The translations under genes and the position numbers were made by a program. Of a stretch of DNA of 32,000 nucleotides, positions 1 through 32,000 are shown piece after piece (positions within the stretch are counted from its first letter, which is position 1; each line of letters opens with the position of its first letter). Location: contig JBHLRO010000012.1 of the NCBI GenBank assembly GCA_048882505.1, positions 1-32,000 on the forward strand, given 5' to 3'. The notes beneath the pieces were generated by a model. That model was not told where the DNA came from. It ran no database searches and saw only the letters and a list, made by a program, of their open reading frames with translations. The stretch comes from Candidatus Thorarchaeota archaeon. GTDB taxonomy: Archaea; Asgardarchaeota; Heimdallarchaeia; Hodarchaeales; Hodarchaeaceae.

Positions 1-1352
1 ACCACACTATCAGCGGAGCTGTTGGCAAAATACTGGGTGACAACAGTCGTATCGTTAACGAGGGGTTGACTCCCAGATTGTCCTGTGAGGTCGGTGGGGC
101 GCGGTAAAACCTCGAAACTCACGACTATAAAACTAGATTCAAAATAGATATGTGAAAAGGTAACGTTGGTTGCGTAAGATCCAACAGCTTGTGAGTTTGG
201 ATTTAAACGGAACCAATAGTGGTCTCCAGTCCGATTGAGGAAATCGATATATGAATTGTTAAGAGTGATCCCCGAACCTAGTGTTAACCCCGTGATATTC
301 TCATTATAGTTGGTGTTATTGTACAAGAGAAAGAAGTCCAAATGCTCACTATGGTAGACGGTGGGATCAGATGGCAAGCCACTGTGAATAACCGTTTGGG
401 CTTTGAAAACCGTTAAATGAAAGATGAATAAAGCATCCTTATAGTTTGCCAAATTGAAGGAAATGTTAATGAGGAAGGAGCCTGTTTGATTGGGATTGAA
501 GGTCAAAGTCCAGGACAGATTGCTTTCCTTAACGGTGCCTGTGATTGGGATGAAAGCCAAAATCAGCGGTGAACTCGTATCTAAGATATTAGAGGTGAAC
601 TGATCGTAGTATTCTAAATTAATAACCACACTATCGGCGGAGCTGTTGGCAAAGTACTGGGTGACAACAGTCGTATCGTTAACGAGGGGTTGACTCCCAG
701 ACTGTCCTGTGAGGTCGGTAGGGCGCGGCAAAACCTCGAAACTCACGACAATAAAACTAGATTCAAAATAAATGTGGGCGAAAGTAATATTCGTAGAATG
801 AATCCCAAGTGGTATTGTGGTTGGACCTATACGGAACCAGTAGTAGTCTCCTGTACGATTCAGGAAACCTACTTTTGTATTATTGAGGGTAATGCCTGCT
901 CCTTCAGATAATCCTGTAATATTCTCGTTATACTCAGTATTATTATATAAGAGGAAAAAATCGAGACTCTCATTATAATAGGTAGCTGCGGACGTGCCAA
1001 TCTCTGAATAAATCGTTGTGTTAGCTTTTGTGACAGTCAAATTGAAAACAAAGGTACTACTATTATAATTGGTTAAACCAAATGTAACATTGATCAGAAA
1101 AGACCCCGTTTTGTTAGGATTGAATACAATTGTCCATGTAAGGTTAGACTCTTTCACGGGTACGTTATATGGGATTGGCGAAACAATACTTGGTGCAAGT
1201 GTATTTAATGTATCATCTGCCAATATATAATAGTAACGTAGATTAACGGAAAGATTATCGGCGGAACTGTTCGCATAGGATTTCGAAACGCCTCCAGTTA
1301 TGTTTGTTAAAGTTTGCCCGCCACTTCTTCCAGTTATGCTGGTTTCACCTGG
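1..1352 (-). repeat. Intragenic tandem repeat, period 624 bp (208 aa); two full units (1352-729, 728-105) plus the start of a third (104 to <1)
   Basis: Equivalent Pro codons at 1350-1352, 726-728 and 102-104 are exactly 624 nt apart. Shared motifs: ANSSAD, KESNLxWTxxFNPNxTGSFLIN, LDFFLLYNNTxYNENITGL, FLNRTGDxYWFR, HIYFESSFIVVSFEVLPRPT. Positions 1-146 match 625-770 with 6 mismatches. Confidence 0.95.
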
Positions 1353-3788
1353 AGTAATAATCAAGTCAAAAACTATTTCGCGAGAAACATAGTTAGGATG
1401 GGTAGCGTTGATCACAAGATTAGAATAGATTCCTTCTCCAGCATAATCTGTTGTATTCAGGCGATAATAATATACATTATTAATCTCATTGGCATTGTTT
1501 CCATCTACAGTAATCATTCCTCCTCCTATAGGCGCCCCTGAGGTATCATTATAATCTACCCGAAGCGTCGCGTTCTCACGCCATTCGAGGAGGAGATTTG
1601 TAGCATTCATGGTAAGATTTGAATTCCCAACAAATCTAATAGTTACAACGGTAGTCCAATTCACAAACCAGGAAAACTGAGTAGTAATCGTAATAGTTCC
1701 AGTGGAACCGGGTACTTCCCCATCAGTTGTAAAGGAAGAGTTGTAATACTGTCCTGAGGGTTGATTCATGCTAAAGTTCTGCTTAGAACCTTGTGGCCAG
1801 CTGGCATTTGCCCAAATCCTTGCATTTCTAATATGTGATAATGTACCTGGTGTTGAGTTGTGATTTGATGTATAATTCGCCCACAGCGTGATTTTTTCTC
1901 CAATTACTACATCCAAATTGTCACTAGAATTAATTGTTAACGTGGTGTTAATGAAAACATCGAGGTTTCGGGTAGATGTTCCCACTTTGGTTTCATCTTC
2001 GCTCATCCAGAATCCTTGCAGATCATATGTACCGTTTACATTCGTGGTTTGAGGCACTGTATTATTAATATCCCAAGAATCGATAATTGTCGGGTTTATA
2101 GAATCGAAATCTAAGTTTTTATAGATCGGTAGTCCATAATATTCAATCCAGTAACTGATATTTCCTCCTGATTCTGGAACCTCGAATTTTAAATCAATAA
2201 CATCTGTAACATTAGCTTGATAGGGAAATTGTAAATCAGCAACACCCCTAGATAGATTAAACGATAAGAGATAGTTTGGAGCCTCGAACCACACATGCCA
2301 AGTAGCGTTTTCTGCCAATGTACTCGCATTAACTACCATCGTTGTGTTGCCAAAACTGTACTTATGAGCGGGGTCGCCATCCCAAGTTACATTCGTGTTA
2401 TCTGAAAGACTAGAAAACTCGGGGACAGCTGAATCATTCCAATAAATATTGGTTCCATTCCAGTCTGTTTTAATCCCTGAAATACCTATTGAATGATTAC
2501 GTATATTATAGGTGGTATTAACCTTAGCGGTTGAAAAAGTCAGGTTCCAGGCAACGATTGAACTGTTTGAGACCAGATATGATGAGCTTGCTGAAACTGG
2601 AGATAGAGCATAGGTATAATTGGTAACAAATGACAGGTTAAATGAAACTGAGGTATTGGTTGAAAATTTATGCCATGTTGAATCATTCCATGAAAATCCA
2701 TTGAACGTATTTAATTTGGTTATACCTTCCGATGATTCATAACTAAAATCAAGTTCCGCAGGATTTGTGTAGATTTTAGCGTTATAGCTTGTTCCATTCC
2801 ATTCAACAGGCAATATTTCGAGCTGAAGCGGAAGATCACGATTGGCAAAAGTGTTCCAAGTGGAATGTGTGGCTTCTTTATAGCAAACAATGCCTTCATC
2901 GACCCCATCCCCACTTGCAGCAGAATCGTAAATATAGAACCATCTCCAAAAGTCACTATCATCGTCAGCATTCGTTTCATTCATGACTACAAAATAGGTT
3001 TGCCCGCTTTGGAGAAGAACGGGAGCATCGAATGTGTATTCATGCCAGGCTTCCCCCGTACTCCCTAAATCCTCTTTTGAGGTTATGTTGACATCATTCG
3101 GCACATTGCCGCCTGTAGCATTCGTAATATAGATCTTCCCTGTTGCTGATGCCACTCCAGCAACGTACATCCTGACTTTCTTAATATATGCAAAAGCTGT
3201 TTTTATTTGAAATGACATCGCTACCTCGAAGTAACCGTCTCCCCCTGCCAGAATATTCTGTGAATCCCACTGAAAGGCAAAATTATAATTTGTAGTGTCT
3301 TCGATGTTGGTTTTGTTATATTCTGCTTCAACATCATTGATATCGAATACACCGTATTGTCTATTGTAGCCCGTGGAATTCGTCACCGTAAGAGAATCAC
3401 TATTGCTTGTCGGTTTCCCCGAAACGTAAGAATTTGAGGTGTTCATCATCTCTTCTCCCGTCCAATTGAAAGAATCATAAACGGAGAAACTCCCTCCGCC
3501 TGGCCCTGTTTGCTGGCCAATGGCTAAAGGGAGCAGGGAACGATCTTCAGGAAGATTTTCAACAAGGATAGATTTGGAATCACTCGCAGATTCCGTTATT
3601 AACCTTGGTACTTTAATCCTATTAATTGATCCTTTTAAAGAGTTGATTCCCACCTCATCCTCCCAGAAAGAGCCTTCAGGATCAAAGGGCTGTGGTAACA
3701 AAGTAGGAACAGAGCTAATCAGAAGAACAAAAATCACTAATGTTCCAAAAACAGTCGCCTTTTCTTGACCACGATTCCAAAGTCTCAT
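1..3788 (-). CDS. Giant secreted/cell-surface glycoprotein (S-layer/adhesin-like, multiple beta-sandwich domains); 3' end runs off the window
   Basis: Hand translation: ATG at 3788 (in-frame TGA just upstream at 3801-3803), then an open frame to position 1 (about 1262 codons). N-terminus MRLWNRGQEKATVFGTLVIFVLLISSVP is a basic stretch plus hydrophobic helix (signal peptide/anchor). The body is Asn/Thr/Ser-rich and beta-type with very many N-x-S/T sequons. Absent from the supplied ORF track because no stop codon lies inside the window. Confidence 0.9.
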   Translation of the reverse strand, partial: MRLWNRGQEKATVFGTLVIFVLLISSVPTLLPQPFDPEGSFWEDEVGINSLKGSINRIKVPRLITESASDSKSILVENLPEDRSLLPLAIGQQTGPGGGSFSVYDSFNWTGEEMMNTSNSYVSGKPTSNSDSLTVTNSTGYNRQYGVFDINDVEAEYNKTNIEDTTNYNFAFQWDSQNILAGGDGYFEVAMSFQIKTAFAYIKKVRMYVAGVASATGKIYITNATGGNVPNDVNITSKEDLGSTGEAWHEYTFDAPVLLQSGQTYFVVMNETNADDDSDFWRWFYIYDSAASGDGVDEGIVCYKEATHSTWNTFANRDLPLQLEILPVEWNGTSYNAKIYTNPAELDFSYESSEGITKLNTFNGFSWNDSTWHKFSTNTSVSFNLSFVTNYTYALSPVSASSSYLVSNSSIVAWNLTFSTAKVNTTYNIRNHSIGISGIKTDWNGTNIYWNDSAVPEFSSLSDNTNVTWDGDPAHKYSFGNTTMVVNASTLAENATWHVWFEAPNYLLSFNLSRGVADLQFPYQANVTDVIDLKFEVPESGGNISYWIEYYGLPIYKNLDFDSINPTIIDSWDINNTVPQTTNVNGTYDLQGFWMSEDETKVGTSTRNLDVFINTTLTINSSDNLDVVIGEKITLWANYTSNHNSTPGTLSHIRNARIWANASWPQGSKQNFSMNQPSGQYYNSSFTTDGEVPGSTGTITITTQFSWFVNWTTVVTIRFVGNSNLTMNATNLLLEWRENATLRVDYNDTSGAPIGGGMITVDGNNANEINNVYYYRLNTTDYAGEGIYSNLVINATHPNYVSREIVFDLIITPGETSITGRSGGQTLTNITGGVSKSYANSSADNLSVNLRYYYILADDTLNTLAPSIVSPIPYNVPVKESNLTWTIVFNPNKTGSFLINVTFGLTNYNSSTFVFNLTVTKANTTIYSEIGTSAATYYNESLDFFLLYNNTEYNENITGLSEGAGITLNNTKVGFLNRTGDYYWFRIGPTTIPLGIHSTNITFAHIYFESSFIVVSFEVLPRPTDLTGQSGSQPLVNDTTVVTQYFANSSADSVVINLEYYDQFTSNILDTSSPLILAFIPITGTVKESNLSWTLTFNPNQTGSFLINISFNLANYKDALFIFHLTVFKAQTVIHSGLPSDPTVYHSEHLDFFLLYNNTNYNENITGLTLGSGITLNNSYIDFLNRTGDHYWFRLNPNSQAVGSYATNVTFSHIYFESSFIVVSFEVLPRPTDLTGQSGSQPLVNDTTVVTQYFANSSADSV

Positions 3789-3923
3789 AATGATCCTACA
3801 TCAACGAGGGGGGTTTTTGGCAAATTCAATTTATCTAGTATCCTCAGAAAAGCACGATAGAAATTGTATAGAGTTGGTAAACAATTGGTGTTTGCCCAGG
3901 ATGATACTGTTGAGGTTGTAATA

Positions 3924-4042
3924 CCATTCGCGAATATTCGTGAATGGCCTAATTTTTCAAGCGAATATTCGTTAGTTTAACACGACATAGGGGTCATTCT
4001 TGAACATAGTACTGGTAGTTTGAGCGAGACCGCGAATATTGC
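3924..4042. promoter_or_regulatory. Cluster of palindromic CGAATATTCG-type sites upstream of the surface-protein gene (candidate operator array)
   Basis: 24-bp near-perfect palindrome CCATTCGCGAATATTCGTGAATGG at 3924-3947, a perfect CGAATATTCG at 3962-3971, and CGAATATTGC at 4033-4042. A TATA-like TTATAAAA lies at 4072-4079. Function is inferred. Confidence 0.45.
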
Positions 4043-4322
4043 CTTCTTGAGGTAAGAGATATTGGACTGTATTATAAAATTGGGGTTATTCCAGAATGAT
4101 CTGGGTAACATTCTGAGGGAAGACCAAAAGGGAGAATTGTAGTAGATCAGTTAATCAGAATTTTAGGGCAAGGAATTTTCATATATCAGGAAGAATAAAA
4201 GGAAATAGAGTCGGAAAAGCCCCTGCTTCTTCTGATCCTTATTAAATGACCAAATATCTGAATAGAATAGATAAACAAGAGAATGAACTTTCGAAGCATA
4301 ACTTTTGTACTGGAAAGGAAAA

Positions 4323-5444
4323 TTAAACCTCCGTAAACATGAACGGTTCTAGGCTTGGAAGGGGTTCCCCCAACGTCACTTCCTCAGGATTCAAAAAGTA
4401 TGCTACTGCGGAGGTCGAGCTCAATAAAGAGTTTCCATCCTGGGGGGTATACGAATAACCTATGATTTCAACGCTATCGGTGAATAAACGGCTCTTCCGT
4501 ACCACTAATGAGGGGAGGACGATCACTGCCTGGTTTAAGATCCGTCCATAATGTCCATACTCACGACCAAAGCTAAAGATGACATTTGCATCAGTTTTAT
4601 AAGTTACTGCCACATAAGGATCCTTGATGAAGCGTTCTTTGACATCGTCCAAAGATGGCGCGCTATCCTTTTCCAAAACCAAGTGAAATGATGAAACGTG
4701 CATGTATTGCGTATTAAGCTTGATTGCGCTAGAGAAAACGTTGAGATGGTATCCGAGCGTACTATATAATCTATACACATCCTTGGCATGATGGGTGCCA
4801 AATGTCGGATCTTTGTGCTGTCCAACCGAGGGGGCAGGAATAAATGACCCATTTTGCGAAACATCGCTTGCCCTCCGCATAAAAACAAACCGCGCTTCTC
4901 CTAGGATACTTCGATCCTTTTCATCACCATTTTCTTCAAAAGCTAAATCCTTAAGGATCCTCGCGGCCGCATGCGTGTTACAGCTGACAACCTGGATAAA
5001 CTTTGAATTTTTCCTACCTAACACTTCATCGTTAAGACCTACTCCATACGGAAGGCCAAATCCAGCCTCACTGCCTTGGGCCAGGAACGCACGGACATTA
5101 TTCCCGTTTTCATAGTGCATGATTTTATTTTTAACTCCCATTCCTTCGGCTGTACAATCAACCACAACTTTAGCCCTAGCTAAGGCATCTTGGAAGGTAT
5201 ATGTTGGTTCGACTCCAATCGCGCGGAAATCGTTAGCCCTGTCTTGACGCACACACATGTGGGCTCCCCGCGATAAAAGCCCTTTAATCATGGGACGATC
5301 AGTAACCCTGGGCGTATGCTTATAAAATATCAATTCGTCAATGCCCAGTTGCTTTGCGATATGTTTATCGGCCAATAGTCCAGTTAATGGCTCTCCTATG
5401 GTTCCAGTCCCCACAACAAGAACTGTATTCTCCTTAACCGCCAT
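4323..5444 (-). CDS. gap: Class II (archaeal-type) glyceraldehyde-3-phosphate dehydrogenase homologue, divergent
   Basis: Rossmann motif VVGTGTIG, then VVDCT, catalytic VVSCNT, RRASD, THHAKDV and QYMHV. These match archaeal class II GAPDH motifs (GxGTIG, SCNT, RRAxD, SHHxxDV, TLMH). Confidence 0.82.
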   Translation of the reverse strand: MAVKENTVLVVGTGTIGEPLTGLLADKHIAKQLGIDELIFYKHTPRVTDRPMIKGLLSRGAHMCVRQDRANDFRAIGVEPTYTFQDALARAKVVVDCTAEGMGVKNKIMHYENGNNVRAFLAQGSEAGFGLPYGVGLNDEVLGRKNSKFIQVVSCNTHAAARILKDLAFEENGDEKDRSILGEARFVFMRRASDVSQNGSFIPAPSVGQHKDPTFGTHHAKDVYRLYSTLGYHLNVFSSAIKLNTQYMHVSSFHLVLEKDSAPSLDDVKERFIKDPYVAVTYKTDANVIFSFGREYGHYGRILNQAVIVLPSLVVRKSRLFTDSVEIIGYSYTPQDGNSLLSSTSAVAYFLNPEEVTLGEPLPSLEPFMFTEV

Positions 5445-5565
5445 TTCGTTGACATTCCTTTGATCAGAACAATGAATACCCTTGAAATCAATTGTTAGGC
5501 AATAAAACGCCCCCCGATATAAACTGTATTGTTAATATGGGTTAGTGTTTGAATCCAGTTTACTT

Positions 5566-6609
5566 CTAATAACAGTCTGATTTCGTGTAGACATCAGTTC
5601 GCTGGGCAAAATGAACTACTTGAGCTAATGATCCGATGTTTCCGGTAGAAATCTGATACGCAGCCGTTGCATTTGCCACTTTCAGAACATCCTCGTGACT
5701 TAACTGCAAATTTATTCCTATTAAGAATCCTGCATGCCAGGCATCCCCTGCACCAGTAGCTCTATGGACATTAATCTTAAAACACGGCACGTTGGCCATC
5801 ATTTCCCCGCCAGACCAAAGTTGCGCCTCCCTAGAGGTATGGAGGGCGAAGCTTGTTTCCGGATATTCCGAAGAAAGGTTTTGGATTCCGGCTTGTGCTG
5901 GTCCAGAGGATAGTTGGGTAAGTATCCTGATTTCCGTTTCGTTCCCTATAACCCAGGATGGAGGCCTAACGGGATGATCCAATAAACGTTCTCGAAATCC
6001 CTTGACTCTGTGGAGATGTGGAGAGAGATCAGAGAAATCGACGGATACTCCCGTGTTGGGAGAAATCTCGGAGAGGATTTTCGCAGTTAAACCTTCCAGT
6101 TGCTGATTTTGTGCATTTGTTATTGCTATTAAACGACTTGCTCGTAGAACTTCCCATTGAGTCTCAGTGAGCTCTTTCGCAGAGAACTGGGCAACACTCC
6201 CAGCCCATGATAACATAACGTTGCGTTTTTGACCGCCTTCAGGGATCTCCAAGACAACTGAACTGGCTATCTCGCCGGTCGAGTCAATATAGGTGGACAC
6301 CCCCAATGGATGAAGGAAGTGTTCAACCAAGATTTTCCCGAGTACAGAGGTTTTGGTGATAAAGGTTGTTTGGGCTCCCAGCCCTCCTAGAGTCTTTGCC
6401 ACATTTCCGCCATTGCCTCCAAACACATAATTGATTCGAGGACCTAATAGGTTCCCTCCCCCTCGCTCATATATCTCTTGAATCCCTTCTATTAAGTCCT
6501 TGTAGCTCATGTGCGGATTTATGATAACATCGAGAAAGAAATCAGGCAGGACAGTGATATTTTCACCTTTTAGAATTCTCTGTGCCCTTTTTAGTTCTAA
6601 TGATACCAT
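5566..6609 (-). CDS. PfkB/ribokinase-family carbohydrate kinase
   Basis: N-terminal signature GGNGGNVAKTLGGLG and C-terminal anion-hole/catalytic signature ATGAGDAWHAGF. Confidence 0.88.
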   Translation of the reverse strand: MVSLELKRAQRILKGENITVLPDFFLDVIINPHMSYKDLIEGIQEIYERGGGNLLGPRINYVFGGNGGNVAKTLGGLGAQTTFITKTSVLGKILVEHFLHPLGVSTYIDSTGEIASSVVLEIPEGGQKRNVMLSWAGSVAQFSAKELTETQWEVLRASRLIAITNAQNQQLEGLTAKILSEISPNTGVSVDFSDLSPHLHRVKGFRERLLDHPVRPPSWVIGNETEIRILTQLSSGPAQAGIQNLSSEYPETSFALHTSREAQLWSGGEMMANVPCFKINVHRATGAGDAWHAGFLIGINLQLSHEDVLKVANATAAYQISTGNIGSLAQVVHFAQRTDVYTKSDCY

Positions 6610-6801
6610 TTTTCTCTCGATCCATAGGAGTGTAAAACGAAACGTGCTCTCGCAATACGGTCATTGACAAGTAGATATTAAGTATCCTTGTTGTGACTTG
6701 AATTTCTCTTGCTTATATAGACTCTTAAGATAATTGTTATAAATTCTATGAATAACGCCATTGAATAATACGATATAATATTAGGAAAAGGTGAGAAATC
6801 A

Positions 6802-8088
6802 ATGGTCAAAGAAGTACGTGAGGTTGTGGTTGTCGACGCTATCAGGTTACCAATAGGAAAGTCCTCTCGGGCCCAAATGACAAAGTACGGGGGGTATTAT
6901 AGAAATGCTTCCTCACAAGACATGCTGGCTGGGATTCTGGAGTCACTAGTTGATCGGGTTCAGGAAAAATCGTCTCAATTCGACGCACACGAAATTGAAG
7001 ATGTGCATGTGGGAGTTCTTACACAATTAGGAGATCAAGGGGCGAATATCGGAAGAATTGCGGCGATTATGGCGAAAAATATCCCTGATATAGTCGCTGG
7101 AGCAACAGTAAACCGGTATTGTAACGCAGGACTTCAAGCCATCAATACGTGTGTTAACGCCATCAAAGTGGGCGATGGTGACATCATGATAGCCGCGGGG
7201 GTCGAAAATTTGACACATTATCCCATGGGAATAGATTTTCAACTCGGAACCTTCATTGATGTCCAGAATATTTATTCTCATGTCTCAGAATCGCGTATGC
7301 CTGATCTGCAAGAGAGGATGAGCTTCGTTCAGGGGATTTCGGCAGAACTGGTCGCCGAAAAATACGATCTCACCAGAGAGGATATGGATCGCTTTGGTTT
7401 ATGGTCGCATCAGAAGGCCACAAAAGCGATGCGGGATAAGGAAAAGTACGAAAACCGTGTAATCCCTTTTGAGGTTAAAATCGAAAAGCAGGACGGAGAA
7501 TTTGAAACACGTTTGGCTAAAGAAGATCAAACAGTGAGACAAATTGCATTGGATGATCCCGATACTGCTTGGGAGCAAATGAAAAGCTTGCAACCTGTAT
7601 TTAGGAACGATGGTCGCGTTACCGCAGGGAATTCCTCCCAGATATCAGATGGTGCATCCGCAGTGATGTTAATGGCCCGCGAAAAGGCAGAGGAACTTAG
7701 TTTGAAACCTATGGCGAGCGTATTGTCAACGGCGGTTGCAGGCGATGATCCGATGCTTATGTTGACTGGGCCGATTCCTGCCCAAGAACGTGCTTTAAAA
7801 CGTGCAGGTGATTTAACTATGTCAGATATGGACTGTATTGAGCCGAATGAAGCTTTCGCCTCCCCCTGTCTCGCGTTCGCCAGACATTTCGACTATCCTT
7901 TTGATGACCCTAGAGTGAATCCTTATGGTGGTGCTATTGCGATTGGTCATCCGATAGGTTCTTCAGGGGTTCAGTTCTTTACCAATATGGTTCATTACCT
8001 AGTTAACGAGAATAAACGGTATGGGATTCAGACTTTATGCGGAGGAGGGGGTGTTGGAATTGCAACAGTTGTCGAAAGGGTAAACTGA
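6802..8088 (+). CDS. Thiolase (acetyl-CoA C-acyltransferase)
   Basis: NRYCNAG (nucleophile Cys), TAGNSSQISDGA, NEAF, GHPIG and CGGGG (second Cys) thiolase motifs. Confidence 0.95.
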   Translation: MVKEVREVVVVDAIRLPIGKSSRAQMTKYGGYYRNASSQDMLAGILESLVDRVQEKSSQFDAHEIEDVHVGVLTQLGDQGANIGRIAAIMAKNIPDIVAGATVNRYCNAGLQAINTCVNAIKVGDGDIMIAAGVENLTHYPMGIDFQLGTFIDVQNIYSHVSESRMPDLQERMSFVQGISAELVAEKYDLTREDMDRFGLWSHQKATKAMRDKEKYENRVIPFEVKIEKQDGEFETRLAKEDQTVRQIALDDPDTAWEQMKSLQPVFRNDGRVTAGNSSQISDGASAVMLMAREKAEELSLKPMASVLSTAVAGDDPMLMLTGPIPAQERALKRAGDLTMSDMDCIEPNEAFASPCLAFARHFDYPFDDPRVNPYGGAIAIGHPIGSSGVQFFTNMVHYLVNENKRYGIQTLCGGGGVGIATVVERVN

Positions 8089-8110
8089 AGCCTCCCTCCC
8101 CCTTTTTCCA
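8089..8110 (+). terminator. Possible archaeal pyrimidine-rich/oligo-T terminator after the thiolase gene
   Basis: The tract GCCTCCCTCCCCCTTTTTCC immediately follows the stop codon in a convergent intergenic gap. Assignment rests on composition only. Confidence 0.3.
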
Positions 8111-8153
8111 TTATTGTCTTTATGAGAGTCGGCTTCTTATTAATGGGTTCTGC

Positions 8154-9518
8154 CTAATCGATCCTTTGCCTCCTTTTTTTACCGAATATTGACAAAATAA
8201 CCAGACTGAAAAATGGAAGGAGTACACCAAATCTACTCCACAGGATTGGCCGTGTTGTGGACGGTGTAGTTGTTGGAGTAGTCAATGCAGTAGAAAAAAG
8301 GTGGCTTTTCATAATTCCAAAAATAGCTGTGTTATCGATATTCATATCATTTAAATGGGATAAAACTGTCCCGAATCCGTACAAAGGTACCACTTGGCCC
8401 GTATGACCAGTGGTACTCCAAGTTACGCTCACATTTGCAACTCTAGCCAATCTAAGGGCCTTATTCTGTGTGTAAGTTCTCGTAACAGAAGGGAGAGAGT
8501 CGTTCAAAGTGTTACCCTCAATCGAAAAACCTCCTGTCTCATGATCAGCTGTTACGAGCAATAAGATCTCATGGTTCGGGTGCGATTCAATAAATGTTGT
8601 TGCTACGTCCACAGCATGGTCAAATTCGATTGTTTCCAATGCCGTGTCAAATTTGTTGTTAACATGTGCCCCCCAATCGATTTTTCCCCCTTCCACCAGC
8701 AGGAAAAATCCATTTTCATCTCGACTCAGAAGCTCCAGAGATTTGTTGGTCATTTCAGAAAGACTTGGAGTGACATCGGGATCACGATTCTGTTCATAAG
8801 ATATCGAATTTGGCGAGAACAATCCAAGAACCTTGCCAGTGTTTACTGCTGCAAGTTGAGTTCGATTGGAAACATAAGTATATCCCTCCTGTTCCATCTT
8901 CATAAGAGTGACGGAGGAAAACGCACTACTACCGCCTCCTAGAAATAGATCTATACTACTTTGGTTCGATAACTGGTTGACAATTTCACTCGTGTTCGAT
9001 CGAGATCTAACATGGCTGTAAAACGCCGCTGGGGTTGCATGAAATATTTCAGTCGTTGTAATTAGCCCTGTTGATAGGTTTCGCTCGTTGGCGATTTCTA
9101 AAATGGTTTTAAGTGTTTGGCCATTTTCTAAATATGATAACATGCCGTTATTGGTCTTACTGCCAGTTGCGATAGCTGTTGCCGCTGCTGCACTATCGGT
9201 AACTGGAGAATTGGCACTTTGAGTCGATACTTCGAGATGTATTGGTAATTTTTCCATATTAAGAGTACCGTTCACTCCTTTTTCGATCCAACGAGCCAAC
9301 TGAACATGTTGGAATCCCATCCCATCTCCAATCATAAGAACTACGGATAGAGGTTTAGAATCTCGCTCGGAGACTAGATTGTGGTTTTGGATCTCTCTTC
9401 CTTGTGATATTTCAAAAGACAATAGAAGTAATCCAATGATTACCAGCCAAAACGTTTTTCTGAGTAAAATTCCCTTTTCTGCACACATAAGGGGCACCTT
9501 CGTTAAGAGACGACTCAA
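8154..9518 (-). CDS. phoA: Alkaline phosphatase (PhoA family), secreted with a C-terminal membrane anchor
   Basis: LMIGDGMG, VTDSAAAATA (phosphoserine site), HATPAAF, VEGGKIDWGAH, TADHETGG and final HTG metal ligands. N-terminal hydrophobic signal; C-terminal Thr/Pro linker, TM helix and KKRR tail. The true start may be a later codon. Confidence 0.93.
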   Translation of the reverse strand: MSRLLTKVPLMCAEKGILLRKTFWLVIIGLLLLSFEISQGREIQNHNLVSERDSKPLSVVLMIGDGMGFQHVQLARWIEKGVNGTLNMEKLPIHLEVSTQSANSPVTDSAAAATAIATGSKTNNGMLSYLENGQTLKTILEIANERNLSTGLITTTEIFHATPAAFYSHVRSRSNTSEIVNQLSNQSSIDLFLGGGSSAFSSVTLMKMEQEGYTYVSNRTQLAAVNTGKVLGLFSPNSISYEQNRDPDVTPSLSEMTNKSLELLSRDENGFFLLVEGGKIDWGAHVNNKFDTALETIEFDHAVDVATTFIESHPNHEILLLVTADHETGGFSIEGNTLNDSLPSVTRTYTQNKALRLARVANVSVTWSTTGHTGQVVPLYGFGTVLSHLNDMNIDNTAIFGIMKSHLFSTALTTPTTTPSTTRPILWSRFGVLLPFFSLVILSIFGKKRRQRID

Positions 9519-9593
9519 TGTAAAGCAATCGACCTTTACTATATCATTACGTAACCTAGTTCTTAGTTCCAGTGAAAAAACAAAAGAATTCGT

Positions 9594-10460
9594 TTAGTGA
9601 TAGGAGGGTATAATATCCCGGGCGAATGCACCGAGATTTTCAAAAAATCTATCATCGTGGGGTAAAGAAACCAAAAAATGATCCATGCCAGCATCTCTAG
9701 CAATATCGATTCGTTTGGAATAGTCTGTAATATTGAAAGGACTTCTTAAAAACCGTCCCCCCATGGATCCACCCATAAATTCAATATGCTTCTCCCGCCT
9801 AAATTGCCTTGCTGCATTAATTACGATTTGCCTTCGTTCATCTGGATAATCAGAAGCTTGAAACGGGGGGATGAAACAAATGTCGGCGTATTTTCCTGCC
9901 AGTTTCAACATCCTATCTCCCCAGCCACCAAACAACAGCTTAGGATATGGTTTTTGGAGGGGTTTAGGTTCGATAATTGCGCCTAGAGCTCTGTAATACT
10001 CTCCTTCAAATGTCACTTTGCCTTGTGTCCAAAGTTGGATCATAAGTTCTAGCCCCTCTTCCGTTTTATCTACTCTTACTCGTGGTTCGTCCCATACACT
10101 AAATCCTTCGAATTCAACCTGGGACCATCCCGCTCCGACACCCAGAATAACACGTCCACTTGATAAAATATCAAGAGTTGAAACCATTTTCGCTAGCATG
10201 CCCGGATGTCGAAAGGGAATAGGTGTTACAAGAGTACCAAGATGGCTTTGTTCAGTTTGGGCTAAAAGATGGGTTAAGGTAATCCAAGATTCCATTGTCT
10301 CATTATTATCGGGACGTTTGAGCCATTCGGGAGTTCCCCACATGTAATGATCCGGGATTAAAGCTCCATCGAAGTTTAGCTTATCTGCTTCTAGAACTGC
10401 TTGGTTTATTAATTCGAAATCACTGTACCAATTGCCTAATCCAGCGAGATAGAATTTCAT
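9594..10460 (-). CDS. LLM-class (luciferase-like) flavin/F420-dependent oxidoreductase
   Basis: PDHYM, ESWITL, GTLVTPIPFRHP, GRVILGVGAGW and PKPLQKPYP motifs typical of the LLM family. Confidence 0.9.
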   Translation of the reverse strand: MKFYLAGLGNWYSDFELINQAVLEADKLNFDGALIPDHYMWGTPEWLKRPDNNETMESWITLTHLLAQTEQSHLGTLVTPIPFRHPGMLAKMVSTLDILSSGRVILGVGAGWSQVEFEGFSVWDEPRVRVDKTEEGLELMIQLWTQGKVTFEGEYYRALGAIIEPKPLQKPYPKLLFGGWGDRMLKLAGKYADICFIPPFQASDYPDERRQIVINAARQFRREKHIEFMGGSMGGRFLRSPFNITDYSKRIDIARDAGMDHFLVSLPHDDRFFENLGAFARDIIPSYH

Positions 10461-10613
10461 TCTTTTAAACTCCTTTAGGAACTCATTGGCTCTTCAAGAT
10501 AAAAAAAGCTCTGATAAGAATAGGGCAAGCAAACTAATATAACCGGCCAATCCCCCTAGAAAATTGAAACCAACCAATAATCATATTGAAAGAATGCTCA
10601 GATCTTTGATAAT

Positions 10614-10621
10614 GAGGAGGT
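10614..10621 (+). promoter_or_regulatory. Shine-Dalgarno-like site GAGGAGGT supporting the TTG start at 10629
   Basis: GAGGAGGT ends 7 nt before the TTG at 10629. Confidence 0.5.
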
Positions 10622-10628
10622 AAATTAT

Positions 10629-11669
10629 TTGTCTAGATTAATGAATCAACAATGGCGGCTGGCGGCTCACCCAGAAGGATTAGTAAAATCGTCTGATTTT
10701 GAATGGAACGAAGAACCCGTTCCCGATTTGTCAATGAATAAGATTCTGATCAGGGTCATTTATCTCTCTATTGATCCCACCATCAGAGGATGGATGAGAC
10801 CAGAACGAACCTATATGTCTCCGATAAAAATTGGCACTGTTATCCGAGGGATTGGACTTGGAATTGTCGAAGCGAGCAAAAATTCAAAATTTCAGAAAGG
10901 GGACATTGTAACAGGGCTATTGGGATGGCAACGTTATCTTGTGAGTGACGGGAAAGGTTGGCTATCAAAAATTGAAAGATTAGAGAATGTTTCTCTTACC
11001 GCCTTTCTAAATCCCTTTGGTATGATCGGATTGACGGCATACTTCGGTCTGCTTGAAATTGGCAAACCAAAGGAAAGAGAAGTTCTTGTCGTTTCGGCAG
11101 GAGCAGGGGCAGTGGGTTCATTGGTAGGTCAGATAGGTAAGATCAAGGGCTGCAAAGTAATCGGGATTGCAGGATCAGAGGAGAAATGCAGATGGATTAC
11201 GGAAAAACTTGGGTTTGATGGAGCTGTCAATTACAAGGCTGAATCTGTACGTAAACGTTTACGAGAACTATGCCCTGACGGAATTGACATATTCTTTGAT
11301 AATGTAGGAGGTTCTATACTAGATTCAGCCCTTGCTAATCTTGGTAAAAATGCGCGAATCGTCATCTGTGGGTTCATATCGCAGTATAATGATAAAAAAC
11401 CCCGCTTCGAATTGACTTGCTTTGGAAACGTGCTGTTTAAGCGAGCCACAATGAGAGGGTTTATAGTTTCGGATTATTTCGAACGAACAGGCAAGGCCCT
11501 GGCGGATCTTCAGAGGTGGTATAGGGAAGGAAGGCTTCAATATAGAGAAGAGGTAATTATCGGATTGAAAAACGCTCCTCAGGCCCTTGCAAAGCTATTC
11601 GAGGGATCTAATCGAGGTAAGATGATTGTCAAAGTATCTGACGACACCGTAGAAAGTAATAAAACTTAA
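10629..11669 (+). CDS. NADP-dependent oxidoreductase, MDR superfamily (prostaglandin reductase/CurA-like)
   Basis: YLSIDPTIRGWM, GMIGLTAYFGL, VSAGAGAVGSLVGQIGK, GIDIFFDNVGG, CGFISQYN and NRGKMIV motifs. Confidence 0.93.
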   Translation: MSRLMNQQWRLAAHPEGLVKSSDFEWNEEPVPDLSMNKILIRVIYLSIDPTIRGWMRPERTYMSPIKIGTVIRGIGLGIVEASKNSKFQKGDIVTGLLGWQRYLVSDGKGWLSKIERLENVSLTAFLNPFGMIGLTAYFGLLEIGKPKEREVLVVSAGAGAVGSLVGQIGKIKGCKVIGIAGSEEKCRWITEKLGFDGAVNYKAESVRKRLRELCPDGIDIFFDNVGGSILDSALANLGKNARIVICGFISQYNDKKPRFELTCFGNVLFKRATMRGFIVSDYFERTGKALADLQRWYREGRLQYREEVIIGLKNAPQALAKLFEGSNRGKMIVKVSDDTVESNKT

Positions 11670-13438
11670 GCTAGACCTTCAGTTGCATGGATCGCATTTG
11701 AAACAGCATCGTACAGGGTATTGTATTCCCGTCGTAGTTGAAATAATAAACTGTTTCTCTGTTCATCGGTTGGTTCAAATGCGTTAATCTGATTAAGTAC
11801 AGAAGTCACTCGAGGCAAGGGCAAGGTTAGGTTACTGGATCCGTATGGGTCATGCCTGTATTTTCCAGAGATACTCCGAAAAGCTGGATTCAACGTCGTC
11901 CCAAGGCGTAAAATGACCTTATTAACCATACTAATTTGCCTCCTCTCGTTAGCTTTTATGTCAAGGCTTTCATCTGTGGGCAGGGTAGAAATAATTTCAC
12001 GTAGTTCGCTAGTGTTTTGAAGCAAGGTTCCTAATTTCCTCTTGACTAGTGAAAGCAACTCAGGAAATGGATTTGATGGATACCTTTTTTGGACTAATTC
12101 TACTTCTTTGATTAGGTATGAAGTATAAGCCTCATAATTCCAGGGAATCACGGGCATCGTTACTAGCTGGCGAACGTATTCGAAATACAGCTTTGCATGG
12201 AGCTCAAGAAGCTCTGGGTCAAGTTTATCCCATGTGTCTTCTTCACTATGATACCACCATCCGAAAATTGCGTTCCCATGCCTTTCTAGTTCTTGCTGTG
12301 GGTATGTAGCGAAAGTGAAGATATAGGGTATACCAATCCCTAAGAATGAATTATCCCCTATCTTAAGAGGAAGTTTTTTAGCAGAGACTTGTCCGAGCAG
12401 TTCTTTCTCGATTTCCTCGAGAAACGACCAAGTCTCGGGAGACGAATAAGAAACAAAATCGCTGGTTCCGATCATTCCGCACCCGTCAATGTTAACGTAC
12501 CCTAATCCGCGGTTGGAGAGCTCTGGCCAGTAGTGGTCAACAAACCATCCTGACCCAGCAGCCTCTCCTATCTCATGGCCATCCCAAAAGGACATTATAA
12601 CCTCACGTTTGATATTGTCTCTGGCATCACTTAGAGCCCGTGCAATTTCCATGACGATAGCATTTCCAGCGGAATTATCAGTAGCTGTTCCCCCCCATGC
12701 TTCAAGATGAGCTCCAACCACCAGCAGCCCGTCATATTTTAGGTTGGTTGGGGATATTCTACACGTAGGTTGATGTGAGGTAACCCATTTTTCTTTTACC
12801 TCGCATTTCAGGTTGCAGGTAATTTGTTGCGTTTTAAGTATCGATTTTAGTTCTTCAGCGTCTTTACGCGCAATATTTACAGACGTAATTCGAGGGATAA
12901 GAGGAACATCCTCAGGAACGAGTGGACCCCACCGATGTTTGATCGCTCCTCTTCCTACAACTTGATTATCTTCTTGGCCCCAATTGGAAAGGATCATTGC
13001 ATTTACCCCCTTAGTTAGGGCAATCCAGGCCTTTTCTGGTCGAGGTGGCGCATAGGATAAATCTGCAAGTATTATCTTATCTCTTACATCCTTATTTTCA
13101 TATTCGGTACTACCACCCGAACCAACATAAACGAGCTCTCCTCTAATACCTTCAGGAGGACTAGGTCTTGAATAACCATTGGGAAAACTTTTTACATTCT
13201 TCTTAATGGGAGTTATGATCGAAAGATCTGATGAAATGGGAAAACTAGTATAAATCGGAAACTGATCTATCCAAGCTTTGATACCTGTAAAATTATCCAA
13301 GAATTTGCTAATGTACCTACTGGCGTTTTTTATTTGCTCTGTTCCTGCAATCCTATTCTCGTACTTCATTAGTTCTTGGATGATGATTAAAATATCTTCA
13401 AGCTTGGGATCAATTTTTTCAGTTAACATTTCCACCAC
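11666..13438 (-). CDS. M28-family metallohydrolase with PA domain, cytoplasmic, non-canonical active site
   Basis: PA insert (GELVYVGSG...DVRDKIIL), then GAHLEAW, TDNSAG, FWDGHEIG, YVNIDG and YHSEEDT corresponding to the M28 ligand motifs. No signal peptide. Confidence 0.85.
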   Translation of the reverse strand: MVEMLTEKIDPKLEDILIIIQELMKYENRIAGTEQIKNASRYISKFLDNFTGIKAWIDQFPIYTSFPISSDLSIITPIKKNVKSFPNGYSRPSPPEGIRGELVYVGSGGSTEYENKDVRDKIILADLSYAPPRPEKAWIALTKGVNAMILSNWGQEDNQVVGRGAIKHRWGPLVPEDVPLIPRITSVNIARKDAEELKSILKTQQITCNLKCEVKEKWVTSHQPTCRISPTNLKYDGLLVVGAHLEAWGGTATDNSAGNAIVMEIARALSDARDNIKREVIMSFWDGHEIGEAAGSGWFVDHYWPELSNRGLGYVNIDGCGMIGTSDFVSYSSPETWSFLEEIEKELLGQVSAKKLPLKIGDNSFLGIGIPYIFTFATYPQQELERHGNAIFGWWYHSEEDTWDKLDPELLELHAKLYFEYVRQLVTMPVIPWNYEAYTSYLIKEVELVQKRYPSNPFPELLSLVKRKLGTLLQNTSELREIISTLPTDESLDIKANERRQISMVNKVILRLGTTLNPAFRSISGKYRHDPYGSSNLTLPLPRVTSVLNQINAFEPTDEQRNSLLFQLRREYNTLYDAVSNAIHATEGLA

Positions 13439-13530
13439 ACATCTTTTGGGTAGTGTTTGTCTCCTTGGGTTAATTTTCGATGCACTTACAAAATATTAGA
13501 TTTGCGCGCTTTTTGATGAAGGCAGAATGA

Positions 13531-15966
13531 TCATGCTTCTGGTCCAGGGGGACGGCCGTGGAATACAATAGTAGTACAGCTGATTTTACGAGCTAGTTTG
13601 ACGGAGGGCCGGGGGGTTAGTCTAGGCCGCCCATAGCCTAGAACAAGGCAATCCAGGTTGTCTTGTATTACAATTTCTCCGATGCTTCTCACAAAATCGT
13701 GCCCAAGGACGTGTCGTTGTTGAATGGGAATTCCCATTCTTAGAGCCTCGCCAATATTGTGTAAAAATATCGCAATGTCTTCACGGACCCCAGGCGCTTC
13801 GGATAAAGCTCTGGGTGTCATCAAATTAGGAACTTCGGTCCAATGATAAGCTACGAGGTCAGCCAGCCGTGTCGATGATACAATAGCTATTCCAAGCTGA
13901 AGTAGAAGTAAATCCCGTGCAGTACCGGGTATGAGGGCTCCGACATGTTCGAAGGTCAATTTTTCTCCCCATGTTTCCTCTTTTCCAGGAAAAACCTGCA
14001 AACCTGGGATGGGCATTTTACGAATTGCATTTTTAGAGATGGATACTTCCCAGAATTTGCGTCTCCGATTCGAAGGGAGAATTGCCAATTGGTAATTTCC
14101 AGTGCTTCCAACCTCGATCAGATGTTGAATTATGTCTCTGGGAGAGGGATTGTCTCGATTCGGGGAAACGATTTTTAGTTCATGCGCAACGCCAAACAGC
14201 TTAAATTGATCAACGAAGGAGGTAAAACTGTCCTCTGGTTCAGAGCCATAATGATAGAGAGTTACTCTTACTCCATATTCATGTGCAAGGTGAATAGCGA
14301 TTCTTATAGCGTCCCACTCAAATGGTTTTCCCCTTAAGGGGACAAGAATATTTTCCAAAACCGTTGTGAAGAATTGCTCTGGGAGATGTTCCAAACGTGG
14401 ACGGGCATGCTTTTCCAACTTTGAGGGAAGACGTGTGACCGTCCGGTATTTTGAATAGCCGAGATATACGACCAATCCAGTAAGCAACCAAATCCCAGTA
14501 ACTAATGATGCTTCAATATGGATTGAAAGAGTAAATAAGAACAGGATAACCAGTGCTCCAGCTCCCAATATTGGAATCAATGGGAAGAATGGTGTCTGAT
14601 ATCCGTAATCGAGCTGAGTATTGCTTACTCGGATCTTTCGGCGGATTACTACAGCGGCAATTAGGACCTGGAGGAATAGCAGCATGAACATCAAATCGGC
14701 AGCGGCTGCGACAGCTTCAATTGGAATCGCAATGGCCATTAGAATCACCACAAGGCCCGTTATTCTAATGGAAACAACTGGGGTTCGACGTTTATCCGAT
14801 ACAGAAGCAAAATTTGTAGGCAATGAACCATCGCGGCCTAAAGCGAAGGCCACACGGGTCGAAGAATAGAGAGCGGCATTCAAAGCGGACAGAGTGGACA
14901 AAATTCCTCCTATAAGAATAACAAGAAGGCCAAGTCCTGGAACCATCTGTTCTGCTGCAAAAAGAAGCCCTAATTCCTCATGTTCGGCAAGGAATTCCCA
15001 TGTTGCTTGGCCCTCGGCTGCGAATGCTCCCAATGAAACCGCTCCTACCAACAAGTAGATAGGAATAACCAGAAGTACAGAAAGAATCACGGATTTGGGA
15101 ATACTAACTTTGGGATCGTAAATCTCCTCCCCCGTCTGAGTAACAACTTCATAACCTTCAAAGGCAATGAAAGTAAAGCCCATCGCCACAAAAATTGAAA
15201 AAAAACCTTGAGGAAAGAAATCAACGAAATTAGAAGTGGTTTGAACTGGATTCCCAATCATTATCAAGATACCCGTTACAATAAAAAAACCTAGGATAAG
15301 AATTTTTGCCCCAGAAATCCATGTTTCAGCTTTTCCCATTATGGAGGATCCACCAATGTTGATCGCCAAAAACGCAAGAATTGCCATCACTGCTATCAGT
15401 TTACTAATGATTGAAATCCATTCTATTGGAATATGCATACCTATGCCGTCCAAAAGAGCAATTATGTAAGCAGAAAACCCCAATGCATAGAGCGAGCCCG
15501 CAACAGCTGCTGCGAACCAACTCATCCAACCAGAGAAGAAACCTTGTGTTTCTCCGAGACCAGCTCTGGCCCATACATAGCCACCGCCGGCTTCAGGCAT
15601 GGCAGATCCTAATTCAGCATAAACCATTGCAATTAGCGTTGCAATAAGACCATTAAAGGCAAATGCAACGAGTAGGCCTGGACCCGCAATTCCAGCAGCA
15701 ATTCCCGTCAATACAAAGATCCCAGCTCCTATCATTGCTCCCACTCCAGTCATTGTCGCCTGTGTAACAGTCATATCGCGTGAAAGATCAGCACCTGACA
15801 GAACCGCGTCCGCCCCTTTACTATCAGTCCCAATAATAAAGCGCTTTCGACCATAAAAAACCACTTGAATTAATGAATAAATAGTTAGAGCGATTACAAT
15901 GAAAAAAGCTAATCCAATTAGAAGTAAGCCGATTAAAAGGTCATCGACAGTAAATAATGTCGTCAT
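13531..15966 (-). CDS. APC-superfamily amino acid permease fused to two C-terminal USP-like domains
   Basis: GAMIGAGIF (TM1), YAELGSAMPEAGGGY, FIAFEGYE and EEIYDPKVSIPKS, with about 12 hydrophobic segments. The soluble tail has two USP-like beta/alpha units (ILVPLRG..., DCLVLGY...SVKLARKISCTTIVFH). One extra N-terminal TM helix. Confidence 0.9.
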   Translation of the reverse strand: MTTLFTVDDLLIGLLLIGLAFFIVIALTIYSLIQVVFYGRKRFIIGTDSKGADAVLSGADLSRDMTVTQATMTGVGAMIGAGIFVLTGIAAGIAGPGLLVAFAFNGLIATLIAMVYAELGSAMPEAGGGYVWARAGLGETQGFFSGWMSWFAAAVAGSLYALGFSAYIIALLDGIGMHIPIEWISIISKLIAVMAILAFLAINIGGSSIMGKAETWISGAKILILGFFIVTGILIMIGNPVQTTSNFVDFFPQGFFSIFVAMGFTFIAFEGYEVVTQTGEEIYDPKVSIPKSVILSVLLVIPIYLLVGAVSLGAFAAEGQATWEFLAEHEELGLLFAAEQMVPGLGLLVILIGGILSTLSALNAALYSSTRVAFALGRDGSLPTNFASVSDKRRTPVVSIRITGLVVILMAIAIPIEAVAAAADLMFMLLFLQVLIAAVVIRRKIRVSNTQLDYGYQTPFFPLIPILGAGALVILFLFTLSIHIEASLVTGIWLLTGLVVYLGYSKYRTVTRLPSKLEKHARPRLEHLPEQFFTTVLENILVPLRGKPFEWDAIRIAIHLAHEYGVRVTLYHYGSEPEDSFTSFVDQFKLFGVAHELKIVSPNRDNPSPRDIIQHLIEVGSTGNYQLAILPSNRRRKFWEVSISKNAIRKMPIPGLQVFPGKEETWGEKLTFEHVGALIPGTARDLLLLQLGIAIVSSTRLADLVAYHWTEVPNLMTPRALSEAPGVREDIAIFLHNIGEALRMGIPIQQRHVLGHDFVRSIGEIVIQDNLDCLVLGYGRPRLTPRPSVKLARKISCTTIVFHGRPPGPEA

Positions 15967-16120
15967 TAATTGACTTCCGAGATCAGGGGACTGAAAAATG
16001 TTAGATTATAACAATGAACATATTTTGGGTTTTCTTTCAGTAGAATTTTAAGGATATTAATCAGCCCAAGCTTACATAAGAGGGAGTTTTATTAGATTCT
16101 AAATCAAGGAATGGATACAA

Positions 16121-16456
16121 ATGTCTCAGAAGGAGCCAAAAAGAAAGGTCTCATTTGATGATGTGCCCTCCTATACAATCTCTGGATTTTTTGGGGGCAT
16201 GAATCCAAATGAGGGGAATATCAGCTTCTTTCAGGATAATCTCATCCCTCGGAAGGGTGAACGTCCTGGTCAGATTGTATTAGATACCGTCGAACACAAG
16301 TTCGTGCTTAATATTCGGCTGGCACCGGCCGTCTGGAAACGTATGGCTGCGTGGATGCTTGACCATGTCAAGCGATTTGAACAACAACATGGGGAAATCC
16401 AAATCGGTCCTCAGAAACCACCTGAGGATTCTGATCCCCCGTCGTTTTACGTGTAA
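16121..16456 (+). CDS. Small hypothetical protein, DUF3467-like, with a Pro/acidic tail ending in FYV
   Basis: Clean 111-aa ORF filling the gap between divergent and convergent neighbours. The pattern of beta strands, then IRLAPAVWKRMAAWM helix, then FEQQHGEI resembles DUF3467 as recalled; not verified by search. Confidence 0.75.
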   Translation: MSQKEPKRKVSFDDVPSYTISGFFGGMNPNEGNISFFQDNLIPRKGERPGQIVLDTVEHKFVLNIRLAPAVWKRMAAWMLDHVKRFEQQHGEIQIGPQKPPEDSDPPSFYV

Positions 16457-16501
16457 GACCCGACATTCCCCAAAAGGGTATCCTATAAACTAGGTACTGA
16501 T

Positions 16502-17680
16502 TCATAACTTTTTAACGATGAATAAGTTATCAGAGGACATCATGTGTGTGGTACGACCATGGTGAGTAGATCTGCTAGAGGCGGCTCTGTCATTACTCAA
16601 TTCGACGGGCATGATTGCAGCAAGCTGGTATCCTGTATCTATTAGTTGTTCTGAATACTTCTCAGTATCAGCCTGAGACTTAAATCCTGTCCAGAAGAAA
16701 CCGAAGTTACCATGTTTTAAAACCCTGAAGCATTCTTTCAAAACATCGGCGCTGGTTTTCCAATAAACCCGACCTTTCTCTCCAGTCCAACATAGGACTG
16801 ATTTACTTAATGGTTGTGTTCCTAATAGTTTGGAGATTAGGTCTGATCTTTTAGACTTATGCAGCGATCTTCTTTGGATTTGAATATGCTGATACTCAAT
16901 ATCTTTGTCCTTATATGGGGGACTCCCTATTATTAGATCTACTTCGCTGTCTTGTATTATATCAAGGTTTTGACTAGATGATTGCATAAACTTAGGGATA
17001 TATAGAGGATGTCTAGGAAGATCAGCCATGTTTCGAATCATCTTATTGCATTTTCTCTCGAAAATAGGATGAATGGAAACATTTTGTCCTCCTTTTCTAA
17101 TTTCAAAATCACGTCTACCGACAATCTTTACTGTATGTATTAATGCCAGTTTGAAGAATCGCTGAACATCTTCATCACTAATCCTACTTATCTTTAAGGC
17201 AAGCCCTTCGATCTCTCGGGAAATTTGTGGTCCAAGACACATTTTATCCCCCTCATCGAGAACCCCATTTAATCCCTCCGAAACCATGTTTAGATCTTGG
17301 CATAGGCATATTAATTCTTGATTTAAGCGATGAGGTTTGATATAGGTGGTTTTAACCTTCGAGACAAGAATAGCGAACGGATTAATATCATAACCTATGA
17401 ACCTTCGATTTAGAATCATGGCTTCGAGTCCTGTTGTTCCACCTCCTACAAATGGATCAAGTACAAGATCTCCCTCTAAGGTAAATCGTGAAATCAGTCC
17501 TTGTGGTAGTTTAGCCAAAAATTTAGCAGGATAGCTATAATAGGTGCGCGTTACACCTTGGTCCCGCTCTGGGATAGCTAGTTGTTTAATATCTGACACT
17601 TTTTTGGCATCAAGGAATTTCATTGAACCCATCTGGTTAATCCCCTGGGCAAACCTATAAAATGATTGCATTAGACACAA
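16502..17680 (-). CDS. Orphan amino-DNA methyltransferase (N4-cytosine type, alpha motif order)
   Basis: YSYPAKF, SAM-binding VLDPFVGGGTT, later catalytic SPPY, then ECFRVLK. Real start is probably the ATG at 17632 or 17623. Confidence 0.85.
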   Translation of the reverse strand: MCLMQSFYRFAQGINQMGSMKFLDAKKVSDIKQLAIPERDQGVTRTYYSYPAKFLAKLPQGLISRFTLEGDLVLDPFVGGGTTGLEAMILNRRFIGYDINPFAILVSKVKTTYIKPHRLNQELICLCQDLNMVSEGLNGVLDEGDKMCLGPQISREIEGLALKISRISDEDVQRFFKLALIHTVKIVGRRDFEIRKGGQNVSIHPIFERKCNKMIRNMADLPRHPLYIPKFMQSSSQNLDIIQDSEVDLIIGSPPYKDKDIEYQHIQIQRRSLHKSKRSDLISKLLGTQPLSKSVLCWTGEKGRVYWKTSADVLKECFRVLKHGNFGFFWTGFKSQADTEKYSEQLIDTGYQLAAIMPVELSNDRAASSRSTHHGRTTHMMSSDNLFIVKKL

Positions 17681-17836
17681 TGAGATAGATCTGTTTAGCT
17701 CGCAAGCCTAGGAGAGTCAATGACTATTTCAATAACCTTGTCAATATGACACCCTTTTAGGTTGATAAGTTTTCATCCTTACAGCGTTGTAGATTCCCAC
17801 AAACCGAAAATTGCACATTGTTGGAGGTTTTGTCAA

Positions 17837-18805
17837 ATGATAGAAGTACGAAACCTAAATACTGGCCTCACTTATACCGATTTTGTAAAGGGGATCAGGC
17901 CCAACATCCCCGTTTGGATAATTTGTACGATGCCATCAAAGGAGGAATTGAGAACTATTCAAACAACATTTGACATTCCTTGGGAAGATTTGGAGGATTC
18001 GTTGGATGAAGACGAACGTCCACGTTTGGAACTAGAACCTGAAAATCCTGAGTTCGTGAAACTTGTTTTACGTGTCCCTGCAATTGAATCAATAAATCTA
18101 ATGTCCGCTAACTATCAAAAACAACCAACAACACGACCAGTGGTAGTTTTTTTGACCAAGGACTTCCTAGTTACAATTGTATCAGAAAAGATCAAAACTA
18201 AAAGCATCAGAAAACCAATAGGGTCACGTAGGAAACGACCAACTCCAACAATCTTGGTATTGTTGGATTGGCTTGAAACCGTTGTTAAAAGTTTTGAACT
18301 GGTAGTAGATACGATTGATTCCGATTTAGCTAAGGTGGAAAAAGATATTTTTGAATCTATTAGATCAAGTTCTATTAAAGATGTTTTTCGACTCTCCAGG
18401 GACACCACTTATTTGGATGCAGCGTTGAAAGGAAATCTTAGAGCATTTTATGGTTTGAAGAAAGCCCCGATGTTCCTCAATCTTTCTGATGTTCAGGATG
18501 ATTTGGAGGATCTCTCCATCGACCTCCAACAACAGGCCGACCTCCTTAATATCTATAGTACCCTCGTTGAGTCTTCGTTGGATGCTTTTGCCAGCGTAAT
18601 CTCTAACAACCAAAACGACTTGATCAAAGTATTAGCTTCTATTTCGTTCATCTTAATGGTTCCGACTCTAATAGCATCATTATACGGAATGAACGTAGAA
18701 TTGCCATTTTATGATCATCCATATGCGTTTTGGATCATAGTTATCATTAGTGTGGTTCTAATCGTTCCTGTTTGGGTAGCTCTACGGAAACTTGATCTAC
18801 TCTGA
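17837..18805 (+). CDS. corA: CorA-family Mg2+/Co2+ transporter
   Basis: LDEDERPRLE, IASLYGMNV (GMN signature) and two C-terminal TM helices. ATG 17837, preceded by GGAGG at 17823-17827, is preferred over 17762. Confidence 0.93.
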   Translation: MIEVRNLNTGLTYTDFVKGIRPNIPVWIICTMPSKEELRTIQTTFDIPWEDLEDSLDEDERPRLELEPENPEFVKLVLRVPAIESINLMSANYQKQPTTRPVVVFLTKDFLVTIVSEKIKTKSIRKPIGSRRKRPTPTILVLLDWLETVVKSFELVVDTIDSDLAKVEKDIFESIRSSSIKDVFRLSRDTTYLDAALKGNLRAFYGLKKAPMFLNLSDVQDDLEDLSIDLQQQADLLNIYSTLVESSLDAFASVISNNQNDLIKVLASISFILMVPTLIASLYGMNVELPFYDHPYAFWIIVIISVVLIVPVWVALRKLDLL

Positions 18806-21400
18806 TACTAATGCTTTTTGGCTTTTACCAATTTCTTGATCAAGGTCACGGACGCCACTTCCCGCCAGTTTTCTACAAAGCCTACCGTATACCCCTGAAG
18901 TGTCGATTACCTCCTGGATATCCATCAACACCATGGCTTGATAGGGGCCCAATTTAATGTACAGCCCTTGTTCGAGGACTTCGTTACTTTTTCGAAGATA
19001 GTCCCGGTTACCTATTACGTCTCGAAAACGGATAAAATACTCCTCCTCTGAATGTAGTCCTATTAATTCCCCAATTGTCGTTTGTACTAGTTTTGATGTC
19101 CCGTCTTGTTCCTTGATTAGTACGGCCGAGGACATCTTTATCCATCCACTTGTTTGTTTGTGACGATTATGATAAATTACGACAACATTATTACCATCTT
19201 GTCCATTGGAATAGATGAAAATATCTTCGTCTACGGTACCATCTGCGTTGTAACAATCATAAAGCCAAAAGTTGGTAACCTCTGCAAACAAATATCGACG
19301 TTTTAGTAGAGGAAATATGATATCTTCATGAAACTCGACAAAACCAACATCCAGTGTTTCGTTCCAGTACGCCTTACTGTACTCCATACCATATCGTTCT
19401 TCATAACCCTCAATTTGTCCATGTCCAAATAATGGCAAACCTGGCATTGTGACCAGTAAAACGCAAATTCCAAAATATTTCTCCCCTTTTCCGAATTGTG
19501 ATACCGCAGTCTCTTCGTCAGGATTGTTCATAAAATTAACAAAGCGTTTCAATATCTCAGGATCATATTCCAATGTATTCTTGACAACTAATCGGTACTT
19601 TGCATTATCCTCATCACGAAGCATATTCATAAACGCACTGTTGTACACTCGGTGCATTCCCAATGTCTTGACAAAATATCCCTCTAGGAGCCAAAAAGCC
19701 TCGGCGATTAATAGAGTATCAGGCACATCCTGATTTACTCGGTCAACTACCTCACGCCAGAATTCCTTGGGCATAGCTTTTGCAAATTCCTGGTTTGAAA
19801 TCCCGTGTTCGGCTCGAGAGGGAATATCCCCTCCTGTTCCAGGTGCAGGAAACCATAACCGTTGGTAATGCTTACGTGTTAGGGTCATGGCGGCGTCAAA
19901 CCGAATTACTCTGAACATCTTGGCTACTTGTAGGATGGTCTGTATAACTGCCTCCCGAACTTCAGAATTGAGATAGTTTAGCTGTGCTGTATCGTTCCAC
20001 GGCATGCTAGTGCCGTCGTTGCCGTGATAAACATATGAAGTTTCATTGGTGACATAATCCACTCTTTTGAAAGTAACCGCCGCATCAGCGCGGCTGAAAT
20101 ATTGGTCTTCGATGTAGATTCCGATGCGAGGATCATTTGATACACTTACCCCTGAATATGTGTAACTAGGGAACGGTATATATGGGAGGGATATGAACCA
20201 TTCGGGATGCTCAATCACCCATTGAGAATCCACACCCGTGTGGTTCGGAACCATATCACAAGCTAGGCGAATTCCGATATCCCCAGCTCTTTCTTTGAAC
20301 CTTTGCAGCGCGTCGTACCCCCCTAGATTTCGAGCAACTGTGTATTGGTAAATCGAATAGGCCGATGCTTCAGCCTCAGGATTGCCACTCCATCTCTTAA
20401 TAACCTTTGAAGCCGGACTCCGTTCCCATATCCCGATTAACCAAAGAGTATTGAACCCCCATTGTTTTAATTGTGTAAGTTCTTCGTTGGGCACCTGGTC
20501 CAATCGATGGATATCCCTGCTGTACTTTCTACTCAATTGATCAAGCCAAACCTGGGTATTCTTTGCGATCATAACAACCTGAGGCATCCAGGTGCCGTCA
20601 ACGGAATAATTATCCGCGAGGGAATCATAGATATAAACTTGGGCCTCTCCTGGGCCTCCTCCCCTCATTCTTTCTTCTTCCTCGATAAAATCAAGGGCTT
20701 GAAGTATTTTCACCTCATACTCACCCAGAAGATACCCCCAATGGTCACGAATGTATTCTAACTGACCTCGAATTGAAGCAGGATCCTTATCTTTTAATGA
20801 ATAGAGCATTTCAAAGAGTGTCTGATCCTCATCACCTATAGGCGGCTGGCTTTGGAAAAAATCTCTAGAAATCGATATAACTTGTTGATAGGTGGTAAGG
20901 TCTGCTAGTGAGGTGTCATCCATAAGGGGGGAAACACGAGAAAAAACAGGATTTTCATTACTTATCCATAAAACAATCATGGAAGTAAGCGCGTGCTTTT
21001 TGTTTTGTTCTGCTGATGGAGATGCCTCTAAATATTGTTTAATAGTTTCTCTATCCGAATAAATTCCAGGCGGAGGAAATTCACTCAGAAATTCCTTAAG
21101 TGTGGACTCTAGTTCTTCCTTTCCTATTTGATCTTCCAAGTACGTAAATAATTCCTCTATAACATCTCTATCAGCTTGAGGTTGAAATGAATTCAACCAG
21201 GTTTCGAAAATTGTCGTTTCAAGGACTAGTCCGTTAATATCGCTCGCATAAATAGGCTCAGCGGTCGATTCCCTGTTTTCATTTAATCGTTGAACAAATA
21301 GATGGACATCTCGGAATGTAGAGAAGCTTAAATTACCCTCATCATCAAAAAAGTTTGTATCGAACTGAAAAACGTCACGGGCGCTTCGTGTAACTTTCAA
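18797..21400 (-). CDS. GH13 alpha-amylase-family glycoside hydrolase with an N-terminal helical extension
   Basis: NTLWLIGIWE, RLACDMVPNHTG (region I), IRFDAAM (nucleophile Asp), IAEAFW (acid/base Glu), FMNNPDE (region IV) and PGLPLFGHGQ. Confidence 0.9.
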   Translation of the reverse strand: MKVTRSARDVFQFDTNFFDDEGNLSFSTFRDVHLFVQRLNENRESTAEPIYASDINGLVLETTIFETWLNSFQPQADRDVIEELFTYLEDQIGKEELESTLKEFLSEFPPPGIYSDRETIKQYLEASPSAEQNKKHALTSMIVLWISNENPVFSRVSPLMDDTSLADLTTYQQVISISRDFFQSQPPIGDEDQTLFEMLYSLKDKDPASIRGQLEYIRDHWGYLLGEYEVKILQALDFIEEEERMRGGGPGEAQVYIYDSLADNYSVDGTWMPQVVMIAKNTQVWLDQLSRKYSRDIHRLDQVPNEELTQLKQWGFNTLWLIGIWERSPASKVIKRWSGNPEAEASAYSIYQYTVARNLGGYDALQRFKERAGDIGIRLACDMVPNHTGVDSQWVIEHPEWFISLPYIPFPSYTYSGVSVSNDPRIGIYIEDQYFSRADAAVTFKRVDYVTNETSYVYHGNDGTSMPWNDTAQLNYLNSEVREAVIQTILQVAKMFRVIRFDAAMTLTRKHYQRLWFPAPGTGGDIPSRAEHGISNQEFAKAMPKEFWREVVDRVNQDVPDTLLIAEAFWLLEGYFVKTLGMHRVYNSAFMNMLRDEDNAKYRLVVKNTLEYDPEILKRFVNFMNNPDEETAVSQFGKGEKYFGICVLLVTMPGLPLFGHGQIEGYEERYGMEYSKAYWNETLDVGFVEFHEDIIFPLLKRRYLFAEVTNFWLYDCYNADGTVDEDIFIYSNGQDGNNVVVIYHNRHKQTSGWIKMSSAVLIKEQDGTSKLVQTTIGELIGLHSEEEYFIRFRDVIGNRDYLRKSNEVLEQGLYIKLGPYQAMVLMDIQEVIDTSGVYGRLCRKLAGSGVRDLDQEIGKSQKALVSE

Positions 21401-21429
21401 TAACTGGCTTCCTCTCAGTCAATCCAATT

Positions 21430-21996
21430 TTATCTCAATCCATCGATCATTTCCAGGGAAAGCAAATAATGCACTTGAAGAGAATTGTTTACCTCAAAAT
21501 CAGCTAATTCCTCATTAGATTTCATTCTGTTTACGAACACGAAAATATAATTCACAAATCCTCCCTGATCACGGATTGCTTTAATGATAGGCTGTTTACT
21601 ACCACCCGAAGTGATTACATCATCTATAACTAGGATGGTCTTACCCGTGATGTTTCCTTCAATCTGTTTTTTGGTCCCATAGGCCTTGGGTTCCATCCTC
21701 GCAAGGAAATAGGGTTTGTGAAGGGATAGGGATAATGCGGTTGCCAAGGGGACACCAGCAAGGGGTGGCGCAATGAAACAATCTGTGTTATTCAGTATTC
21801 CTGTGTTTCCAAGATAGACAGAAGCTAAATCAATCGTTTCTATAAATTCCAGGGGAAAATTCGGTAGTATACGCATATCAATGTAGATTTTTGATGTTGA
21901 TCCGTCTTTTAAGGTGAAATTTCCGAACTTAATTACACCGACTTTCTTCAAGATACTCATTAGGCGAATACGCTGTTGATGCGAAAGACCTGTCAT
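21430..21996 (-). CDS. pyrE: Orotate phosphoribosyltransferase
   Basis: KFGNFTLKDG...YIDMR, RMEPKAYGT flexible loop and PRPP motif VIDDVITSGGS; pyr cluster context. Confidence 0.93.
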   Translation of the reverse strand: MTGLSHQQRIRLMSILKKVGVIKFGNFTLKDGSTSKIYIDMRILPNFPLEFIETIDLASVYLGNTGILNNTDCFIAPPLAGVPLATALSLSLHKPYFLARMEPKAYGTKKQIEGNITGKTILVIDDVITSGGSKQPIIKAIRDQGGFVNYIFVFVNRMKSNEELADFEVNNSLQVHYLLSLEMIDGLR

Positions 21997-22117
21997 CTAT
22001 CTTCCCTCAAGCATCGAACAGGTTGGGATTAAATGCATTTCTGAAACAACCTTTGGTTGAGATAAGTAGAAATGAGAGGGATTTTTCCTCACTTTTCGAG
22101 CATACCTGGTGCAGTAA

Positions 22118-22888
22118 ATGGATTTTTTACGGTTATTATCAACTGCAAAAGCTGAATCAGGGAGTAGGGTTTGTGTTGGACTGGATTTTGCGAGTTACGG
22201 GAGCAGATCTACCCAGACCTTAGCGAAGAATCAGAATAAGGTTACCAAAATACTCGAGACCGTCGAAGAATTAAGTTCGTACTGTTGTGCATTCAAAATC
22301 AACCGCCAGTATATCCTTGAACTAAATTTAGACCAGATTAAACAGATCACAAACGCTGTTCATGAGAAAAATCGTCCAATAATTATTGACCACAAGATTT
22401 CTGACATTGGGATTACGAACGATCAAGCGTTATATCATTTCTCACAGGAGGGATTTGATGCCTTCACATACTCCCCGTTTCCAGGAAACGTTAAAGAAAT
22501 CTGTGATAAAGCTAAGAGAAGAGGTTTAGCAACTTTTGTACTCGTCCTGATGTCGAATCCAGAAGCTGTCTGGATGACCCAATGGTCAAAGGATAATCTC
22601 TCTCTTTATCAATTCTTTGGGAGATTGACGAATCAGTACGCCGAAGGTGCGGTTGTGGGAGCAACCGGCCATGTAGGCGATCCAGAACTGAAAATCCTTA
22701 GCAAGGAACTTTCTAACAAGGTAATCCTATCCCCAGGCATTGGTCAACAAGGAGGCGGCTTATCTCAGTTGTTAAAGTACTTTAAAGAGGATGTAATCTT
22801 CAATATCGGACGCGGAATCATATACCAAGAGGATCCTTTAGCTAAACTCAAAGATTATAACATAGAGATAGATAATTTAGACCCTTGA
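22118..22888 (+). CDS. pyrF: Orotidine-5'-phosphate decarboxylase
   Basis: VCVGLD, AFKIN, catalytic DHKISDIG (DxKxxDI), VVGAT, SPGIGQQGG and GRGI; pyr cluster context. Confidence 0.92.
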   Translation: MDFLRLLSTAKAESGSRVCVGLDFASYGSRSTQTLAKNQNKVTKILETVEELSSYCCAFKINRQYILELNLDQIKQITNAVHEKNRPIIIDHKISDIGITNDQALYHFSQEGFDAFTYSPFPGNVKEICDKAKRRGLATFVLVLMSNPEAVWMTQWSKDNLSLYQFFGRLTNQYAEGAVVGATGHVGDPELKILSKELSNKVILSPGIGQQGGGLSQLLKYFKEDVIFNIGRGIIYQEDPLAKLKDYNIEIDNLDP

Positions 22889-22897
22889 GGAAAAATT

Positions 22898-24151
22898 ATG
22901 CTTCTGAAGAACGCTGCGTTCTGGTCACATAAAGATAGACGAGTTATTAATGGCCATATCTTAATTGACAGCCATTTGGGCGTAATACGGCATATTGCAG
23001 GTACAGAAACATCCAAAATTAGGGAGCAGGATGTAACAATAGATCTTAAAGGAAAATTAGTACTACCAAGTTTGGTGGATATTCATTGTCATTTGCGTGA
23101 TTTTGAAGAAGCTCACAAAGAAACGTATGCAACAGGCGCAGCAGCGGCTGCAGCTGGTGGTTTTACAACCATATTTGACATGCCAAATAAGAAAAACCCC
23201 GTTAATTCAGCCAAAAAGCTGAAAAAATGTCAGGCACGAGCAAAAGTAATCCCCGAGGCCAATATCAAACATTTCGCACTTCTTACTAAATCTACGGAGC
23301 CCTCATTGAAGATTAACCATCCATACCATAAGGCCTATCTCTCTCCATCCATAGGTGATTACCAGACCGATATTGAGGAAATCAAAGATTACCTTCTCCA
23401 GGGTTCTGGAATTCTTTCTGTTCATTGTGAAGATCCTTCTAGGATCTTGATGAATGAAAAACGCTTTGGAAAATCGTTAAAAGCACATGTAAAAGTTCGA
23501 GATGCTAGATCCGAAGTGATAGCAGTTAGAACGCTTATTGAGAGTACTAAGGGGAGGATAAATCGTGTAAATCCACACGCAGCGCATATAAGTGTACATG
23601 AAGCGCTTCATTCTCTCCAGATGGCGGGATTATCCTTCGAGGTTACCCCTCACCACCTTTTCTTAAATATCCAGGATGATTATGAGCGTCTCGGCGCTAG
23701 GGGAAAGATGAATCCACCCTTAAGGAAGAAGACTGAGCAAGAGCGGCTTTTAGGTTCGTTCTTACGTGGAGAGATTCCAATCATTGCTACTGACCATGCT
23801 CCCCACACATTGGAAGAAAAAGAGATTCAGGAACTGGCAGGGATTCCGAACCTGGAAACCTGCTTGCCATTAATCCTTACAAAACTACATCCTCTAACCA
23901 CAGCAAAAATTCAAATAATTGTGGAATGTTTAGCGGTCAATCCCAGAAAATTGATGGGCCTTGAAGAGAAGGGGATAATCGCAGAAAATGAGCCTGCGAA
24001 TCTTGTTGTGATCGATCTGAAGAATATCAAGAAGGTAAAAGGAGCCGAACTCCAAACCAAGTGTAAGTGGAGTCCATGGGAGGGGGAAAGCTTCTTAGGA
24101 TGGCCCGTTTTAACCATAAATCGAGGAAAAGTCACTTTTAACAAGCTGTAA
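22898..24151 (+). CDS. pyrC: Dihydroorotase (type I, amidohydrolase superfamily)
   Basis: DIHCHLRD, GGFTTIFDMPN, VHCED, EVTPHHL, KMNPPLR and IATDHAPH. Confidence 0.93.
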   Translation: MLLKNAAFWSHKDRRVINGHILIDSHLGVIRHIAGTETSKIREQDVTIDLKGKLVLPSLVDIHCHLRDFEEAHKETYATGAAAAAAGGFTTIFDMPNKKNPVNSAKKLKKCQARAKVIPEANIKHFALLTKSTEPSLKINHPYHKAYLSPSIGDYQTDIEEIKDYLLQGSGILSVHCEDPSRILMNEKRFGKSLKAHVKVRDARSEVIAVRTLIESTKGRINRVNPHAAHISVHEALHSLQMAGLSFEVTPHHLFLNIQDDYERLGARGKMNPPLRKKTEQERLLGSFLRGEIPIIATDHAPHTLEEKEIQELAGIPNLETCLPLILTKLHPLTTAKIQIIVECLAVNPRKLMGLEEKGIIAENEPANLVVIDLKNIKKVKGAELQTKCKWSPWEGESFLGWPVLTINRGKVTFNKL

Positions 24152-24181
24152 AACCGTGGAGTGATCAATCAACACTCTCGG

Positions 24182-25039
24182 TCAATAATCCTTCTTCAAA
24201 GAAAACTTGTCACCATCCTGCCCACGTCCCCACACTCCGAAATCCTTGACATCTACGATTATGTCACCGCGAAATACGGGGCCGTCATGGCAAATTGACA
24301 GCCCTCTCTCATCCATAAAACAGGAACCACATACTCCAAACCCACACCTGATGAATCTATCTGCTAAGCTTACCTGTAATCTCTCATTTAAGCCTTTTAT
24401 AGTCGTAATTGCTACAACTGAAACAAGCATAGCCTCGGGGCCGCAGGCGTATATCGTAAGTTCTTCAGGCGTCTCCGTTATATCTGAGGTTAACAGTTCT
24501 TTCAGAGCAATGGTAGGAAATCCCTTACGGCCGAAAGAACCATCATCAGTAAAGAAGGTTGATTCAATCGAAAGGGATTCAAAATATTTACGATAAACAA
24601 GCCCGTTTACGTTTCTAGCCCCTTCCAGAAGAATGACTCTGGTCGAAATACCGCATTCCAATATTCGACCAATAAGGTAGCGCAAGGGTGCCAATCCTAT
24701 ACCACCGCCTATTACGATCGAAGTTTCGCTCTTGTCCATTGTAAATCCGTTACCATAGGGGCCGCGGAGCCCAATCAGCTCTCCAATTGGGCTTTTTATC
24801 AAATTATGGCTTGTTGGACCAAGATCAAAAATGGTAAAGGAAATAGTATTGCCTTGATAATCACTAACCGCAATAGGAATTTCATCGTCCCCAGGAACCC
24901 ATAACATGAAGTATTGCCCCGGAATAACGTCAACACGTAATTGGTGAGGTAATTTAAATGAGATTGTGACTACATCTTTAGCCTCAACGGTTTTATCACA
25001 GATGGGGAGACATTTAGGGACATTATACCGGTTATTCAT
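24182..25039 (-). CDS. pyrK: Dihydroorotate dehydrogenase electron-transfer subunit
   Basis: PGQYFMLW, RGPYGNGF, GGGIGLAP, CGPEAM and 2Fe-2S motif CGFGVCGSC...CHDGPVF. Start overlaps the pyrD stop. Confidence 0.93.
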   Translation of the reverse strand: MNNRYNVPKCLPICDKTVEAKDVVTISFKLPHQLRVDVIPGQYFMLWVPGDDEIPIAVSDYQGNTISFTIFDLGPTSHNLIKSPIGELIGLRGPYGNGFTMDKSETSIVIGGGIGLAPLRYLIGRILECGISTRVILLEGARNVNGLVYRKYFESLSIESTFFTDDGSFGRKGFPTIALKELLTSDITETPEELTIYACGPEAMLVSVVAITTIKGLNERLQVSLADRFIRCGFGVCGSCFMDERGLSICHDGPVFRGDIIVDVKDFGVWGRGQDGDKFSLKKDY

Positions 25040-25964
25040 GAGCCAATCCCCTTATTTCGGGCAAGGATAATCCCTCATTCCGTAGATAATTATTTATTCC
25101 CGTAAAGAGCTGAGGCAAAAGATCTTCTGGAGATGGAGTATGTGTAAATATGGTTCCCAATTGAACTGCGGATGCACCTGCTAAAAGGTATTCGATTATA
25201 TCTTCCCACTGCCATATTCCGCCCACTCCTACTAGCGGAACCTTAGGGCCAAAATGCTCATAGAGGTCATAAATGGCCCGTACACCAACGGGTTTTATCG
25301 CTCGGCCAGATAATCCACCTTTTTTGTTCCCTAATACGGGCTTTTTTACAGTTATATCTATCATCATGGCAACCAGGGTATTGATTGCAACCAACGCATC
25401 GGCTCCAGCCGAAATGGCACTTTCTCCTATTTCAACAATGCTAGTGATATTGGGTGTTAATTTAACCCATACTGGAAAATCACTTACCCTTTTTGCGGCT
25501 TTTACAACATCCATAACTGTTTCAGGGTCACTACCCACGGCTGATCCTAATTTTTTTGCATGAGGGCAGCTTAAGTTCATTTCAAATGCGAGCGGCGGAT
25601 GATTCTCTATTTTTTTTTGGAAACACAATATAACATCTGCAAATTCTTCTGGAGATCCACCATAAATCGAAATAACATAATCTACATCCCGTTCCAAATG
25701 AAGTAGTTCGGATGCGAATTTTTTGCAACCGGGATTTGCCAATCCCACGGCATTTACCATGGATAATGTATTAGGCAAGTAAATTACCGAAGGATTTGGA
25801 TATCCTTCGCGAGACTTTAAACCAATTGATTTAGTTGTTACGGCACCAAGGCCTGCATTATAAGCACGATTCAAACTCGAGTAAGTAGATCCCAAGAAAC
25901 CTGATGCTAAAATCAGAGGGTTTCTGAGTTGAATATTACCTATAGACGTGGGAAATGTATTCAT
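25032..25964 (-). CDS. pyrD: Dihydroorotate dehydrogenase, family 1B catalytic subunit
   Basis: LASG, TTKS, NAVGLANPG, EMNLSCPH (catalytic Cys), WVKLTPN, AINT, GGLSG and GVGGI. Confidence 0.95.
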   Translation of the reverse strand: MNTFPTSIGNIQLRNPLILASGFLGSTYSSLNRAYNAGLGAVTTKSIGLKSREGYPNPSVIYLPNTLSMVNAVGLANPGCKKFASELLHLERDVDYVISIYGGSPEEFADVILCFQKKIENHPPLAFEMNLSCPHAKKLGSAVGSDPETVMDVVKAAKRVSDFPVWVKLTPNITSIVEIGESAISAGADALVAINTLVAMMIDITVKKPVLGNKKGGLSGRAIKPVGVRAIYDLYEHFGPKVPLVGVGGIWQWEDIIEYLLAGASAVQLGTIFTHTPSPEDLLPQLFTGINNYLRNEGLSLPEIRGLAHE

Positions 25965-25988
25965 GGGTGATCCAATTATTTTCGGTTT

Positions 25989-26474
25989 TTACCTCATTAG
26001 GGATATGTGTTCGTGAACATTAAACAATTTATCACAGTAGGCGCACCGTAACTGAATGGATTCATCCTTATTCTTTACAATATATTCAGGAACTACATCT
26101 TCTCGTTGGTTGGTAATACAACTCAATCCAGGACAGCTTATTAATCCAGTAACTCGTACTGGAGTTTGTATCTTCTCCTTTCGTATGATATGGTAGTCCT
26201 TGATATAAATGACATTCGCCCCTGACACAATAAGCCCGAGCTTAGTAAGATCGATATCTGTCACATTTCGGATCTTTAATACATCTTTGCGGCCTAATTT
26301 CTGTGAAGGAACATTTAGAGCTACAAAAACTGAATGCGGATAACTTTCATCAATGTTAAGAGCTTTTAATACATAAAACGCTCTTCCTGGCGGAGTTATA
26401 TGATCTATTACAATGCCATTATCAATTTTCGCAACACTTAGCTTCTTATCATTAACATTGGTATTTGCTCCCAT
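25989..26474 (-). CDS. pyrI: Aspartate carbamoyltransferase regulatory chain
   Basis: IDNGIVIDHI, NVPSQKLGRKDVLKI and Zn ligands CPGLSCIT...CAYCD. The ATG at 26474, 1 nt after the pyrB stop, is preferred to the ORF-track start 26576, which overlaps pyrB. Confidence 0.93.
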   Translation of the reverse strand: MGANTNVNDKKLSVAKIDNGIVIDHITPPGRAFYVLKALNIDESYPHSVFVALNVPSQKLGRKDVLKIRNVTDIDLTKLGLIVSGANVIYIKDYHIIRKEKIQTPVRVTGLISCPGLSCITNQREDVVPEYIVKNKDESIQLRCAYCDKLFNVHEHISLMR

Positions 26475-26475
26475 T

Positions 26476-27411
26476 TCATTTATCTCCAAGAAGGAAATCC
26501 AAAATTGCCATTCGAGTAAACACCCCATTTCGGGCCTGTTCAAAATAAAATGCGTGACCAGAGCGGTCAATTTCATAAGGTATTTCGTCTACACGGGGCA
26601 AAGGATGAAGGATTATTAATTCCTTTTTTGCTCCATGGAGTAAGGAAGGTCGTACTTGATAAGATCCTTTGACTTTATTGTATAAGTCTGGATCAGGAAA
26701 TCTTTCTTTTTGTAATCGGGTAACATACAAAACATCGAGAGATTCCATTACATCTGAAAGTTCGTCGTGTTCTCTTAGAGTCAGACTTGTTTTTTCTAAA
26801 TCATATTTAAGTTCATCTTGAAGGCGTAATGATGGATGTGAAACAGGATAAATTGTATTTTTACCAAACTTGCTTAGAGCAAACAGAAGAGACGCGATTG
26901 TCCTGCTAAACATCAGATCTCCAATTAATCCTACACTGAGACCCGATAATCGGCCTAGTTTCTCTTTAATCGTAAAAATATCCTGTATTGCCTGTGTTGG
27001 ATGTTCTTGGCTTCCAGATCCCCCTGAAATTACTGGGATGCCAAATCGATCAGCAACCTCCGATGCCAGCCGAGCTGAACCACGTAAAGGATGACGTATT
27101 ACAATCCCATCTGTATATGAAGCAAGCATTGTAACGGTATCCGATAAACTCTCACCTTTTTCTAATGAAGTCCCCAAACCACTTGAAAATCCAGAAGTTT
27201 GCCCACCTAAGCGTAACATAGCACTTTCAAAAGACAAACGCGTTCGGGTACTTGCCTCCCAAAACGCAAGTCCTAATATTTTACCTGTTAACCGCCCAAA
27301 GAACGCTTTCGGATTGGATTTAATTTCTTGAGCCCTATCCAGTATTTTTGACAGATCTGGTTCCCCCATGTCTCGAATACTGGTGATGTGCGTTGTCTGT
27401 AATCTTGCCAT
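26476..27411 (-). CDS. pyrB: Aspartate carbamoyltransferase catalytic chain
   Basis: EASTRTRLSFE, IRHP, HPTQ, GDL, RLQKERF and HPLPR. Confidence 0.96.
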   Translation of the reverse strand: MARLQTTHITSIRDMGEPDLSKILDRAQEIKSNPKAFFGRLTGKILGLAFWEASTRTRLSFESAMLRLGGQTSGFSSGLGTSLEKGESLSDTVTMLASYTDGIVIRHPLRGSARLASEVADRFGIPVISGGSGSQEHPTQAIQDIFTIKEKLGRLSGLSVGLIGDLMFSRTIASLLFALSKFGKNTIYPVSHPSLRLQDELKYDLEKTSLTLREHDELSDVMESLDVLYVTRLQKERFPDPDLYNKVKGSYQVRPSLLHGAKKELIILHPLPRVDEIPYEIDRSGHAFYFEQARNGVFTRMAILDFLLGDK

Positions 27412-27747
27412 CCTAGGTTACCCTCATTCTGGCATTATCCTTTTAAAATTGAAGAGTATCTTCTCTTCATATGAAAATTATGTGAACTCTTAGAAAGTTA
27501 CAAAATAGTCCCGAATACTCGATTACGCGTCACTTATATATCCTTGATAGATTAGTGTGCCATGAGCCAATATCCATATGGCTCTATAATTCATTTGAGT
27601 CCTAGTTCAAGTTTGTATTTGTCAATCGAATTCAAAAATGGAAAGATTTGACGTAATCCTTCCAAATCTGTCCTGTGGAGTATAATTAAGAGTACACCTG
27701 TACCAGCTCATGGAATTAAGTAAAAGATCATGTTTCGTTGATTCTAA

Positions 27748-29823
27748 ATGCCTATGTCTTTTCGTCAAAAAAAGGATAACGGAATCTATTATACCCCAGA
27801 ATCTACACCCTTAATTTCGTTCTTGTGTCAACAATCAATCCTATCCTACATTTATGATATGATTAATAAGGAAACTCAATTCAACTCTGAATTTTTGGAA
27901 AAACCTTCCTTAGATTCGATCGATATACTGCCAGATACTTATTTAGAACAAATTTATGAACACCTTCAAGATATTAGAATCCTGGATGCCTCAGTAGGTT
28001 CAGGAGCCTTTTTAATTAACGCTTTGGGTATCCTTGAACAAATCTATCGAAAATTGGAAAATAGGGGAATATGCGACCTTCCCTTAACCCAAATCAGATC
28101 TCACATTGTCCTAAATAATCTTTTTGGAGTGGATACATCTAAAGAAGCTGCTGAAAAGACTATAGCACGCCTTCGTGATAGCATTATAGATGAATCCAGC
28201 GCTGATCAGGAAGACTCATTTCAAATCCCGATTAGAAAGCATATTCGGCAAGGTAACGCCCTTCTGGGCTCCCTAGATGGCCGCACCTTGACTTCGATCG
28301 AAGGAATAGAATGGTTTGATTGGGAATTAGAGTTCCCTGACGCTTTTAAGGATGGAGGATTCCATATAACGGTAGGGAATCCCCCGTGGAACATTTTAAA
28401 ACCACTTGAAAAAGAATTTTTCTCTTTATATGATTCCGAACTAACCAAATACAGTGTTGATAAGATTAAAGCTAGGAAGAAAATCAAGGAGCTTCTCTCT
28501 GACAGAATTGTTCAACGAGAATGGCTAAGCTATAAATCAAAAATACGAAATCAGGTAAGGTTCTTCAGAAGTGAAGCATATAAACACCAATCCGGGCGGT
28601 TGACGGTAGTTGGAAATAAAAAAACGATTAGTGGTGACTTCAATCTCTATAAATTATTCCTGGAGCGACTTTACGAACTAACGCTCCCAAGTGGGTATTG
28701 TGGGATTATTGTTCCATCGGGTTTCCATACGGATGCAGGAACCAAGGGTTTAAGGGAGCTCGTTTTTGATCAAGGTCAGGTGAAACACCTGCATTGTTTT
28801 GAGAATAGACGTGGGATTTTTCCAAATATCCATAGGTCGTTTAAGTTCGATATTTTGGTTTTCAAGAAAGAAGGAAGCACAAAAAGGTTTCATTCTTCGT
28901 TTATGAATCACAATCCAGAATTCGTGAATGGTTTTCCTAATTCGAGTTTGCGTTTGAATTGGAACAGGATTAAAAATTATTCCCCTTCATCATGGTCAAT
29001 TATGGAATTTAAGACGCCCCTAGATCTTGAAGTCACTGAACATTTGTATAAATATCCTCCCCTTGGGCAAGATATAGAAGGTTCCTGGAAATTTCGTTTA
29101 AAACGAGAACTGGATATAACACTCGACAGTCACTTGTTTAACAAGCATGGGGATGGATTGAAGGTGTTTGAGGGAAAGATGATTGAACAATATAACCCGT
29201 TTTTTAGGGAACCTCGTTTTTGGATTACAGATAACGCGCTTCGTTCCAAATTTGGCCCTGAATACAGGGAACCAGGAGAAATAAGACTAGCTTTCAGAGC
29301 AGTTGCAGCATCGACTAATCGACGCACTATGATAGCAACTATATTGCCCAAGGACGCTGTTTGTGGAAATTCTTTGATTCTCACCAAAATCCTCGCTGAT
29401 GGACATGATTCTGAAAGACTTCTGTACCCCAATGACATATCCTATTTGGCAGGCATTTTTAATAGCTTTGTATTTGATTTCCTTCTCAGATTGAAGATTT
29501 CACAAAATCTCAACATGTTCTTTATTTATGATATGCCAGTACCTCGGATTTCTAGTAGCAATCCTCTTTACAAAAACGTAGCCAGCTCAGTTGACGCTCT
29601 GATGCGAGACCCAACATGCAATTCTCCCTTGATTATAACTAACTCCAGAATGGAGCGTTTGGCCCAGGTGGATTGTTTGGTTGCACAACTTTATGGTCTA
29701 TCTCTTCCTCAGTTTGACCATATTTTAGATCAATTTCATCTTAGGGATAAGAAAAAGGAGCGAAGTCAGTCGAAACACAAAACGCTTGCACGTCAATTAT
29801 ATCAAGATATTCTTACCTCTTGA
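27748..29823 (+). CDS. Eco57I/TaqI-like N6-adenine DNA methyltransferase with C-terminal target-recognition region, no nuclease domain
   Basis: GIYYTP (motif X), ILDASVGSGAFL (motif I), NNLFGVD, FDWELEFP, VGNPPW (motif IV), NLYKLFLER, IIVPSG and TRD-like EGKMIEQY / RTMIATILP. Confidence 0.88.
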   Translation: MPMSFRQKKDNGIYYTPESTPLISFLCQQSILSYIYDMINKETQFNSEFLEKPSLDSIDILPDTYLEQIYEHLQDIRILDASVGSGAFLINALGILEQIYRKLENRGICDLPLTQIRSHIVLNNLFGVDTSKEAAEKTIARLRDSIIDESSADQEDSFQIPIRKHIRQGNALLGSLDGRTLTSIEGIEWFDWELEFPDAFKDGGFHITVGNPPWNILKPLEKEFFSLYDSELTKYSVDKIKARKKIKELLSDRIVQREWLSYKSKIRNQVRFFRSEAYKHQSGRLTVVGNKKTISGDFNLYKLFLERLYELTLPSGYCGIIVPSGFHTDAGTKGLRELVFDQGQVKHLHCFENRRGIFPNIHRSFKFDILVFKKEGSTKRFHSSFMNHNPEFVNGFPNSSLRLNWNRIKNYSPSSWSIMEFKTPLDLEVTEHLYKYPPLGQDIEGSWKFRLKRELDITLDSHLFNKHGDGLKVFEGKMIEQYNPFFREPRFWITDNALRSKFGPEYREPGEIRLAFRAVAASTNRRTMIATILPKDAVCGNSLILTKILADGHDSERLLYPNDISYLAGIFNSFVFDFLLRLKISQNLNMFFIYDMPVPRISSSNPLYKNVASSVDALMRDPTCNSPLIITNSRMERLAQVDCLVAQLYGLSLPQFDHILDQFHLRDKKKERSQSKHKTLARQLYQDILTS

Positions 29824-29852
29824 AATAAGTCTTCATTTTGGTGATTCAAGTA

Positions 29853-30509
29853 ATGGAAAGCCCCTCTCTAAAGAGATTTCTTGAACCAACTTTCTACATT
29901 GATTTCAAGGAAGAATCCGTGGCTAGACTAGCTAAAGAGCTTTTAGGAAGTAATAATGATCCACAAAGGGCCACAAGCAATATTTTTCGCTGGGTTCGTG
30001 ATCATATTCCGTACAGTATAAAGGATTTTCAATTACACGACCCTATTGGTTTCAAAGCAAGTACAACACTCAAGGTCAGGCGGGGCTTTTGTATTCCGAA
30101 GTCTATTACTGTCGTTGCTCTGCTCAGGGCAAATGAAATTCCAGCACGACTTCATTTTGCTGATATAATAAACCATAGAAGCCCCCAGCGGTTTCGAGAT
30201 CTGATGGGCGGCTCGAACGTTTTTGTATTCCATGCATACGCGGAAGCATTCCTTAATGGTAGATGGTATAAAATGACACCATCTTTTGAACAACCTCTAT
30301 GCAAGAAACATGATTATCCCTTGTGCGATTTTGACGGAAAAGGAAACGCGATATTTCAACCATATGATAACTTGGGTAGACCGTTCGTTGAATACATTAG
30401 AGATCGGGGAGTGACGGCAGATCTTCCATTTAATGAAATGGTGAGAGCGATGGTAGACTATTACGGTCCCAAAATAAGTAATGGCAATGGGGATAAGCTG
30501 GGAAATTAA
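29853..30509 (+). CDS. Transglutaminase-like (papain-fold) family protein
   Basis: IFRWVRDHIPY, GFCIPKSITVVALLRANEIPARL (catalytic Cys) and FHAYAEAFLNGRW (His). ATG 29853; the ORF is open from TTG 29838. Confidence 0.87.
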   Translation: MESPSLKRFLEPTFYIDFKEESVARLAKELLGSNNDPQRATSNIFRWVRDHIPYSIKDFQLHDPIGFKASTTLKVRRGFCIPKSITVVALLRANEIPARLHFADIINHRSPQRFRDLMGGSNVFVFHAYAEAFLNGRWYKMTPSFEQPLCKKHDYPLCDFDGKGNAIFQPYDNLGRPFVEYIRDRGVTADLPFNEMVRAMVDYYGPKISNGNGDKLGN

Positions 30510-32000
30510 TGAAAGAAACATCATATGTTCAGCTGATGAAGAAATTCAAGGAAATCGCTATTCTCGAGTCTCTACGCAGCATACTATTTTGGGATCTCAA
30601 TACGGGAATGCCTCCGAATGGTCTGGAGTTTAGATCAGAACAATCAGCCTGGTTGCAGCAGCAGCTACACAAACGCTGGACACATCCTAAATTTCTAGAA
30701 TTAGTTTCGGTATGTGAAAAGAACGACAACTTAGATCCAGTTCAGAAGAGAAATATTGTACTATGTAGACGCGAGGTAGAAAATCGTACTAGTTTACCTC
30801 TAAATCTGGTTCAAGAACTAGCAAAACAGGCAAATCTTACTCAGGAGATCTGGAAAAGAGCGAAGATAACCAATAGTTTTAATAAGGTAAAACCAGCATT
30901 AGCAAGATTATTTGAATTGAATTTAAAACGCGCCTCACTCATTGCGGATAACAAGAATATAAACGACCCCTACAATGCGTTAATCGGATTAAGAGATCCA
31001 GGATTGACGGCAGACTTCCTCACAAGTTTGTTTGATGATGCAAAATCCACCTCGATTAGCTTGATAAAAAGGATCGGAAATTCTACACAAACCGGGGGTC
31101 GGATTTTAGCTCGCGAGGTGCCGTTATCGACGCAAAAGGCAATCATACATGATCTTTCAAAGGTTCTTGGTTATTCTAAAGAGAATGGGAGGATCGATCA
31201 GGTAGAACATCCCATCACGTTTGGTTGTGGTCCCCAAGACGTTAGAGTCACTGTTAAGTATCACAAAACCCACGTATTTAAGGCCATTTCGGCCTTTATT
31301 CATGAATGCGGACACGCGATACATGGTTTGCAAAAAAATCGTGAATGGTTTCATCAACCAGTTAATTTTATTGGTTACCCTTCAATAAGTGAATCCCAGT
31401 CTCGTTTCTTTGAGAATATTATAGGATTAAGTCATGAATTCTGGTCGTTTTATTATCCCAGGTTCCAAAAACTAGCTGAGAGAATATTCGACGATGTTTC
31501 CTTCGATGAATTTTATTCTGCTATTAATACCATTAAACCTGGAAAGATCCGAATTGATGCGGATGAGTTAACATATCTCCTACATATCGTGATCCGTTTT
31601 GAACTGGAACGAGACTTATTTGCTGGCCTAATTGGCACGGATGATCTTCCCGAATTATGGAACGAAAAGTATGAGCGGTACCTTGGTGTAGAAGTTGATT
31701 CCGATTCTAACGGAGTCATGCAGGATATCCACTGGTATTCCCATTATTGGGGTTATTTTTTTGGATATAGCTTAGGAGATATGATCTCTTCCCAATTCTT
31801 GTCAGCGTTAACGCGTGAATTGAAGGATTGGCGCCATTCGCTTGAACAAGGTGAAGTAACTCCCATCCTAACCTGGCTTGCCCAAAATATTCACTCTAAA
31901 GGAGCCCTATTTGATTCTTTAGACCTGGTAAGAAAAGTTTCCGGAGAGGAATTGAAAACTAGGTATTATAAAAACTATCTAAATCAGAAATATATGCAAT
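30509..32000 (+). CDS. Carboxypeptidase M32 (Taq/Pfu-type); C-terminus just beyond the window
   Basis: Hand translation from ATG 30509 (TAATG overlap with the upstream stop), open to 32000 (497 codons). Motifs: WDLNTGMP, DVRVT, HECGH (31301-31315), SESQSRFFEN, IRIDADELTY, LPELWN and GVMQDIHW. Missing from the ORF track. Confidence 0.93.
   Translation, partial: MKETSYVQLMKKFKEIAILESLRSILFWDLNTGMPPNGLEFRSEQSAWLQQQLHKRWTHPKFLELVSVCEKNDNLDPVQKRNIVLCRREVENRTSLPLNLVQELAKQANLTQEIWKRAKITNSFNKVKPALARLFELNLKRASLIADNKNINDPYNALIGLRDPGLTADFLTSLFDDAKSTSISLIKRIGNSTQTGGRILAREVPLSTQKAIIHDLSKVLGYSKENGRIDQVEHPITFGCGPQDVRVTVKYHKTHVFKAISAFIHECGHAIHGLQKNREWFHQPVNFIGYPSISESQSRFFENIIGLSHEFWSFYYPRFQKLAERIFDDVSFDEFYSAINTIKPGKIRIDADELTYLLHIVIRFELERDLFAGLIGTDDLPELWNEKYERYLGVEVDSDSNGVMQDIHWYSHYWGYFFGYSLGDMISSQFLSALTRELKDWRHSLEQGEVTPILTWLAQNIHSKGALFDSLDLVRKVSGEELKTRYYKNYLNQKYMQ

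Follow-up and report, generated by a model that had tools for sequence, protein, structure and literature searches.

Surface contacts by way of actin-filled protrusions are the presumed route by which Asgard archaea met the ancestor of mitochondria, yet hardly any of the molecules on these surfaces are known. Several kinds of described surface proteins can be compared with the gene reported here. In Myxococcus TraA the variable distal domain is lectin-like, and in Dictyostelium the Tgr receptors (TgrB1/TgrC1) are Ig-like glycoproteins that cross the membrane once and come as a tandem pair. In the TraA and Tgr receptors the variable part sets specificity (PMC13184517, PMC4404348). Giant bacterial adhesins (the 6xi3 extender type and GhpA) are huge strings of Ig-like sandwiches that project a distal domain, with a repeat number that varies among strains; they are held by a cell-wall anchor or by the retention module of type I secretion. 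The S-layer glycoproteins of archaea (Haloferax Csg, Sulfolobus SlaA/SlaB and the tetrameric Asgard proteins) are N-glycosylated, beta-rich and outward-facing. Many densities have been seen on the surface of Asgard cells (PMC9834061). Isolates of Hodarchaeales possess an S-layer that is N-glycosylated, and its proteins are described as homotetramers around a central pore (10.1101/2025.02.26.640444).

The gene described here (gene A) lies at the beginning of the window, the whole 32,000-nucleotide stretch analysed. Like TraA and TgrB1/TgrC1, gene A and its shorter paralog, gene B, appear to carry a variable distal domain on a conserved stalk, with heads that differ among genomes and are matched within the tandem pair; however, neither is homologous to those receptors. 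Gene A resembles the giant adhesins in its string of sandwiches, its size and its variable repeat number, but it has no sequence similarity to them, is archaeal and N-glycosylatable, and would be held by a C-terminal membrane helix followed by a cytoplasmic domain. It is predicted to share the glycosylation, beta-richness and outward orientation of S-layer glycoproteins, whereas its family has no PGF-CTERM or SlaB-type anchor and does have cytoplasmic domains, several paralogs per genome and a variable repeat number. Finally, it shares a homologous ectodomain, N-terminal helix, sequon load, single-pass topology and Hodarchaeales range with longin-tailed Asgard surface glycoproteins, on which we found no publication; it differs from these in its much longer stalk of 208-aa units and in the tail of its orthologs, where a Pro/Ser linker joins the TM helix to a domain of roughly 95 aa and no longin is present. 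The matched tips and the cluster in which genes A and B lie are new here.

Positions 3 to 3788 of the window form, on the minus strand, one open frame of 1262 codons with no stop (ORF scan), and the first-pass annotation was right both that this frame is continuous and that the ORF track had missed it. The window begins at base 1 of contig C12 and the frame is open at its 3' end, and it is absent from the closed-ORF track because it runs off the contig start. In the public contigs of the source sample, bases 1-857 are fragmented into pieces of 80-300 nt; gene A DNA was recovered in metagenomes from two studies. The end of the gene appears to lie on another contig of the assembly, C33, whose bases 1-35 encode ..SILSSESDSL*, the last 10 codons of gene A as judged from ortholog alignment and synteny. 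These bases have 76-82% nucleotide identity to the ortholog's end and the start of gene B, and a flanking GAPDH-like gene is 95% identical and syntenic. The two contigs are thereby identified as likely neighbours, and with the 3' end at the start of C33 an assembly gap conceals the remainder of the gene. Of the C-terminus that was to be sought beyond the contig, the probable last 10 codons are placed, while the anchor and tail are absent from the assembly.

Table 1. Features of gene A and of its predicted protein within the window.
Feature	Residues	Window position	Strand	Basis
ATG start codon		3786..3788	-	First start downstream of stop; aligns with orthologs and paralogs from residue 4-5
N-terminal hydrophobic helix; Sec signal peptide or uncleaved signal anchor	13-31	3696..3752	-	Kyte-Doolittle 2.39 over 19 residues
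Poorly conserved, probably disordered linker	32-91	3516..3695	-	pLDDT 24-49 over model residues 1-56
Membrane-distal head, lectin-like beta jelly roll	92-340	2769..3515	-	VIA-align fold matches
Non-repeated middle, about five Ig/FN3/PKD/filamin-like sandwiches, sequon-dense	341-772	1473..2768	-	AlphaFold2 model, VIA matches
208-aa unit copy 1, two beta sandwiches	about 773-982	843..1472	-	Segment self-BLASTP, model strand pattern
208-aa unit copy 2	983-1190	219..842	-	Self-comparison of DNA and segments
208-aa unit copy 3, cut by contig end	1191-1262	3..218	-	90% identical to aa 994-1054

The hydrophobic stretch near the N-terminus (table 1) agrees with the signal or anchor helix that had been read there, and it is common to nearly all relatives of gene A; the linker that follows is merely 23-42% identical between A and B. 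The first 100 aa hold no sequons. The fragment as a whole carries 68 N-x(not P)-S/T sequons, or one per 18.6 residues, where a hand count had given more than 60 at about one per 20; 26.4 +/- 4.3 are expected, with a maximum of 40 in 1000 composition-preserving shuffles, and aa 400-800 alone hold 29. At 5.37 sequons per 100 aa, gene A ranks first among the 1722 open frames of at least 300 aa in the genome (median 0.46, 99th percentile 2.96). Several more giant sequon-rich frames were also seen in this genome. In eight relatives the density is 4.4-5.5 per 100 aa in the ectodomain vs 0-0.4 in the cytoplasmic tail, and the genome encodes AglB/STT3 (C24:12893-14074, E 5.7e-49, a 723-aa frame); by the extracellular placement of sequons in these relatives and the presence of the AglB gene, the protein is a predicted AglB substrate.

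Modelling combined with a fold search, which the first-pass annotation had proposed as a check, gave an all-beta protein with a lectin-like head and Ig-like sandwiches. The AlphaFold2 model of gene A is a chain of about 12 sandwiches with a mean pLDDT of 66, and both models made were of middling confidence (pLDDT 66 and 64, from alignments of just 18 and 11 rows). In VIA-align comparisons the head matches a baseplate chain of phage phi812 (9euf_0; Z 12.8, rmsd 3.2, 148 aligned) and the lectin-like domain of Cwp84 (4ci7_A; Z 12.1, rmsd 4.1, 154 aligned), where domain matches at Z 10-13 indicate a shared fold and not a function. In the non-repeated middle, model residues 469-579 and 580-687 give single-sandwich matches to the Wzt CBD, filamin, PKD and MG4 at Z 9-10. 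The earlier description of a unique front followed by stacked, repeated beta-sandwich units also holds, with the 208-aa units starting near residue 773. Their period is 208 aa (624 nt) and 2.3 copies are present in the fragment; copy-to-copy identity climbs from 38% to 90% along the unit, and DNA bases 1-352 and 625-976 are 79% identical. As in the stalks of giant Ig-like repeat adhesins, the sandwiches stand in tandem and their copy number varies (2.3 here vs 13-14 in an ortholog).

No Pfam or NCBIfam family, the S-layer families of Pfam among them, scored above threshold against the gene A fragment, and a PDB sequence search returned no match; this agrees with the earlier statement that no named family is recognisable. 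The Filamin/ABP280 repeat (PF00630) was considered and rejected at 18.7 bits (E 0.0031) against a gathering cut-off of 26.9, with no stretch passing alone; filamin repeats resemble the sandwiches at the fold level (Z 9.1-9.6). Fold matches to S-layer proteins are weak (SlaA/SlaB 8qox_B, Z 10.0; the in-situ pentameric S-layer protein 7ptp_A, Z 8.8).

In a set of 5.8 billion proteins we found 18 relatives, all of them unnamed or 'hypothetical'. Named relatives come from Asgard MAGs, nearly all of Hodarchaeales/Heimdallarchaeota type (including Kariarchaeaceae) and one labelled Thorarchaeota, which gives the taxonomic range found so far, a point that was to be checked, and supports the Asgard-like host that had been suspected. 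The genome itself is Heimdallarchaeia/Hodarchaeales-like and encodes archaeal SSU rRNA, AglB/STT3, gelsolin and longin proteins. Intact frames of relatives, 1438 to 4144 aa long, are present in many genomes, and a 13-row alignment has many invariant Trp, Tyr and Asn columns. The two paralogs in the genome, gene B on C33 and another on C5, are 52% and 37% identical to gene A over about 1100 aa, and in both of them, as in all full-length relatives, a single membrane helix lies about 255 aa from the C-terminal end. The cytoplasmic tails have a mean column identity of 68%, vs 41% for the whole protein, which argues for an intracellular partner.

The closest ortholog of gene A (G280:C3; 67% identity) is a frame of 4144 aa with no stops and 209 sequons, in which the 208-aa unit was mapped 13-14 times at 63-80% identity, followed by a TM helix and the motif KVNRRRKK; a linker rich in Pro and Ser then leads to a small domain at the C-terminus. 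Orthologs span 2975 to 4144 aa, with a further cut copy of at least 2015 aa, and all four with tails (G280, G136, G115 and G301) have the TM helix, the linker and the domain of roughly 95 aa. This domain resembles a winged helix by eye. The full gene A protein is thus probably far longer than 1262 aa, and its missing part would begin with more 208-residue units, pass into a beta region of another kind and end in a single membrane helix with a cytoplasmic domain of roughly 95 residues, as read from one ortholog at 67% identity, three more distant ones and synteny. The first-pass annotation called the protein secreted, which is probably not simply so, since that ortholog and both paralogs end in a membrane helix and a cytoplasmic domain. 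A longin-tail module was considered for gene A and set aside: an HMM of that tail (longin plus winged helix) matched none of the four ortholog tails, hhalign of an ortholog tail against the longin tail profile gave a probability of 0.1, and the window copy's own C-terminus lies outside the assembly.

Gene A is followed by gene B, gene C and a gene for a gelsolin-domain protein. This order is found in G000, G280, G136 and G115, and G301 shows the first three genes; the gap between A and B measures 80-400 nt in G280, G136, G115 and G301. All of this evidence comes from one genus, so that the synteny may be plain inheritance. In the cytoplasmic tail of gene B a longin domain precedes a winged helix (Z 6-7); the longin domain matches synbindin (2zmv_A, Z 10.3) and a Lokiarchaeota longin (8yqg_B, Z 10.2), and in Foldseek sigma-adaptins, zeta-COP and MglB (E 2e-4 to 1e-3). 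The copies of gene B that adjoin gene A orthologs score E 1e-95 to 1e-103 on the tail HMM. Gene C encodes a conserved cytoplasmic protein without a known family, lies directly after close longin tails in at least 15 genomes of the genus, and contains the motif FDDxxGP, which resembles the GP motif of the FLCN/SMCR8/NPRL2 GAP longins.

The heads of A and B (about aa 90-340) are alike within a genome, with identities of 0.82, 0.81, 0.66 and 0.86 in four genomes, and divergent between genomes (0.26-0.47 between orthologs); these are four A/B pairs from different species of one genus. As in tandem receptor pairs, A and B are adjacent single-pass Ig-like genes, and their heads pair by genome in four of four cases. 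The head tree sorts by genome (support 99-100), whereas the tree of the proximal domain sorts the G000 and G280 copies by gene (an A clade with the A copy of G115, 100/99; a B clade, 95/96); sorting by gene does not extend to the copies from G136 or to gene B of G115 and of G301. Within a genome the A and B heads are saturated at synonymous sites (pS 0.61-0.77) with little amino-acid change (dN 0.10), against a genome-to-genome background dS of 0.5-0.6, the head dS estimates being rough on such saturated, Asn-rich sequence. The match would thus be old and held by purifying selection and not a product of recent conversion. The head of the unlinked third paralog is not hypervariable (82% identical between G000 and G280). 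From this pattern A and B probably recognise the same ligand, or each other, and a variable lectin-like tip that matches the tip of a neighbouring gene makes the pair look like a cell-contact or recognition device.

We modestly favour the idea that gene A, from an Asgard archaeon of Hodarchaeales type, encodes a giant glycoprotein that spans the membrane once and acts as a long-reach surface adhesin or receptor. The predicted glycosylated stalk would hold the head far from the membrane, and with about 4 nm assumed per sandwich its reach would lie between tens of nanometres and some 100 nm. The ligand of the head would be a carbohydrate or a protein, borne by another cell or by a surface. Since gene A orthologs have no longin tail, signalling, if any, would need gene B or the small tail domain, and any coupling of binding to the longin, GTPase or actin machinery is speculative. 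The filamentous shape, the glycans and the part in the envelope or in partner contact that the first-pass annotation proposed are likewise predictions.

By analogy with TraA and TgrB1/TgrC1, the matched heads might instead bind each other or like heads on a neighbour, so that cells of the same kind adhere or fuse protrusions and signal through the longin tail of B, gene C and gelsolin to actin. Such self or kin recognition, which we think unlikely, would fit heads that are matched within a genome and divergent from one genome to the next on stalks that go with the gene, the apparent age of the match under purifying selection, the unremarkable head of the unlinked paralog, and a tandem pair with gelsolin downstream; however, a shared external ligand explains the matched heads equally well, and the four pairs and rough dS values limit the comparison as noted above.

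An unlikely alternative is that the protein is a passive coat, a bulk glycocalyx or S-layer-like shield with no specific ligand whose tip varies only as a virus receptor. The extreme sequon density, the long repetitive stalk, the other giant sequon-rich frames, the surface densities and glycosylated S-layer reported for such cells (PMC9834061; 10.1101/2025.02.26.640444) and a distal part that evolves fast, as a virus target would, are all consistent with this idea. But Hodarchaeales S-layer proteins, described as pore-forming homotetramers, are set apart by that description from giants that cross the membrane once and have cytoplasmic domains (10.1101/2025.02.26.640444), an arms race with viruses would not by itself explain heads that stay matched under purifying selection with no recent conversion, and the strong conservation of the tails points to an intracellular partner. 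It is very unlikely that the head and Ig-like domains serve in feeding by capturing particles of polysaccharide or glycoprotein, in the way of the carbohydrate-binding modules on large bacterial surface enzymes: they resemble the Cwp84 lectin-like domain, the Wzt CBD and Ig-like domains of mannanase and GH2 (Z 9-12), but no catalytic domain turned up in these 1262 aa or in the ortholog's 4144 aa, the neighbours of gene A are not sugar-use genes, and cultured Hodarchaeales are reported to be peptide degraders (10.1101/2025.02.26.640444). That the frame is a chance one, an assembly chimera or a decaying pseudogene, as a contig end inside repeats and fragmented public contigs might suggest, is close to refuted by its 1262 stop-free codons, the intact frames elsewhere, the retained synteny, strong purifying selection on the conserved parts and the recovery of this DNA in the metagenomes of two studies.

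Under the favoured adhesin or receptor reading, the locus is a culture-testable candidate, a giant glycoprotein pair with a lineage-specific yet mutually matched lectin-like tip, one member of which has a eukaryote-type longin fold under the membrane, with a gelsolin gene adjoining. In a bolder and improbable version, A (long stalk) and B (short stalk, tail of longin and winged helix) would form a matched-head pair displaying an old head particular to its lineage; binding, either between heads or to a shared ligand, would mark cells of the same type or a syntrophic partner, and engagement would act through the longin platform, gene C and gelsolin to steer small-GTPase/actin protrusions. If true, this would make the pair an archaeal precursor of the principle by which adhesion receptors of eukaryotes are tied to the cytoskeleton. 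Read more soberly, as a long adhesin, the locus defines an unannotated family that is known so far only from Asgard MAGs, almost all of them of the Hodarchaeales/Heimdallarchaeota type, and 'hypothetical' fragments at contig ends in such MAGs conceal genes of 3000 to 4000 codons.

Gene A, the giant surface protein gene that is cut by the start of the contig (C12), is a single frame of 1262 codons that begins with ATG at base 3788, is free of stops down to base 3 and stays open past the contig end, as the first-pass annotation had claimed in proposing a continuous frame of more than 1262 aa. That annotation also proposed a signal or anchor helix, more than 60 N-x-S/T glycosylation sequons, and a unique region of about 800 aa followed by stacked repeats. 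A strongly hydrophobic helix indeed occupies residues 13–31, and we count 68 sequons, against 26.4 ± 4.3 in 1000 shuffles of the same residues (maximum 40). G000, the genome that harbours gene A, comprises 4.3 Mb in 83 contigs, and the window covers the first 32 kb of its contig C12. Of the 1722 open frames in G000 that reach 300 aa, gene A is the densest in sequons, with 5.37 per 100 aa compared with a median of 0.46. From about residue 773 onward, 208-residue units follow one another: two are full copies, and the contig end truncates a third. Adjacent copies are 38% identical where the unit begins, rising to 90% where it finishes. Pfam and NCBIfam searches with gene A and its two full-length paralogs returned nothing over threshold, and PDB sequence searches with ectodomain, tail and gene C profiles returned only chance matches (haemagglutinin and coiled coils, for example), in line with the earlier statement that no named family is recognizable for most of the protein. 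Thus the frame, helix, sequon, repeat and family-search results agree with the first description in every checkable point. Its suggestion that the host might be Asgard-like was also right: the SSU rRNA of G000 is archaeal, and the genome has a single oligosaccharyltransferase gene (AglB/STT3) besides genes for gelsolin, many longin-like proteins and a longin-Rag/Arf-like GTPase fusion. A search of 5.8 billion proteins found only 18 relatives, all unnamed or "hypothetical"; where a source is named, it is a MAG of Hodarchaeales, Hodarchaeota, Heimdallarchaeota or Kariarchaeaceae, or in one case a MAG labelled Thorarchaeota. Three other giant, sequon-dense frames of G000 (3.8–5.2 per 100 aa), which by tblastn are unrelated to the gene A protein, probably encode further surface glycoproteins.

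Coordinates of gene A, its relatives and neighbouring or related features
Feature	Location	Strand	Remarks
Gene A	window 3-3788	-	cut by contig start
Intergenic stretch upstream of gene A	window 3789-4322		534 nt; repeated CGAATATTCG-type palindromes
GAPDH-like flank	window 4323-5444	-	373 aa; no Pfam match
Gene B, longin-tailed paralog	G000:C33:78-4697		1539 aa; 52% identity to gene A
Third paralog	G000:C5:105132-109775		1547 aa; 37% identity to gene A
Gene C	L010:4667-5632 (G000:C33)		directly behind gene B
Gene C of relative genome G280	L041:18180-19145
Gelsolin-repeat protein	L010:5913-7073 (G000:C33)		two genes downstream of gene B; PF00626, E 9e-23
Gene A ortholog of relative genome G301	L044:3-6050 (G301:C33)		small tail domain twice in tandem, aa 1812-1906 and 1916-2014
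Longin-GTPase fusion (L030)	G000:C6:52310-53773	-	488 aa; N-terminal longin-like domain, broadened tail profile E 5.5e-9; Gtr1/RagA-Arf-like domain, PF04670, E 9e-18
HerA-type ATPase fusion (L025)	G000:C30:21973-24645		longin-like module and winged helix behind the ATPase
MFS transporter fusion (L034)	G000:C1:178315-180177		longin-like module at C-terminus
Divergent longin-type tail	G214:C5:1499-2209		E 5e-65; ends an open frame listed as 6884 aa
Giant sequon-dense frame	G000:C10	-	1717 aa
Giant sequon-dense frame	G000:C3, at 262035		1285 aa
Giant sequon-dense frame	G000:C26, at 5814		1724 aa

The missing end of gene A can be placed by comparison with its closest ortholog, on contig C3 of the relative genome G280, which is 67% identical across all 1262 residues. 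The G280 frame is stop-free for 4144 codons and has 209 sequons; its 208-residue unit is present 13–14 times and is followed by a further beta region, a membrane helix and then KVNRRRKK, a Pro/Ser-rich linker and a C-terminal domain of about 95 residues that by eye is winged-helix-like. Pfam has no match in the last 682 aa of this protein. The orthologs from three further genomes, of 2975 aa, 3220 aa and at least 2015 aa, have the same kind of C-terminus; in the one from G301 the small tail domain is present twice. In all four ortholog genomes gene B, the longin-tailed paralog, lies 80–400 nt downstream of gene A. Gene B of G000 stands at the very start of contig C33, and the 35 bases before it, which read ..SILSSESDSL-stop, align with the end of G280 gene A; upstream of gene A, G280 has the GAPDH-like gene in the syntenic position, with 95% identity. 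In the Atlas the product of this gene has a feature score of 0.96–0.98 against type II glyceraldehyde-3-phosphate dehydrogenase-like clusters. Contigs C12 and C33 are therefore neighbours; the assembly broke within the repeats, and the rest of gene A is missing. Searches of G000 for the gene A C-terminus with the paralog C-termini, the last 682 aa of the ortholog and a gene A tail HMM did not find it. The public contigs of the source sample are fragmented over window bases 1–857 and yield no repeat copy number, and the raw-read run contained no reads of the source organism.

An AlphaFold2 model of gene A residues 36–1230 (18-row alignment, mean pLDDT 66) is entirely beta, with about a dozen predicted sandwiches. 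Searched whole, it gave only generic tandem Ig-like matches in Foldseek (TM about 0.1; hydin, titin, GhpA and alpha-2-macroglobulin) and generic archaeal Ig-repeat clusters in the ESM Atlas shape search (TM 0.2–0.4). Single domains were resolved with an exhaustive structural aligner, by which the head (model residues 84–304, corresponding to protein residues ~120–340) matches lectin-type jelly rolls, namely chain 9euf_0 of the phage phi812 baseplate (Z 12.8, rmsd 3.2, 148 aligned residues, 19% identity) and 4ci7_A, the Clostridioides Cwp84 lectin-like domain (Z 12.1, rmsd 4.1, 154 aligned residues). The sandwiches after the head match, at Z 9–10, the carbohydrate-binding domain of Wzt and domains of the filamin, PKD and macroglobulin types. 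Such matches of a predicted model speak for folds, not functions.

The heads of genes A and B follow the genome rather than the gene. Between G000 and G280 the flank is 96% identical in amino acids, gene C 92% and the gene B tail 95%, with dS of 0.5–0.6, whereas the ectodomains of A and B are 41–52% identical in the first 400 residues, rising to 72–87% near the membrane. Inside each of four genomes the A and B heads (aa 90–340) are 66–86% identical, and orthologous heads across genomes are 26–47% identical; the proximal domains show the opposite ranking (A-A 76%, B-B 74%, A-B 51%). A maximum-likelihood tree of the heads pairs them by genome in all four cases (support 99–100). The corresponding tree of the proximal domains groups the copies from G000 and G280 by gene, into an A clade (100/99) that G115 A joins and a B clade (95/96); such sorting by gene is not seen for the G136 copies or for the B copies from G115 and G301. 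As a control, the head of the unlinked third paralog is 82% identical between G000 and G280. Recent gene conversion was considered and rejected as the source of the matched heads, since within one genome the A and B heads show saturation at synonymous sites (pS 0.61–0.77, compared with the genome-to-genome dS of 0.5–0.6) and a dN of only 0.10. Saturation, an Asn-rich sequence and a sample of just four pairs from related genomes make these estimates rough. The simplest reading of these alignments is that each lineage would hold an old head type on both genes, kept alike by selection.

We lean, with some reserve, towards gene A being a long-reach, N-glycosylated adhesin or receptor. Its stalk of Ig-like sandwiches would keep the lectin-like head distant from the membrane, and the head would bind a ligand that differs between lineages. 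If each Ig-like sandwich spans about 4 nm, the reach of gene A would lie between tens of nanometres and about 100 nm. Because their heads are kept alike, A and B probably recognize one common ligand or bind each other.

The cytoplasmic side differs between the two genes. Both full-length G000 paralogs have one membrane helix about 255 residues ahead of the C-terminus, and their tails are much better conserved than the rest (mean column identity 68% vs 41%). In the tail model (pLDDT 64), a juxtamembrane helix is followed by a predicted longin fold (beta-beta-alpha-beta-beta-beta-alpha) and then by a winged helix. Its structural matches include synbindin (Z 10.3) and a Lokiarchaeota longin domain (Z 10.2), as well as Sedlin, Sec22 and VAMP7; Foldseek adds sigma-adaptins, zeta-COP and MglB at E 2e-4 to 1e-3. 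The longin module is absent from the tails of the gene A orthologs, for which no relation to the longin tail profile was detected. That profile finds 141 representative clusters (59 with E <1e-10), which, where named, derive from MAGs of Hodarchaeota, Heimdallarchaeota or Kariarchaeaceae; the tail is nearly always at the extreme C-terminus, straight after the membrane helix, behind ectodomains of 200 to 3300 aa, and is present in 18 of the 20 sampled genomes of the genus. Elsewhere in G000 a longin-like module is joined to a GTPase, an ATPase and a transporter, and it looks like a mobile cytoplasmic module. The longin-tailed family may extend to still larger proteins, with the frame of another genome (G214) that is listed as 6884 aa as a candidate.

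Gene C, about 310 aa, has a C-terminal coiled coil, an invariant FDDxxGP motif and no Pfam match. It directly follows close longin tails in at least 15 genomes of the genus, and a gelsolin-domain protein (PF00626, E ~1e-23) comes after it in four (G000, G280, G136 and G115). Since a single genus supplies all of these cases, common inheritance instead of selection may explain the synteny; the neighbours of the C5 paralog have none in common with the C33 locus. A complex prediction for the gene B tail with gene C scored 0.01, which gives no answer for or against binding.

In a rival reading that we regard as unlikely, A and B would serve together in recognizing self or a partner, with a connection to longin, gelsolin and actin. 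That the gene A product is a passive coat or a virus target seems to us quite improbable. A role in substrate capture is very doubtful. Turning back to the adhesin or receptor reading, giant repeat adhesins and archaeal surface glycoproteins are already known kinds. Literature searches on membrane-anchored longin receptors, Hodarchaeales surface glycoproteins, gelsolin-linked surface clusters and Asgard allorecognition turned up no account of this family, and we found no paper on a giant gene A form that has a separate type of tail, on the A-B-C-gelsolin cluster, or on matched yet lineage-specific A/B heads. The locus is of interest for Asgard cell biology.

The FDDxxGP motif of gene C recalls, as a lead only, the "GP motif" of the FLCN/SMCR8/NPRL2 GAP longins, which has also been reported from Heimdallarchaeia (PMC12290439). 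Pfam gave no FLCN/NPR2-type longin match for two G000 relatives of the gene C central domain, and the Atlas gave just a weak NPR2 lead (0.75) that does not confirm such a longin. In both G000 and G280 the open frame of gene C overlaps the end of gene B, and the conserved N-terminus (..YRFWLINDQGFYI..) lies about 45 codons upstream of the frame's first ATG, GTG or TTG. Three other genomes have an ATG at this N-terminus; in G000 and G280 gene C may use an unusual start codon or translational coupling.
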